Part shown: positions 1-64,000 of the stretch, in pieces | Numbering within the stretch: the stretch's first letter is position 1 | Layout of the letters: every line of letters begins with the position of its first letter | Assembly: GCF_055900595.2 (NCBI RefSeq) | Contig: NZ_CM148325.1 | Length of the DNA stretch: 64,000 bases | Strand: one strand, 5' to 3' | Made by a program: the position numbers and the translations under genes | Notes under the pieces: model-generated | Told to the model about the DNA's origin: nothing | What the model saw: the letters and a program-made list of their open reading frames with translations, nothing else | Database searches by the model: none

Positions 1-185
1 GCACGCAGCGTGATAAAAAACGCCCGTTGCTGCACGTTGAAACACCGCCGCGTGAAGTTCTGGAAGCGTTGGCCAATGAACGCAATCCGCTGTATGAAGA
101 GATTGCCGACGTGACCATTCGTACTGATGATCAAAGCGCTAAAGTGGTCGCAAACCAGATTATTCACATGCTGGAAAGCAACTAA
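1..185 (+). CDS. aroK: shikimate kinase I, C-terminal fragment (5' end lies outside window)
   Basis: Open frame from window edge to TAA at about 183-185; peptide ends ...[35 protein letters not shown]; directly upstream of aroB. Confidence 0.8.
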
Positions 186-241
186 TTCTGGCTTTATATA
201 CACTCGTCTGCGGGTACAGTAATTAAGGTGGATGTCGCGTT

Positions 242-1330
242 ATGGAGAGGATTGTCGTTACTCTCGGGGAACGTAGTTACCCAATTACCATCGCATCTGG
301 TTTGTTTAATGAACCAGCTTCATTCTTACCGCTGAAATCGGGCGAGCAGGTCATGTTGGTTACCAACGAAACCCTGGCTCTTCTGTATCTCGATAAGGTC
401 CGCGGCGTACTTGAACAGGCGGGTGTTAACGTCGATAGCGTTATCCTCCCTGACGGCGAGCAGTATAAAAGCCTGGCTGTACTCGATACCGTTTTTACGG
501 CGTTGTTACAAAAGCCGCATGGTCGCGATACTACGCTGGTGGCGCTTGGCGGCGGCGTAGTGGGCGATCTGACCGGCTTTGCGGCGGCGAGTTATCAGCG
601 CGGTGTACGTTTCATTCAAGTCCCGACGACGTTACTGTCGCAGGTCGATTCCTCCGTTGGCGGCAAAACTGCGGTTAACCATCCCCTCGGTAAAAACATG
701 ATTGGCGCGTTCTACCAGCCAGCTTCAGTGGTGGTGGATCTCGACTGTCTGAAAACGCTTCCCCCGCGTGAGTTAGCGTCGGGACTGGCAGAAGTCATCA
801 AATACGGCATTATTCTTGACGGTGCGTTTTTTAACTGGCTGGAAGAGAATCTGGATGCGTTGTTGCGTCTGGACGGTCCGGCAATGGCGTACTGTATTCG
901 CCGTTGTTGTGAACTGAAGGCAGAAGTTGTCGCCGCCGACGAGCGCGAAACCGGGTTACGTGCTTTACTGAATCTGGGACACACCTTTGGTCATGCCATT
1001 GAAGCTGAAATGGGGTATGGCAATTGGTTACACGGTGAAGCGGTTGCTGCGGGTATGGTGATGGCGGCGCGGACGTCGGAACGTCTCGGGCAGTTTAGTT
1101 CTGCCGAAACGCAGCGTATTATAACCCTGCTCACGCGGGCTGGGTTACCGGTCAATGGGCCGCGCGAAATGTCCGCGCAGGCGTATTTACCGCATATGCT
1201 GCGTGACAAGAAAGTCCTTGCGGGAGAGATGCGCTTAATTCTTCCGTTGGCAATTGGTAAGAGTGAAGTTCGCAGCGGCGTTTCGCACGAGCTTGTTCTT
1301 AACGCCATTGCCGATTGTCAATCAGCGTAA
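242..1330 (+). CDS. aroB: 3-dehydroquinate synthase
   Basis: 362-aa ORF, N-term [22 protein letters not shown]; position between aroK and damX. Confidence 0.95.
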
Positions 1331-1421
1331 CAACAAGAAAGGTCAGGCCGCTTATCAAGCGGTCTATTAGCTTCAGGTTAATTGCAACGTGGTAAGCATT
1401 AACCTTTTAGTGGGGTGTTAA

Positions 1422-2708
1422 ATGGATGAATTCAAACCAGAAGACGAGCTGAAACCCGATCCCAGCGATCGTCGTACTGGTCGTTCTCGTCAATCTTCTG
1501 AACGTTCTGAGCGTACTGAACGTGGCGAACCGCAGATCAATTTTGATGATATTGAACTTGATGACACTGACGATCGCCGTCCGACTCGTGCGCAAAAAGA
1601 GCGCAATGAGGAACCGGAAATCGAAGAAGAAATTGACGAATCCGAAGATGAAACCGTGGATGAAGAGCGCGTAGAGCGTCGCCCGCGTAAGCGCAAAAAA
1701 GCAGCCAGTAAACCCGCTTCTCGTCAGTATATGATGATGGGCGTCGGCATTCTGGTTCTCCTGCTGTTGATCATCGGTATCGGTTCTGCGCTAAAAGCCC
1801 CCTCGACCTCTTCCAGCGATCAAACCGCGTCTGGCGAGAAGAGTATTGATCTTGCTGGCAATGCGACCGATCAGGCGAATGGCGTGCAGCCAGCGCCGGG
1901 AACCACGTCTGCGGAAAATACTCAGCAGGATGTTTCTCTGCCGCCGATCTCTTCTACGCCGACTCAAGGGCAAACCCCGGCGGCAACGGATGGTCAACAA
2001 CGTGTTGAAGTGCAGGGTGACCTGAACAATGCGCTGACCCAGCCACAAAATCAGCAACAGTTGAATAATGTGGCGGTCAATTCCACGTTGCCGACTGAAC
2101 CCGCGACGGTCGCGCCTGTTCGCAATGGCAATGCATCGCGTGACACGGCGAAAACGCAAACCGCTGAACGTCCGGCCACTACGCGTCCAGCTCGCCAGCA
2201 GGCGGTGATTGAACCGAAAAAACCGCAAGCAACCGTGAAAACGGAACCGAAGCCGGTAGCACAGACGCCGAAGCGTACTGAACCAGCTGCTCCTGTGGCG
2301 AGCACGAAGGCACCGGCTGCGACCTCTACGTCAGCACCAAAAGAGACCGCAACTACGGCTCCAGTACAGACGGCATCCCCGGCGCAAACCACGGCAACAC
2401 CAGCCGCTGGAGGGAAGACCGCAGGTAATGTTGGTTCGTTGAAATCGGCACCGTCCAGCCATTACACTTTGCAGCTGAGCAGTTCCTCTAACTACGACAA
2501 CCTGAACGGTTGGGCGAAGAAAGAGAATCTGAAAAACTACGTTGTCTATGAAACGACGCGTAATGGTCAGCCGTGGTATGTCCTGGTTTCTGGCGTGTAC
2601 GCTTCGAAAGAAGAGGCGAAAAAAGCGGTATCTACATTGCCAGCAGATGTCCAGGCCAAAAACCCGTGGGCGAAACCGCTGCGTCAGGTACAGGCCGATC
2701 TGAAGTAA
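1422..2708 (+). CDS. damX: cell-division protein DamX (acidic low-complexity N-terminal region, one TM segment, C-terminal SPOR-like domain)
   Basis: 428-aa ORF; acidic E/D/R-rich N-terminus, hydrophobic stretch [21 protein letters not shown]-rich linker; upstream of dam. Confidence 0.9.
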
Positions 2709-2814
2709 TCAAGGTTATCTCCCGCAATGGTTTATCATCGCGGGAGTTGCCTGAAGCGCTGGATGCTGTCGGAGCTTTCTCCACAGCCGGAGAAGGTGTA
2801 ATTAGTTAGTCAGC

Positions 2815-3651
2815 ATGAAGAAAAATCGCGCTTTTTTGAAGTGGGCAGGGGGCAAGTATCCCCTGCTTGATGATATTAAACGGCATTTGCCCAAGGGCGA
2901 ATGTCTGGTTGAGCCTTTTGTAGGTGCCGGGTCGGTGTTTCTCAACACCGACTTTTCTCGTTATATCCTTGCCGATATCAATAGCGACCTGATCAGTCTC
3001 TATAACATTGTGAAGATGCGTACTGATGAGTACGTACAGGCCGCACGCGAGCTGTTTGTTCCCGAAACAAATTGCGCCGAGGTTTACTATCAGTTCCGCG
3101 AAGAGTTCAACAAAAGCCAGGATCCGTTCCGTCGGGCGGTACTGTTTTTATATTTGAACCGCTACGGTTACAACGGCCTGTGTCGTTACAATCTGCGCGG
3201 TGAGTTTAACGTGCCGTTTGGCCGCTACAAAAAACCCTATTTCCCGGAAGCAGAGTTGTATCACTTCGCTGAAAAAGCGCAGAATGCCTTTTTCTATTGT
3301 GAGTCTTACGCCGATAGCATGGCGCGCGCAGATGATGCATCCGTCGTCTATTGCGATCCGCCTTATGCGCCGCTGTCTGCGACCGCCAACTTTACGGCGT
3401 ATCACACAAACAGTTTTACGCTTGAACAACAAGCGCATCTGGCGGAGATCGCCGAAGGTCTGGTTGAGCGCCATATTCCAGTGCTGATCTCCAATCACGA
3501 TACGATGTTAACGCGTGAGTGGTATCAGCGCGCAAAATTGCATGTCGTCAAAGTTCGACGCAGTATAAGCAGCAACGGCGGCACACGTAAAAAGGTGGAC
3601 GAACTGCTGGCTTTGTACAAACCAGGAGTCGTTTCACCCGCGAAAAAATAA
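2815..3651 (+). CDS. dam: DNA adenine methyltransferase (GATC N6-adenine MTase, orphan)
   Basis: 278-aa ORF with DPPY catalytic motif ([11 protein letters not shown]) and N-terminal SAM-binding region; operon context damX-dam-rpe-gph-trpS. Confidence 0.95.
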
Positions 3652-3668
3652 TTCTCAAGGAGAAGCGG

Positions 3669-4346
3669 ATGAAACAGTATTTGATTGCCCCCTCAATTCT
3701 GTCGGCTGATTTTGCCCGCCTGGGTGAAGATACCGCAAAAGCCCTGGCAGCTGGCGCTGATGTCGTGCATTTTGACGTCATGGATAACCACTATGTTCCC
3801 AATCTGACGATTGGGCCAATGGTGCTGAAATCTCTGCGTAATTATGGCATTACTGCCCCTATTGATGTGCATCTGATGGTGAAACCGGTCGATCGCATTG
3901 TGCCAGATTTCGCTGCCGCTGGTGCCAGCATCATAACCTTTCATCCAGAAGCCTCCGAGCATGTTGACCGCACGCTGCAACTGATTAAAGAAAATGGCTG
4001 TAAAGCGGGGCTGGTATTTAACCCGGCGACACCGCTGAGCTATCTGGATTACGTGATGGATAAGCTGGATGTGATCCTGCTGATGTCCGTCAACCCTGGT
4101 TTCGGCGGTCAGTCTTTCATTCCTCAAACACTGGATAAACTGCGCGAAGTACGTCGTCGTATCGACGAGTCTGGCTTCGACATTCGACTGGAAGTGGACG
4201 GCGGCGTGAAGGTGAACAACATTGGCGAAATCGCTGCGGCAGGTGCCGATATGTTCGTCGCTGGTTCGGCCATTTTCGATCAGCCAGACTACAAAAAGGT
4301 CATTGATGAAATGCGCAGTGAACTGGCAAAGGTAAGTCATGAATAA
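3669..4346 (+). CDS. rpe: ribulose-phosphate 3-epimerase
   Basis: 225-aa ORF, N-term [21 protein letters not shown]; 8-nt overlap with gph. Confidence 0.95.
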
Positions 4347-5097
4347 GTTTGAAGATATTCGCGGCGTCGCTTTTGATCTCGATGGTACGCTGGTGGACAG
4401 TGCTCCTGGTCTGGCTGCTGCGGTAGATATGGCGCTGTATGCGCTGGAGTTGCCCGTCGCAGGTGAAGAGCGTGTTATTACCTGGATTGGTAATGGCGCA
4501 GATGTTCTGATGGAGCGTGCATTGACCTGGGCGCGTCAGGAACGTGCGACTCTGCGTAAAACAATGGGTAAACCGCCCGTTGATGACGACATTCCGGCAG
4601 AAGAACAGGTACGTATTCTGCGGAAACTGTTCGATCGCTACTATGGCGAGGTTGCCGAAGAGGGGACGTTTTTGTTCCCGCACGTTGCCGATACGCTTGG
4701 CGCATTGCAGGCAAAAGGCCTGCCGCTAGGTCTGGTCACCAACAAACCGACGCCGTTCGTCGCGCCACTGCTCGAAGCCTTAGATATCGCAAAATACTTT
4801 AGCGTGGTCATTGGCGGCGATGATGTGCAAAACAAAAAACCGCATCCGGACCCACTGTTACTGGTGGCTGAGCGGATGGGCATTGCCCCACAACAGATGC
4901 TGTTTGTTGGCGACTCACGCAATGATATTCAGGCAGCAAAAGCAGCTGGTTGCCCTTCTGTTGGTTTAACCTATGGATATAACTACGGCGAGGCTATCGA
5001 TCTTAGCCAGCCTGATGTAATTTATCAGTCTATCAATGACCTTCTGCCCGCACTAGGGCTTCCGCATAGCGAAAATCAGGAATCGAAAAATGACTAA
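4339..5097 (+). CDS. gph: phosphoglycolate phosphatase (HAD superfamily)
   Basis: 252-aa ORF with HAD motif [11 protein letters not shown]; overlaps rpe and trpS. Confidence 0.9.
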
Positions 5098-6094
5098 GCC
5101 CATCGTTTTTAGTGGCGCACAGCCCTCAGGTGAATTGACCATTGGTAACTACATGGGTGCGCTGCGTCAGTGGGTAAACATGCAGGATGACTACCATTGC
5201 ATTTACTGTATCGTTGACCAACATGCGATCACCGTGCGCCAGGATGCACAGAAGCTGCGTAAAGCAACACTGGATACGCTGGCGTTGTATCTGGCTTGTG
5301 GTATCGATCCTGAGAAAAGCACCATTTTTGTTCAGTCCCACGTGCCGGAACATGCGCAGTTAGGCTGGGCACTGAACTGCTATACCTACTTCGGCGAACT
5401 GAGCCGTATGACCCAGTTTAAAGACAAATCTGCGCGTTATGCCGAGAATATCAATGCTGGTCTGTTTGATTATCCGGTGCTGATGGCGGCGGATATTCTA
5501 CTGTATCAAACCAACCTGGTGCCGGTGGGTGAAGACCAGAAACAGCACCTGGAACTGAGCCGCGATATCGCCCAGCGTTTCAACGCGCTGTATGGCGATA
5601 TTTTTAAAGTGCCGGAACCGTTTATTCCGAAATCCGGCGCGCGCGTAATGTCGCTGCTGGAGCCGACCAAGAAGATGTCCAAGTCTGACGATAATCGCAA
5701 TAACGTTATCGGCCTGCTGGAAGATCCGAAATCGGTCGTGAAGAAAATCAAACGCGCGGTCACTGACTCCGACGAGCCGCCGGTAGTTCGCTATGATGTG
5801 CAGAATAAAGCGGGCGTTTCCAACCTGCTGGATATCCTTTCTGCGGTAACTGGCCAGAGTATCCCGGAACTGGAAAAACAGTTCGAAGGCAAGATGTATG
5901 GTCATCTGAAAGGCGAAGTGGCTGATGCCGTTTCTGGTATGCTGACTGAATTGCAGGAACGTTATCACCGTTTCCGCAACGACGAAGCCTTCCTGCAACA
6001 GGTCATGAAAGACGGCGCAGAAAAAGCCAGTGCACACGCTTCCCGGACGCTGAAAGCGGTTTACGAAGCGATTGGTTTTGTGGCGAAGCCGTAA
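5090..6094 (+). CDS. trpS: tryptophanyl-tRNA synthetase
   Basis: 334-aa ORF with class I KMSKS motif (KKMSKSDDN) and HIGH-region equivalent TIGNYMG. Confidence 0.95.
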
Positions 6095-6109
6095 TTTAAC
6101 ATTAATGCC

Positions 6110-6135
6110 AAAAACCGGGGAAACCCGGTTTTTTT
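6110..6135 (+). terminator. rho-independent terminator after trpS
   Basis: AAAAACCGGG-GAAA-CCCGGTTTTTTT stem-loop with T-run immediately after trpS stop. Confidence 0.8.
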
Positions 6136-6203
6136 ATCCTCATTTGCAATAATCCGAAAAAATGTGAAGCGCCTCGCCGTTTCCACATCTCACAGTTGCC
6201 ACT

Positions 6204-6225
6204 TATCTTCATTTTAATGAAGATA
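6204..6225. promoter_or_regulatory. perfect 10-bp inverted repeat (TATCTTCATT-tt-AATGAAGATA), candidate operator about 30 bp upstream of yhfZ
   Basis: Palindrome read directly from sequence in the AT-rich trpS-yhfZ intergenic region. Confidence 0.4.
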
Positions 6226-6253
6226 TAAACATTCATTTTATTGAAAATATATT

Positions 6254-7159
6254 ATGCGTCGAACGTTTATCAAAAAAGAAGGCGTCGTCATCACGACACT
6301 GGCCCGTTATTTGTTGGGTGAAAAATGCGGTAATCGACTGAAAACCATAGATGAACTGGCAACTGAATGCCATTCATCCGTTGGCCTGACGCAGGCCGCG
6401 TTGAAAACGCTGGAATCAAGCGGTGCGATACGAATTGAACGCCGCGGGCGCAATGGCAGTTATCTGGTGGAAATGGATAACAAAGCACTGCTGAGTCATG
6501 TGGATATCAACAACGTTGTGTGTGCCATGCCCTTGCCCTATACCCGCTTGTACGAAGGTTTAGCGAGTGGACTGAAAGCTCAGTTTGATGGCATTCCTTT
6601 TTATTATGCGCACATGCGCGGTGCGGATATTCGCGTGGAGTGTTTGCTTAACGGTGTCTATGACATGGCGGTGGTTTCCCGACTGGCGGCAGAAAGTTAT
6701 CTCACGCAAAAAGGCTTATGCCTCGCGCTGGAGTTGGGGCCGCATACCTACGTTGGCGAGCACCAGTTGATTTGCCGTAAAGGCGAGTCCGCAAACGTGA
6801 AACGCGTGGGGCTGGATAACCGTTCGGCGGATCAGAAAATCATGACCGATGTCTTTTTTGGCAGTAGCGATGTAGAACGTGTCGATCTCTCTTATCACGA
6901 GAGTTTACAACGCATTGTTAAAGGCGATGTCGATGCGGTGATCTGGAACGTGGTAGCGGAGAGCGAACTGGCCATGCTGGGATTAGAAGCGATGCCACTG
7001 ACGAACGATCTGCGATTTTTACAGGCTACTGAAGCCGTGATACTAACGCGTGCCGATGATTACCCAATGCAACAACTGCTGCGTGCAGTGGTTGATAAAC
7101 AGGCCCTGCTTGCCCATCAACAACGAGTGGTGAGTGGGGAACAGGAACCCAGTTATTAA
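6254..7159 (+). CDS. yhfZ: putative transcriptional regulator of the yhf cluster (N-terminal HTH-like region plus ligand-binding-like domain)
   Basis: 301-aa ORF, first gene of eight co-directional ORFs; recognised as YhfZ by length and position. Confidence 0.75.
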   Translation: MRRTFIKKEGVVITTLARYLLGEKCGNRLKTIDELATECHSSVGLTQAALKTLESSGAIRIERRGRNGSYLVEMDNKALLSHVDINNVVCAMPLPYTRLYEGLASGLKAQFDGIPFYYAHMRGADIRVECLLNGVYDMAVVSRLAAESYLTQKGLCLALELGPHTYVGEHQLICRKGESANVKRVGLDNRSADQKIMTDVFFGSSDVERVDLSYHESLQRIVKGDVDAVIWNVVAESELAMLGLEAMPLTNDLRFLQATEAVILTRADDYPMQQLLRAVVDKQALLAHQQRVVSGEQEPSY

Positions 7160-7175
7160 ATGAAAGGCATCTGAA

Positions 7176-7538
7176 ATGGAAACCAGACTCAACCTGCTTT
7201 GCGAGGCAGGCGTTATTGATAAGGACATCTGCAAAGGCATGATGCAGGTCGTCAAGGTACTGGAAACCGAATGCCATTTGCCAGTGCGCAGCGAGCAAGG
7301 AATGATGGCGATGACACATATGGCGAGCGCACTGATGCGCAGTCGCCGTGGTGAAGAAATAGAGCCGCTGGATAACGAATTGCTGGCAGAGCTGGCGCAA
7401 TCCAGCCACTGGTCAGCCATTTTACAATTGCATCAGGTGTTGTTGAAGGAATTCGCACTGGAAGTTAACCCGTGTGAAGAAGGCTATTTGCTGGCCAACC
7501 TTTATGGATTATGGATGGCTGCTAACGAAGAGGTTTGA
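7176..7538 (+). CDS. yhfY: small cytoplasmic protein of unknown function (YhfY family)
   Basis: 120-aa ORF 17 nt after yhfZ. Confidence 0.65.
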   Translation: METRLNLLCEAGVIDKDICKGMMQVVKVLETECHLPVRSEQGMMAMTHMASALMRSRRGEEIEPLDNELLAELAQSSHWSAILQLHQVLLKEFALEVNPCEEGYLLANLYGLWMAANEEV

Positions 7539-7621
7539 GGCTCCCGACAAATCCACGTCGCACAACCTAAATATTCAAAAAAATGAATATTTAATTCAAG
7601 GAACAGAAACGAGGCAACAAG

Positions 7622-8785
7622 ATGTTTGTAGAAGCATTGAAACGCCAGAACCCGGCACTGATTTCCGCCGCACTAAGATTGTGGCAACAGGGCAAGATCG
7701 CCCCGGACAGTTGGGTAATCGACGTGGATCAGATACTGGAAAACGGTAAGCGGCTGATTGAGACGGCGCGGCTTTACGGCATTGAACTGTATCTGATGAC
7801 CAAGCAGTTTGGTCGTAATCCGTGGCTGGCGGAAAAACTACTGGCATTGGGCTACAGCGGCATTGTGGCGGTGGATTACAAAGAGGCGCGAGTCATGCGC
7901 CGCGCCGGTTTGCCGGTGGCGCATCAGGGGCATCTGGTACAAATCCCTTGTCATCAGGTTTCTGACGCCGTTGAACAGGGCACCGACGTCATCACCGTGT
8001 TTACACTCGACAAAGCGCGGGAAGTTTCTGCCGCAGCGGTGACGGCCGGGCGGGTCCAGCCTGTGCTGCTCAAAGTTTATAGCGACGATGATTTTCTTTA
8101 TCCGGGGCAGGAGAGCGGTTTTGCACAGCATTCGCTGCATGAGGTGGTTGCTGAAATCCAGAAACTACCGGGGTTACATTTAGCCGGATTAACCCATTTC
8201 CCTTGCCTGCTATGGGATGAGGCTGCCGGGAAAGTTTTGCCAACACCGAACCTCCAGACGCTGGTCAATGCTCGTAACCAACTTCTGAAGTCTGGAGTTG
8301 TACTTGAGCAATTAAACGCGCCTTCAGCGACCAGCTGCACTTCGCTGCCATTACTGGCGGAATACGGTGTGACTCATGCCGAACCCGGCCATGCACTGAC
8401 GGGGACGATTCCGGCAAACCAGCAGGGCGACCAACCCGAACGTATCGCCATGCTTTGGCTGAGCGAAATTTCCCATCACTTCCGTGGCGACAGCTACTGC
8501 TACGGCGGCGGTTATTACCGTCGTGGTCACGCGCAACATGCGCTGGTGTTTACGCCAGAAAATCAAAAGATTACTGAAACCAATATCAAAACTGTGGATG
8601 ACAGCAGTATCGACTACACCCTGCCGCTGGCAGGCGAGTATCCGGTGAGCAGTGCAGTGGTGCTCTGTTTTCGCACGCAGATTTTTGTCACCCGTAGCGA
8701 TGTGGTGCTGGTGTCCGGTATTCACCGTGGCGAACCGGAAATCGTTGGTCGTTATGACAGTCTTGGAAGCTCTCTGGAGGCGTAA
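7622..8785 (+). CDS. yhfX: putative PLP-dependent enzyme (alanine-racemase-like fold), function unknown
   Basis: 387-aa ORF; stop overlaps yhfW start by 1 nt. Confidence 0.75.
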
Positions 8786-10011
8786 TGGCGCGATTTGTGG
8801 TGTTAGTGATTGATAGCTTTGGCGTAGGCGCAATGAAAGATGTCACGTTGGTGCGCCCACAGGATGCCGGGGCGAATACCTGTGGTCACATCCTGAGCCA
8901 ACTGCCGCATTTGCAGCTACCAACGCTGGAGAAGCTGGGGCTAATCAACGCATTAGGTTATGCGCCAGGCGATATGCAGCCGTCAGACTCCGCAACCTGG
9001 GGTGTGGCAGAGCTGCAACATGAAGGTGGCGATACCTTTATGGGGCATCAGGAAATTTTAGGCACGCGCCCGTTACCGCCGCTGCGGATGCCCTTTCGCG
9101 ATGTGATTGACCGTGTTGAACAGGCATTAGTCACCGCTGGCTGGCGGGTTGAGCGCCGTGGCGAAGAGTTGCAATTTCTGTGGGTTAATCAGTCGGTTGC
9201 CATTGGCGATAACCTCGAGGCGGATTTAGGCCAGGTCTATAACATCACCGCCAATCTCTCTGCGATCTCTTTTGACGACGCAATCAAAATTGGTCGTATC
9301 GTGCGTGAGCAGGTACAGGCCGGTCGGGTCATTACATTTGGCGGCCTGTTAACTGACAGTCAGCGCATTCTCGATGCCGCAGAAAGCAAAGAAGGGCGCT
9401 TTATTGGCATCAATGCGCCGCGTTCTGGCGCTTATGACAATGGCTTCCAGGTCGTACATATGGGCTACGGCGTCGATGAAAAAGTGCAGGTGCCGCACCA
9501 ACTGCATCAAGTGGGCGTGCCCACGGTGCTGGTGGGTAAGGTGGCAGATATTGTCAGCAATCCTTATGGCGTGAGCTGGCAAAACCTGGTGGATAGCCAG
9601 CGGATTATGGATGTCACCCTCGACGAATTTAACACGCATCCGACGGCGTTTATTTGCACCAATATCCAGGAAACCGACCTCGCTGGTCACGCAGAAGACG
9701 TCGCACGTTATGCTGAACGTTTGCAGGTCGTTGACCGTAACCTTGTCCGGCTTGTTGAGGCGATGCAGCCAGATGATTGCCTGGTCGTGATGGCGGATCA
9801 CGGTAACGATCCGACCATTGGTCACAGCCACCATACCCGTGAAGTAGTGCCAGTGCTGGTTTATCAGCAAGGGCTGGTCCACACGCAACTCGGTGTGCGC
9901 ACCACGCTTTCTGATGTGGGGGCTACCGTGTGTGAATTTTTCCGTGCGCCACCGCCACAAAATGGTCGCTCTTTTCTTTCCTCCCTCCGGTTTGCAGGAG
10001 ACACCCTATGA
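8785..10011 (+). CDS. yhfW: phosphopentomutase-like metalloenzyme, function unknown
   Basis: 408-aa ORF; N-terminus [11 protein letters not shown] resembles the DeoB metal-binding DSxGxG motif; overlaps php by 4 nt. Confidence 0.75.
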
Positions 10012-10886
10012 GTTTTGATCCGACGGGCTTCACCCTCGCCCATGAGCATCTGCATATTGATCTCTCCGGCTTTAAAAACAACGTGGACTGCCGCCTTGAT
10101 CAGTATGCGTTCATTTGCCAGGAGATGAACGACCTGATGGCACAGGGTGTGCGTAATGTGATTGAGATGACCAACCGTTACATGGGGCGCAATGCACAAT
10201 TTATGCTCGATGTAATGCACGAGACGGGGATCAACGTGGTGGCCTGCACCGGTTATTACCAGGACGCGTTTTTCCCGCAACATGTGGCGACCCGCAGCGT
10301 GCAGGAACTGGCGCAGGAGATGGTCGATGAAATTGAACAGGGTATCGATGGCACGGAGCTGAAAGCCGGGATCATCGCGGAGATTGGCTCCAGCGAAGGA
10401 AAGATTACGCCGCTGGAAGAGAAAGTTTTTATTGCCGCCGCGCTGGCACATAACCAGACCGGACGCTCGATCTCCACGCATACGTCGTTCAGCACGATGG
10501 GGCTGGAGCAATTGGCTCTGTTGCAAGCCCACGGAGTTGATCTTTCGCGCGTCACCGTTGGTCACTGCGATCTGAAAGACAACCTCGACAACATTTTGAA
10601 GATGATCGATCTCGGCGCGTATGTGCAGTTCGACACCATCGGCAAGAACAGTTACTACCCGGACGAAAAGCGCATTGCGATGCTCCACGCGCTACGTGAC
10701 CGTGGGTTGCTGAACCGCGTCATGCTGTCGATGGATATTACGCGCCGCTCTCATTTAAAAGCCAACGGTGGTTATGGCTATGACTATTTATTAACCACCT
10801 TTATTCCGCAATTGCGCCAGTCAGGATTCAGTCAGGCCGATGTGGATGTGATGTTACGTGAAACTCCCTCTCAATTTTTCCAATAA
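10008..10886 (+). CDS. php: phosphotriesterase-homology protein (amidohydrolase superfamily, binuclear metal hydrolase)
   Basis: 292-aa ORF with N-terminal HxH metal motif ([12 protein letters not shown]). Confidence 0.85.
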
Positions 10887-10896
10887 GGACAGACTC

Positions 10897-11250
10897 ATGA
10901 AAAAGATTGGTGTTGCAGGCTTACAGCGTGAGCAGATTAAAAAAACCATTGAAGCGACGGCTCCTGGCTGTTTTGAAGTTTTCATTCATAACGACATGGA
11001 AGCGGCGATGAAGGTGAAATCCGGGCAACTGGATTACTACATCGGCGCGTGTAATACCGGGGCGGGCGCGGCATTGTCGATTGCCATCGCGGTGATTGGC
11101 TATAACAAAAGTTGCACTATTGCCAAGCCGGGCATTAAAGCGAAAGACGAGCATATCGCCAAAATGATCGCCGAAGGGAAAGTGGCGTTTGGGCTTTCCG
11201 TTGAGCATGTCGAACACGCGATTCCGATGCTGATTAACCATCTGAAATAA
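10897..11250 (+). CDS. yhfU: small protein of unknown function (YhfU family)
   Basis: 117-aa reading from ATG preceded by AAGGA; track ORF begins 39 nt further upstream inside php. Confidence 0.65.
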   Translation: MKKIGVAGLQREQIKKTIEATAPGCFEVFIHNDMEAAMKVKSGQLDYYIGACNTGAGAALSIAIAVIGYNKSCTIAKPGIKAKDEHIAKMIAEGKVAFGLSVEHVEHAIPMLINHLK

Positions 11251-11261
11251 AAGGCACGACT

Positions 11262-12566
11262 ATGGATCTGTATATTCAGATTATCGTGGTGGCGTGCCTG
11301 ACGGGTATGACATCGCTTCTGGCGCATCGCTCGGCAGCCGTTTTTCATGACGGTATCCGCCCGATCCTGCCGCAACTGATTGAAGGCTATATGAACCGTC
11401 GTGAGGCGGGGAGTATCGCTTTTGGTCTGAGCATTGGTTTTGTGGCCTCGGTGGGGATCTCTTTTACCCTGAAAACCGGGTTGCTCAACGCATGGTTACT
11501 CTTTCTTCCTACCGATATCCTCGGTGTCCTGGCGATAAACAGCCTGATGGCGTTTGGCCTTGGTGCACTCTGGGGCGTACTGATCCTCACCTGCCTGCTG
11601 CCGGTAAACCAGCTGCTGACCGCGCTACCGGTGGATGTATTAGGTAGTCTGGGGGAATTAAGCTCGCCAGTGGTTTCAGCTTTTGCACTGTTCCCGTTGG
11701 TGGCGATTTTCTACCAGTTTGGCTGGAAGCAAAGTCTGATCGCCGCCGTGGTAGTGTTGATGACCCGTGTGGTGGTAGTGCGCTATTTCCCGCATCTCAA
11801 TCCGGAATCCATCGAAATCTTTATTGGCATGGTGATGCTGCTGGGGATCGCGATAACTCACGACCTGCGTCATCGTGATGAAAATGACATCGATGCCAGC
11901 GGTATGTCGGTGTTTGAAGAACGTACGTCGAGGATTATCAAAAATTTACCCTATATCGCCATCGTAGGGGCGCTGATTGCCGCCGTTGCCAGCATGAAGA
12001 TTTTTGCTGGTAGTGAAGTGTCGATCTTCACCCTGGAGAAAGCATATTCCGCAGGTGTAACGCCGGAACAATCACAAACGCTGATCAACCAGGCGGCGCT
12101 GGCGGAATTTATGCGCGGGCTGGGTTTTGTGCCGTTGATTGCCACCACCGCGTTAGCAACAGGTGTGTATGCAGTTGCGGGCTTTACCTTTGTTTATGCG
12201 GTGGGCTATCTCTCGCCGAATCCGATGATTGCAGCGGTATTAGGCGCAGTGGTTATTTCGGCGGAAGTCCTGTTACTTCGTTCGATCGGCAAATGGCTGG
12301 GACGCTATCCATCGGTACGTAACGCGTCGGATAACATCCGTAACGCCATGAATATGCTGATGGAAGTGGCGTTGCTGGTCGGTTCGATTTTCGCAGCAAT
12401 TAAAATGGCGGGCTATACCGGATTCTCCATCGCGGTTGCCATTTACTTCCTCAACGAATCCCTGGGCCGTCCGGTACAGAAAATGGCGGCACCGGTCGTA
12501 GCAGTAATGATCACTGGCATCCTGCTGAATGTTCTTTACTGGCTTGGTCTGTTCGTTCCGGCTTAA
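11262..12566 (+). CDS. yhfT: polytopic inner-membrane protein, putative transporter (YhfT family)
   Basis: 434-aa ORF, multiple hydrophobic segments. Confidence 0.75.
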   Translation: MDLYIQIIVVACLTGMTSLLAHRSAAVFHDGIRPILPQLIEGYMNRREAGSIAFGLSIGFVASVGISFTLKTGLLNAWLLFLPTDILGVLAINSLMAFGLGALWGVLILTCLLPVNQLLTALPVDVLGSLGELSSPVVSAFALFPLVAIFYQFGWKQSLIAAVVVLMTRVVVVRYFPHLNPESIEIFIGMVMLLGIAITHDLRHRDENDIDASGMSVFEERTSRIIKNLPYIAIVGALIAAVASMKIFAGSEVSIFTLEKAYSAGVTPEQSQTLINQAALAEFMRGLGFVPLIATTALATGVYAVAGFTFVYAVGYLSPNPMIAAVLGAVVISAEVLLLRSIGKWLGRYPSVRNASDNIRNAMNMLMEVALLVGSIFAAIKMAGYTGFSIAVAIYFLNESLGRPVQKMAAPVVAVMITGILLNVLYWLGLFVPA

Positions 12567-12577
12567 AGAAGGCACCT

Positions 12578-13663
12578 ATGAAGACGTTTCCTTTGCAAAG
12601 CCTGACGCTTATTGAAGCGCAGCAAAAGCAGTTTGCGTTGGTGGATACGATTTGCCGCCATTTTCCCGGCGCGGAGTTTCTTACCCGCGGGGATTCAGGC
12701 TTAACGCCGGGCCTGAATCAACCGCGCATTACTCAGCGTGTGGAGCAGGTGCTGGCTGATGCGTTTCATGCGCCAGCGGCGGCGCTGGTGCAGGGCGCGG
12801 GTACTGGAGCAATTCGCGTCGGGCTGGCAGCTTTGCTCAAATCGGGGCAGCGTCTTCTGGTGCATGACGCGCCTGTTTACCCGACGACTCAGGTCATTAT
12901 TGAACAGATGGGGCTGACGCTTATTACTGCTGATTTTAATGACCTGTCGGCACTGAAGCAGGTCGTCGACGAGCAACAACCAGATGCCGCGCTGGTGCAG
13001 CATACGCGCCAGCAGCCGCAGGACAGCTATGTACTGGCAGATGTGCTGGCAACGCTGCGCGCAGCAGGTGTTCCAGCCTTAACCGATGACAACTATGCGG
13101 TGATGAAGGTGGCGCGCATTGGCTGTGAATGCGGGGCGAATGTCTCGACATTTTCCTGCTTCAAGCTGTTTGGGCCAGAGGGTGTTGGCGCGGTGGTAGG
13201 CGATGCTGATGTTATTAACCGGATCCGCGCCACGCTCTATTCCGGAGGCAGTCAGATCCAGGGCGCACAGGCGCTGGAAGTATTGCGTGGTCTGGTGTTT
13301 GCGCCAGTGATGCACGCGGTGCAGGCGGGGGTATCTGAACGGTTGCTGGCCTTGCTCAACGGTGGCGCGGTGGCGGAAGTTAAAAGCGCCGTTATTGCTA
13401 ATGCGCAGTCGAAGGTGTTGATTGTCGAGTTTCATCAGCCGATTGCCGCCAGAGTGCTGGAAGAGGCGCAAAAGCGCGGTGCCTTGCCTTACCCGGTGGG
13501 TGCAGAGTCGAAATATGAAATCCCGCCGCTCTTTTATCGACTTTCCGGAACGTTTCGTCAGGCGAATCCGCAATTAGAACATTGTGCAATTCGCATTAAC
13601 CCGAATCGCAGCGGTGATGAGACGGTATTGCGGATTTTGCGCGAGAGTATTGCCAGCGTTTAA
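12578..13663 (+). CDS. yhfS: putative PLP-dependent enzyme (fold type I-like), function unknown
   Basis: 361-aa ORF; candidate PLP lysine in SCFKLFG; last gene of cluster. Confidence 0.75.
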   Translation: MKTFPLQSLTLIEAQQKQFALVDTICRHFPGAEFLTRGDSGLTPGLNQPRITQRVEQVLADAFHAPAAALVQGAGTGAIRVGLAALLKSGQRLLVHDAPVYPTTQVIIEQMGLTLITADFNDLSALKQVVDEQQPDAALVQHTRQQPQDSYVLADVLATLRAAGVPALTDDNYAVMKVARIGCECGANVSTFSCFKLFGPEGVGAVVGDADVINRIRATLYSGGSQIQGAQALEVLRGLVFAPVMHAVQAGVSERLLALLNGGAVAEVKSAVIANAQSKVLIVEFHQPIAARVLEEAQKRGALPYPVGAESKYEIPPLFYRLSGTFRQANPQLEHCAIRINPNRSGDETVLRILRESIASV

Positions 13664-13767
13664 TTCTGGGAACGATGTTTTCGCAGAGTATGGAGAAAAA
13701 TACGCCCTCGGAAAATTCAGAGGGCGTTAGCTCATTAAACCGGCGTTAGCCGATTTCTGTCAGAGAC

Positions 13768-13935
13768 TTACTGTGCAGTAGGACCGCAACCGCCAATGAT
13801 TTTAGAAATAGAAATTGCCGGGTGCAGCAGGTAGTCGTAAGAGCAGTTCTTATCACGGTTTTCAATATGACCAGTACATGCAGTTAACGTAGCCAGTACT
13901 GCACCTACCAGTGCAACTTTAATAAATTTGTTCAT
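13768..13935 (-). CDS. yhfL: small lipoprotein (55 aa; signal peptide plus lipobox LTAC)
   Basis: Hand-translated minus-strand ORF MNKFIKVALVGAVLATLTACTGHIENRDKNCSYDYLLHPAISISKIIGGCGPTAQ; absent from ORF track because under 60 aa. Confidence 0.7.
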   Translation of the reverse strand: MNKFIKVALVGAVLATLTACTGHIENRDKNCSYDYLLHPAISISKIIGGCGPTAQ

Positions 13936-14129
13936 TTACATTCCCTATGTATTATATATTGATTAATATTCATTGATTATATGAATATAAGCGGACTGCT
14001 CATAAAGAACGATACAGGAATATTTAATTGGCGTCAGTGAGTGAATGACTTAATTTTGTAAGTCGCTGTAACGGTGAATATAATCCATTAGCAAATGATA
14101 TTTATTAAGAGGGTATGCTTTATTTGCTG

Positions 14130-14173
14130 AATATATAAAAAGAGTGATAAAGAGGGCCAGAATTATCTGGCCC
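14130..14173 (-). terminator. stem-loop downstream of cysG (possible terminator of nirBDC-cysG)
   Basis: GGGCCAG-ataatt-CTGGCCC hairpin 9 nt past the cysG stop, followed by a T-rich stretch on the minus strand. Confidence 0.45.
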
Positions 14174-14181
14174 GGGTAAAA

Positions 14182-15555
14182 TTAATGGTTAGAGAACCAG
14201 TTCAATTTATCGCGCAGGCCAACGACCCGACCAATAATAATTAATGAGGGACTGTTCATTTGCTGCGCCAGCTCGCCCAGTTGCGTGAGCGTACCGTCAA
14301 TCACGCGTTGCGTTACCGCCGTACCGTTTTCGACAATCGCCACCGGCATTTCGCAAGGCATTCCGTGTTCAATCAGTTTTTGCTGAATGGTCGCGGCCTG
14401 ATTAAGCCCCATATAGAACACCAGCGTCTGTTTTTCGGCTGCCAGGTTTTCCCAGTCCAGCTCGCCACCGGTTTTTAAGTGTCCGGTAATTAAGCGTACG
14501 CTCTGAGCATAATCGCGATGCGTGAGCGGAATGCCCGAATAGGCAGAGCAACCAGAAGCTGCGGTAATACCTGGAACCACCGAGAACGGAATGCCTGCAT
14601 TGCACAGTGTTTCCAGCTCTTCGCCACCACGGCCAAAAATAAACGGATCGCCGCCTTTCAGCCGCACCACGCGTTTGCCTTTTTGCGCTTCCCGCAGCAG
14701 GATCTGGTTAATCTCTTCCTGCGGTACGCAGTGATACCCCGCGCGTTTACCGACGAAGACACGATCCGCATCGCGGCGTACCAGATTCATAATATCGTCA
14801 GAAACCAGACGGTCGTAGACCACCACATCTGCCTGCTGAATTTGTTGCAGTCCTTTTAGTGTCAGCAGACCGGCATCGCCCGGACCTGCGCCAACCAGCA
14901 CCACTTCACCGCGATGATCGAGCGGTTCATTGATTAACTGTTCGGTCGTTTCGGTAATGGCTTTCTGATCGTTGTTCGCCAGCGACTGCGCCAGGCGATC
15001 ATTAACGAACAGTTTTTCCCAGAAACGGCGACGTTCACCCATCGTGGCGAACTGTTGTTTGACCCGACCGCGTAACTGCCCTGCATATTTTGCCACCTGG
15101 CCGAGATGCAGCGGCAGCAGTGATTCAAGTTTTTCGCGTAACAGTCGCGCCAGGACCGGAGAGGTACCGCCAGAGGAGACCGCGACCATGAGCGGTGAGC
15201 GGTCGATAATCGACGGCATAATAAAGCTGGCGGCTTTCGGCGCATCGACCACGTTACAGAAGATACGACGAGATTCGGCGGCTTCGCTGACGCGCTGATT
15301 AAGCGCGTCATCATCCGTCGCCGCAATTGCCAGCCAGCAGGTGTCGAGAAGGCTTTCATCAAATGGCCCTTCGACGAGGGTTAACATGCCTGCATCTGCC
15401 CATGCGGTGAACTGTGGAATAAACGCTAATGCATTCACCGTTAAGCGAGCACCTGCGTCTAACAGCAACCTTGCTTTGCGTTCCGCGACATCACCACCGC
15501 CGACAATCAAACAGTCGCGGTCGCGTAATTGGCAAAATATAGGCAAATGATCCAC
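14182..15555 (-). CDS. cysG: siroheme synthase (uroporphyrinogen-III methyltransferase / precorrin-2 dehydrogenase / ferrochelatase)
   Basis: 457-aa ORF with N-terminal NAD-binding GGGDVA motif and C-terminal methylase domain; follows nirC. Confidence 0.95.
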
Positions 15556-15573
15556 GTAAAAACCCCTTAATAA

Positions 15574-16380
15574 TTAACCGGCAGCCGTTTCAGTTTGATT
15601 AAATTTGTCCGCAACCGGACGATTAGCTTTCGGCGTAGCATACCAATAACCCAATCCCATGAATACGGCACCCGATAAAGTATTACCCAGCGTCACCCAC
15701 AGCAGGTTATGACCAATACCCGCCAGCGTGTAGGCTTCGCTGTGGTTGCCGAACCATGAGAGCGCGAACAGCGTCATGTTAGCGATGGAGTGCTCGTAAC
15801 CGGACGCAATAAACGCCAGCAGACACCACCAGATTGCGATAAATTTCGCCGCGCCTTCAGTACGCAGTGCCATCCAGATTGCCAGACAAACCAGCCAGTT
15901 ACACAATGCGCCTTTGAAGAACAGTACCATTGCCGGTGCAGTGGTCTTTGCCAGCGCGACGGAGTGAACAATACTGGTATCTACTGGCAAAAGGCTACCA
16001 CCGCCCCAGCTATAAAGCATGGCAACAAAGACGGAACCGACCAGGTTACCCAGCCAGGTTTGCGGCAGGATTGCCCACATTTGCCCGTGGCTAATGGTGC
16101 CCGCTTTCACCCCAAAGGTGAGGAACATGGTGTGTCCAGTGAACAGTTCAGAACCGGCGATAATCACCAGCGTTAAGGCGATACCAAAGGTCGCGCCCAT
16201 CACCAGAGGACGAACAGATGGATCGAGCAGGTTACCGAGCGTGAAAATCAGGATGATCCCCAGCCCCACATACGCGCCCGCCATCGCGGAGCTTACCCAG
16301 AAGCCGAGCGGGTTATTTGCCGACAGGCGTGCAATGCGCGCAGCGTTAGCCGCACACTTATTAATAGTGTCTGTAAACAT
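15574..16380 (-). CDS. nirC: nitrite transporter (formate/nitrite transporter family)
   Basis: 268-aa hydrophobic ORF; operon position after nirD. Confidence 0.9.
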   Translation of the reverse strand: MFTDTINKCAANAARIARLSANNPLGFWVSSAMAGAYVGLGIILIFTLGNLLDPSVRPLVMGATFGIALTLVIIAGSELFTGHTMFLTFGVKAGTISHGQMWAILPQTWLGNLVGSVFVAMLYSWGGGSLLPVDTSIVHSVALAKTTAPAMVLFFKGALCNWLVCLAIWMALRTEGAAKFIAIWWCLLAFIASGYEHSIANMTLFALSWFGNHSEAYTLAGIGHNLLWVTLGNTLSGAVFMGLGYWYATPKANRPVADKFNQTETAAG

Positions 16381-16506
16381 TTGATTATCCTTTAAAAAAT
16401 AAAAACAAAAAATAAAACAAAAAGTTTAAAAAATGTCCTGCAATATACTTAAGGTCATTACAGGACAATGCAAAAAGGGGAGGCATTGCGCCTCCCGTTA
16501 AAACAA

Positions 16507-16833
16507 TTAACCGCGTAGCTGTACCACGCCGTCTTTCACTCGTGCCTCGTAATGCTTGACGGAAAACTGTTCATCTTCCATGCATAAACCGTCGCTTAAG
16601 CGAAAACGCTGTTTTTTCAGCGGACTGGCGACCCACAGCTCGCCCTGGTGTTCCGCAATCAGCCCGCGTGACAGCACGCTGGATTCGAAGAACGGATCGA
16701 TGTTGCTGATCGCAAACACCTGGTCGCTGTGATACGGGCGGAAAATCGCTACCTGCTCGTCACCTAACAGCGCGCAGACGCCGGTTTCAGGCAGGATGTC
16801 ATCAATTTTGCAGATGTCTTTCCACTGGCTCAT
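16507..16833 (-). CDS. nirD: nitrite reductase (NADH) small subunit
   Basis: 108-aa ORF overlapping nirB stop by 4 nt. Confidence 0.9.
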   Translation of the reverse strand: MSQWKDICKIDDILPETGVCALLGDEQVAIFRPYHSDQVFAISNIDPFFESSVLSRGLIAEHQGELWVASPLKKQRFRLSDGLCMEDEQFSVKHYEARVKDGVVQLRG

Positions 16834-19373
16834 GCGTTGTCCTCCACCAGAGTTACCGGGATACGTTCATACGGCGTTGCCGGACGGTGCTGTTCGCGCT
16901 CTGGCACCATCTGCACGTTCGGGTCACGCTTATCGCTGTTGATGAAGTGTTTGAAGCGAGTCTGCGCAGACGGCGTATTGACCGTTTCAGTCCACTCACA
17001 CACTACCGCTTCACGCAGGCGCGCCATCTCTTCTTCCAGATGTGCGTTCAGCCCCAGCTTGTCGTCAATGATCACCGCTTTCAGGTAATCAATGCCGCCT
17101 TCGAGGTTTTCTAACCACGGTGCGGTACGCGTCAGTTTGTCGGCAGTACGGATGTAGAACATCATGAAGCGGTCAAGATATTTGATCAGCGTTTCGCGAT
17201 CGATATCCGCTGCCAGCAGATCCGCATGACGCGGTTTCATGCCGCCGTTACCGCACACATACAGGTTCCAGCCTTTTTCAGTGGCGATAATACCCACATC
17301 TTTACCCTGAGCTTCTGAACATTCACGGGTACAGCCGGAGACACCGAACTTCATTTTGTGCGGCGTACGGATGCCTTTGTAGCGGTTTTCCAGTTCCACG
17401 CCGAGGCCGACGCTGTCGCCAACGCCGTAGCGGCACCAGGTGCTACCCACGCAGGTTTTCGCCATACGCAGTGCTTTCGCATACGCATGACCGGTTTCGA
17501 AACCTGCTTCAATCAGCTGACGCCAGATCTCCGGCAGATCGTCTTTCTGTGCGCCAAACATCGCCAGACGCTGGGAGCCGGTGATTTTGGTGTAGAGATT
17601 AAATTCACGCGCGATACGACCCACTGCCATCAGCCCTTCTGGGGTGATTTCACCACCCGGAGAACGCGGGATCACCGAGTAGGTGCCGTCTTTCTGGATG
17701 TTCGCGAGGAAGTTGTCGTTAGAATCCTGCAGCGGAGTATGTTCCGGCTTCAGAATGTATTCGTTCCAGCAGGAGGCCAGCAGCGAACCGACGGTCGGTT
17801 TACAAACCTCACAACCGTAGCCTTTACCGTGTTTCGCCAGCAGTTCTTCGAAGGTTTTAATGCCTTCAACGCGGATCAAATGGAACAGTTCCTGACGCGA
17901 ATAAGCAAAGTGTTCGCACAGGTTATTGTTAACTTCGATACCCTGTTTTGCCAGTTCCGCGTTCAGTACCTGAGTGACCAGCGGGATACAGCCACCGCAG
18001 CCAGTACCCGCTTTGGTTTCGGCTTTCAGCGCCGCAACGGTGTGGCAGCCTTTGTTGATGGCAGCAATCAGATCGCCTTTGGTGACGTCGAAGCAGGAGC
18101 AGATTTGCGCGCTGTCCGGCAGTTTATCAACACCGATAGACGGCTTGCCGCTACCTGAGTGCGCCGGCAGGATCAGGGAATCCGGGTTTTCCGGCAGTTC
18201 GATTGCATTCAGCACCAGTTGCAGCAGGTTACCGTAGTCGCTGGTATCACCCACCAGTACTGCACCGAGCAGGGTTTTGTTGTCTTCGCTGACAATCAGG
18301 CGTTTGTAGATCTCTTTACTTTCGTCGAGGTAAACGTAGCTACGTGCGCCAGGCGTGCGACCGTGAGCATCACCAATACCGCCTACGTCTACGCCCAGCA
18401 GTTTCAGCTTGGCGCTAAGGTCAGCACCTTCAAAGGCGTTTTCGCTACCGAGAATATGGTCAACGGCGACCTGCGCCATTTTGTAGCCAGGTGCTACCAG
18501 ACCAAATACACGGTTGTTCCAGCTTGCGCATTCACCGATGGCGTAGATATCTGGATCGGAAGTCTGGCAGGAATCATTTATGACGATACCCCCACGCGGA
18601 GCAACGTCCAGACCACACTGGGTTGCCAGCTTATCGCGCGGACGGATACCGGTAGAGAAGACGATAAAGTCGACTTCCAGTTCGCTGCCGTCGGCAAAAC
18701 GCATGGTTTTACGCGCTTCGACACCTTCCTGCACAATCTCAAGAGTGTTTTTGCTGGTGTGAACGCGTACACCCATGCTTTCGATTTTGCGACGCAATTG
18801 CTCGCCGCCCATCTGATCAAGCTGTTCCGCCATCAGCATAGGGGCAAATTCGATAACGTGGGTTTCAATGCCTAAGTTTTTCAGCGCGCCAGCGGCTTCC
18901 AGACCTAACAGGCCGCCGCCAACAACGGCACCGCGCTTACTGCGACGGGCGCAGGATTCAATGGCGTTGAGGTCTTCAATGGTGCGATAGACAAAGCAGT
19001 CCTGAGTATCAGAACCTTTGATTGGCGGGATCCACGGATAGGAACCGGTCGCCATGATCAGCTTGTCATAAAAAACGGTACGTCCGGCGCTGGAGTGAAT
19101 CACCTTCTCCTGACGGTTGATGGTGATAGCGCGTTCGCCGACCAGAACTTTGATACCGTGTTTCTCGTAGAAGCCTTCGCGCACCAGCGACAGCTCTTCG
19201 GCGGTGTGGTGAGAGAAGTAAGACGAGAGGTGTACGCGGTCATAAGCGATGCGCGGTTCTTCACAGAAAACGGTAATATCAAAGTTGGCCGCATCAGATT
19301 TATCAAGAAGATCTTCGATAAAGCGATGGCCGACCATACCGTTACCGATAATTGCGAGTCTGACTTTGCTCAT
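16830..19373 (-). CDS. nirB: nitrite reductase (NADH) large subunit
   Basis: 847-aa ORF with N-terminal FAD/NAD-binding GxGxxG (IIGNGMVG). Confidence 0.95.
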   Translation of the reverse strand: MSKVRLAIIGNGMVGHRFIEDLLDKSDAANFDITVFCEEPRIAYDRVHLSSYFSHHTAEELSLVREGFYEKHGIKVLVGERAITINRQEKVIHSSAGRTVFYDKLIMATGSYPWIPPIKGSDTQDCFVYRTIEDLNAIESCARRSKRGAVVGGGLLGLEAAGALKNLGIETHVIEFAPMLMAEQLDQMGGEQLRRKIESMGVRVHTSKNTLEIVQEGVEARKTMRFADGSELEVDFIVFSTGIRPRDKLATQCGLDVAPRGGIVINDSCQTSDPDIYAIGECASWNNRVFGLVAPGYKMAQVAVDHILGSENAFEGADLSAKLKLLGVDVGGIGDAHGRTPGARSYVYLDESKEIYKRLIVSEDNKTLLGAVLVGDTSDYGNLLQLVLNAIELPENPDSLILPAHSGSGKPSIGVDKLPDSAQICSCFDVTKGDLIAAINKGCHTVAALKAETKAGTGCGGCIPLVTQVLNAELAKQGIEVNNNLCEHFAYSRQELFHLIRVEGIKTFEELLAKHGKGYGCEVCKPTVGSLLASCWNEYILKPEHTPLQDSNDNFLANIQKDGTYSVIPRSPGGEITPEGLMAVGRIAREFNLYTKITGSQRLAMFGAQKDDLPEIWRQLIEAGFETGHAYAKALRMAKTCVGSTWCRYGVGDSVGLGVELENRYKGIRTPHKMKFGVSGCTRECSEAQGKDVGIIATEKGWNLYVCGNGGMKPRHADLLAADIDRETLIKYLDRFMMFYIRTADKLTRTAPWLENLEGGIDYLKAVIIDDKLGLNAHLEEEMARLREAVVCEWTETVNTPSAQTRFKHFINSDKRDPNVQMVPEREQHRPATPYERIPVTLVEDNA

Positions 19374-19431
19374 TTTTGCCTCGATTTCTTTTCTATTACC
19401 GCTTACCTTAACGATTCAGCAACCCCGCTTA

Positions 19432-19445
19432 TTGATGTAAATCAA
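19432..19445 (-). promoter_or_regulatory. FNR box TTGAT-N4-ATCAA in the nirB promoter
   Basis: TTGATGTAAATCAA found about 59-72 nt upstream of the nirB start codon; matches the known FNR-activated nir promoter. Confidence 0.8.
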
Positions 19446-19458
19446 ATTCACCTTTATA

Positions 19459-19474
19459 TACTCCTTAAGGGGTA
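19459..19474 (-). promoter_or_regulatory. NarL/NarP 7-2-7 site (TACCCCT-TA-AGGAGTA) upstream of the FNR box
   Basis: Inverted heptamer pair centred 28 bp upstream of the FNR box centre. Confidence 0.7.
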
Positions 19475-19634
19475 TATTGCTGATTTGTATAAATTTTCTT
19501 AAGTCACGGAATTGTCTGACATTTCATTCGTGTGCAAAAAATAGACAAAATGAAAGGGTTTATAGAAATAGACGTACGTAGCGGGGTAAGTGAGGAAAAG
19601 GCCGGACGACGATAGCGCCGCCCGGCATGAGCAA

Positions 19635-20816
19635 TTAATGAGAGGTCAGGGTGTTATGCTGACGGTGACGGCTGACGAAACCTAACAGGAAGCACATCAC
19701 AAAGACGACAGCGTACAGACCGTTTGCCGTCAGCAGCGCCGCCTTTGGACCGCTATGTTCAACAATCGGGCCGGTAACGACAAAGGTCAGCATGGTACCG
19801 ATGGTCCCGCAGGTCAGGACAAAGTTAACCAGTTTTGGTGACGGTACTTTGGTTTGCTGTGAACCCAGGGTGATGATGGTGGTATAGATCGCGCTGGAGA
19901 AGAAGCCCAGGGCGAGAATTGACCACGCCATATGTGCCGGTGTTCCGGTGTTAAAGACGTACATCAGAATCGCAGCCAGACCGGCCAGTACGGTCAGAAT
20001 ACGTTGCAAATCAAAGAAGCGAAGAATAAAGCTGAACGCCCACATGCCGACCATATATGACATCCAGAAGTTACTCACCAGCGTACCTGCGTCGTTCAGG
20101 CTCATGCCCAGGCCTTTGGCATACTCTGGTACCCAGGAGATAAAACCTAACTGACCGAGGATGTAGCACAGCGCTGCAATTGAGAGAAACAGTACGCCGA
20201 TGCCCCATTTTTCTTTCGCTACTGGAGCATCCGTTTTTGGCGCATGTTTGCCCAGTGCCGGAAACTCACAGCCGAAGGTCAGAATAAAAATAGCGACGTA
20301 AACCAGCCCGATGCAGGCATAAACCCAGTACCACTCAATGCTGCGCGCCAGCAGAAACGCGGCGATCATTGGGAAAATCATCCCTGCCATACTGAAGAAG
20401 GAGTCGGTAAATAACAGGCGAGAACCGCGCTGACGCCCTTCATACATTTGTGTTATCAGGAATGTACCAATCGACATGGTGATGCCGCTGACCACCCCGA
20501 GAATGAACATCGCTGCCGAGAAAAGCGCCAGGCTATGGCTGAACATCAAACCGGCAACCGCCAGCACCATCAGGAGAAAGCCAAAACGTAACTGCGTTTT
20601 CAACGGGACGATTTCCATCAGCCAGGCATTGAGGAAGATAGAGATTAAAATGCCAGCATTGAGGAAGGTGAAGGTGTTACTCATACTGGAAACAGGCAGA
20701 TTGAAATAATCGGCGATATTTCCCATCACCATCCCGGTGACAATAACCAACGCACCCGTCAGTGCGTAGGAGAGAAAGCTAATCCATGTGAGCTTGATGC
20801 GATTGCTGTTAGTCAT
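19635..20816 (-). CDS. tsgA: MFS-type membrane transporter
   Basis: 393-aa hydrophobic ORF; divergent from ppiA. Confidence 0.85.
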
Positions 20817-20878
20817 GATTGGCCTGCGTTCAAAAATAAAATGGCATAGCGGGATATGCCGCGAGCGGGCGATTTTAG

Positions 20879-20952
20879 GTGATTTTGTGATCTGTTTAAA
20901 TGTTTTATTGCAATCGGTTGCTAAATTGCATTTTAAGGGTGATTTTGATCAC
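20879..20952. promoter_or_regulatory. tsgA/ppiA divergent control region with two CRP-like GTGATTTTG motifs
   Basis: GTGATTTTGTGATC at 20879-20892 and palindromic GTGATTTTGATCAC at 20939-20952; ppiA is known to be CRP/CytR controlled. Confidence 0.5.
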
Positions 20953-21076
20953 GGAATAAAAAGTGATCGTCAGGTTACATATATTTCAGATACGTAAAAT
21001 TAGGTAAAGGGATGGCCTTGTTCTTGAAGGCTATTTAGAATCTCTTCACTTGCTTTTTTTCTGCTCTGTTTGTTAA

Positions 21077-21658
<582 letters not shown>

Positions 21659-21667
21659 TGATTTCTC

Positions 21668-21689
21668 GCGCGGGCAATCTTGCCCGCGC
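21668..21689 (+). terminator. terminator hairpin after ppiA
   Basis: GCGCGGGCAA-tc-TTGCCCGCGC perfect 10-bp stem followed by T-rich sequence. Confidence 0.6.
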
Positions 21690-21762
21690 TTCTGCTCTCC
21701 CGGCGTAACCCGGATTTGCCGCTTATACTTGTGGCAAATGGACACGTTCAGGGAGGCATCAA

Positions 21763-21930
21763 GTGAAGAAACTCACCGATAAGCAAAAGTCCCGTCTCTG
21801 GGAGCTTCAGCGTAATCGTAATTTCCAGGCCAGTCGCCGTCTTGAAGGCGTCGAGATGCCTTTAGTTACTCTTACTGCCGCAGAGGCTTTAGCGCGCCTT
21901 GAAGAGCTGAGGAGGCACTATGAGCGATAA
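21763..21930 (+). CDS. yhfG: small Fic-associated protein (antitoxin-like, FicA/YhfG)
   Basis: Hand-translated 55-aa ORF from GTG ([22 protein letters not shown]...[10 protein letters not shown]), ending 11 nt inside fic; not in ORF track. Confidence 0.6.
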
Positions 21931-22522
21931 ATTCGGCGAAGGGCGCGATCCGTATCTTTATCCTGGCCTTGATATCATGCGTAACCGGCTGAACATCCGC
22001 CAGCAACAGCGGCTGGAACAGGCCGCTTACGAAATGACGGCGCTGCGTGCTGCGACCATTGAGCTTGGTCCGCTGGTGCGCGGTTTACCGCATTTGCGCA
22101 CTCTCCATCGCCAGCTGTATCAGGATATTTTCGACTGGGCGGGGCAACTGCGTGAAGTTGATATTTATCAGGGCGATACGCCGTTCTGCCACTTTGCTTA
22201 TATCGAAAAAGAGGGCAATGCCCTGATGCAGGATCTGGAGGAAGAAGGGTATCTGGTTGGCCTGGAGAAAACGAAGTTCGTCGAGCGGCTGGCACACTAC
22301 TATTGTGAAATCAACGTCCTGCATCCCTTCCGGGCGGGAAGTGGTCTGGCACAGCGGATCTTCTTCGAGCAACTGGCGATTCATGCTGGTTATCAACTGA
22401 GCTGGCAGGGTATCGAAAAAGAGGCCTGGAATCAGGCAAATCAGAGTGGGGCAATGGGTGATCTCACTGCGCTGCAGACGATATTTAGCAAAGTGGTAAG
22501 CGAAGCCGGGGAATCTGAGTAA
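21920..22522 (+). CDS. fic: Fic-family protein (FicT-like, toxin-like fold)
   Basis: 200-aa ORF; Fic-motif position reads [12 protein letters not shown], a degenerate form of HxFx(D/E)GNGRxxR. Confidence 0.85.
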
Positions 22523-22553
22523 AATAGCGCGGTTCTTTCGTACCGGAGCCGCC

Positions 22554-23117
22554 ATGATCCTGCTTATTGATAACTACGATTCTTTCACCTGGAACCTCTA
22601 CCAGTACTTTTGTGAACTGGGGGCCGACGTGTTGGTTAAGCGCAACGATGCGTTGACGCTGGCGGATATCGACGCCCTGAAACCGCAAAAAATTGTCATC
22701 TCACCCGGCCCCTGTACGCCAGATGAAGCCGGGATCTCCCTTGACGTTATTCGTCACTATGCCGGACGCTTGCCGATTCTTGGTGTCTGCCTCGGTCATC
22801 AGGCAATGGCGCAGGCATTTGGCGGCAAAGTTGTGCGCGCCGCAAAGGTGATGCACGGCAAAACCTCGCCGATCACACATAACGGTGATGGCGTATTTAA
22901 GGGGCTGGCAGATCCACTCACCGTGACACGCTACCATTCGCTGGTGGTGGAGCCTGACTCATTACCGGAGTGCTTTGAAGTGACGGCCTGGAGCGAAACC
23001 CGCGAGATTATGGGGATTCGCCATCGCCAGTGGGATCTGGAAGGTGTGCAGTTCCATCCAGAAAGTATTCTCAGCGAACAAGGACATCAACTGCTGGCTA
23101 ATTTCCTGGAACGCTGA
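22554..23117 (+). CDS. pabA: aminodeoxychorismate synthase component II (glutamine amidotransferase)
   Basis: 187-aa ORF with class I GATase triad region (GVCLGHQ). Confidence 0.9.
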
Positions 23118-23187
23118 TTTCTGATTGCCATTCAGTGATTTTTTATGCATATTTTGTGATTATAATTTCACATTGAGTTATGCGTAA

Positions 23188-24423
<1,236 letters not shown>

Positions 24424-24427
24424 ATAA

Positions 24428-24492
<65 letters not shown>

Positions 24493-24515
24493 ATTTGCTC
24501 CAGGCAATGAATATA

Positions 24516-26606
24516 TTACGCCTTCGAATCCCGTAACTTCCGACTCAACCAAATCCCATGATGCGGTCGCTGCCGCCATGCCATCGACGAAATGGTGTGC
24601 ATGGTGTTCAGATGACCAATAACCCGCTGTAAATGCTGCTCCAGCGTGCCTGCTGCACCTTCGTGCGGCTGCATCTCCGGCGCATCCATAATATTGGCAT
24701 CGCCAGAACTACCTGGTTCGTCATATTCCAGTCGCTGCTGACAACGCTGAATGGCGATTTCACAAGACTGCAAATATTCTTGCGCCAGTTCAGGTGGCAA
24801 TGCCCGGTGTTCCCGTGCCAGCGTGGTCATGGCATTGATATGCTCAACAATAAACTGACTGTGCGTTACCCACAGTTTCATATCTGCCAGATAATGGCTG
24901 TTGAATGCCGGTTCCTGCATCGCCTGATTCAATGAGTTATACAGAGTGTTATGCGCCTGATTCACCCGCATTCGCTGCCAGGCCAGTGGCGTTGGTTGCG
25001 GATCCTCGCTCAGAATCAAACGAATCGCTTCCTGATAGGCTTCTAAAGCGTCATGGGCGTTCTTACGCAATAAGCCACTCTGCCACTGCGGCCACAGCCA
25101 GACAGTTCCGCCGAAAGCAATCAAACAACCAATAATGGTGTCGATAAGACGCGGAAGGATGTACTGCTCGCCGTTCAACCACAATAGTTGCAGGGTATAC
25201 ACCGCAGTAATGGTAAAACCGACCGTCGCCCAGCCGTAGTTTTTGCGTAATATCAGGTAGCTGGCGAGGGTGGTAATCAGCATCAAGGTCAGGGTGTAAC
25301 CTTCGGGAATTTTAAAGTGCAGGGCAACGCCCGCAATGATTAACCCGACCACGGTTCCCACGGAGCGATTCACAATCCTCAGACGGGTTGCGCCATAGCC
25401 ATTTTGCGTCACCAGCAATACCGTCATCAGGATCCAGTACGACTTCGGTAGATGCAGTGCGGTGCCCATCAGGCTGGCAACGCTTAACATCACACTGAGT
25501 CGTCCGGCATTGCGTAGCGCCGGAGACTTTAGTGACAGATAACTTTTCAGCGCCGGAAGTAACGGCATTCGCCGCTGTTTATCGGCCAGTAAGTCACGGG
25601 CATAGAGCGGTTTTTGGGTGCGCAGCACGCGGGCGATGCGGCTGAAGTGCCAATAGCAGAATTGCCCAACAGGATTATCCGGATGCTGGCGGGCGATTTT
25701 TTCCAGTGCGCCAATTTGTTTTTCCATCGTAAAGCGCGTCGGCAGGCGATGGTAAAGAATGTCATCAGCCAGCACGCGCAGGCGAGTGGCGACAGTTTGC
25801 GCATTCCAGCGGATAACTTCTTCCGCATGGCTACGCTCGACCAGCTTTTGCACCTCTTCCGGTTGATGCAAGCTGACCGAAATATGTTCCTGTAAATCCA
25901 GCGCCTCCTGGAAAATACGCAGCATCCGCTTGTAATCGGTATTATTTTGCGCGGAAAGCATATGCATTTGCTGATAGCACTGGGTAATTAAATCGACCGC
26001 TTTTTGCTGGCGCACCAGCAGCGGCGGCAGCGCTTTTTCAGGGTCGGTGTGCTGGGTAAGCAGGCTGTATTTAGCTTCGCAATAATCTGCCAGTTCACGG
26101 TACAGCAGACTTAGTGACTCGCGTAGCGGTTGTTCGCGCCAGAGCCAGAACCAAAACCAGTTAAACAGTCCGTACCACAACGTGCCCAGCGCATAGATCA
26201 GCAACGGTTCCCAGACAGGCATGTATCCCGCCAGACTGAGGGTAAAAATGGCGGCGAGTAGTGATGCGGGAAGCAATTTTGCGTGCAATGGCCCCAGCTC
26301 AGCAGTGACGCCAAGTACCAGTGTTAATCCGGTCAGCAAAAAGGGCAGGGGAACATCTTTTGCCAGTAACAGCTGCGTCAGCAAGCTACAGGTGGCAAAC
26401 AGCGACGCACCAATGATTAAGCGTTTGAAAAAACGTTTATGAGGCGTATCAAGGCCCGCAATATTGCAACAAGCAGGAACGAGGGAGAAGAGCAGACCGA
26501 ATCGTAATTCGCCAAGCATTAACCCAACGGCCACGGGCAAACATAGCACCAGCGTTTGTCGAAGTGCATAGTTGATATCGGGGTGATAAATCAGTCTGCG
26601 CCACAT
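24516..26606 (-). CDS. yhfK: large inner-membrane protein of the fusaric-acid-resistance / aromatic acid exporter-like family
   Basis: Start taken at internal ATG (MWRRLIYHPD..., 696 aa); track ORF extends 4 codons upstream to a TTG. Confidence 0.8.
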   Translation of the reverse strand: MWRRLIYHPDINYALRQTLVLCLPVAVGLMLGELRFGLLFSLVPACCNIAGLDTPHKRFFKRLIIGASLFATCSLLTQLLLAKDVPLPFLLTGLTLVLGVTAELGPLHAKLLPASLLAAIFTLSLAGYMPVWEPLLIYALGTLWYGLFNWFWFWLWREQPLRESLSLLYRELADYCEAKYSLLTQHTDPEKALPPLLVRQQKAVDLITQCYQQMHMLSAQNNTDYKRMLRIFQEALDLQEHISVSLHQPEEVQKLVERSHAEEVIRWNAQTVATRLRVLADDILYHRLPTRFTMEKQIGALEKIARQHPDNPVGQFCYWHFSRIARVLRTQKPLYARDLLADKQRRMPLLPALKSYLSLKSPALRNAGRLSVMLSVASLMGTALHLPKSYWILMTVLLVTQNGYGATRLRIVNRSVGTVVGLIIAGVALHFKIPEGYTLTLMLITTLASYLILRKNYGWATVGFTITAVYTLQLLWLNGEQYILPRLIDTIIGCLIAFGGTVWLWPQWQSGLLRKNAHDALEAYQEAIRLILSEDPQPTPLAWQRMRVNQAHNTLYNSLNQAMQEPAFNSHYLADMKLWVTHSQFIVEHINAMTTLAREHRALPPELAQEYLQSCEIAIQRCQQRLEYDEPGSSGDANIMDAPEMQPHEGAAGTLEQHLQRVIGHLNTMHTISSMAWRQRPHHGIWLSRKLRDSKA

Positions 26607-26656
26607 CGGGGGAAACAAAATGGCGCGCTACTCAGTAACGCGCCACTCCGACGGGA

Positions 26657-27289
26657 TTAACGAGTGCCGTAAACGACGATGGTTTTACCGTGTGCGGAGA
26701 TCAGGTTCTGATCTTCCAGCATCTTCAGAATGCGTCCCACGGTTTCACGAGAACAGCCGACAATCTGACCAATTTCCTGACGGGTAATTTTGATTTGCAT
26801 ACCGTCCGGGTGAGTCATAGCATCCGGTTGTTTTGCCAGGTTCAGCAGAGTCTGTGCAATGCGGCCCGTCACGTCGAGGAACGCCAGGTTGCCCACTTTC
26901 TCTGAAGTGACTTGCAGACGACGCGCCATCTGTGCAGACAGACGCATCAGAATGTCCGGGTTTACCTGAATCAATTGGCGAAATTTTTTGTACGAAATTT
27001 CAGCCACTTCACAGGCGGTTTTCGCACGTACCCATGCGCTACGTTCCTGGCCCTCTTCAAACAGGCCCAGTTCGCCAATAAAATCACCCTGATTCAGATA
27101 GGAGAGGATCATTTCTTTACCCTCTTCGTCTTTGATCAGCACTGCCACAGAGCCTTTAACGATGTAGTACAGCGTTTCCGCTTTTTCACCCTGGTGAATA
27201 AGCGTGCTCTTGGATGGGTACTTATGAATGTGGCAATGAGACAAGAACCATTCGAGAGTCGGGTCTGTTTGCGGTTTGCCAAGCACCAT
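26657..27289 (-). CDS. crp: cAMP receptor protein (global transcription factor)
   Basis: 210-aa ORF with cNMP-binding domain and C-terminal HTH ([11 protein letters not shown]). Confidence 0.97.
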
Positions 27290-27590
27290 GCGCGGTTATC
27301 CTCTGTTATAAGCTTTCTCCAGAGCCAGATAACGCCGCTGTCTCTGGATTGCCGAAATATGCTTCCCGCTACCTGGGAAGGGGCTATCAACTGTACTGCA
27401 CGGTAATGTGACGTCCTTTGCATACATGCAGTACATCAATGTATTACTGTAGCATCCTGACTGTTTTAGCATAGCTTTCGCTTTGTGTCTCCTGGTGTCT
27501 CGCTTCAGCATGACCCAGGTCGCCTTCCGTTGCGCGATTTGGTTAGTACGCGTACTCTGTCAGGAAAATTGACGCAGTGGAGTAGCAAAA
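27290..27590. promoter_or_regulatory. crp/yhfA divergent promoter region (long crp 5' leader)
   Basis: 301-bp intergenic region between divergent genes; short track ORFs here have no coding signature. Confidence 0.5.
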
Positions 27591-27995
27591 ATGCAAGCGC
27601 GAGTGAAGTGGGTCGAAGGGTTAACTTTTCTGGGCGAATCCGCCTCTGGTCACCAGATTTTAATGGACGGCAACTCAGGCGATAAAGCGCCAAGTCCGAT
27701 GGAAATGGTGTTGATGGCGGCGGGGGGCTGTAGCGCCATCGATGTGGTTTCTATCCTGCAAAAGGGGCGTCAGGATGTGGTCGATTGTGAAGTAAAATTG
27801 ACCTCTGAACGCCGCGAAGAGGCACCACGCCTGTTTACGCACATTAATCTGCATTTTATCGTCACCGGTCGCGACCTGAAAGACGCAGCGGTTTCGCGTG
27901 CGGTAGATCTCTCTGCCGAGAAATATTGTTCAGTGGCGTTGATGCTGGAAAAAGCGGTGAATATTACTCACTCGTATGAAGTGGTTGCCGCGTGA
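27591..27995 (+). CDS. yhfA: OsmC/Ohr-family protein
   Basis: 134-aa ORF. Confidence 0.8.
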   Translation: MQARVKWVEGLTFLGESASGHQILMDGNSGDKAPSPMEMVLMAAGGCSAIDVVSILQKGRQDVVDCEVKLTSERREEAPRLFTHINLHFIVTGRDLKDAAVSRAVDLSAEKYCSVALMLEKAVNITHSYEVVAA

Positions 27996-28013
27996 TTTGA
28001 TGTCAGGAGTACG

Positions 28014-28039
28014 ATGCCGGATAATTGTTTATCCGGCAT
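28014..28039. terminator. bidirectional terminator-like palindrome between convergent yhfA and prkB
   Basis: ATGCCGGATAA-ttgt-TTATCCGGCAT perfect 11-bp inverted repeat. Confidence 0.55.
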
Positions 28040-28049
28040 ATTAGCAGAG

Positions 28050-28919
28050 TTACTCGATTTTCTTTCCTTCCATCAATCGTTGCACCAGTGGCAGCATAAT
28101 TAACTCCATTGCCAGACCCATTTTACCGCCCGGCACCACTAATGTATTGATGTGGGAAATGAATGAGCCCTGCAACATCGCCAGCAGCCAGGGGAAATCG
28201 ATCCCTTCCAGATTACGAAAATGGATCACCACAAAGCTTTCATCCAGCGACGGGATAGCTTTTGCCGCGAACGGGTTTGAGGTGTCAACGGTGGGGACGC
28301 GCTGGAAGTTAAGATGGGTGCGGGAAAACTGCGGTGTGATGTAGTTGATATAGTCTTCCATTGAGCGCACTACTGAGTCCATCACTGCTTCTCGTGAGTG
28401 CCCGCGCTCGCTGGTGTCGCGGATCAGTTTTTGAATCCACTCAAGGTTAACGATAGGCACCACGCCAACCAGTAAATCCACATGCTGCGCAACGTTATGA
28501 TGTGGCGTGACGACGCCACCGTGTAGCCCTTCATAAAACAGTACATCAGTGGGTTCCGGTAAAGGTTGCCATGGGGTGAATGTTCCCGGCACCTGATTCC
28601 ACGGTACGGCTTCGTCGTACGTATGCAGATATTTGCGTGATTTTCCTTTGCCGCTCTGACCGTATTCAATGAAGGTTTGTTCCAGCAGGCCGAAGTCGTT
28701 CGCTTCGGGGCCAAAGTAGCTGATATGCCGCCCGGCATCACGCGCCTTGCGGATCGCCATGTCCATTTCCGGGCGCGTGTAACGGTGAAAACTGTCGCCT
28801 TCCACCTCAGCTGCATGCAGATTTAACTGCGCGAATATTTTACGAAACGCGAGACTGGTGGTGGTGGTCCCCGCGCCGCTGGATCCTGTTACCGCAATGA
28901 CCGGATGTTTGGCAGACAT
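28050..28919 (-). CDS. prkB: phosphoribulokinase homologue
   Basis: 289-aa ORF with P-loop GSSGAGTTT. Confidence 0.85.
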   Translation of the reverse strand: MSAKHPVIAVTGSSGAGTTTTSLAFRKIFAQLNLHAAEVEGDSFHRYTRPEMDMAIRKARDAGRHISYFGPEANDFGLLEQTFIEYGQSGKGKSRKYLHTYDEAVPWNQVPGTFTPWQPLPEPTDVLFYEGLHGGVVTPHHNVAQHVDLLVGVVPIVNLEWIQKLIRDTSERGHSREAVMDSVVRSMEDYINYITPQFSRTHLNFQRVPTVDTSNPFAAKAIPSLDESFVVIHFRNLEGIDFPWLLAMLQGSFISHINTLVVPGGKMGLAMELIMLPLVQRLMEGKKIE

Positions 28920-28972
28920 AGTAACTCCATGACTTAGCTATCATTATTATCTCGTCCGCCGACGGCTGCAGG

Positions 28973-29191
28973 TTATTCGCGAAACTGACTGCGCGGCATG
29001 ATATTGACCGTTTCGTGCAGCTCCGACCATACCAGCACCGCTTCTCCGCACTGTAGCTGGCGTTTGACGTCGGCGACTTTCTGTTCAAGTGTACGCTCAT
29101 GTTCACCATAATCGGTGCCTTCGCGTAACACAAAACTTTCAATTAAATTTTCCAGCGTTTCGGGGGAGAGTTCTTGCCACGGAATCAACAT
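28973..29191 (-). CDS. yheU: small conserved protein (YheU family)
   Basis: 72-aa ORF overlapping yheT 3' end by 7 nt. Confidence 0.7.
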
Positions 29192-30207
29192 GATTTCGCC
29201 TCCAGATACGTTGTTAACCAGTCAGGAATGCGTGACTCCAGCCACATTTGCGGATGAAATAATGTACCGCCAAGAAAGCCAACATGACCACCATGTTCAG
29301 TCAGTTGATACTCCACCTGCGGGGGGAGATTTTCCGGTTTCGGGATCACCTGATGATCCATAAACGGATCGTCTTTGGCGTGAATAATCAGTGTCGGTTT
29401 GGCGATCTGGTTCAGCATCGGCATGGCGCTACACTGACGATAATAGTCGATAGCGTCAGCGTAGCCGTGAATTCTGGCGGTGATCAGATCGTCAAATTCA
29501 CGGATGCGACGTACCGATTTTAACTGTGCGAGATTAATCGGCAGCGTACCGGGATAGGCTGCCAGTTTGCGCGCAGCATTGGCTTTTAACAGGTTCAGCA
29601 AGTAACGCTGATAAACGCGGGAAAAGCCCTTTTCCATATGATAACTACAGGCTTCCAGCATAAATGGCGCGGAGACAATTACCGCTGCATCAATCGAGAG
29701 GTTATTACCTTCTTTTGCCAGCAAACAGGCGAGCATATTACCGCCGAGCGAATAGCCGACGGCAGCCGTTGGCGCATGTCCAAATTCGCGCTGCAGCCAG
29801 CGTAAAAACCAGCTGGCGTCTTCAGTTTCGCCCGAATGGTAAATGCGGTGCATACGGTTTGGTTCACCGCTGCATCCGCGAAAATGCATCACCACGCCCA
29901 GCCAGCCGCGTTTTTGCGCCGCCTCGACCAGACCGTGGGCGTAAGGGCTATTGAGGCTGCCCTCCAGCCCGTGAAACACCACTAAACGCGGTTTCTGTTT
30001 CGCCTGGGCAGGGTCTTCACTCCATGCGAGATCGACAAAATCGCCGTCGGGCAACTCCAGTCGCTGCCAGTGCGGGGTGAATTTCACCTTGCGACGAAAC
30101 AGACGCGGCAGCATGGTTTGCAGATGACAATTGCTAAAGCCGCGCATAGGGGTGAATTCAGCACTGCTGCTGAATTCATTGGCATCGGTCGTCGTTATCT
30201 GCGCCAT
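29185..30207 (-). CDS. yheT: alpha/beta-hydrolase-fold protein
   Basis: 340-aa ORF with GYSLGG nucleophile elbow. Confidence 0.8.
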
Positions 30208-32120
30208 CAGTTGCTTTGGCCTTCCAGCAGCATCTGCTCAAGCTGCTCCTGGGCTTCCAGCCACGCCATTTCGCACTCTTCCAGCCCGGATTTGGCGCTG
30301 GCTTGCTGTTGCAGGCAGGCGGTCAACTCCGCTTTACGGCTTTGATCGTACAGTTCGCTGTCGCCGAGTTTCTCTTCCGCCTGCGCCAGTTGCGCGTTCA
30401 GCTTCTCCATCTCTTTTTCCAGACGGGCGATTTCTTTACGCAGTGGCTGGGTTTGCGCACGCAGCTCCGCTTCCCGACGCTTCTGGTCTTTACGTGCCTG
30501 GGCGCTGTTCGCGTTCTCTTTTGGCGCGTCGTCGGTCTGGTTTTCCTGCTTTTGAACGTCGCTCAACCACTGTTGATAATCTTCCAGATCGCCGTCGAAC
30601 GGTTCGACTTTACGATCGTGAACCAGATAGAGATCGTCAGTGGTGGAACGCAACAAATGGCGGTCGTGCGAAACGACAACCAATGCGCCTTCAAACTCGA
30701 TCAACGCTTCAGTCAGTGCCTGGCGCATGTCGAGGTCAAGGTGGTTAGTCGGTTCGTCGAGCAGCAGTAGATTCGGACGCTGCCAGACGATTAATGCCAG
30801 CACCAGGCGGGCTTTTTCCCCACCGGAGAAACGGCGCGTTTCTTCCGTCACTTTATCGCCCTGGAAACCAAAGCCGCCGAGGTAATCACGCAGTTTTTGT
30901 TCTAGTTCCTGCGGTGCTAAACGTGCCAGATGTTGAATAGGCGATTCGTCGGCGCGTAGATATTCCAGTTGATGCTGGGCGAAGTAACCGAGTTTGATCC
31001 CTTTCGCCAGGCCAATTTCACCGCTGACAGGCGCAAGTTCTCCGGCTAACAGTTTGATCAATGTCGATTTACCCGCGCCGTTGCGGCCTAACAGACCAAT
31101 GCGCGAACCCGGCACCAGATTCAGTTTAATCGAGTCGAGAATAATGCGATCGCCATAACCTGCGCTGACCTTTTCCATTTTCAACAACGGATTAGGCAGG
31201 CTTTCCGGCGCGCGGAAGCTAAAGCGGAACGGGTTGTCGACGTGCGCGGGGGCAATCAGCTCCATACGCTCGAGCATCTTAATACGGCTCTGGGCCTGCT
31301 TCGCTTTGGTGGCTTTGGCACGGAAACGGTCGATATAACTTTGCAGATGTGCCACGCGCTCTTGCTGGCTTTCATACATCGCCTGTTGCTGCGCCAGACG
31401 GGTGGCGCGCTGTACTTCAAACGAGCTGTAGTTGCCGGTGTACTCGAACATGTTTTGCTGTTCGATATGAATAATTTTATCAACAATCGGATCGAGGAAG
31501 TCGCGGTCGTGGGAGATCAGGATCAGCGTGCCCTGATAGCTCTTCAGCCATTTTTCCAGCCAGATAACAGCATCGAGATCGAGGTGGTTAGTTGGTTCGT
31601 CGAGCAGCAGCAAGTCTGAACGGCAAATCAGCGCCTGGGCGAGGTTGAGACGCATACGCCAGCCACCGGAGAAATCACTTACCGGGCGCTCCAGTTGTTC
31701 ATTGCTGAAACCGAGGCCGTGCAGCAGGCTGGCGGCGCGGGAGCGAATACTCCATGCGTCAATAGCATCCAGCTTGCCATGAATGGTCGCAATGGCGTGC
31801 CCGTCGTTACGTTCGTTGGCGTCGTGTAGCTGCGCTTCCAGTTGACGATATTCACGGTCGCCGTCAATGACATATTCCAGCGCCGCTTGCGGTAGCGCTG
31901 GTGTTTCCTGATTCACCCACGCCAGTTGCCAGCTTCCTGGAAAGGTGTAGCTGCCGCCGTCGGCGCTGATTTCATTTTTCAGCAATGCCAGCAGGGTAGA
32001 TTTACCACAGCCGTTTTTACCCACCAGGCCAACTTTCTGCCCGGGGTTGATGGTGGCGGTGGCATTATCCAGCAGGACGCGCACGCCGCGACGAATTTGT
32101 AACGAGGAGAAAACAATCAT
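30207..32120 (-). CDS. yheS: ABC-F family ATPase (two ABC domains, no TM domain; ribosome-associated class)
   Basis: 637-aa ORF with two Walker A motifs (GKNGCGKST, GRNGAGKST) and two LSGG signatures. Confidence 0.9.
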   Translation of the reverse strand: MIVFSSLQIRRGVRVLLDNATATINPGQKVGLVGKNGCGKSTLLALLKNEISADGGSYTFPGSWQLAWVNQETPALPQAALEYVIDGDREYRQLEAQLHDANERNDGHAIATIHGKLDAIDAWSIRSRAASLLHGLGFSNEQLERPVSDFSGGWRMRLNLAQALICRSDLLLLDEPTNHLDLDAVIWLEKWLKSYQGTLILISHDRDFLDPIVDKIIHIEQQNMFEYTGNYSSFEVQRATRLAQQQAMYESQQERVAHLQSYIDRFRAKATKAKQAQSRIKMLERMELIAPAHVDNPFRFSFRAPESLPNPLLKMEKVSAGYGDRIILDSIKLNLVPGSRIGLLGRNGAGKSTLIKLLAGELAPVSGEIGLAKGIKLGYFAQHQLEYLRADESPIQHLARLAPQELEQKLRDYLGGFGFQGDKVTEETRRFSGGEKARLVLALIVWQRPNLLLLDEPTNHLDLDMRQALTEALIEFEGALVVVSHDRHLLRSTTDDLYLVHDRKVEPFDGDLEDYQQWLSDVQKQENQTDDAPKENANSAQARKDQKRREAELRAQTQPLRKEIARLEKEMEKLNAQLAQAEEKLGDSELYDQSRKAELTACLQQQASAKSGLEECEMAWLEAQEQLEQMLLEGQSN

Positions 32121-32247
32121 AAGGCGCCGTATGTTCAGACTATGTTAACTTATCATTATGATAATGTAATGTATGGGCGAGCTGCCGCACCGGGCGCAAT
32201 GGTAGCCCAAAACAGCGACTATACACAAAAACCATACCGGGAGGGGG

Positions 32248-32952
32248 ATGATGTCTCAGCCAGCGAAAGTTTTGCTGCTGTATGCCCATCCGGAATCTCA
32301 GGACTCGGTGGCAAACCGGGTACTGCTTAAACCGGCCACGCAGCTCAGCAATGTTACCGTGCACGACCTTTATGCACACTATCCCGATTTTTTTATTGAT
32401 ATCCCCCGTGAGCAGGCATTACTGCGCGAGCACGAGGTGATTGTCTTTCAGCACCCTCTTTATACCTATAGCTGCCCGGCGCTACTGAAAGAGTGGCTGG
32501 ACCGGGTATTAAGCCGTGGTTTTGCCAGCGGGCCGGGAGGAAACCAACTGGCGGGAAAGTACTGGCGTAGCGTGATTACCACCGGCGAGCCGGAAAGTGC
32601 TTACCGTTATGACGCATTGAATCGCTACCCGATGAGCGATGTTCTGCGCCCCTTTGAGCTGGCGGCGGGCATGTGCCGGATGCATTGGTTAAGTCCTATC
32701 ATTATTTACTGGGCGAGACGGCAAAGCGCACAGGAGCTGGCGAGTCACGCCAGAGCCTACGGTGACTGGCTGGCAATCCGCTGTCTCCAGGAGGCTGCTG
32801 ATGGAAGGTTCCGATTTTTTACTCGCAGGAGTGCTGTTTCTCTTCGCGGCGGTGGCTGCGGTGCCGTTGGCATCGCGGCTGGGTATTGGCGCGGTGTTGG
32901 GATATTTGCTGGCAGGGATTGCAATTGGCCCGTGGGGGCTAGGGTTTATTAG
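32248..32952 (+). CDS. kefG: glutathione-regulated K+ efflux ancillary protein KefG (NAD(P)H quinone-oxidoreductase-like); 3' end apparently frameshifted
   Basis: As read, a 234-aa ORF running 152 nt into kefB; inserting one A at the AA pair around 32775-32776 restores a 184-aa product ending at TGA overlapping the kefB ATG. Confidence 0.8.
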
Positions 32953-34606
32953 CGACGTCGATGAGATCCTCCACTTTTCGGAACTCGGCGTGGTATTCCT
33001 GATGTTTATCATCGGCCTTGAGTTGAATCCCTCCAAGCTTTGGCAACTGCGCCGTTCGATTTTTGGCGTAGGCGCGGCACAGGTGCTGTTAAGCGCGGCG
33101 TTGCTGGCGGGATTATTGATGCTGACGGATTTCGCCTGGCAGGCGGCGGTGGTCGGTGGCATTGGCCTTGCGATGTCTTCAACTGCAATGGCGTTGCAAT
33201 TGATGCGTGAGAAAGGGATGAATCGCAGCGAATCCGGCCAGTTAGGTTTCTCGGTACTGCTGTTTCAGGATCTGGCGGTGATCCCGGCACTGGCGTTAGT
33301 ACCGCTGCTGGCGGGATCGGCAGATGAACATTTTGACTGGATGAAGATCGGCATGAAGGTGCTGGCGTTTGTCGGCATGCTGATTGGGGGGCGCTATTTA
33401 CTGCGTCCGGTATTCCGTTTTATTGCTGCTTCTGGCGTGCGGGAAGTGTTCACTGCCGCGACGCTGTTGCTGGTGTTGGGTTCCGCATTGTTTATGGATG
33501 CGCTGGGGTTGTCGATGGCGCTCGGTACGTTTATTGCGGGCGTGCTGCTGGCGGAAAGTGAATATCGCCATGAACTGGAAACGGCTATCGATCCCTTCAA
33601 AGGCTTGCTGCTCGGACTGTTTTTTATCTCTGTCGGCATGTCGCTCAACCTCGGGGTGCTTTATACCCATCTGTTGTGGGTAGTGATAAGCGTGGTTGTG
33701 CTGGTGGCGGTGAAAATTCTCGTGCTGTATTTGCTGGCGCGGCTGTATGGCGTGCGTAGCTCAGAGCGGATGCAGTTTGCTGGCGTGTTGAGTCAGGGCG
33801 GTGAGTTTGCCTTTGTCCTCTTTTCTACCGCTTCTTCACAACGCTTATTCCAGGGCGACCAGATGGCGCTATTGCTGGTGACGGTGACGCTTTCCATGAT
33901 GACCACGCCGCTGCTGATGAAGCTGGTGGATAAATGGCTATCCCGCCAGTTTAACGGACCGGAAGAAGAAGACGAAAAACCGTGGGTCAACGATGATAAA
34001 CCCCAGGTCATAGTCGTGGGCTTCGGACGTTTTGGGCAGGTGATTGGTCGTTTGTTGATGGCCAATAAAATGCGCATTACCGTGCTGGAGCGGGATATCA
34101 GTGCTGTTAACCTGATGCGCAAATATGGCTACAAAGTTTATTACGGCGACGCCACGCAGGTAGATCTTTTACGTTCTGCGGGTGCAGAGGCCGCAGAGTC
34201 AATCGTCATTACCTGTAACGAACCGGAAGACACCATGAAGCTGGTGGAAATATGCCAGCAGCACTTCCCGCATTTGCATATTCTTGCGCGAGCGCGCGGA
34301 CGTGTGGAAGCGCATGAGTTATTACAGGCCGGGGTGACGCAGTTTTCCCGTGAAACATTCTCCAGTGCGTTAGAGCTGGGGCGCAAGACGTTGGTTACGC
34401 TTGGGATGCATCCGCATCAGGCACAGCGGGCGCAACTGCATTTTCGCCGCCTGGATATGCGGATGTTGCGGGAGCTCATACCGATGCATGCCGATACCGT
34501 ACAAATTTCTCGCGCCAGGGAAGCCCGACGCGAACTGGAAGAGATCTTCCAGCGTGAAATGCAACAAGAACGACGCCAGCTGGATGGCTGGGATGAATTT
34601 GAGTAG
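32801..34606 (+). CDS. kefB: glutathione-regulated potassium-efflux system protein KefB
   Basis: 601-aa reading from ATG ([15 protein letters not shown]...) preceded by GGAGG; track ORF starts 13 codons upstream. Confidence 0.9.
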
Positions 34607-34615
34607 AGGATAACG

Positions 34616-34816
34616 ATGGCAATCCGAAAACGTTTTATTGCGGGCGCAAAATGCCCGGCCTGTCAGGCGCAGGATTCAATGGCGATGTGGCGCGAAAATA
34701 ATATTGATATTGTTGAATGTGTTAAGTGCGGACATCAAATGCGAGAAGCAGACAAAGAAGCCCGCGATCACGTTCGCAAAGATGAGCAAGTGATCGGGAT
34801 TTTTCATCCGGACTAG
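34616..34816 (+). CDS. yheV: small zinc-ribbon protein
   Basis: 66-aa ORF with CPAC...CVKCGH cysteine pairs. Confidence 0.7.
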   Translation: MAIRKRFIAGAKCPACQAQDSMAMWRENNIDIVECVKCGHQMREADKEARDHVRKDEQVIGIFHPD

Positions 34817-34910
34817 CGATATGCGCCGAGATTTTTTAAGCTAGTGAGTACACGGCTGCAGAATTCCGCTACAATCTGCGCCACTATTCTTCCCATGCTC
34901 AGGAGATATC

Positions 34911-35501
34911 ATGAAAGTAGCAAAAGACCTGGTGGTCAGCCTGGCCTATCAGGTACGTACAGAAGACGGTGTGTTGGTTGATGAGTCTCCGGTGAGTGCG
35001 CCGCTGGACTACCTGCATGGTCACGGTTCCCTGATCTCTGGCCTGGAAACGGCGCTGGAAGGTCACGAAGTTGGCGACAAATTTGATGTCGCTGTTGGCG
35101 CGAACGACGCTTATGGTCAATACGACGAAAACCTGGTGCAGCGCGTTCCTAAAGATGTATTTATGGGCGTTGATGAACTGCAGGTTGGTATGCGTTTCCT
35201 GGCTGAAACCGACCAGGGTCCGGTACCGGTTGAAATCACTGCGGTTGAAGACGATCACGTCGTGGTTGATGGTAACCACATGCTGGCCGGTCAGAACCTG
35301 AAATTCAACGTTGAAGTTGTGGCGATTCGCGAAGCGACTGAAGAAGAGCTGGCTCATGGCCACGTTCACGGTGCGCACGATCATCACCACGATCACGACC
35401 ACGACGGTTGCTGCGGTGGTCATGGCCACGATCACGGTCATGAGCACGGTGGCGAAGGCTGCTGTGGCGGTAAAGGTAACGGCGGTTGCGGTTGCCACTA
35501 A
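34911..35501 (+). CDS. slyD: FKBP-type peptidyl-prolyl isomerase SlyD with His/Cys-rich metal-binding tail
   Basis: 196-aa ORF; C-terminal tail HGHVHGAHDHHHDHDHDGCCGGHGHDHGHEHGGEGCCGG. Confidence 0.95.
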   Translation: MKVAKDLVVSLAYQVRTEDGVLVDESPVSAPLDYLHGHGSLISGLETALEGHEVGDKFDVAVGANDAYGQYDENLVQRVPKDVFMGVDELQVGMRFLAETDQGPVPVEITAVEDDHVVVDGNHMLAGQNLKFNVEVVAIREATEEELAHGHVHGAHDHHHDHDHDGCCGGHGHDHGHEHGGEGCCGGKGNGGCGCH

Positions 35502-35515
35502 TACCGAAAAAGTGA

Positions 35516-35545
35516 CAAAAAAGCGGGGAATCCCCGCTTTTTTTA
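35516..35545. terminator. bidirectional rho-independent terminator between convergent slyD and slyX
   Basis: AAAAAAGCGGGG-aat-CCCCGCTTTTTTT with A-run and T-run on either side. Confidence 0.8.
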
Positions 35546-35549
35546 CGCC

Positions 35550-35768
35550 TCAATAATGTGGCGGTGGCGTTTCTTCAGCCTGCGACGCGATGTTCGACGG
35601 CTGGCTGGCTTTTAGCTTCTCGGTCAGCAGACGCAGATGATCGCGCAGTTTCGCCATCTCCATTTCATGAGCGGTCACCGTGACGTTCAGTTCTTCAATG
35701 GTGATTTCCTGAAAAGCCAGTCGGCTCTCCAGCTCTGCCAGGCGTGCTTCCAATGATAAATCCTGCAT
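35550..35768 (-). CDS. slyX: small coiled-coil protein SlyX
   Basis: 72-aa ORF. Confidence 0.75.
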
Positions 35769-35848
35769 GATTCACCTCTTTTGTCGAATGGTCGCCGCGG
35801 ATTTTACTTAACTTTGCTGCCCGAGACAGCACTCATTTCGCGGTCATC

Positions 35849-35876
35849 GAAACTAATTTAAACAAAAAGAGTCTGA
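35849..35876 (+). promoter_or_regulatory. putative sigma-E-type promoter for fkpA (-35 GAAACTA, 16-nt spacer, -10 TCTGA)
   Basis: Motif about 113 nt upstream of the fkpA start; fkpA is a known sigma-E regulon member. Confidence 0.45.
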
Positions 35877-35988
35877 AAATAGATGATAATAGGGCGTGTC
35901 TGTATGTAGATTTGTTCGACAACGCTTTATAGTACCCTTCTGATAATAGTTAACCCTGGGGTGAGATGCCCCGATCCTGGAGATATGG

Positions 35989-36801
35989 ATGAAATCACTG
36001 TTTAAAGTAACGCTGCTGGCGACCACAATGGCCGTTGCCCTGCATGCACCGATCACTTTTGCTGCTGAAGCTGCAAAACCTGCTACAACTGCTGACAGCA
36101 AAGCAGCGTTCAAAAATGACGATCAGAAATCAGCTTATGCACTGGGTGCTTCGCTGGGTCGTTACATGGAAAACTCTCTTAAAGAACAAGAAAAACTGGG
36201 CATCAAACTGGATAAAGATCAGCTGATCGCGGGTGTTCAGGATGCATTTGCTGATAAGAGCAAACTCTCCGACCAAGAGATCGAACAGACACTGCAAGCA
36301 TTCGAAGCTCGCGTGAAGTCTTCTGCTCAGGCGAAGATGGAAAAAGACGCGGCAGATAACGAAGCGAAAGGTAAAGAGTACCGCGAGAAATTTGCCAAAG
36401 AGAAAGGTGTGAAAACCTCTTCAACTGGTCTGGTTTATCAGGTAGTAGAAGCCGGTAAAGGCGAAGCACCGAAAGACAGCGATACTGTTGTCGTGAACTA
36501 CAAGGGTACGCTGATCGACGGTAAAGAGTTCGACAACTCTTACACCCGTGGTGAACCGCTCTCTTTCCGTCTGGACGGTGTTATTCCGGGTTGGACAGAA
36601 GGTCTGAAGAACATCAAGAAAGGCGGTAAGATCAAACTGGTTATTCCACCAGAACTGGCTTACGGCAAAGCGGGTGTTCCGGGGATCCCACCGAATTCTA
36701 CCCTGGTGTTTGACGTAGAGCTGCTGGATGTGAAACCAGCGCCGAAGGCTGATGCAAAGCCGGAAGCTGATGCGAAAGCCGCAGATTCTGCTAAAAAATA
36801 A
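35989..36801 (+). CDS. fkpA: periplasmic FKBP-type peptidyl-prolyl isomerase / chaperone
   Basis: 270-aa ORF with signal peptide MKSLFKVTLLATTMAVALHAPITFA. Confidence 0.95.
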   Translation: MKSLFKVTLLATTMAVALHAPITFAAEAAKPATTADSKAAFKNDDQKSAYALGASLGRYMENSLKEQEKLGIKLDKDQLIAGVQDAFADKSKLSDQEIEQTLQAFEARVKSSAQAKMEKDAADNEAKGKEYREKFAKEKGVKTSSTGLVYQVVEAGKGEAPKDSDTVVVNYKGTLIDGKEFDNSYTRGEPLSFRLDGVIPGWTEGLKNIKKGGKIKLVIPPELAYGKAGVPGIPPNSTLVFDVELLDVKPAPKADAKPEADAKAADSAKK

Positions 36802-36811
36802 GCATTAAGAA

Positions 36812-36841
36812 CCGCCGCCTGACCAGGCGGCGGTTTTTTTT
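36812..36841 (+). terminator. rho-independent terminator after fkpA
   Basis: CCGCCGCCT-gacc-AGGCGGCGG stem followed by T8. Confidence 0.85.
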
Positions 36842-36968
36842 ATTACAGGCCGGATATAATTAGTGCTGGAAAGCGGAACCTCCGCTGTATTAATTTAGTT
36901 ACCCGCATCATTAATGAGCCTGCCCTGAAAAGTTAACGACAGGCTCCTGAAAAGGAGTGTTTTTTTTC

Positions 36969-38076
<1,108 letters not shown>

Positions 38077-38077
<1 letters not shown>

Positions 38078-38436
38078 TGAAACGAATTGCGTTTGTTTTT
38101 TCTACTGCGCCTCATGGTACCGCTGCAGGCCGGGAAGGTTTAGATGCTTTACTGGCAACTTCCGCATTAACTGACGATCTGGCTGTCTTCTTTATTGCTG
38201 ATGGCGTTTTTCAGCTGTTGCCAGGACAAAAGCCCGATGCAGTGCTGGCGCGTGATTACATTGCCACTTTTAAATTGTTGGGTCTGTACGACATTGAACA
38301 GTGCTGGGTTTGTGCGGCTTCACTGCGCGAACGCGGGTTAGATCCGCAGACCCCCTTTGTTGTCGAAGCCACGCCGCTCGAAGCAGATGCCTTACGCCGC
38401 GAACTCGCCAACTACGATGTTATTTTGAGGTTTTGA
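38077..38436 (+). CDS. tusC: sulfurtransferase complex subunit TusC
   Basis: 119-aa ORF. Confidence 0.85.
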
Positions 38437-38443
38437 GGCGTTT

Positions 38444-38731
38444 ATGCTGCACACATTACATCGTTCACCCTGGCTGACGGATTTTGCTGCGCTGTTGCGT
38501 CTACTCAGTGAAGGCGACGAACTGCTATTATTGCAAGATGGTGTAACTGCCGCAGTTGACGGTAACCGCTACCTTGAAAGTCTGCGTAATGCCCCCATTA
38601 AGGTCTATGCCCTGAACGAAGACCTTATTGCCCGCGGTTTGACTGGTCAAATTTCTAACGACATCATTCCCATTGACTATACTGATTTCGTCAGACTTAC
38701 GGTTAAGCACTCCAGCCAGATGGCCTGGTGA
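38444..38731 (+). CDS. tusB: sulfurtransferase complex subunit TusB
   Basis: 95-aa ORF. Confidence 0.85.
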
Positions 38732-38753
38732 TGGCGGGATCGTTGTATATTTC

Positions 38754-39231
<478 letters not shown>

Positions 39232-39312
39232 TGGTTCTCCGTTAAGTAAGGCCAAACGTTTTAACTTAAATGTCAAACTAAACTCGTAGAGTTTTGGACA
39301 ATCCTGAATTAA

Positions 39313-39798
<486 letters not shown>

Positions 39799-39882
39799 TC
39801 CCTTCGGAGTTTTAGTCACCAGGCGGGCGCTTCCAGTAAGCAGCCCGCTTTGGGCTACTTAAATTGAACGCCTAAAAGATAA

Positions 39883-42009
<2,127 letters not shown>

Positions 42010-42022
42010 GCCTAAGGGTTAA

Positions 42023-43264
<1,242 letters not shown>

Positions 43265-43288
43265 TTACACGTTAATTAGTTTCGAATT

Positions 43289-43314
43289 AAAAAGGGCGCT
43301 TCGGCGCCCTTTTT
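43289..43314 (+). terminator. rho-independent terminator after tufA
   Basis: AAAAAGGGCGC-ttcg-GCGCCCTTTTT. Confidence 0.85.
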
Positions 43315-43391
43315 GCTGCCCGTAATTTGAGCTCGAAATATTTAGTCGTAATTTCACTCGCTGAACTATGGCGCAAATTAAACTGTGCTAT

Positions 43392-43413
43392 TGTAATCAT
43401 AACCATTCTCATT
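43392..43413 (+). promoter_or_regulatory. putative Fur-box-like element upstream of bfd
   Basis: TGTAATCATAACCATTCTCATT, AT-rich hexamer repeats resembling GATAATGATAATCATTATC, 33 nt before the bfd start. Confidence 0.35.
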
Positions 43414-43446
43414 TACACTTTGCGCAGAATTTGAACGGGAGCAATC

Positions 43447-43641
43447 ATGTACGTTTGTTTGTGTAATGGTGTAAGTGACAAAAAAATTCGCCAGGCAGTC
43501 CGTCAGTTTCATCCGCAATCTTTCCAACAATTGCGTAAGTTTATTCCTGTGGGAAATCAATGCGGTAAGTGCATTCGCGCCGCGCGCGAAGTGATGCAGG
43601 ACGAGTTGATGCAGATGCCAGAATTTAAAGAGATTGCCTGA
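43447..43641 (+). CDS. bfd: bacterioferritin-associated ferredoxin
   Basis: 64-aa ORF with [2Fe-2S] cysteines (CLCNGVSD ... NQCGKC). Confidence 0.85.
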   Translation: MYVCLCNGVSDKKIRQAVRQFHPQSFQQLRKFIPVGNQCGKCIRAAREVMQDELMQMPEFKEIA

Positions 43642-43713
43642 AGCCCACGCTTATTTTTTGACATCCCGCTAGCCCCATCTACGCTCTAATAGTGGAAGCG
43701 GAGGGACTATAAA

Positions 43714-44190
43714 ATGAAAGGTGATGTTAAAATCATAAATTATCTCAATAAACTATTGGGAAATGAGCTTGTCGCAATCAATCAGTATTTTCTCCATGCC
43801 CGGATGTTTAAAAACTGGGGCCTGATGCGTCTCAATGACGTCGAATACCATGAATCTATTGATGAGATGAAACACGCTGATAAATATATCGAGCGTATTT
43901 TGTTTTTAGAAGGAATCCCTAACTTACAGGATTTAGGCAAACTGGGGATTGGTGAAGATGTCGAGGAGATGCTGCAATCCGACCTGCGATTAGAACTGGA
44001 AGGCGCGAAGGATCTCCGTGAGGCTATCGCGTATGCCGACAGCGTTCATGACTATGTTAGCCGTGATATGATGATCGAGATCCTTGCCGATGAAGAAGGT
44101 CATATTGACTGGCTCGAAACTGAGCTGGATCTCATCGGTAAAATCGGTTTACAAAATTACCTGCAATCACAAATAAAAGTTAAAGATTAA
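43714..44190 (+). CDS. bfr: bacterioferritin
   Basis: 158-aa ORF, N-term [31 protein letters not shown]. Confidence 0.95.
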
Positions 44191-44654
44191 CGGCCTGCCA
44201 GCAAACTATCCCAGCCTACAACGAAACCCGCAGCCGCCAGAAATGGCCCAAACGGCAGCGGGTTTTTTAATGACTCTTTTCCTCTCATGAGCAGACCAAT
44301 AACTACGGCTCCGCAAGCGAATGAGGCAGCAAGGAAAACCAGTCGTGGCAAGAAGGTCCATGTATGCCAGGCACCAAGGGCGGCGAGAAACTTCACATCA
44401 CCATAGCCTAATCCTTCTTTATGACGCAGTATGCGATACCCCCAGTAAATGACAGCGAATGTGCCGTAACCAATAATCGCCCCCCATAACGCATCGGCTA
44501 AACCGTCAGGATTACAAACCTGATAGAACAAAAGACCTGACCAGAGTAACGGGCACGTAAATCTGTCAGGTAACAAGCCATGCTTTGCATCCCAGAAAAA
44601 AAGTAGGGCTGATAAACAAGCGTACAAAATCAGAAAGGGAAGGGTAGCGTCCAT
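44187..44654 (-). CDS. short-form prepilin (leader) peptidase, A24 family, HopD-like
   Basis: 155-aa polytopic ORF with [14 protein letters not shown] (GxGD catalytic aspartate motif); stop codon shares 3 nt with the bfr stop. Confidence 0.7.
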
Positions 44655-44827
44655 AAAACATCCTCTGTAATTGGAGTATCACCATCGAATAACTGCGGAT
44701 GCTCAGCAACAGAGAAATCGCTGATTTGTTAACCTGATTCCGGTGAAAAACGCTATCTTCACAACCTTACAAATTTCGTGGAATGCAGCTCGCAATCTGC
44801 GCGTTGCGATTAATTTCTACCCGATGC

Positions 44828-44855
44828 TTGCGTCAGGCTCAGATTTGCGTATAAT
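44828..44855 (+). promoter_or_regulatory. S10 operon promoter (-35 TTGCGT, 16-nt spacer, -10 TATAAT)
   Basis: Hexamers about 180 nt upstream of rpsJ, consistent with the known long S10 leader. Confidence 0.7.
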
Positions 44856-44861
44856 GCGCGG

Positions 44862-45344
<483 letters not shown>

Positions 45345-45364
45345 TCAGGTCATTGAGCGATTGA

Positions 45365-47760
<2,396 letters not shown>

Positions 47761-47773
47761 TTTTAGAGGATAA

Positions 47774-48055
<282 letters not shown>

Positions 48056-48060
48056 GGTAG

Positions 48061-49989
<1,929 letters not shown>

Positions 49990-50014
49990 TACAGTACACT
50001 CTCTCGATACGAAT

Positions 50015-50046
50015 AAACGGCTCAGAAATGAGCCGTTTATTTTTTC
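50015..50046 (+). terminator. S10 operon terminator
   Basis: AAACGGCTCA-gaaa-TGAGCCGTTT followed by T-run. Confidence 0.85.
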
Positions 50047-50066
50047 TACCCATATCCTTGAAGCGG

Positions 50067-50075
50067 TGTTATAAT
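50067..50075 (+). promoter_or_regulatory. spc operon promoter, extended -10 (TGtTATAAT)
   Basis: TG-n-TATAAT about 78 nt upstream of rplN; -35 element not clearly recognisable. Confidence 0.55.
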
Positions 50076-50141
50076 GCCGCGCCCTCGATATGGGGATTTT
50101 TAACGACCTGATTTTCGGGTCTCAGTAGTAGTTGACATTAG

Positions 50142-51404
<1,263 letters not shown>

Positions 51405-51415
51405 GGTAGGGTTAC

Positions 51416-51724
<309 letters not shown>

Positions 51725-51751
51725 TTGTCACCAATTGAATCACGGGAGTAA

Positions 51752-53059
<1,308 letters not shown>

Positions 53060-53064
53060 GGTAG

Positions 53065-54198
<1,134 letters not shown>

Positions 54199-54205
54199 GT
54201 AGCAG

Positions 54206-55685
<1,480 letters not shown>

Positions 55686-55703
55686 TTTTTTCGCATATTT
55701 TTC

Positions 55704-55732
55704 TTGCAAAGTTGGGTTGAGCTGGCTAGATT
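55704..55732 (+). promoter_or_regulatory. alpha operon promoter (-35 TTGCAA, 17-nt spacer, -10 TAGATT)
   Basis: Hexamers about 100 nt upstream of rpsM; the rpsM leader holds the S4 autoregulatory site by established knowledge. Confidence 0.6.
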
Positions 55733-55822
55733 AGCCAGCCAATCTTTTGTATGTCTGTGCGTTTCCATTTGAGTATCCTGAAAACGGGCTTTTCAGCATG
55801 GAACGTACATATTAAATAGTAG

Positions 55823-56188
<366 letters not shown>

Positions 56189-56201
56189 TCGGGGTGATTG
56201 A

Positions 56202-57248
<1,047 letters not shown>

Positions 57249-57273
57249 AGCTTAGTACCAAAGAGAGGACACA

Positions 57274-58263
57274 ATGCAGGGTTCTGTGACAGAGTTTCTA
57301 AAACCGCGCCTGGTTGATATCGAGCAAATGAGTTCGACGCACGCCAAGGTGACCCTTGAGCCTTTAGAGCGTGGCTTTGGCCATACTCTGGGTAACGCAC
57401 TGCGCCGTATTCTGCTCTCATCGATGCCGGGTTGCGCGGTGACCGAGGTTGAGATTGATGGTGTACTACATGAGTACAGCACCAAAGAAGGCGTTCAGGA
57501 AGATATCCTGGAAATCCTGCTCAACCTGAAAGGGCTGGCGGTGAGAGTTCAGGGCAAAGATGAAGTTATTCTTACCTTGAATAAATCTGGCATTGGCCCT
57601 GTGACTGCAGCCGATATCACCCACGACGGTGATGTCGAAATCGTCAAGCCGCAGCACGTGATCTGCCACCTGACCGATGAGAACGCGTCTATTAGCATGC
57701 GTATCAAAGTTCAGCGCGGTCGTGGTTATGTGCCGGCTTCTACCCGAATTCATTCGGAAGAAGATGAGCGCCCAATCGGCCGTCTGCTGGTCGACGCATG
57801 CTACAGCCCTGTGGAGCGTATTGCCTACAATGTTGAAGCAGCGCGTGTAGAACAGCGTACCGACCTGGACAAGCTGGTCATCGAAATGGAAACCAACGGC
57901 ACAATCGATCCTGAAGAGGCGATTCGTCGTGCGGCAACCATTCTGGCTGAACAACTGGAAGCTTTCGTTGACTTACGTGATGTACGTCAGCCTGAAGTGA
58001 AAGAAGAGAAACCAGAGTTCGATCCGATCCTGCTGCGCCCTGTTGACGATCTGGAATTGACTGTCCGCTCTGCTAACTGCCTTAAAGCAGAAGCTATCCA
58101 CTATATCGGTGATCTGGTACAGCGTACCGAGGTTGAGCTCCTTAAAACGCCTAACCTTGGTAAAAAATCTCTTACTGAGATTAAAGACGTGCTGGCTTCC
58201 CGTGGACTGTCTCTGGGCATGCGCCTGGAAAACTGGCCACCGGCAAGCATCGCTGACGAGTAA
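57274..58263 (+). CDS. rpoA: DNA-directed RNA polymerase alpha subunit
   Basis: 329-aa ORF. Confidence 0.98.
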
Positions 58264-58279
58264 CCGGATCACAGGTTAA

Positions 58280-58687
<408 letters not shown>

Positions 58688-58700
58688 TCTGAAGCAACGT

Positions 58701-58728
58701 AAAAAAACCCGCCCCGGCGGGTTTTTTT
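58701..58728 (+). terminator. alpha operon terminator
   Basis: AAAAAAACCCGCCCCGGCGGGTTTTTTT hairpin with flanking A- and T-runs. Confidence 0.85.
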
Positions 58729-58793
58729 ATACCCGTAGTATCCCCACTTATCTACAATAGCTGTACTCTTTTTGTTCATCCCCTGGAGTATTT

Positions 58794-59162
58794 ATGTGGT
58801 TACTTGACCAGTGGGCAGAGCGCCATATAGCAGAAGCGCAAGCGAAAGGTGAGTTTGATAACCTAGCTGGTAGCGGCGAACCATTAATCCTGGATGATGA
58901 TTCCCACGTGCCACCAGAATTACGTGCGGGGTATCGCTTGTTGAAGAATGCTGGTTGCTTACCGCCAGAACTTGAGCAACGGAGGGAAGCAATTCATCTT
59001 ATGGATATCCTCGAAGGTATCCGTCACGATGATCCGCAATATCAAGAGATTAGTCGTCGATTGTCATTACTGGAGTTAAAGCTGCGACAAGCAGGATTGA
59101 GTACCGATTTTTTACGCGGCGATTATGCTGACAAGTTGTTGAATAAAATCAACGATAACTAG
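58794..59162 (+). CDS. yhdN: DUF1992-family protein
   Basis: 122-aa ORF. Confidence 0.75.
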   Translation: MWLLDQWAERHIAEAQAKGEFDNLAGSGEPLILDDDSHVPPELRAGYRLLKNAGCLPPELEQRREAIHLMDILEGIRHDDPQYQEISRRLSLLELKLRQAGLSTDFLRGDYADKLLNKINDN

Positions 59163-59172
59163 TGGAGTATGT

Positions 59173-59598
59173 ATGTATCGCATTGGTGAGCTGGCAAAAA
59201 TGGCGGAAGTAACACCCGACACGATTCGTTATTACGAAAAGCAGCAGATGATGGAGCATGAAGTACGTACCGAAGGTGGGTTTCGCCTGTATACCGAAAG
59301 CGATCTCCAGCGATTGAAATTTATCCGCCATGCCAGACAACTTGGTTTCAGTCTGGAGTCGATCCGCGAGTTGCTGTCGATCCGTATCGATCCTGAGCAC
59401 CATACCTGTCAGGAGTCAAAAGGCATTGTGCAGGAAAGATTACAGGAAGTGGAAGCACGGATAGCCGAGTTGCAGAGTATGCAGCGTTCCCTCCAACGCC
59501 TTAACGATGCCTGTTGTGGGACCGCCCATAGCAGTGTTTATTGCTCGATTCTTGAAGCCCTTGAACAAGGGGCGAGTGGCATTAAGAGTGGTTGTTGA
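59173..59598 (+). CDS. zntR: MerR-family Zn(II)-responsive transcriptional regulator
   Basis: 141-aa ORF with N-terminal HTH (MYRIGELAKMAEVTPDTIRYYE) and C-terminal metal-binding Cys/His cluster. Confidence 0.9.
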   Translation: MYRIGELAKMAEVTPDTIRYYEKQQMMEHEVRTEGGFRLYTESDLQRLKFIRHARQLGFSLESIRELLSIRIDPEHHTCQESKGIVQERLQEVEARIAELQSMQRSLQRLNDACCGTAHSSVYCSILEALEQGASGIKSGC

Positions 59599-59653
59599 TT
59601 TTTTGCACTGGCGGGATTACACTCGCGCCGTTAAATAACCAACTGGAGTTTTT

Positions 59654-59872
59654 ATGAGCCGATATCAGCATACTAAAGGACAGATAAAAGATAATGCGAT
59701 AGAAGCATTGCTACATGATCCTTTATTCCGACAGCGTGTAGAGAAAAATAAGAAGGGGAAAGGTAGTTACATGCGGAAAGGAAAACATGGCAATCGGGGA
59801 AACTGGGAGGCCAGTGGCAAGAAAGTAAATCACTTTTTTACCACTGGCCTTCTGCTTTCAGGGGCTTTTTAA
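59654..59872 (+). CDS. arfA: alternative ribosome-rescue factor A
   Basis: 72-aa ORF; 9-bp inverted repeat GGCCAGTGG...CCACTGGCC inside its 3' region (about 59809-59849); stop shares nucleotides with the mscL stop. Confidence 0.8.
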
Positions 59873-60279
59873 GAGCGGTTATTCTGCTCTTTCAGCAAAT
59901 CACGAATTTCTGTCAGTAATACTTCTTCTTTAGTTGGCGCTGGCGCGGCTGCCGGTTCTTCTTTCTTACGATTCAGTTTGTTGATTAGCTTAATTGCCAT
60001 GAAGATGGCAAAGGCCACAATCAGAAAATCAAAGACGTTTTGAATGAAGACACCGTAATGCATCACAACAGCAGGGATATCCCCCTGCGCATCGCGTAGC
60101 GTGACAGCAAACTGTTTAAAATCGATCCCGCCAATTAATAAGCCCAGAGGAGGCATGATGATATCGGCAACCAGTGAAGAGACAATCTTCCCGAATGCCG
60201 CACCGATAATGACACCCACCGCCAAATCCACTACGTTCCCGCGCATCGCAAATTCGCGAAATTCTTTAATAATGCTCAT
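59869..60279 (-). CDS. mscL: large-conductance mechanosensitive channel
   Basis: 136-aa ORF, N-term [30 protein letters not shown]. Confidence 0.95.
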
Positions 60280-60408
60280 GTTATTCTCCCTATGAAGCCG
60301 ACAACCATAAGTCTAACAAATGTTAAGCCATTTTCCTGCCAGGAATGAATTTAATTAATCCTTGAGAATCAAAGGGAAATAATAAGGCGTCATAAGACGC
60401 CTTATTAA

Positions 60409-61785
60409 TTACAAAAAGAAAGGACTTGGCTGGAAGAGTCTTTCGACGTCGGTAATAAACTTTTTATCTGTGAGGAACATAATTACATGATCGCCTTGCT
60501 CAATACGCAGATTGTCATTGGCAATCATCACATCATTGCCGCGTACTACAGCACCAATAATCGTTCCTGGCGGTAGCTTGATTTCGTCAATGACTCTGCC
60601 GACAACGCGTGAGGTGCTTTCATCACCGTGAGCAACGGCTTCAATAGCTTCTGCTACGCCGCGGCGCAATGAGGAAACACCAACAATATCTGCTTTTCGC
60701 ACATGGCTAAGCAACGCAGAGATGGTCGCTTGTTGCGGTGAAATTGCAATATCGATCACGCTCCCCTGAACCAGATCCACATAAGCGCGACGCTGGATCA
60801 ATACCATCACCTTTTTCGCGCCCATACGTTTGGCGAGCATGGCGGACATAATATTGGCCTCGTCATCGTTGGTGACGGCAATAAACAGATCAACTTGATC
60901 GATGTGCTCTTCAGCCAGCAGTTCCTGATCCGATGCATCACCAAAAAAGACGATCGTATTCTGCAGCTTTTCCGCCAGCTCGGCAGCGCGCTGTTGATTA
61001 CGCTCGATGAGTTTGACGCTGTAATCTTTTTCCAGACGACGCGCCAGCCCTGCACCGATATTACCGCCGCCAACCAGCATGATCCGCTTATACGGTTTTT
61101 CCAGACGTTGCAATTCACTCATCACCGCGCGGATGTGTTGCGAAGCGGCAATAAAGAACACTTCATCACCAGCTTCAACAATGGTCGAACCTTGCGGACG
61201 AATAGGGCGATCGTGGCGGAAAATGGCTGCCACACGAGTATCGATATGCGGCATATGTTCGCGCATGGTCGAAAGTGCATTACCAATCAGTGGGCCGCCA
61301 TAATAGGCTTTAACCACAGCCAGGCTGACTTTACCCTCAGCGAAGTTCACTACCTGCAGCGCGCCGGGATACTCAATCAGTCGGTAAATATTATCGATAA
61401 CCAGCTGCTCTGGTGCGATCAGATGATCAATCGGTACAGCATCTGAATGAAATAGCTTATCGGCATCGCGCACGTAGTCTGGTGAGCGGATACGAGCGAT
61501 GCGATTAGGGGTGTTGAAAAGTGAGTAGGCTACCTGGCAGGCAACCATATTGGTTTCATCTGAACTGGTTACAGCAACCAGCATATCGGCGTCGTCGGCA
61601 CCTGCCTCCCGCAATACGCGTGGATGAGAGCCATGCCCCTGCACGACTCGCAGGTCAAATTTATCCTGCAAGGTCCGCAGACGCTCACCGTTGGTATCGA
61701 CAACAGTAATATCGTTGTTCTCGCCAACCAGGTTTTCCGCCAGTGTGCCGCCAACCTGGCCGGCACCCAGAATGATAATTTTCAT
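60409..61785 (-). CDS. trkA: Trk potassium-uptake system NAD-binding protein
   Basis: 458-aa ORF with two Rossmann GxGxxG motifs ([16 protein letters not shown]). Confidence 0.95.
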
Positions 61786-61806
61786 CAGTCGCGACCCGTT
61801 ATCTCA

Positions 61807-63096
61807 TCACTTTTTGATTAGCTTAGCGTAAAAGAAGCCGTCGCCCTCTTCGGCACCAGGCAGATTTTGCTTACCTGGTTGTTCTGGTGTTCCGGTTTCG
61901 CAAAGCATTGCATCTTCTGTGCGTTGCAGAAAGGCTTTAATTTGTTGGCTATTCTCTTCCGGTAACACTGAACAGGTGGCATAGACCAGGGTTCCACCGG
62001 ATTTTAAATGCGGCCAGATGGCGTCGAGAATTTCAGACTGCAACTGCGCGAGTTCAGGGATATCGCGATCGCGACGTAACCATTTAATATCCGGATGGCG
62101 ACGAATCACACCGGTTGCTGAACAAGGCGCATCTAATAAAATGCGATCAAACTGTTGCTCGCCACACCATTGGGAAGGGTAGCGGCCATCACCTTGTTTC
62201 ACGGTCGCCTTCATACCAAGGCGTTTTAAATTGTCGTAAACGCGAGAGAGGCGCTGTTCGTCAATATCAACCGCAACAACCTGCGCTTCTGGTGCCACCT
62301 CAAGGATATGCGTTGTTTTACCGCCGGGGGCAGCGCAAAGATCCAGAATGTGTTCACCGTTTTGTGGCGCAAGCCAGGCCATGCAACCTTGTGCTGATGC
62401 ATCCTGAACGGTAACCCATCCTTCTTCAAAACCTGGTAGCACATGAACAGGTGCAGGTGTTTCCAGCCGTACAGCATCAGGGTAATCCGCATGCGGGAAA
62501 CCTTTCATTCCTGCTTCATCCAGCAATGCAAGCCAGCTGTCGCGGGAATGATGCGTACGATTAACGCGCAGCCACATTGGCGGACGCTGGTTATTGGCTT
62601 CAATGATGGATTGCCATTGCTCTGGATACGCTTTTTGCAGACGCTTCAGCAACCAGGAAGGATGCAGATAACGTGCATCACTGGCATTAAACTCGGCTAA
62701 TAACTCTTCTTGCTGACGCTGGAACTGGCGTAATACGCCGTTAATCAACCCTTTAAGTTGCGGACGCTTAATTGCGACAGCACCTTCAACCGTTTCAGCC
62801 AGCGCAGCATGAGGTGGAATGCGGGTATAAAGCAGTTGATACAAACCAACCATAATCAGGTAATGCACAGTGCGCTGTTTGCCGGTCATCGGACGGGCCA
62901 TTAACTTATTAATCAGCCAGTCTAACTGTGAAAGCGTACGCAGTACGCCAAAGCACAATTCTTGAAGAAGTGCTTTGTCTTTATCGGAAACTTTTTGCTG
63001 GAGCGGTGGCAGAATGTTGCTTAATGATTGCCCTTGCTCGACGACTTGTTCAACGGCCTGTGCCGCCATGCTACGTAAATTACGTTGTTTTTTCAT
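61807..63096 (-). CDS. rsmB: 16S rRNA m5C967 methyltransferase
   Basis: 429-aa reading from ATG ([13 protein letters not shown]); track ORF starts 7 codons upstream at TTG; SAM-binding [10 protein letters not shown]. Confidence 0.9.
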
Positions 63097-63141
63097 AAGT
63101 ATAAAAATGCCCGGCAAGACCGGGCTTAGAAGAGTGGACTA

Positions 63142-64000
63142 TCAGACCAGACGGTTGCCCGGAACAAACCATTCCCGACGAGAATTCAGGAGGTCTTGCG
63201 CGCTCATCGCTTTCTTACCCGCAGGTTGTAACGAGAGCAGGTTCAGGATGCCACCACCCGTCGCAACCTGAATGCCTTGTTTATTGGCTTCAAGGATCGT
63301 TCCTGGTGCAGCGTTGGTTGCCGTATCAATGACCGACGCTTTCCAGACTTTAACCGGCTGTCCTTCAATTTCCAGCCAGCTCATTGGCCATGGATTGAAA
63401 GCGCGAATGCAGCGTTCAAGCTGCGCTGCCGAAAGCGACCAGTCAATACGCGCTTCTTCTTTACTCAACTTTTCGGCGTAAGTGACAAGAGTTTCGTCCT
63501 GAACTTCTGGTTTCGCCGTGCCGTCTGCCAGTTGTTTCAATGTGGTGATAAGCCCTTGTGGGCCAAGCTCTGCCAGCTTGTCGTACAGCGTACCACTGGT
63601 ATCTTCTGCAGTAATCGGGCAGGAGAGCTTATAGAGCATGTCACCGGTGTCTAAACCAACATCCATTTGCATAATGGTCACACCAGTTTCTGCATCACCC
63701 GCCCATAGTGAGCGTTGGATTGGTGCAGCACCGCGCCAGCGTGGCAGCAGTGAACCATGAACGTTGATACAGCCAAGACGCGGCATCTCCAGCACAGCTT
63801 TCGGCAGAATTAAACCATAGGCGACGACGACCATAACATCAGCCTGCAGGTCGGCGACCAGTTGCTGGTTTTCTTGTGGACGCAGGGAAACAGGTTGAAA
63901 AACGGGCAGACCTTTTTCCTCAGCCAGAACTTTAACCGGGCTGGGCATCAGTTTTTTACCGCGTCCTGCCGGTCGGTCTGGCTGGGTGAACACGCCAACG
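63142..64000 (-). CDS. fmt: methionyl-tRNA formyltransferase, 3' portion (5' end beyond window edge)
   Basis: Open frame continuing to window end; track shows 283 aa from an internal Met; follows rsmB. Confidence 0.85.

What the first reader, a model, noticed from the sequence alone, without database searches (positions are those of the whole stretch)
43265..43446. tufA and bfd are only about 180 bp apart: the chitinase gene (chiA) found here in K-12 is absent
The spacer holds just the tufA terminator and the bfd promoter region. As I recall, K-12 has a roughly 2.7-kb chiA gene between tufA and bfd. Together with the missing gsp cluster downstream, this locus has the compact layout.
Basis: partly seen in the sequence, partly recalled or inferred. 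Interest (0 to 1): 0.3.

Follow-up and report, generated by a model that had tools for sequence, protein, structure and literature searches.

The report
Ancestral compact tufA–bfd locus, no chiA
This E. coli strain has the short, ancestral arrangement between the tufA and rpsJ genes, without the chitinase gene and secretion system that K-12 carries there; this is a common, already documented strain difference, and K-12 is the derived version.

Summary
The tufA stop codon ends at 43264 and the bfd ATG is at 43447, so the spacer is 182 bp. The order is bfd, bfr, a 155-aa prepilin peptidase gene (hopD), then rpsJ. No chiA or gsp gene occurs anywhere in the window.

The K-12 recollection is also correct: K-12 has tufA-chiA-bfd-bfr-gspO..C-gspAB-rpsJ. 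However, this is not a chiA-sized indel. Identity to K-12 (99.7–99.9%) stops just after the tufA terminator (43316) and resumes inside the S10 promoter (44849). Between those points, 1,532 bp here corresponds to 16,638 bp in K-12. The shared bfd-bfr genes are only about 78–81% identical, less than this window is to Salmonella (85%).

The compact form is the norm across Enterobacterales. In non-coli Escherichia, Salmonella and Citrobacter it diverges in step with the flanking genes, so it is most likely ancestral. The K-12 block is most likely a foreign replacement; its nearest relative found is in Superficieibacter.

Of 5,426 complete E. coli genomes, 2,250 are compact and 3,148 are long. Published work already reports that this secretion system (T2SSα) is absent from most phylogroup B1 strains.

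The spacer holds a conserved bidirectional terminator and a conserved Fur-box bfd promoter. It may also encode a divergent small RNA like Salmonella STnc4000.

Verdict: ordinary and already known.

The parts
42080..43264 (+). tufA (EF-Tu, 394 aa), last gene of the str operon. It forms the left homology anchor.
   Evidence: NCBIfam TIGR00485, 794 bits. RefSeq annotation of the identical strain EC42405. 99.7% identical to K-12.
43260..43280 (+). Small AT-rich hairpin overlapping the tufA stop codon.
   Evidence: RNA fold of 43260-43330. 92% identical to Salmonella but variable in other genera.
43289..43314 (.). tufA intrinsic terminator, A5-GGGCGC-TTCG-GCGCCC-T5. It is symmetrical, so it could terminate transcription in both directions.
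   Evidence: Fold energy -24.3 kcal/mol, z = -3.4. Conserved in 14 genera, with 99.4% of cells paired and two compensatory pairs. The tool's terminator scan missed it; my reading is that the A/T extension of the stem absorbs the T-run the scan looks for.
43316..43317 (.). Left haplotype breakpoint. Identity to K-12 of 99.7% ends at 43316.
   Evidence: blastn against the K-12 locus L001; alignment A4.
43317..43384 (.). Variable part of the spacer. On the minus strand it would be the body of a possible STnc4000-like RNA of about 100 nt, running from about 43389 to about 43286.
   Evidence: Only 54-59% identical to Salmonella and Citrobacter. Minus-strand -10-like TACAAT at 43395->43390. The terminator is usable on the minus strand. 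The minus-strand fold has z = -2.9, mostly due to the terminator. The Salmonella sRNA is described in PMC5001712. Expression here was not tested.
43385..43446 (+). Conserved bfd promoter and 5' leader block. Proposed -35 is TTGTAA (43391-43396). The Fur box lies at 43392-43410 (core 43397-43411, TCATAACCATTCTCA). Proposed -10 is TACACT (43414-43419). The Shine-Dalgarno sequence is GGGAG (43437-43441).
   Evidence: 94-95% identical to Salmonella and Citrobacter and nearly invariant in 14 genera. 14 of 19 matches to the Fur consensus; only 3 sites in the 64-kb window score this well. By my own count, 11 of 13 specified positions match the ChIP-exo motif TGAnAATnATTcTCA quoted in PMC10164565. bfd is Fur-repressed in K-12 (PMC4676285). 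The hexamers are my own reading; the promoter scan found nothing at its threshold.
43447..43641 (+). bfd (bacterioferritin-associated ferredoxin, 64 aa), the 'mainstream Enterobacteriaceae' allele.
   Evidence: NF007803. 88% aa and 78% nt identity to K-12 Bfd; 85% nt to Salmonella; 94-96% to non-coli Escherichia. It shares a 90% cluster with Salmonella, Citrobacter, Lelliottia and Atlantibacter.
43714..44190 (+). bfr (bacterioferritin, 158 aa), the 'mainstream' allele.
   Evidence: TIGR00754. 88% aa and 81% nt identity to K-12 Bfr. 94-98% aa identity to Phytobacter, Pluralibacter, Raoultella and Citrobacter. Clusters with Salmonella, Klebsiella and Enterobacter.
44187..44654 (-). hopD: an orphan 155-aa A24 prepilin peptidase without the N-terminal extension. 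It is convergent with bfr, with a 4-bp overlap, and occupies the position that gspO holds in gsp-bearing loci.
   Evidence: Pfam PF01478, 78.9 bits. 41% identical to K-12 GspO; both Asp motifs ([10 protein letters not shown] and GYGDVK) align with the corresponding GspO motifs. 66-68% identical to Salmonella HopD; members of the same 90%-identity cluster carry the source names E. marmotae and unclassified Escherichia.
44828..44855 (+). S10 (rpsJ) operon promoter, TTGCGT-N16-TATAAT. The right haplotype breakpoint (44848/44849) lies between the -35 and the -10.
   Evidence: Three-way alignment of the window, K-12 and Salmonella; coordinates. 99.9% identity to K-12 resumes at 44849. Calling this the S10 promoter is an inference from the conserved hexamers and from a leader length of about 172 nt that I recall from memory.
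45033..45344 (+). rpsJ (S10), first gene of the S10 operon. It forms the right homology anchor.
   Evidence: NF001861. 99.9% identical to K-12.

Best explanation
The window carries the ancestral, vertically inherited arrangement of the interval between the str operon (rpsL-rpsG-fusA-tufA) and the S10 operon. The order is tufA, a 182-bp spacer, bfd, bfr, hopD, then rpsJ.

The spacer works as follows. A strong, symmetrical intrinsic terminator ends str-operon transcription. After a roughly 70-bp unconstrained stretch comes a highly conserved bfd promoter. A Fur box lies between and over its -35 and -10 elements, so Fe2+-Fur represses bfd when iron is plentiful. The same Fur-controlled region probably also fires leftwards, giving a short minus-strand RNA that ends at the same terminator, as reported for STnc4000 in Salmonella.

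The K-12 arrangement is not this locus plus a chiA insertion. It is an alternative 16.6-kb cassette (chiA, its own bfd-bfr alleles, gspO-C and gspAB) of foreign Enterobacteriaceae origin. It replaced the native 1.5-kb segment by homologous recombination, with the nearly invariant flanking translation operons serving as the homology arms. Both forms now segregate in E. coli at about 41% compact and 58% long among complete genomes, largely along phylogroup lines.

Shown: gene order, breakpoints, divergence values, distribution, and conservation of the terminator and promoter. Inferred: the direction of the event, the recombination mechanism, Fur binding at this exact site, and the minus-strand RNA.
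For: Layout and identities.

Breakpoints: identity to K-12 is 99.7% up to 43316 and 99.9% from 44849. Only bfd-bfr align in between, at 77-81%. The upstream 20 kb of the window is 97.4% identical to K-12.

The compact form is the norm. Where both genes are visible on a contig, the tufA-bfd spacer is 125-270 bp in about 45 of 57 other Enterobacterales species. A spacer of 2.7 kb or more was seen in four named species (three of them with a chiA-like gene detected) plus one E. coli-like MAG. Salmonella has a 184-bp spacer.

The compact cassette diverges in step with the species. An unclassified Escherichia is 94-96% identical in the cassette, against 92-93% in flanking tusBCD. A genome whose HopD sequence NCBI also names from E. 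marmotae is 86-94% against 85-92%. Salmonella and Citrobacter are 85-87% in bfd-bfr and 68-72% in hopD.

Neighbour-joining bootstrap on bfd+bfr: window + Citrobacter + Salmonella 81%; K-12 + Superficieibacter (which also has tufA-chiA-bfd-bfr-gsp) 90%; K-12 + window 0%.

The K-12-type Bfr has no relative above about 90% aa identity outside Escherichia/Shigella among 5.8 billion proteins. The window-type Bfr shares a 90% cluster with Salmonella, Klebsiella, Kosakonia and Enterobacter.

At the right junction, the window's S10 promoter spacer and upstream sequence match Salmonella, and K-12's do not.

Distribution: 2,250 compact and 3,148 long of 5,426 genomes. [quoted passage not shown]

Spacer function: terminator; promoter and Fur box; STnc4000.
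Against: E. albertii and E. fergusonii could not be sampled, so the state at the root of the genus is inferred from two non-coli Escherichia genomes only. Their species names come from the protein's source label or from divergence, not from the assembly records.

The long cassette differs by 2-3% between K-12 and other long-type genomes such as H33-H37 and L042. It is therefore old within E. coli, and no actual donor was found. The best candidate is Superficieibacter, at only 67-83% nt identity.

The tree is neighbour-joining on 648 nt, and third codon positions are close to saturation.

The K-12 cassette has ordinary GC content of about 50% and no integrase or tRNA, so there is no compositional sign of foreign origin.

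The promoter scan did not call the bfd promoter, and the Fur box has 5 mismatches to the 19-bp consensus.

The body of the putative minus-strand RNA is no more conserved than neutral sequence, and a Salmonella reporter study did not confirm induction of STnc4000 in the iron-limited host-cell cytosol (PMC8432900).
Confidence: 0.8

Rival explanations
1. Simple loss: this lineage descended from a K-12-like ancestor and deleted chiA, and separately the gsp cluster, leaving the remaining genes otherwise unchanged.
For: The gene content looks like K-12 minus chiA and minus gsp. Partial gsp deletions do occur in long-type E. coli: L090 lacks gspL-gspD.
Against: The retained genes are not the same alleles. 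bfd is 78% and bfr 81% identical to K-12, against 97-99.9% for the flanks. hopD is 41% identical to GspO and is not a truncated copy. The whole 1.5 kb, including non-coding parts and the S10 promoter spacer, is collinear with Salmonella, Citrobacter and other Escherichia.
Confidence: 0.03
2. Reverse direction: the long chiA-gsp cassette is native to Escherichia coli, and the compact segment was imported into phylogroups B1/E and Shigella from a related species by recombination.
For: The long form is the majority, at 58%, and occurs in phylogroup B2, which I recall as early-branching (PMC10011798). Its diversity within E. coli (2-3%) is as large as typical between-phylogroup divergence, so it is old in the species. 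One K-12-type Bfr variant carries the label 'MULTISPECIES [Escherichia]'.
Against: The compact cassette in two non-coli Escherichia genomes diverges from the window by the same amount as the flanking tusBCD genes. It sits with Citrobacter and Salmonella, where the species tree would place Escherichia. A donor would therefore have to be Escherichia itself. The K-12-type bfd-bfr alleles lie outside that clade, with Superficieibacter (90% bootstrap), and have no close relatives elsewhere.
Confidence: 0.12
3. chiA and the gsp cluster are two independent island insertions on either side of fast-evolving bfd-bfr genes, so the divergence reflects relaxed or diversifying selection rather than a single replaced block.
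For: In other genera the two parts occur separately. C. braakii, C. amalonaticus S646, Chimaeribacter and Rahnella have gsp without chiA. In Citrobacter, the bfd-bfr genes linked to gsp still cluster with Citrobacter. A 12-bp direct repeat flanks chiA in K-12.
Against: Within E. coli, the counts for the two layouts leave only about 28 genomes unclassified. A pan-genome study found identical frequencies for bfd, bfr, chiA and all gsp genes, which indicates complete linkage (PMC11390585). Third-codon-position differences of 43% between the two E. coli alleles are as high as between genera, so divergence time rather than selection is the better explanation. The 12-bp repeat is marginal (3-6 of 200 shuffles reach it) and is not seen in other chiA loci.
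Confidence: 0.05

Closest known systems
E. coli T2SSα (gspC-O, gspAB) plus chiA accessory locus, as in K-12 and in phylogroups A and B2
   Same: It occupies the same chromosomal interval, between tufA and rpsJ, with bfd-bfr in the middle. The window is the documented 'T2SSα-negative' state typical of phylogroup B1 (PMC10011798; PMC3707838). O157:H7 and O111:H8 genomes have the same compact layout.
   Different: The window has none of the T2SSα genes or chiA. It carries different bfd-bfr alleles (78-81% nt identity) and an orphan hopD in place of gspO (41% aa identity).
Salmonella enterica tufA-bfd-bfr-hopD-rpsJ locus
   Same: The gene order is identical. The spacer is 184 bp against 182 bp here. 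The 4-bp convergent overlap of bfr and hopD is the same. The bfd promoter and leader block (43385-43446) is 95% identical (59 of 62), and the terminator is the same.
   Different: Identity is 85% in bfd-bfr, 68% in hopD and about 54% in the variable part of the spacer. The minus-strand T-run after the terminator is weaker in Salmonella.
STnc4000, the Fur-repressed sRNA transcribed divergently from bfd in Salmonella Typhimurium (PMC5001712)
   Same: The spacer and promoter block are homologous, a Fur box overlaps a minus-strand -10-like hexamer, and a terminator is available on the minus strand.
   Different: The RNA body is poorly conserved (54%). There is no expression data for E. coli and no Rfam family. 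The only Rfam match is a sub-threshold hit over the terminator.
Bidirectional Fur-regulated promoters (fepA-fes, fepD-ybdA, fepB-entC)
   Same: One Fur box sits between back-to-back promoter elements. This comparison is drawn in PMC5001712.
   Different: Here one arm would give only a short non-coding RNA, and Fur binding at this site has not been shown for a compact-type E. coli.

Membership tests
E. coli T2SSα/chiA-positive haplotype (K-12 type) | chiA (a roughly 2.7-kb GH18/CBM5 chitinase gene) between tufA and bfd | tested here: not met
   The spacer is 182 bp. No ChiA match occurs anywhere in the window. K-12 has chiA there.
E. coli T2SSα/chiA-positive haplotype (K-12 type) | gspO-gspC and gspAB between bfr and rpsJ | tested here: not met
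   Only a 155-aa A24 peptidase lies between bfr and rpsJ. There are no GspM, L, E, D or A matches.
E. coli T2SSα/chiA-positive haplotype (K-12 type) | K-12-type bfd-bfr alleles | tested here: not met
   78-81% nt and 88% aa identity, falling in different 90% clusters.
Compact Enterobacteriaceae tufA-bfd-bfr-hopD-rpsJ locus | Gene order with a tufA-bfd spacer of about 125-270 bp, collinear with Salmonella, Citrobacter and other Escherichia | tested here: met
Intrinsic (Rho-independent) terminator | GC-rich stem-loop followed by a U-run, maintained by compensatory changes | tested here: met
   GGGCGC-TTCG-GCGCCC followed by T5. 99.4% paired in 14 genera with 2 compensatory pairs. Termination activity itself was not tested.
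Fur-repressed promoter | A Fur box overlapping the core promoter and conserved among relatives | tested here: met
   14 of 19 matches to the consensus, one of 3 sites this good in 64 kb. By my count, 11 of 13 positions of the ChIP-exo motif quoted. Nearly invariant in 14 genera.
Fur-repressed promoter | Fur binding and iron-dependent repression | not testable with these tools
   Shown for K-12 bfd, which has a diverged promoter (61% identical), in PMC4676285, and stated for Salmonella bfd in PMC5001712.
STnc4000 sRNA | Located in the tufA-bfd spacer, divergent from bfd, with a Fur box over the -10 | tested here: inconclusive
   The promoter block is 95% identical to Salmonella (59 of 62), a minus-strand TACAAT is present, and the terminator is bidirectional. 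The published coordinates of STnc4000 were not available to me.
STnc4000 sRNA | Conserved RNA sequence or structure | tested here: not met
   The body is 54% identical to Salmonella, and there is no Rfam family match.
Classical genomic island (for the K-12 cassette) | Integrase, tRNA target, flanking direct repeats and atypical GC content | tested here: not met
   No integrase or tRNA is annotated. GC content is about 50%. The only flanking repeat is a marginal 12-mer around chiA. The ends coincide with the ends of conserved operons, which fits homologous replacement.

The most novel reading that the evidence does not exclude
The bfd-bfr iron-storage genes of the reference strain K-12, and of about 58% of E. 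coli, are xenologs. They arrived as part of a 16.6-kb chiA-bfd-bfr-gsp cassette that replaced the native segment by recombination within the str terminator and the S10 promoter. As a result, two non-orthologous versions of 'core' genes, and two versions of the S10 promoter's upstream half, segregate in the species. The native version also retains a Fur-controlled divergent sRNA (STnc4000-like) that the K-12 version lacks.
Probability: 0.35. Interest if true: 0.35.

Novelty: already known. Interest (0 to 1): 0.17.

Why it matters
The practical value is in annotation and interpretation. The lack of chiA and T2SSα at this site is a normal lineage marker, typical of phylogroup B1 and also seen here in O157:H7 and O111:H8 genomes. 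It is not a deletion event in this strain.

One point deserves wider notice. Because the two cassettes carry bfd-bfr alleles that differ by about 20%, pan-genome software splits these 'core' genes into two groups. They then appear as accessory genes in perfect linkage with chiA and gsp. A mastitis pan-genome association study reported bfd and bfr as fitness-associated at exactly the same frequencies as all the gsp genes (PMC11390585). This linkage explains that result without any role for iron storage.

The locus is also a clean example of cassette exchange anchored in ultra-conserved translation operons, with one breakpoint inside the S10 promoter.

Tried and rejected
- The consensus promoter/terminator scan found neither the tufA terminator nor a bfd promoter in the spacer. 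The terminator was then established by folding, conservation and pair counts. The promoter hexamers remain my own reading.
- A Fur consensus search with up to 3 mismatches found nothing. A scan allowing 5 mismatches found the site.
- The Rfam search at E<=1 gave only a sub-threshold Atu_C8 hit over the terminator, which I treat as chance.
- The genome-contig scan returned no E. coli, Salmonella, E. albertii or E. fergusonii records. Salmonella and two non-coli Escherichia were reached instead through HopD homologues and exact-protein look-ups.
- HopD clusters at 80-90% identity (P0010, P0020, P0003) turned out to be E. coli with frameshifts or alternative start codons, not other species.
- P0242, labelled 'MULTISPECIES [Escherichia]', gave only E. 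coli-like long loci.
- The 12-bp direct repeat flanking chiA, considered as a target-site duplication, is marginal and is not repeated in other chiA loci.
- GC content gave no sign of foreign origin for the K-12 cassette.
- Small ORFs in the spacer lie in the variable stretch or overlap the terminator or promoter blocks, and I did not pursue them.
- Literature searches for 'T2SS alpha' as a phrase, and for hopD, found nothing useful.

Full report
**Observation**

The window is Escherichia coli. Positions 42700-44200 are 100% identical to strain EC42405 and 98-100% identical to 2,250 complete E. coli genomes. EF-Tu is encoded at 42080-43264, Bfd at 43447-43641, Bfr at 43714-44190 and S10 at 45033-45344, all on the + strand. 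A 155-aa Peptidase_A24 protein is encoded at 44187-44654 on the minus strand. The tufA-bfd spacer is 43265-43446, which is 182 bp. No ChiA or Gsp structural protein is encoded anywhere in the 64 kb.

**The difference from K-12 is a whole block, not a chiA-sized indel**

blastn against the K-12 locus shows 99.7% identity up to window position 43316, two bases past the T-run of the tufA terminator. Identity of 99.9% resumes at 44849. Between those points, 1,532 bp in the window corresponds to 16,638 bp in K-12.

- Inside the block only bfd-bfr align, at 77-81% nucleotide and 88% amino-acid identity.
- The 155-aa peptidase is only 41% identical to K-12 GspO.
- For comparison, the 20 kb upstream of tufA is 97.4% identical to K-12.

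The right breakpoint lies inside what I take to be the S10 promoter. All three aligned sequences (window, K-12, Salmonella) keep TTGCGT (44828-44833) and TATAAT (44850-44855). The 16-bp spacer between those hexamers, and everything upstream, matches Salmonella in the window and is unrelated in K-12. The two layouts are therefore alternative cassettes bounded by the str operon terminator and the S10 promoter.

**Which form is ancestral**

A Bfr-based scan of one genome per species returned 80 loci across Enterobacterales.

- Where both tufA and bfd are on the contig, the spacer is 125-270 bp in about 45 of 57 species.
- A spacer of 2.7 kb or more was seen in four named species: Trabulsiella odontotermitis, Kosakonia oryziphila, Yokenella regensburgei and UBA5654. 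A Bfd look-up names the same contig Superficieibacter. An E. coli-like MAG also has a long spacer. A chiA-like gene was detected in all of these except Yokenella.
- Two further loci (Trabulsiella guamensis and an Enterobacter MAG) have chiA next to bfd, but tufA is off the contig.
- Salmonella has the same order as the window, with a 184-bp spacer.

The window's bfd-bfr is 85-89% identical to Citrobacter and 85% to Salmonella. That is closer than to K-12.

Two non-coli Escherichia genomes also have the compact layout. One carries a HopD sequence that NCBI also names from E. marmotae; the other carries one labelled 'unclassified Escherichia'. Their cassettes differ from the window by the same amount as the flanking tusBCD genes:

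| Genome | Cassette identity to window | Flanking tusBCD identity |
|---|---|---|
| HopD labelled E. marmotae (L091) | 86-94% | 85-92% |
| Unclassified Escherichia (L093) | 94-96% | 92-93% |

A neighbour-joining bootstrap on bfd+bfr gives the following:

- window + Citrobacter + Salmonella: 81%
- K-12 + Superficieibacter, which has the same tufA-chiA-bfd-bfr-gsp order: 90%
- K-12 + window as sisters: 0%

Among 5.8 billion proteins, the K-12-type Bfr has no relative above about 90% identity outside Escherichia/Shigella. The window-type Bfr shares a 90% cluster with Salmonella, Klebsiella, Kosakonia and Enterobacter.

I conclude, at about 0.8 confidence, that the compact form is the vertically inherited state and that the K-12 cassette is a xenologous replacement.

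Several caveats apply. The long cassette is itself old in E. coli, with 2-3% internal diversity. No close donor was found; Superficieibacter is only 67-83% identical. The K-12 cassette also has ordinary GC content and no integrase. That last point fits homologous replacement better than island integration.

**Distribution and prior knowledge**

Of 5,426 complete E. coli genomes, 2,250 have the compact layout and 3,148 the long one. [quoted passage not shown] It also treats T2SSα as a system present in only some strains (PMC3707838). The finding is therefore a known lineage polymorphism.

One useful by-product concerns a mastitis pan-genome study. It lists bfd and bfr as fitness-associated accessory genes at exactly the same frequencies as chiA and every gsp gene (0.812 against 0.375; PMC11390585). 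The divergent, fully linked alleles described here explain this as a clustering artefact.

**What the 182-bp spacer contains**

An alignment of 14 genera and segment identities divide the spacer into four parts.

1. A small hairpin over the tufA stop codon (43260-43280).
2. The terminator, A5-GGGCGC-TTCG-GCGCCC-T5 (43289-43314). It is 89-100% conserved. Across the 14 genera, 99.4% of cells are paired and two pairs show compensatory changes.
3. A roughly 70-bp stretch (43317-43384) that is only 54-59% identical to Salmonella and Citrobacter.
4. A 62-bp block (43385-43446) that is 94-95% identical to Salmonella and Citrobacter but only 61% identical to K-12's chiA-bfd spacer.

The fourth block holds my proposed -35 (TTGTAA) and -10 (TACACT), a GGGAG ribosome-binding site, and a Fur box at 43392-43410. 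The Fur box matches the consensus at 14 of 19 positions and is one of only three such sites in the window. By my count, its core TCATAACCATTCTCA matches 11 of 13 specified positions of the ChIP-exo Fur motif quoted in PMC10164565. bfd is Fur-repressed in K-12 (PMC4676285) and is described as Fur-regulated in Salmonella (PMC5001712).

In Salmonella the same spacer gives STnc4000, a Fur-repressed sRNA transcribed divergently from bfd. In the window, this block is 95% identical to Salmonella (59 of 62 positions). A minus-strand TACAAT lies at 43395->43390, and the symmetrical terminator would end a transcript of about 100 nt. However, the RNA body is not conserved. A reporter study did not confirm induction of STnc4000 in the iron-limited host-cell cytosol. 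There is also no Rfam family. I therefore rate a functional sRNA here at about 0.4.

**hopD**

The 155-aa protein is a bare A24 peptidase domain. Both aspartate motifs ([10 protein letters not shown] and GYGDVK) align with the corresponding GspO motifs. The gene is convergent with bfr and overlaps it by 4 bp, and the overlap is the same in Salmonella and the non-coli Escherichia loci. It occupies the position that gspO holds in gsp-bearing loci. It may therefore be the remnant of a much older gsp cluster; that idea is speculative and I did not test it.

**Verdict**

The interpretation needs two corrections: the unit of difference is the whole tufA-rpsJ cassette rather than chiA alone, and the compact form is the ancestral one. 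None of this is surprising to a specialist. Interest is low.

Noticed in passing
window 43447-44190 (bfd, bfr) versus L001 23719-24461: Two E. coli strains differ by about 20% in nucleotides and 12% in amino acids in the 'core' genes bfd and bfr. A published mastitis pan-genome study (PMC11390585) lists bfd and bfr as fitness-associated accessory genes at exactly the same frequencies as chiA and all gsp genes. This is most simply an artefact of allele splitting combined with linkage.
   Followed up: partly
window 44828-44855: The right haplotype breakpoint falls between the -35 and -10 of the presumed S10 operon promoter. E. coli strains therefore carry two versions of the promoter spacer and upstream region of a major ribosomal-protein operon. 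The window's version matches Salmonella.
   Followed up: partly
window 43286-43395, minus strand: Possible homologue of the Salmonella Fur-repressed sRNA STnc4000. The promoter block is 95% identical to Salmonella, a TACAAT -10 is present, and the tufA terminator can be used in both directions. The RNA body is not conserved.
   Followed up: partly
L001 20662-20673 and 23621-23632: An exact 12-bp direct repeat, TTATTCATATTT, flanks chiA in K-12 and in an E. coli-like MAG (L042). It is only marginally unexpected (3-6 of 200 shuffles reach it) and has no counterpart in the other chiA loci I checked.
   Followed up: yes
L090 7183-9379 (GCA_025402935.1, long-type E. coli): A long-type E. coli genome with an internal deletion that joins gspM directly to gspC, removing gspL through gspD. 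The secretion system decays in some carriers.
   Followed up: no
L006 versus L013 (Citrobacter amalonaticus); L012/L020 versus L033 (Kosakonia); L008/L009 versus L021 (Enterobacter): The same interval is dimorphic within other genera, and in one case between two records named as the same species: compact with hopD, or carrying a gsp cluster with or without chiA. The tufA-rpsJ interval therefore looks like a recurrent exchange site across Enterobacteriaceae.
   Followed up: partly
window 44187-44190: bfr and hopD are convergent and overlap by 4 bp at their stop codons. The same overlap is kept in Salmonella (L086) and in the non-coli Escherichia loci (L091, L093).
   Followed up: no
window 39328-39798 versus L001 16629-17096: rpsG here encodes the 156-aa form of S7. 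In the K-12 derivative, RefSeq flags rpsG as incomplete at the C-terminus. From memory, this fits the known longer S7 of K-12; I did not check it further.
   Followed up: no

Follow-up and report, generated by a model that had tools for sequence, protein, structure and literature searches.

The window, by which is meant the whole 64 kb stretch of DNA that was analysed, comes from E. coli, and between positions 43200 and 43800 it is 100% identical to strain 2013C-4282. The genes of the locus follow the order fusA, tufA, a 182-nt intergenic region, bfd, bfr, a convergent prepilin peptidase gene and rpsJ. The tufA terminator bounds the bfd regulatory region on its upstream side, and within that region lies a 22-mer that an earlier reading, made from the sequence only, had flagged as a Fur box. 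The features to which the text refers are the following, in positions of the window:

43288-43315, plus strand: intrinsic terminator of tufA, with a 12-bp stem (AAAAAGGGCGC...), a UUCG loop and a T run; fold of -19 kcal/mol, z-score -3.1.

43389-43407, no strand assigned: weaker, overlapping Fur-like site, TATTGTAATCATAACCATT, 6 nt upstream of the core; 6.2 bits.

43391-43396, plus strand: predicted -35-like hexamer of bfd, TTGTAA, matching TTGACA at 4/6 positions and overlapping the left end of the Fur box.

43392-43413, no strand assigned: the flagged 22-mer, TGTAATCATAACCATTCTCATT.

43395-43413, no strand assigned: core Fur site, the best 19-mer, AATCATAACCATTCTCATT, with the palindromic register AATGAnAATnATTnTCATT; 19.97 bits.

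43414-43419, plus strand: predicted -10-like hexamer of bfd, TACACT, 17 nt after the -35-like hexamer.

43426, plus strand: predicted start of the bfd transcript, an A, 7 nt after the -10-like hexamer, giving a leader of 21 nt; the prediction follows from the hexamers.

43437-43441, plus strand: Shine-Dalgarno sequence of bfd as read from the sequence, GGGAG, 67-95% conserved, with G43437 the weakest position.

43447-43641, plus strand: bfd, an open reading frame for the 64-aa bacterioferritin-associated [2Fe-2S] ferredoxin (WP_000289090.1 in the 100%-identical strain).

43658-43685, plus strand: promoter-like element with a putative function for bfr, TTGACA (43658-43663), 16 nt, TACGCT (43680-43685).

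43714-44190, plus strand: bfr, downstream of bfd, encoding the 158-aa bacterioferritin (open reading frame and annotation).

Two observations concern the borders of this locus. The tufA hairpin at 43288-43315 is symmetric, is preceded by an A run and followed by a T run, and could therefore terminate transcription in both directions. At the other end, the prepilin peptidase open reading frame (155 aa, 44187-44654, minus strand), named hopD in Sakai, runs towards bfr, with a 4-nt overlap at the bfr stop codon. The K-12 gene gspO is longer (678 nt, enough for about 225 aa), and in this arrangement no other gsp-like gene is annotated between bfr and rpsJ.

The 22-mer lies where the sequence-only reading had placed it, and exactly 33 nt separate it from the ATG of bfd at 43447, in keeping with the distance of about 33 nt given there. 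Its Fur-like pattern is borne out both by the classical 19-bp Fur consensus, GATAATGATAATCATTATC, with which the register 43392-43410 agrees at 14/19 positions, and by a position weight matrix, discussed below. A second, overlapping consensus match (13/19) begins 6 nt further on, and in the whole window a match of at least 14/19 occurs at only three positions. The best-defined core, 43391/43395-43413, is shifted slightly from the start given in that reading. Its left half-site departs from the consensus in two places, with C for G at 43398 and C for T at 43403. The weaker site at 43389-43407 is displaced from the core by 6 nt, which fits the usual 6-nt clustering of Fur sites, clustered sites being spaced by 3 or 6 nt (PMC2189734).

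Scoring with a Fur matrix, the check that had been proposed, was carried out with a symmetric matrix of 19 columns derived from 16 footprinted or gel-shifted K-12 sites, bfd excluded, whose coordinates came from Chen et al. 2007 (PMC2189734, on NC_000913.2) and whose sequences were taken from NC_000913.3. The core scores 20.0 bits (19.97), which places it in the middle of the range of the validated E. coli sites, whose leave-one-out scores extend from 7.7 to 28.5 bits, and it ranks first in the window, ahead of a runner-up at 12.3 bits. At this score, 0.008 matches per 64 kb are expected by chance, or 2.4e-4 in the intergenic region (182 nt) if its own base composition is used, and when the whole window was simulated 100 times with a first-order Markov model, two runs reached the score. 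The likeness to a Fur box is genuine and far exceeds what chance would produce.

Two of the lesser matches fall in or at coding sequences. The runner-up, AATGATAATTTTCATCAGT, lies at 61771-61789, over the start codon of trkA (minus strand, MKIIIL...), and was probably shaped by coding sequence; in the portion of the pan-regulon dataset consulted (PMC10164565), an intragenic Fur peak is listed for trkA-rsmB-fmt-def in strain KO11FL. The fifth-best match in the window, AATCATAAATTATCTCAAT (7.6 bits, 43731-43749), is located 17 nt inside the bfr coding sequence.

Conservation across the Enterobacterales provides a second line of evidence. When one genome per species was scanned with the Bfr protein, 80 loci were recovered, with bfd upstream of bfr in 77, of which 76 were usable. 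Within 200 nt upstream of bfd, the median score of the best Fur match is 19.8 bits over these 76 species, 72 of which reach at least 12 bits; for control stretches of equal length the median is -2.4 bits when they are taken from bfd and 4.4 bits when they are taken from bfr. The position of the site is also maintained: its distance from the bfd ATG, measured from the end of the site, is 30-47 nt in 65/76 species, most commonly 33 nt as in the window, and it is found some 81-119 nt upstream of bfd in Xenorhabdus and Pectobacterium. When 66 upstream regions are aligned, 43391-43415 stands out as the sole conserved block of the intergenic region, and the mean information per column is 1.40 bits over 43389-43415 versus 0.20 over 43337-43388. 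Within the block the conserved columns read TTG, AAT, A, AA, ATT, CTCA and TTA, and those that are poorly conserved are 43394, 43398, 43400 and 43404; 43400 and 43404 are the two degenerate positions of the palindrome, 43398 is the weak G of the left half and 43394 falls outside the 19-mer core. Column conservation, in other words, tracks the Fur palindrome.

Binding itself has been studied by Fur ChIP-exo in nine E. coli strains (Gao et al. 2023; PMC10164565, Dataset 2), and these data, like the expression data considered below, come from strains other than the window's own. Comparison with published Fur ChIP data was the other check that had been proposed, and the bfd peaks of strains 042 and W, in which the 22-mer is identical, fall inside the box when mapped to the window, the former at 43401-43413 and the latter at 43392-43404 (PMC10164565). 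Published data, then, show Fur occupancy of this site in strains with an identical box. The literature was also searched for a footprint of the window-type box, and none was found. In Sakai the box carries one substitution, at a degenerate central position of the palindrome, and the Sakai ChIP-exo coordinates do not fit NC_002695.2, apparently because they refer to an older genome version; they were left out of the occupancy evidence. We assume that versions.1 and.2 of NC_002695 differ in length by about 128 nt, and a shift of that size would put the Sakai bfd peak on the box.

Expression studies lead to the same regulator. Deletion of fur raises bfd expression in 8/9 E. coli strains, by log2 2.3 to 7.3, and the strains concerned include 042, W and Sakai, which carry the window allele; the entry for bfd in MG1655 is 'N/A' in this pan-regulon study (PMC10164565), and other K-12 studies include bfd. 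In K-12, Fur represses a bfd promoter-lacZ fusion (PMC4676285), and bfd is up 5.9-fold in a Salmonella fur mutant (PMC3212961). At the level of the gene, published work has shown Fur-dependent repression of bfd in strains with either promoter allele. The 22 flagged bases are a real, strong and deeply conserved Fur binding site on the bfd promoter, and we hold with high confidence that they form the Fur operator of that promoter in E. coli with the tufA-bfd-bfr arrangement.

The same block harbors a candidate promoter for bfd, and its arrangement suggests how repression could operate. TTGTAA-N17-TACACT agrees with the promoter consensus at 8/12 positions, and its key positions are 88-100% conserved in the 66 species: T43391 and T43392 are invariant, G43393 is 95% conserved, and in the -10-like hexamer T43414, A43415 and T43419 reach 98%, 97% and 88%, with 65-81% for the middle positions. 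Around the predicted start, C43425 and A43426 are conserved in 73% and 77% of the species. A scan for sigma-70 consensus promoters and terminators over 43200-43800 made no call; as it missed both the evident tufA terminator and this sub-threshold promoter, its result was not taken as absence. A search of the literature found no start site for bfd, and PMC10219339 held nothing on this gene. We infer the positions of the -35, the -10 and the start, as well as the number of Fur dimers involved, from the sequence.

Under plentiful iron, Fe2+-loaded Fur dimers would occupy the palindromic core at 43395-43413, with a second dimer probably placed on the overlapping site 6 nt upstream. The box takes up the whole 17-nt predicted spacer, overlaps the -35-like hexamer (43391-43396) and adjoins the -10-like hexamer (43414-43419), so that bound Fur would bar RNA polymerase and leave bfd silent. 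When iron is scarce Fur would leave, bfd would be transcribed, and the Bfd ferredoxin would then aid the release of iron from bacterioferritin. The center of the box lies at approximately -22 relative to the predicted start, A43426, as is standard where a repressor acts by occluding the promoter, and occlusion is the likely mechanism of Fur repression at bfd.

One could ask whether the block is kept simply as the core bfd promoter for the sake of RNA polymerase, its likeness to a Fur site coming from AT-richness and iron control of bfd being indirect. Promoter hexamers would indeed account for the TTG at 43391-43393, which is invariant, and for the TA...T pattern at 43414-43419, and AT-rich regions score higher with AT-rich matrices, the chance per position rising 12-fold at the intergenic composition. 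That chance, however, is 8e-6 even at 70% A+T; moreover, conservation is not normally expected of a promoter spacer, whereas in this block it is highest in the spacer and matches the Fur palindrome column by column. With Fur ChIP-exo peaks located on the box in strains of identical sequence, a block maintained for the polymerase alone is very unlikely. It is even less likely that the box is bound mainly by another regulator of AT-rich sites, such as Zur, another member of the Fur family or a nucleoid protein, with Fur in a minor role: AT-rich operators can be shared, and this general point is all that speaks for such a regulator, while the 20-bit match is specifically to the Fur palindrome, and Fur-specific ChIP-exo and fur-deletion expression both agree with Fur. 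The bfd box also appears unlike the Zur palindrome, GAAATGTTATAWTATAACATTTC. An Rfam scan of the region gave sub-threshold matches only. The notion that conservation reflects a minus-strand small RNA has hardly any credibility and was rejected. The STnc130-like match on which it rests (RF02084, 43283-43415) is full-length but weak: with 22.6 bits (E = 0.2) it stays far below the gathering score of 55, and it is a chance match driven mostly by the terminator hairpin, which draws several unrelated small RNA models. The Salmonella STnc130 is assigned to an unrelated locus, beside dmsA, and the stretch 43337-43388, which such an RNA would span, shows no conservation.

A further feature of the ChIP-exo data deserves separate mention. 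In the portion of the dataset consulted, 042 and W have a second Fur peak, labelled 'bfr, intergenic', that maps inside bfd at about 43541-43554 (PMC10164565), roughly 141-149 nt downstream of the main peak. The same entries list a matching pair of peaks for Sakai (PMC10164565), so that the second peak occurs in 3/4 assayed window-allele strains (042, W and Sakai) and not, among these entries, in the W derivative KO11FL; the four K-12-type strains among them, W3110, BL21, Crooks and CFT073, have a single peak each (PMC10164565). No Fur-like motif was found at 43541-43554, where the best matrix score is -1.6 bits. The intragenic peak, if real, might be a Fur contact that needs no motif, is specific to the allele and adjusts read-through from bfd to bfr, an idea to which we give little chance.

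The question of how far Fur control extends beyond bfd calls for a distinction. Iron-dependent control had been proposed for bfd and bfr together; it holds firmly for bfd, and less firmly for bfr, which possesses a conserved promoter-like element of its own. In 59 of 76 species the distance from a TTGAC motif to the downstream bfr ATG is 55-58 nt, and in a sixtieth it is 63 nt; this conservation makes it very probable that bfr has its own promoter. The element is followed by a conserved leader, GTGGAAGCGGAGG. Moreover, bfr is a target of the Fur-controlled small RNA RyhB. The energy of the duplex between RyhB and the bfr leader is better than all but 2 of 500 shuffles, as computed by a method that ignores intramolecular structure and yields an unrealistically long duplex, and it gives a weak hint of pairing between the two. 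Differential expression of bfd from bfr has been noted in a review (PMC7762939). The box, in this arrangement, controls bfd, and any influence on bfr would come through read-through only.

The allele carried by the window is one of two. E. coli is dimorphic at bfd-bfr, the window-type promoter with tuf-bfd adjacency being present in 2254 of 5426 complete genomes (a 42%/58% split), and the other allele, that of K-12 (L001) and CFT073 (L006), having chiA between tufA and bfd and gspO after bfr. The two are about 77% identical in bfd-bfr DNA and 90% identical in Bfr protein. The window-type Bfr is 94-98% identical to those of Citrobacter, Phytobacter and Raoultella, from which the window-type allele looks ancestral.

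The repression of bfd by Fur is an established part of enterobacterial iron homeostasis, in which a shortage of iron leads to the synthesis of Bfd and Bfd mobilises bacterioferritin iron, and the identification of its operator here matters little beyond correct annotation: the Fur operator of bfd is an already documented member of the Fur regulon, encountered in this case in a non-K-12 allele. What is added are base-level operator coordinates for that allele, the conservation of the operator and of its putative -35/-10 register across the Enterobacterales, and the assignment of the box to bfd, with bfr endowed with a conserved promoter-like element of its own.

The closest known system is the bfd Fur site of K-12, which is the same in gene, in position relative to the start codon and in regulatory outcome. 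A cluster of three overlapping sites was predicted there by Chen et al. 2007, with 20.2 bits and at position -40 (PMC2189734). The K-12 allele has its box, AATAAGAACTATTTTCATT, at the same place, and the same 19-mer in L058 scores 22.9 bits by the matrix used here. The K-12 and window boxes differ at 4/19 positions; they share the right half-site, ATT.TTCATT in the former against ATTCTCATT (43405-43413) in the latter. The putative -35/-10 register is common to both, with TTGAAA...TATTTT in K-12 and TTGTAA...TACACT in the window, and the surroundings differ: in K-12, chiA separates tufA from bfd, and bfr is followed by the gsp cluster. The window box lies about 75 nt downstream of the tufA terminator. 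By contrast with K-12, the bfd sites of 042, W and Sakai (PMC10164565) share both the allele and the gene order of the window, and present no substantial difference from it. Among the strong Fur boxes, those of ryhB (AATAATAATCATTCTCATT), gpmA and fhuA display the 19-bp palindromic architecture seen in the bfd box and overlap the core promoter, as the bfd box is predicted to do; the right half-site of the bfd box is identical to those of ryhB and gpmA. The left half is weaker in the bfd box (AATCATAAC versus AATGATAAT), with 20 bits as compared with 26-28 bits. Finally, bfd differs from the classical Fur-box genes in its physiological role, as it serves the release of iron from storage rather than its uptake.

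Follow-up and report, generated by a model that had tools for sequence, protein, structure and literature searches.

In a survey of 58 prokaryotic genomes the most frequent length of gene overlaps was 4 nt, and convergent overlaps show an abrupt rise in number at this same value, a feature ascribed to the four-base sequences CTAA, TTAA, CTAG and TTAG, which allow each of two convergent genes to stop on the other (Lillo & Krakauer 2007, PMC2174442). The ending of transcription at convergent E. coli genes has been approached by single-molecule experiments and SEnd-seq, which led to a model of collision-assisted termination, with head-on collisions positioned by stem-loops helping to terminate such pairs (Wang, Watters, Ju & Liu, bioRxiv 10.1101/2022.10.23.513370). 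For Salmonella, bfd-bfr-hopD has been described as an insertion that lies between the str and S10 operons (Brandis, Cao & Hughes 2019, PMC6735719), and in a pan-genome study bfd and bfr were classed as "accessory", with a presence pattern exactly that of gsp and chiA (PMC11390585).

Here we describe the junction of bfr and hopD in a 64,000-nt stretch of E. coli DNA (contig NZ_CM148325.1 of assembly GCF_055900595.2), referred to below as the window. A first-pass annotation of this stretch had pointed to a stop-codon overlap between bfr and a convergent prepilin-peptidase gene, and had proposed that, with no intergenic terminator, transcription from the two sides would collide there. The junction is an ordinary, evolutionarily old and compact tail-to-tail arrangement that is already annotated. 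Our analysis makes it likely that the terminator of bfr is embedded in hopD, and that hopD is weakly transcribed and runs antisense into bfr.

Gene identities and the shared stop codons

The locus reads fusA-tufA-bfd-bfr on the plus strand, followed by hopD on the other strand and then by rpsJ and the S10 operon. The features at the junction are:

43447..43641, plus strand: bfd, bacterioferritin-associated ferredoxin, 64 aa (PF04324, E 9.7e-16; same coordinates in RefSeq)
43714..44190, plus strand: bfr, bacterioferritin, 158 aa (ORF list, TIGR00754, PF00210, RefSeq CDS)
44654..44187, minus strand: hopD, A24-family (prepilin) peptidase, 155 aa (PF01478, orthologues, dN/dS)
44187..44190, both strands: shared stop tetramer TTAA (direct reading; same overlap in RefSeq genomes)

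The matches to TIGR00754, PF00210 and PF01478 bear out the identities first given to the two convergent genes. Bfr scores 267 bits against the equivalog model TIGR00754 (cut-off 125.55) over residues 1-155 and is 88-90% identical to K-12 Bfr; the bfd gene is the first of the bfd-bfr unit reading toward the junction. Upstream of bfd, at 43385-43415, there is an AT-rich, partly palindromic stretch, ATTGTAATCATAACCATTCTCATT, which by eye resembles a Fur-box-like operator. A search of 42000-46000 with Rfam returned nothing relevant at E <= 1.

HopD matches PF01478 (Peptidase_A24) with 78.9 bits (cut-off 26.5) over residues 10-118. The protein starts about 9 residues ahead of this domain and has no equivalent of the N-terminal cytoplasmic (N-methyltransferase) part of the bifunctional PilD-type enzymes, and we classify it by its domain content as a peptidase-domain-only member of the A24 family. 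With the C-terminal 140 residues of K-12 GspO it shares 41% identity, the alignment covering residues 80-215 of that 225-aa protein. Its D30 (LLPD) and D86 (GYGD) fall opposite the LLPD and GYGD motifs of GspO in the alignment, and we take these aspartates to be the catalytic residues of the family. Both motifs are kept in nine of ten full-length HopD orthologues, the Silvania protein having N at the first. This substitution, LLPN in place of LLPD, lies in an otherwise intact protein (Silvania hatchlandensis, locus L003, 775-1248), which may be inactive as a peptidase. Against the orthologues of nine other taxa HopD gives dN/dS values of 0.12-0.28 at a dS that is saturated (at least 1.4), values that place it under purifying selection as judged by codon comparison; Bfr is far more constrained, with a dN/dS of about 0.02. 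We considered HopD as a truncated remnant of K-12 GspO and rejected this idea, given that the identity is only 41% and that the HopD form is common to 11 taxa. None of the retrieved papers that name hopD reports a function or an activity assay.

The tetramer TTAA at 44187-44190 can be read directly in the sequence: the bfr stop is the TAA at 44188-44190 on the plus strand, and the hopD stop is the TAA formed by the reverse complement of 44187-44189. The two coding sequences thereby have 4 nt in common, and their stop codons, tail to tail, 2 nt. Direct reading and the ORF list thus confirm the dual use of the tetramer that the first-pass annotation had reported. That annotation had also named revised start or stop calls as something that might remove the overlap; re-annotation is unable to do so because the reading frames fix both stop positions, and the RefSeq coordinates are identical. 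RefSeq annotates an identical 4-nt overlap of bfr with a "prepilin peptidase" gene in NZ_CP169399.1, which is collinear with the window at 99.8% identity, and an identical bfr/hopD overlap in an O157:H7 genome (97.5% identity to the window); about 42% of complete E. coli genomes have the arrangement. With two genuine genes on opposite strands and both of their stops within TTAA, the junction falls into the class of 4-nt convergent overlaps at YTAR tetramers. Any minus-strand frame that meets a ...Y TAR stop in the proper phase would end there, and the overlap is no more than chance would give.

Comparative anatomy of the junction

We gathered hopD loci by a protein search followed by contig look-ups, exact-word patterns of HopD peptides (two loci) having been too strict. 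The E. coli window was compared with the loci of Salmonella, Citrobacter pasteurii, C. amalonaticus, Intestinirhabdus, Raoultella, Lelliottia, Enterobacter, Phytobacter, Silvania and Kosakonia, a total of 11 taxa. The HopD orthologues are 155-161 aa long and 55-67% identical across the Enterobacteriaceae, and several of them, from Salmonella and other genera, are named "leader peptidase HopD" by their sources. Every locus that is long enough has the order tufA-bfd-bfr><hopD<>rpsJ, and the shorter loci of Silvania and Kosakonia contain at least the bfr-hopD junction. The bfr gene of Lelliottia (locus L008, 1958-2344) is called at 128 aa as against 158 aa in the other taxa, probably through a miscalled start codon or a 5' lesion.

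The 3' ends of bfr and hopD overlap in all 11 taxa examined. E. coli, Salmonella and Intestinirhabdus, with TTAA, and C. pasteurii, with CTAA, have an overlap of 4 nt; it is 17 nt in six taxa and 24 nt in Raoultella, and these three lengths fall in different reading phases. As both the length and the phase of the overlap vary, the TTAA tetramer itself is not under selection. By this comparison the conserved feature is the missing spacer between bfr and hopD rather than the tetramer, to which no special function of its own is to be ascribed.

The variation can be traced to the end of HopD, whose conserved core stops at about residue 148; the tail that follows the Gly-Trp at 147-148 varies in length as well as in sequence. 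Such a tail would run on to the first in-frame stop antisense to the 3' end of bfr. In the present E. coli lineage this stop would be the TTA complementary to the ...T TAA of bfr, yielding TTAA.

A terminator-like hairpin inside hopD

The statement that there is no intergenic terminator holds in the literal sense that there is no intergenic DNA at all. Its implication that nothing stops transcription at this point finds no support, for a conserved GC-rich hairpin followed by UUUUUU lies inside hopD:

44224..44268, plus strand: predicted intrinsic terminator of bfd-bfr (folding, scan for hairpin plus U-rich tail, conservation in 11 taxa)

The element reads AAACCCGCAGCCGCCAGAAAUGGCCCAAACGGCAGCGGGUUUUUU on the plus strand and is placed 34-78 nt past the bfr stop, within hopD codons L129-F144, its nucleotides also encoding the 14-residue HopD motif K130-G143. 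A GC stem is formed by 44227-35 with 44254-62, interrupted by one A·A mismatch; it is extended outward by A-U pairs of 44224-26 with 44263-65 and inward by a helix of 44236-39 with 44244-47 beyond a 6-nt internal loop. The U tract at 44263-68 follows directly after the stem. The predicted folding energy is -23.6 kcal/mol (z -4.2), with none of 200 shuffled sequences as good. The mismatch and the internal loop are departures from the textbook form of a terminator stem; the stable GC-rich stem-loop, the adjoining U-rich tract and the short distance from the bfr stop are those of an intrinsic terminator.

In a scan of 43600-44760 for hairpins with a U-rich tail this element ranks first on the plus strand by a wide margin, and the same scan gave no other plus-strand candidate between 44190 and 44760. 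A consensus terminator scan called none at the junction. That scan allows loops of at most 8 nt and missed the 44224-44268 hairpin because its loop is longer than this. It also missed an obvious terminator of tufA, so its negatives are weak evidence; we set them aside in favor of direct folding and the scan for hairpin plus U tail. The tufA terminator, AAAAAGGGCGC-UUCG-GCGCCCUUUUU, lies at 43270-43312 with -15.8 kcal/mol, and our guess is that it escaped the consensus scan since its stem extends into the A and U runs.

The hairpin is found in 11 of 11 taxa, 92.6% of the cells of the alignment forming standard pairs, a figure that falls to 25-53% on shifting the 3' partners by 1-3 columns. The U tail has at least 5 U in 8 positions in ten taxa, the exception being Raoultella with a poor tail (TTGTTCAG), and in 10 of 11 no gap separates the A6/U6 run from the stem. 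Covariation is weak, comprising one compensatory change from G-C to A-U, in Salmonella, and several G-U changes; it does not exceed the shuffle controls, 93-101 of 500 shuffles being as good, and is not used here as evidence. What maintains the hairpin is mainly a lack of change, within a protein motif that is itself invariant.

The structure also folds in the sense of hopD, with -23.8 kcal/mol, and its reverse complement heads the minus-strand candidates in the scan of 43600-44760. In this sense the U tail is poorer (UUUCGUUG, 4-6 U in 8 positions across the taxa) and lies inside a translated ORF. The stability of the hairpin by itself leaves the strand unsettled, the mean difference between the two senses being -1.4 kcal/mol (Wilcoxon p 0.12).

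An element embedded in a conserved protein motif might owe its own conservation to the protein, and we compared codon usage at those hopD positions where the amino acid is conserved in at least nine of ten sequences. On average, the pairwise codon difference amounts to 0.29 in the 11 hairpin codons and to 0.63 in 49 other hopD codons (Mann-Whitney p 8e-5). When the 4- and 6-fold-degenerate codons alone are taken, the values are 0.35 in the hairpin and 0.70 elsewhere (p 1e-4), both comparisons to be read with the caveat that the overall dS of hopD is saturated (1.4 or more). Outside the hairpin the pairwise difference ranges over 0.47-0.89 for Leu, 0.47-0.83 for Ala, 0.53-0.80 for Gly and 0.73-0.80 for Pro, as against 0.0-0.6 for the paired hairpin codons. 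The third position of G136, which is paired in just 8 of 11 taxa, stays variable. These differences indicate that a constraint at the nucleotide level acts on the hairpin codons besides that on the protein, and a dual constraint, by the predicted terminator and by HopD K130-G143, explains the suppressed synonymous change.

It is conceivable that the hairpin is a by-product of coding, K130-G143 being self-complementary when written in preferred codons (CCG, CTG, GCG, GGT), and that bfr ends elsewhere or by the action of Rho. The motif is indeed invariant in ten of ten full-length orthologues, the conserved codons are mostly common enterobacterial ones, and the covariation is non-significant. 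We nevertheless find this explanation quite improbable: the same amino acids elsewhere in hopD use freely varying codons, the A6/U6 run keeps its place against the stem in all but one taxon, and the plus strand has no alternative candidate. Moreover, the homologous part of K-12 gspO shows by eye no comparable GC stem with a T run, a hairpin being found instead in the intergenic DNA of that junction.

Transcription across the junction

The region upstream of hopD has two promoter-like blocks facing away from each other:

44691..44719, minus strand: tentative weak hopD promoter, TTGCTG, 17 nt, GATGGT (a prediction)
44828..44855, plus strand: TTGCGT-16-TATAAT, presumed promoter block of the S10 (rpsJ) operon, invariant in a 9-taxon alignment

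A Shine-Dalgarno sequence, GAGGA, stands about 8 nt before the hopD ATG at 44654. In the 9-taxon alignment the elements TTGnnn and nAnnnT recur at the spacing of the candidate hopD promoter in a region that is otherwise poorly conserved, and the consensus scan does not report TTGCTG-17-GATGGT. The block TTGCGT-16-TATAAT, which presumably is the S10 operon promoter, is divergent from hopD and is also where the segment distinguishing the two E. coli haplotypes ends on the right; K-12-type genomes match the window again, at 100%, from 44849.

The events at the junction may be pictured as follows. The bfd-bfr transcripts would most likely end at the embedded hairpin, about 76-80 nt past the bfr stop, as its structure and conservation suggest; the terminator lies inside hopD because no spacer exists. 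hopD would be transcribed weakly, to judge from the appearance of its promoter, from a poor start back to back with the S10 promoter. Its polymerase would have to cross the same hairpin in the opposite sense, where the U tail is poor and ribosomes would cover the RNA when it is translated. Past the hopD stop the hairpin-plus-U scan of 43600-44760 gave no convincing or conserved terminator on the minus strand, which makes read-through antisense to bfr plausible. Immediately ahead of the hopD stop is a hairpin (-13.3 kcal/mol) that precedes the U-rich antisense of the last codons of bfr; it was considered as a hopD terminator, and we do not claim it as such because it lies in the non-conserved tail region. 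The antisense transcription would probably be halted by Rho or by polymerases coming from bfr. The RNA antisense to bfr has 71 C as against 44 G between +60 and +300 past the hopD stop, and such a C-rich, G-poor composition would be compatible with Rho-dependent termination of an RNA that is not translated.

Head-on encounters of polymerases, as originally proposed for this junction, are possible within the last 80 nt or so, or more, of hopD; they are probably infrequent, and their frequency would depend on the strength of the hopD promoter. In a stronger form the proposal would be that no terminator acts at all, and that collision, or the complementary 3' ends of the two RNAs, is the main means of termination or regulation, in the manner of an excludon or of a collision-driven device. 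The missing spacer, the best candidate after the hopD stop being that non-conserved hairpin of -13.3 kcal/mol, and the ability of the embedded hairpin to fold in both senses would all suit such a scheme, and the idea is not absurd because termination by stem-loop-positioned collisions has been published for convergent E. coli pairs (bioRxiv 10.1101/2022.10.23.513370). Set against this, a conserved hairpin with U6, of the strength of a canonical terminator, serves the bfr direction, and the hopD promoter is weak-looking and not conserved, so that collisions should be rare relative to bfr transcription. The shifts of overlap length and phase among the genera likewise speak against a tuned interference device. 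Collision is not needed to explain the junction, and we regard it as unlikely to be the main mechanism there.

A further possibility, which we consider rather doubtful, is that the hairpin is a dual-function, bidirectional terminator inside a coding sequence which also cuts some of the hopD transcripts. These would then be ended in part 12 codons before the stop, giving rise to non-stop mRNAs. Were this true, HopD would be very low unless translation or polymerase traffic from the bfr side modulates the effect, the peptidase would be coupled to the iron- or stationary-phase-controlled transcription of bfr, and the invariance of HopD K130-G143 would be due in part to the RNA element as well as to the protein.

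Literature searches for Term-seq, TSS and expression data on hopD and bfr in EHEC and Salmonella yielded two microarray mentions and no RNA 3' ends. In O157:H7 Sakai the gene ECs4188 (hopD) was up 2.4-fold at a growth transition (PMC2241611), and up 2.4-2.7-fold on lettuce, where the same table names uspB and gadE (PMC6891304). If the probes were not strand-specific, this signal might equally be that of the bfr 3' UTR. Some caution is called for, as expression assigned to hopD by methods that are not strand-specific may belong to the 3' UTR of bfr.

E. coli haplotypes and variants of hopD

E. coli is dimorphic over about 43265-44849, from the end of tufA to the S10 promoter. The bfd-bfr-hopD arrangement of the window is present in 2253 of 5426 complete genomes, and most or all of the remainder have chiA-bfd-bfr-gspO...gspC/gspAB. 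The two E. coli bfr alleles agree in only 80% of their nucleotides and 88% of their amino acids, with a dS of 1.46, which makes them as distant as those of different genera. The Bfr of K-12 lies equally far (dN 0.07-0.10) from that of each of the 11 taxa, as compared with a dN of 0.01-0.04 between the window Bfr and the other ten. From these distances it seems that the chiA/gsp island replaced the ancestral segment and carried its own bfd-bfr with it. The "accessory" status of bfd and bfr would then probably reflect a split between bfr alleles and not a true presence or absence.

The A6 run in the hopD sense (44263-44268) looks like a hotspot of frameshifts. The variant protein P0004 (148 aa, 103 member sequences) changes frame exactly at this run and, mapped to the frame of the window, would end at 44206 and not overlap bfr. 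P0010, P0014 and P0020 share the same shifted C-terminal frame, with frameshifts at or upstream of the A6 run, and in P0003 (165 aa, 262 member sequences) and P0014 the N-terminus is shifted. This suggests that hopD is in the course of being lost in some E. coli and Shigella lineages.

Such variants could be taken further, to mean that hopD is altogether a decaying relic in E. coli and that the "overlap" is simply the bfr 3' UTR and its terminator lying in a dying ORF. Frameshifted forms (P0004, P0003, P0014) are common in the protein collection, Shigella flexneri has partial copies, hopD is absent from 58% of complete E. coli genomes, Asn has taken the place of the first catalytic Asp in Silvania, and the retrieved literature on hopD is silent on function. 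Nevertheless, the window carries an intact hopD ORF, P0001, the largest cluster (1988 member sequences), is of full length, the dN/dS against nine other taxa stays at 0.12-0.28, albeit over a saturated dS, and the Asp motifs persist in nine of ten orthologues. We hold this explanation to be highly improbable, and retain that of an old junction of two genuine genes with the bfr terminator inside hopD.

Comparison with known convergent junctions

The TTAA overlap as such is the textbook outcome of the complementarity of stop codons and matters little. What is mildly new is a terminator-like hairpin that is also protein-coding and whose footprint is a halving of synonymous variation across 11 enterobacterial taxa. 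Within the window bfr/hopD is the only overlapping pair among five convergent ones, and the regions between the other four each contain a stable hairpin:

13689-13798: yhfS/yhfL spacer region, spacer of 104 nt
24452-24517: argD/yhfK spacer region, spacer of 60 nt
27993-28052: yhfA/prkB spacer region, spacer of 54 nt
35500-35553: slyD/slyX spacer region, spacer of 48 nt

A hairpin at convergent 3' ends is thus the local norm. The slyD/slyX spacer holds a textbook bidirectional terminator, AAAAAAGCGGGG-AAU-CCCCGCUUUUUUU, and the bfr/hopD hairpin is like it in being GC-rich, bordered by runs of A and U, and able to fold in both senses. Unlike it, the bfr/hopD hairpin is intragenic, lying 12-27 codons before the end of hopD, and is also read as protein; and unlike intergenic bidirectional terminators in general, its U tail is good in the bfr direction only.

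Salmonella enterica has an orthologous junction, in which hopD (about 67% amino acid identity) occupies the corresponding place, likewise overlaps bfr through TTAA and contains the hairpin, there with an interrupted U tail (TTTATTAA) and with the one stem pair that has gone from G-C to A-U. In the chiA-bfd-bfr / gspO-gspC arrangement of K-12, bfr is likewise convergent with the gene for an A24 peptidase, the 225-aa GspO described above, and a hairpin is nearby. There the two genes do not overlap, being separated by a 28-nt spacer with GGGAGGG-AGAA-CCCTCCC (-17 kcal/mol) and no U tract. Compared with the published class of 4-nt convergent overlaps (PMC2174442), bfr/hopD has exactly that configuration and shows no difference in kind; it stands apart in that the overlap can be traced through 11 taxa, in which it changes to 17 or 24 nt.

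Follow-up and report, generated by a model that had tools for sequence, protein, structure and literature searches.

The locus described here is, with a probability of about 0.9, the arfA gene of Escherichia coli, whose 3' part forms a known autoregulatory hairpin at which RNase III makes a non-stop mRNA under the control of tmRNA. It lies in a 64-kb stretch of DNA, referred to as the window, which corresponds to the aroK-to-fmt region of E. coli and is 99.5-99.9% identical to E. coli chromosomes in parts away from arfA. The present analysis demonstrated what the two genes are, that the hairpin is stable, lies exactly at the published coordinates and is conserved with covariation, and that the arfA and mscL stop codons overlap. 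Cleavage by RNase III, tagging by tmRNA and antisense action are carried over by analogy from the K-12 literature; cleavage and tagging should hold for the window as well, as they were established for a K-12 sequence that is identical at the relevant positions. arfA is the classic case of a gene that purposely makes a defective (non-stop) mRNA, and its product reports on the capacity of primary ribosome rescue. The hairpin mechanism, its conservation and the antisense relation of arfA and mscL are all already known. The mechanism was reportedly published in 2011-2012, Garza-Sanchez 2011, Chadani 2011 and Schaub 2012 being named as the primary papers, and conservation of the hairpin is said to have been published in 2012. 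The only mildly new points are descriptive, namely a minority allele whose stem is stronger, and a C·A mismatch that occurs in about half of the sampled Enterobacterales.

The assignment of the two genes is straightforward. The arfA product matches the ArfA profile PF03889 of Pfam with E=9.1e-26 and 89.5 bits (cutoff 25.5), residues 4-45 being aligned to positions 2-43 of the 44 in the profile. The ORF on the opposite strand, whose 3' end points towards that of arfA, matches the MscL profile PF01741 with E=2.4e-47. Upstream of arfA and on the same strand lie rplQ, yhdN and zntR, and downstream, on the opposite strand, mscL is followed by trkA. The 1.3-kb arfA region is found with exactly these annotations in 5,425 of 5,426 complete E. 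coli genomes. The arfA TAA occupies 59870-59872 on the plus strand and the mscL TAA is read from 59871 to 59869 on the minus strand. As the initial annotation had claimed, the two stops share nucleotides (59870-59871), and the coding sequences overlap by 4 nt. The RefSeq annotation of K-12, with mscL at 3438024-3438434 and arfA at 3438431-3438649, has the same overlap geometry. The coordinates of all features are collected in Table 1.

Table 1. Features of the arfA-mscL locus, with positions counted from the first letter of the 64-kb window.
Feature	Position	Strand	Basis
arfA CDS, 72 codons + TAA, alternative ribosome-rescue factor A	59654..59872	+	ORF list, Pfam PF03889, RefSeq annotation of matching E. 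coli genomes
Codons 1-55, mRNA part predicted to remain after RNase III cleavage, encoding functional truncated ArfA	59654..59818	+	Pfam extent, literature, sRNA 5' end
Regulatory hairpin in arfA mRNA, 61 nt, codons 49-69 of 72	59799..59859	+	Inverted-repeat search, RNA folding, published nt 146-206, covariation
mscL 3' UTR (+1 to +64), complementary hairpin inside	59805..59868	-	Minus-strand fold, Morra 2023 Fig 2A legend
5' arm of 9-nt repeat, GGCCAGTGG	59809..59817	+	Sequence; codons 52-55
Putative RNase III cut 1, arfA nt 165|166, at C·A mismatch	59818..59819	+	K-12 mapping transferred: product nt 166-189, yrdG 5' end
Putative 54-nt arfA-derived sRNA, yrdG equivalent, antisense to mscL 3' UTR	59819..59872	+	K-12 yrdG aligned; Morra 2023
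3' arm of 9-nt repeat, CCACTGGCC	59841..59849	+	Sequence; codons 63-66
Putative RNase III cut 2, arfA nt 189|190, opposite arm	59842..59843	+	Published products transferred from K-12
CDS overlap TTAA, 4 nt, both stop codons inside; 59870-59871 common to both	59869..59872	.	Sequence; same in K-12
mscL CDS, 136 codons + TAA, convergent with arfA	59869..60279	-	ORF list, Pfam, annotation

The 9-bp inverted repeat that had been noted in the 3' coding region of arfA is present, but forms just the core of a larger stem, and the structure had thus been understated as a 9-mer. An inverted-repeat search gives arms of 28 nt (59799-59826 and 59832-59859), which form a hairpin of 26 pairs in three blocks: 59799-59802 with 59856-59859 (4 pairs), 59804-59817 with 59841-59854 (14) and 59819-59826 with 59832-59839 (8). 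The blocks are separated by the mismatches C59803/C59855 and C59818/A59840, and the loop spans the 5 nt of 59827-59831. Folding of the 3' region predicts a stable hairpin of -33.1 kcal/mol (z=-8.3), none of 200 dinucleotide shuffles being equally stable, and the main hairpin is still formed when the entire arfA mRNA is folded. It is located within the ORF, 3' of the functional N-terminal domain and 5' of the stop codon. By itself, the perfect 9-bp repeat is weak evidence, and the significance comes from the full stem and its conservation.

In a scan of the whole window with Rfam 15 at the gathering threshold, no family was matched at arfA. The sole match was Alpha_RBS at 55753-55864 (+) with 102.7 bits, which is the S4 autoregulatory leader of the alpha operon and is expected upstream of rpsM. 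Perfect 9-mer inverted-repeat pairs whose loops measure 3-40 nt number 50 in the window, grouped at 24 centres, and about 12 pairs are expected from shuffles. Of these centres (for example 58714, 60393, 57242 and 50026), the two that were placed lie at gene ends, 58714 after rplQ and 60393 after trkA. Between trkA and mscL, directly behind the trkA stop, a terminator-like hairpin of 12 pairs at 60380-60407 (-) is followed by TTTCCCTTTG; it is likely an ordinary trkA terminator.

The hairpin coincides to the nucleotide with a published regulatory element. In K-12, the arfA regulatory stem-loop has been described as nt 146-206 of the CDS (Morra et al. 2023, PMC10070815), which corresponds to window positions 59799-59859. 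Cleavage there frees a 54-nt sRNA that is subsequently processed to 24 and 30 nt, the RNase III products being arfA nt 166-189 (24 nt) and nt 190 to the stop (30 nt) (Morra et al. 2023, PMC10070815). The cut positions were drawn by coordinate transfer from this source, which is a secondary account, and from the RefSeq annotation of the K-12 ncRNA yrdG, an 'arfA-derived small regulatory RNA' at 3438431-3438484 that corresponds to window positions 59819-59872. Compared in this way, the mapped RNase III sites (59818|59819 and 59842|59843) both fall inside the stem and none falls elsewhere; they lie on opposite arms with an offset of about 2 bp across the helix, as expected of RNase III. Both sites are unchanged in the window because its sequence is identical to that of K-12 over 59801-59847 in the alignment. 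Since the sRNA begins at nt 166, the upstream arfA fragment would end at nt 165 (59818). This end at codon 55 agrees with the functional form of ArfA given in reviews, which consists of the N-terminal 53-55 residues and is translated from a non-stop mRNA. According to the same literature, truncated ArfA is SsrA-tagged and degraded as long as trans-translation is active.

Transferred to the window, the mechanism would run as follows. The arfA transcript would fold into the 26-pair stem-loop within codons 49-69, and RNase III would cut the stem on either arm, behind nt 165 and nt 189. Cleavage would strip the last 17 codons together with the stop codon and release the 54-nt fragment, which would then be split into 24 and 30 nt. 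Ribosomes translating the remaining arfA mRNA would reach its 3' end and stall. If available, tmRNA-SmpB would rescue these ribosomes, and the ArfA that it tags would be degraded. With trans-translation saturated or absent, ArfA(1-55) would escape tagging, accumulate, recruit RF2 and free non-stop ribosomes. The initial annotation had combined this tmRNA-controlled, RNase III-dependent reading with the overlap of the stop codons; the reading is supported, the hairpin standing at its published coordinates, but the stop overlap is no part of the non-stop mechanism.

Comparison across species supplies a further line of evidence for an RNA-level role. One genome per species was scanned, yielding 80 Enterobacterales arfA loci, which together with the window form an alignment of 81 sequences. 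The hairpins were extracted by codon anchoring and then aligned, and the structure of the window was counted on all 81 sequences. The hairpin is found at the same codons in 80 of 80 Enterobacterales loci. Under this structure 88.1% of the cells are paired, a value that drops to 39-58% once the 3' partners are shifted by 1-3 columns. Moreover, compensatory double changes occur in 18 of 27 pairs (149 cells), and the observed values were reached in none of 500 shuffles. Examples are GGCCAATGATAA/TTATCATTGGCC in Xenorhabdus, GGCTGGATATAA/TTATATCCAGCC in Budvicia and GGGCAGTGATAA/TTATCACTGCCC in Pantoea, in which amino acids are altered and pairing is kept; the corresponding peptides read, for instance, REAGYK in Budvicia and WEANDN in Xenorhabdus. 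A protein search additionally returned 730 ArfA homologues carrying PF03889, with lengths of 69-110 aa.

The inverted repeat could in principle be a product of chance or a by-product of protein coding that has no role at the RNA level. A perfect 9-bp repeat does arise in 114 of 5000 (2.3%) dinucleotide shuffles of arfA, and the arms encode the conserved residues EASGK and TTG. In an alignment of 14 sequences, E52-K56 (EASGK), F61 and T63-T64-G65 of the stem arms never vary, but past the stem the tail differs in sequence and length. Such invariance is odd for a constraint on protein, since the residues after 55 are absent from the mature protein; residues 56-72 are not part of it, yet T63-G65 do not change while the remaining tail drifts. 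The stability of the full stem (z=-8.3, matched by 0 of 200 shuffles) and the covariation (18 pairs with compensatory double substitutions, 0 of 500 shuffles) effectively refute a chance or coding origin, the probability of which is practically negligible. The constraint on the 3' region acts on RNA and not on protein.

The opposite strand has a structure of its own. Because the DNA is palindromic, the mscL 3' UTR folds too, and RNA folding gives a minus-strand hairpin of -28.9 kcal/mol (z=-6.4). The mscL UTR has been reported to reach +64 and to be cut by RNase III in vitro, and the arfA fragment has been described as an antisense RNA that lowers mscL mRNA and modulates MscL-dependent protein excretion (Morra et al. 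2023, PMC10070815). In the window, the UTR end at +64 falls at about 59805, at the foot of the minus-strand hairpin. Furthermore, mscL-arfA is listed among the E. coli excludons (ExcludonFinder 2025), and mscL is convergent and immediately downstream of arfA in 66 of 80 loci. The stable minus-strand fold, the position of the UTR end, the frequent adjacency and the excludon listing would all be in keeping with a palindrome that primarily serves mscL, as a terminator or 3'-end stabiliser, and is present in arfA only as a by-product of gene overlap. However, no mscL is located within 1.5 kb in the other 14 loci (Photorhabdus, Xenorhabdus, Pragia and Budvicia), and there the hairpin is fully kept at the same arfA codons, which contradicts a primary role for mscL and indicates that the hairpin serves arfA first. 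Its position in arfA is fixed, whereas its distance from the mscL stop ranges between an overlap of 65 nt and a separation exceeding 100 nt. Additionally, the G·U pairs of the plus strand become C·A mismatches on the minus strand, so that the stem is less stable there. An origin of the palindrome on the mscL side is therefore highly improbable.

The arrangement of the two stop codons varies as well. The 4-nt overlap is seen in Escherichia and Citrobacter, and the stops exactly abut in many Enterobacter, Klebsiella and Kluyvera. In Salmonella the genes overlap by 65 nt owing to a longer nominal arfA ORF, and gaps of 20-110 nt are found in Yersinia, Serratia, Pectobacterium and Pantoea. The stop-codon overlap is thus not conserved and has no part in how the non-stop mRNA arises; it is a feature of the separate, published antisense relation between arfA and mscL.

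The allele in the window differs from that of K-12 by 12 substitutions across the 219-nt arfA CDS, two of which are in the stem. Position 59800 is A in the window and G in K-12, and position 59848 is C in the window and T in K-12. Both substitutions keep pairing, with A-U in place of the K-12 G·U at 59800:59858 and G-C in place of G·U at 59810:59848. The stem of the window is about 3 kcal/mol more stable (-33.1 as compared with -29.9 kcal/mol). The C-terminal residue of ArfA is F72 in the window and C72 in K-12, and codon 70 is GGG in the window allele. Among 5,425 complete E. coli genomes, just 60 carry this exact 3' allele (59799-59872). The surrounding yhdN-zntR-arfA-mscL-trkA patch (58800-61700) is locally divergent, the best complete E. 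coli genome being at most 98.6% identical. An assignment of the window to a non-coli Escherichia, which so low a local value could suggest, was rejected in view of the 99.5-99.9% identity to E. coli genomes in other parts. For instance, identity to strain Z0117EC0005 is 99.9% over window positions 1-25000 and falls to 97.8% over 59100-60400. Within 58865-61669 about 110 sites differ from K-12, while rplQ just upstream is identical. This pattern suggests a recombined segment or a rare haplotype. Elsewhere in the window, yhfW (8785-10011, +) is an intact ORF of 408 aa, whereas in strain Z0117EC0005 the gene is annotated as a pseudogene with an internal stop.

A different route to the non-stop mRNA has also to be considered, in which the hairpin acts mainly as an intrinsic terminator within the arfA ORF, RNA polymerase halting inside the 3' arm or shortly past it, and makes the truncated transcript directly, RNase III being dispensable. 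Reviews state that the stem-loop 'can cause premature transcription termination' and that termination takes the place of RNase III in some species. The 3' arm and foot are U-rich (UUCUGCUUUC, 6 U in 10 nt), and in Yersinia, Serratia, Photorhabdus and relatives UUUU comes after the stem, with the stop at the foot of the stem (nt 201-207), which gives it a terminator-like look. In the E. coli hairpin, however, the run UUCUGCUUUC is base-paired in the lower stem and leaves no free tail, and the products mapped in E. coli, which measure 24 and 30 nt and have their 5' end at nt 166, come from RNase III, yrdG being annotated accordingly. Moreover, a consensus terminator scan did not call the main hairpin. 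The scan called only a weak alternative stem of 6 pairs at 59849-59864, which was rejected as a chance match to the consensus, because the main stem, with which it has to compete, is far more stable, and because it depends on a strain-specific codon, TTT (F72). Termination as the main function of the hairpin is accordingly quite unlikely for the arfA of the window and is rated a minor contributor, although RNase III may not be the sole route to non-stop mRNA, since the stem-loop can end transcription early according to reviews. RNase III cleavage is thus retained as the preferred reading.

The mismatch at the first putative cut site is distributed unevenly among the 81 sequences. The C·A mismatch (at the position of C59818/A59840) is present in 36 of them, all Enterobacteriaceae, and a U-A pair in 43. 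The arfA stop is located at nt 210 or earlier, at the foot of the stem, in 25 of the 43 U-A sequences as compared with 2 of the 36 mismatch sequences, a contrast that is confounded by phylogeny. The mismatch co-occurs with arfA ORFs that extend beyond the stem towards mscL. It could tentatively be regarded as an adaptation specific to Enterobacteriaceae, in which a hairpin of the terminator type (U-A closure, stop at the foot and U-run, as seen in Yersinia, Serratia and Photorhabdus) gave way to one of the RNase III type as the ORF drifted into mscL, with the stop overlap and antisense coupling being secondary, but this proposal is more doubtful than not by a wide measure. Schaub et al. 2012 may already contain the pattern of mismatch and stop position implicitly.

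Among known systems, the closest is K-12 itself, in which arfA (yhdL, b4550) and yrdG (b4846) share with the window the neighbours zntR and convergent mscL, the 4-nt overlap and the hairpin at nt 146-206. The architecture also agrees with that of the arfA/mscL crosstalk system, with tail-to-tail genes, hairpins on both strands and arfA nt 166 to the stop antisense to mscL. Morra et al. 2023 place E. coli in a non-overlapping 'proximal' class, whereas the K-12 RefSeq annotation and the window overlap by 4 nt; the discrepancy is probably a difference of annotation version. In other Proteobacteria, a hairpin at the same codons of arfA likewise gives a tmRNA-controlled non-stop mRNA according to reviews, but there it is the termination of transcription at the corresponding hairpin that truncates arfA (Schaub et al. 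2012, via reviews). The sampled Enterobacterales outside Enterobacteriaceae have a U-A closure where E. coli has C·A, and their stop is often at the foot of the stem and followed by a U-run. In E. coli, by contrast, the nominal arfA ORF enters mscL, continuing 13 nt past the stem, and the route that has been documented is that of RNase III.
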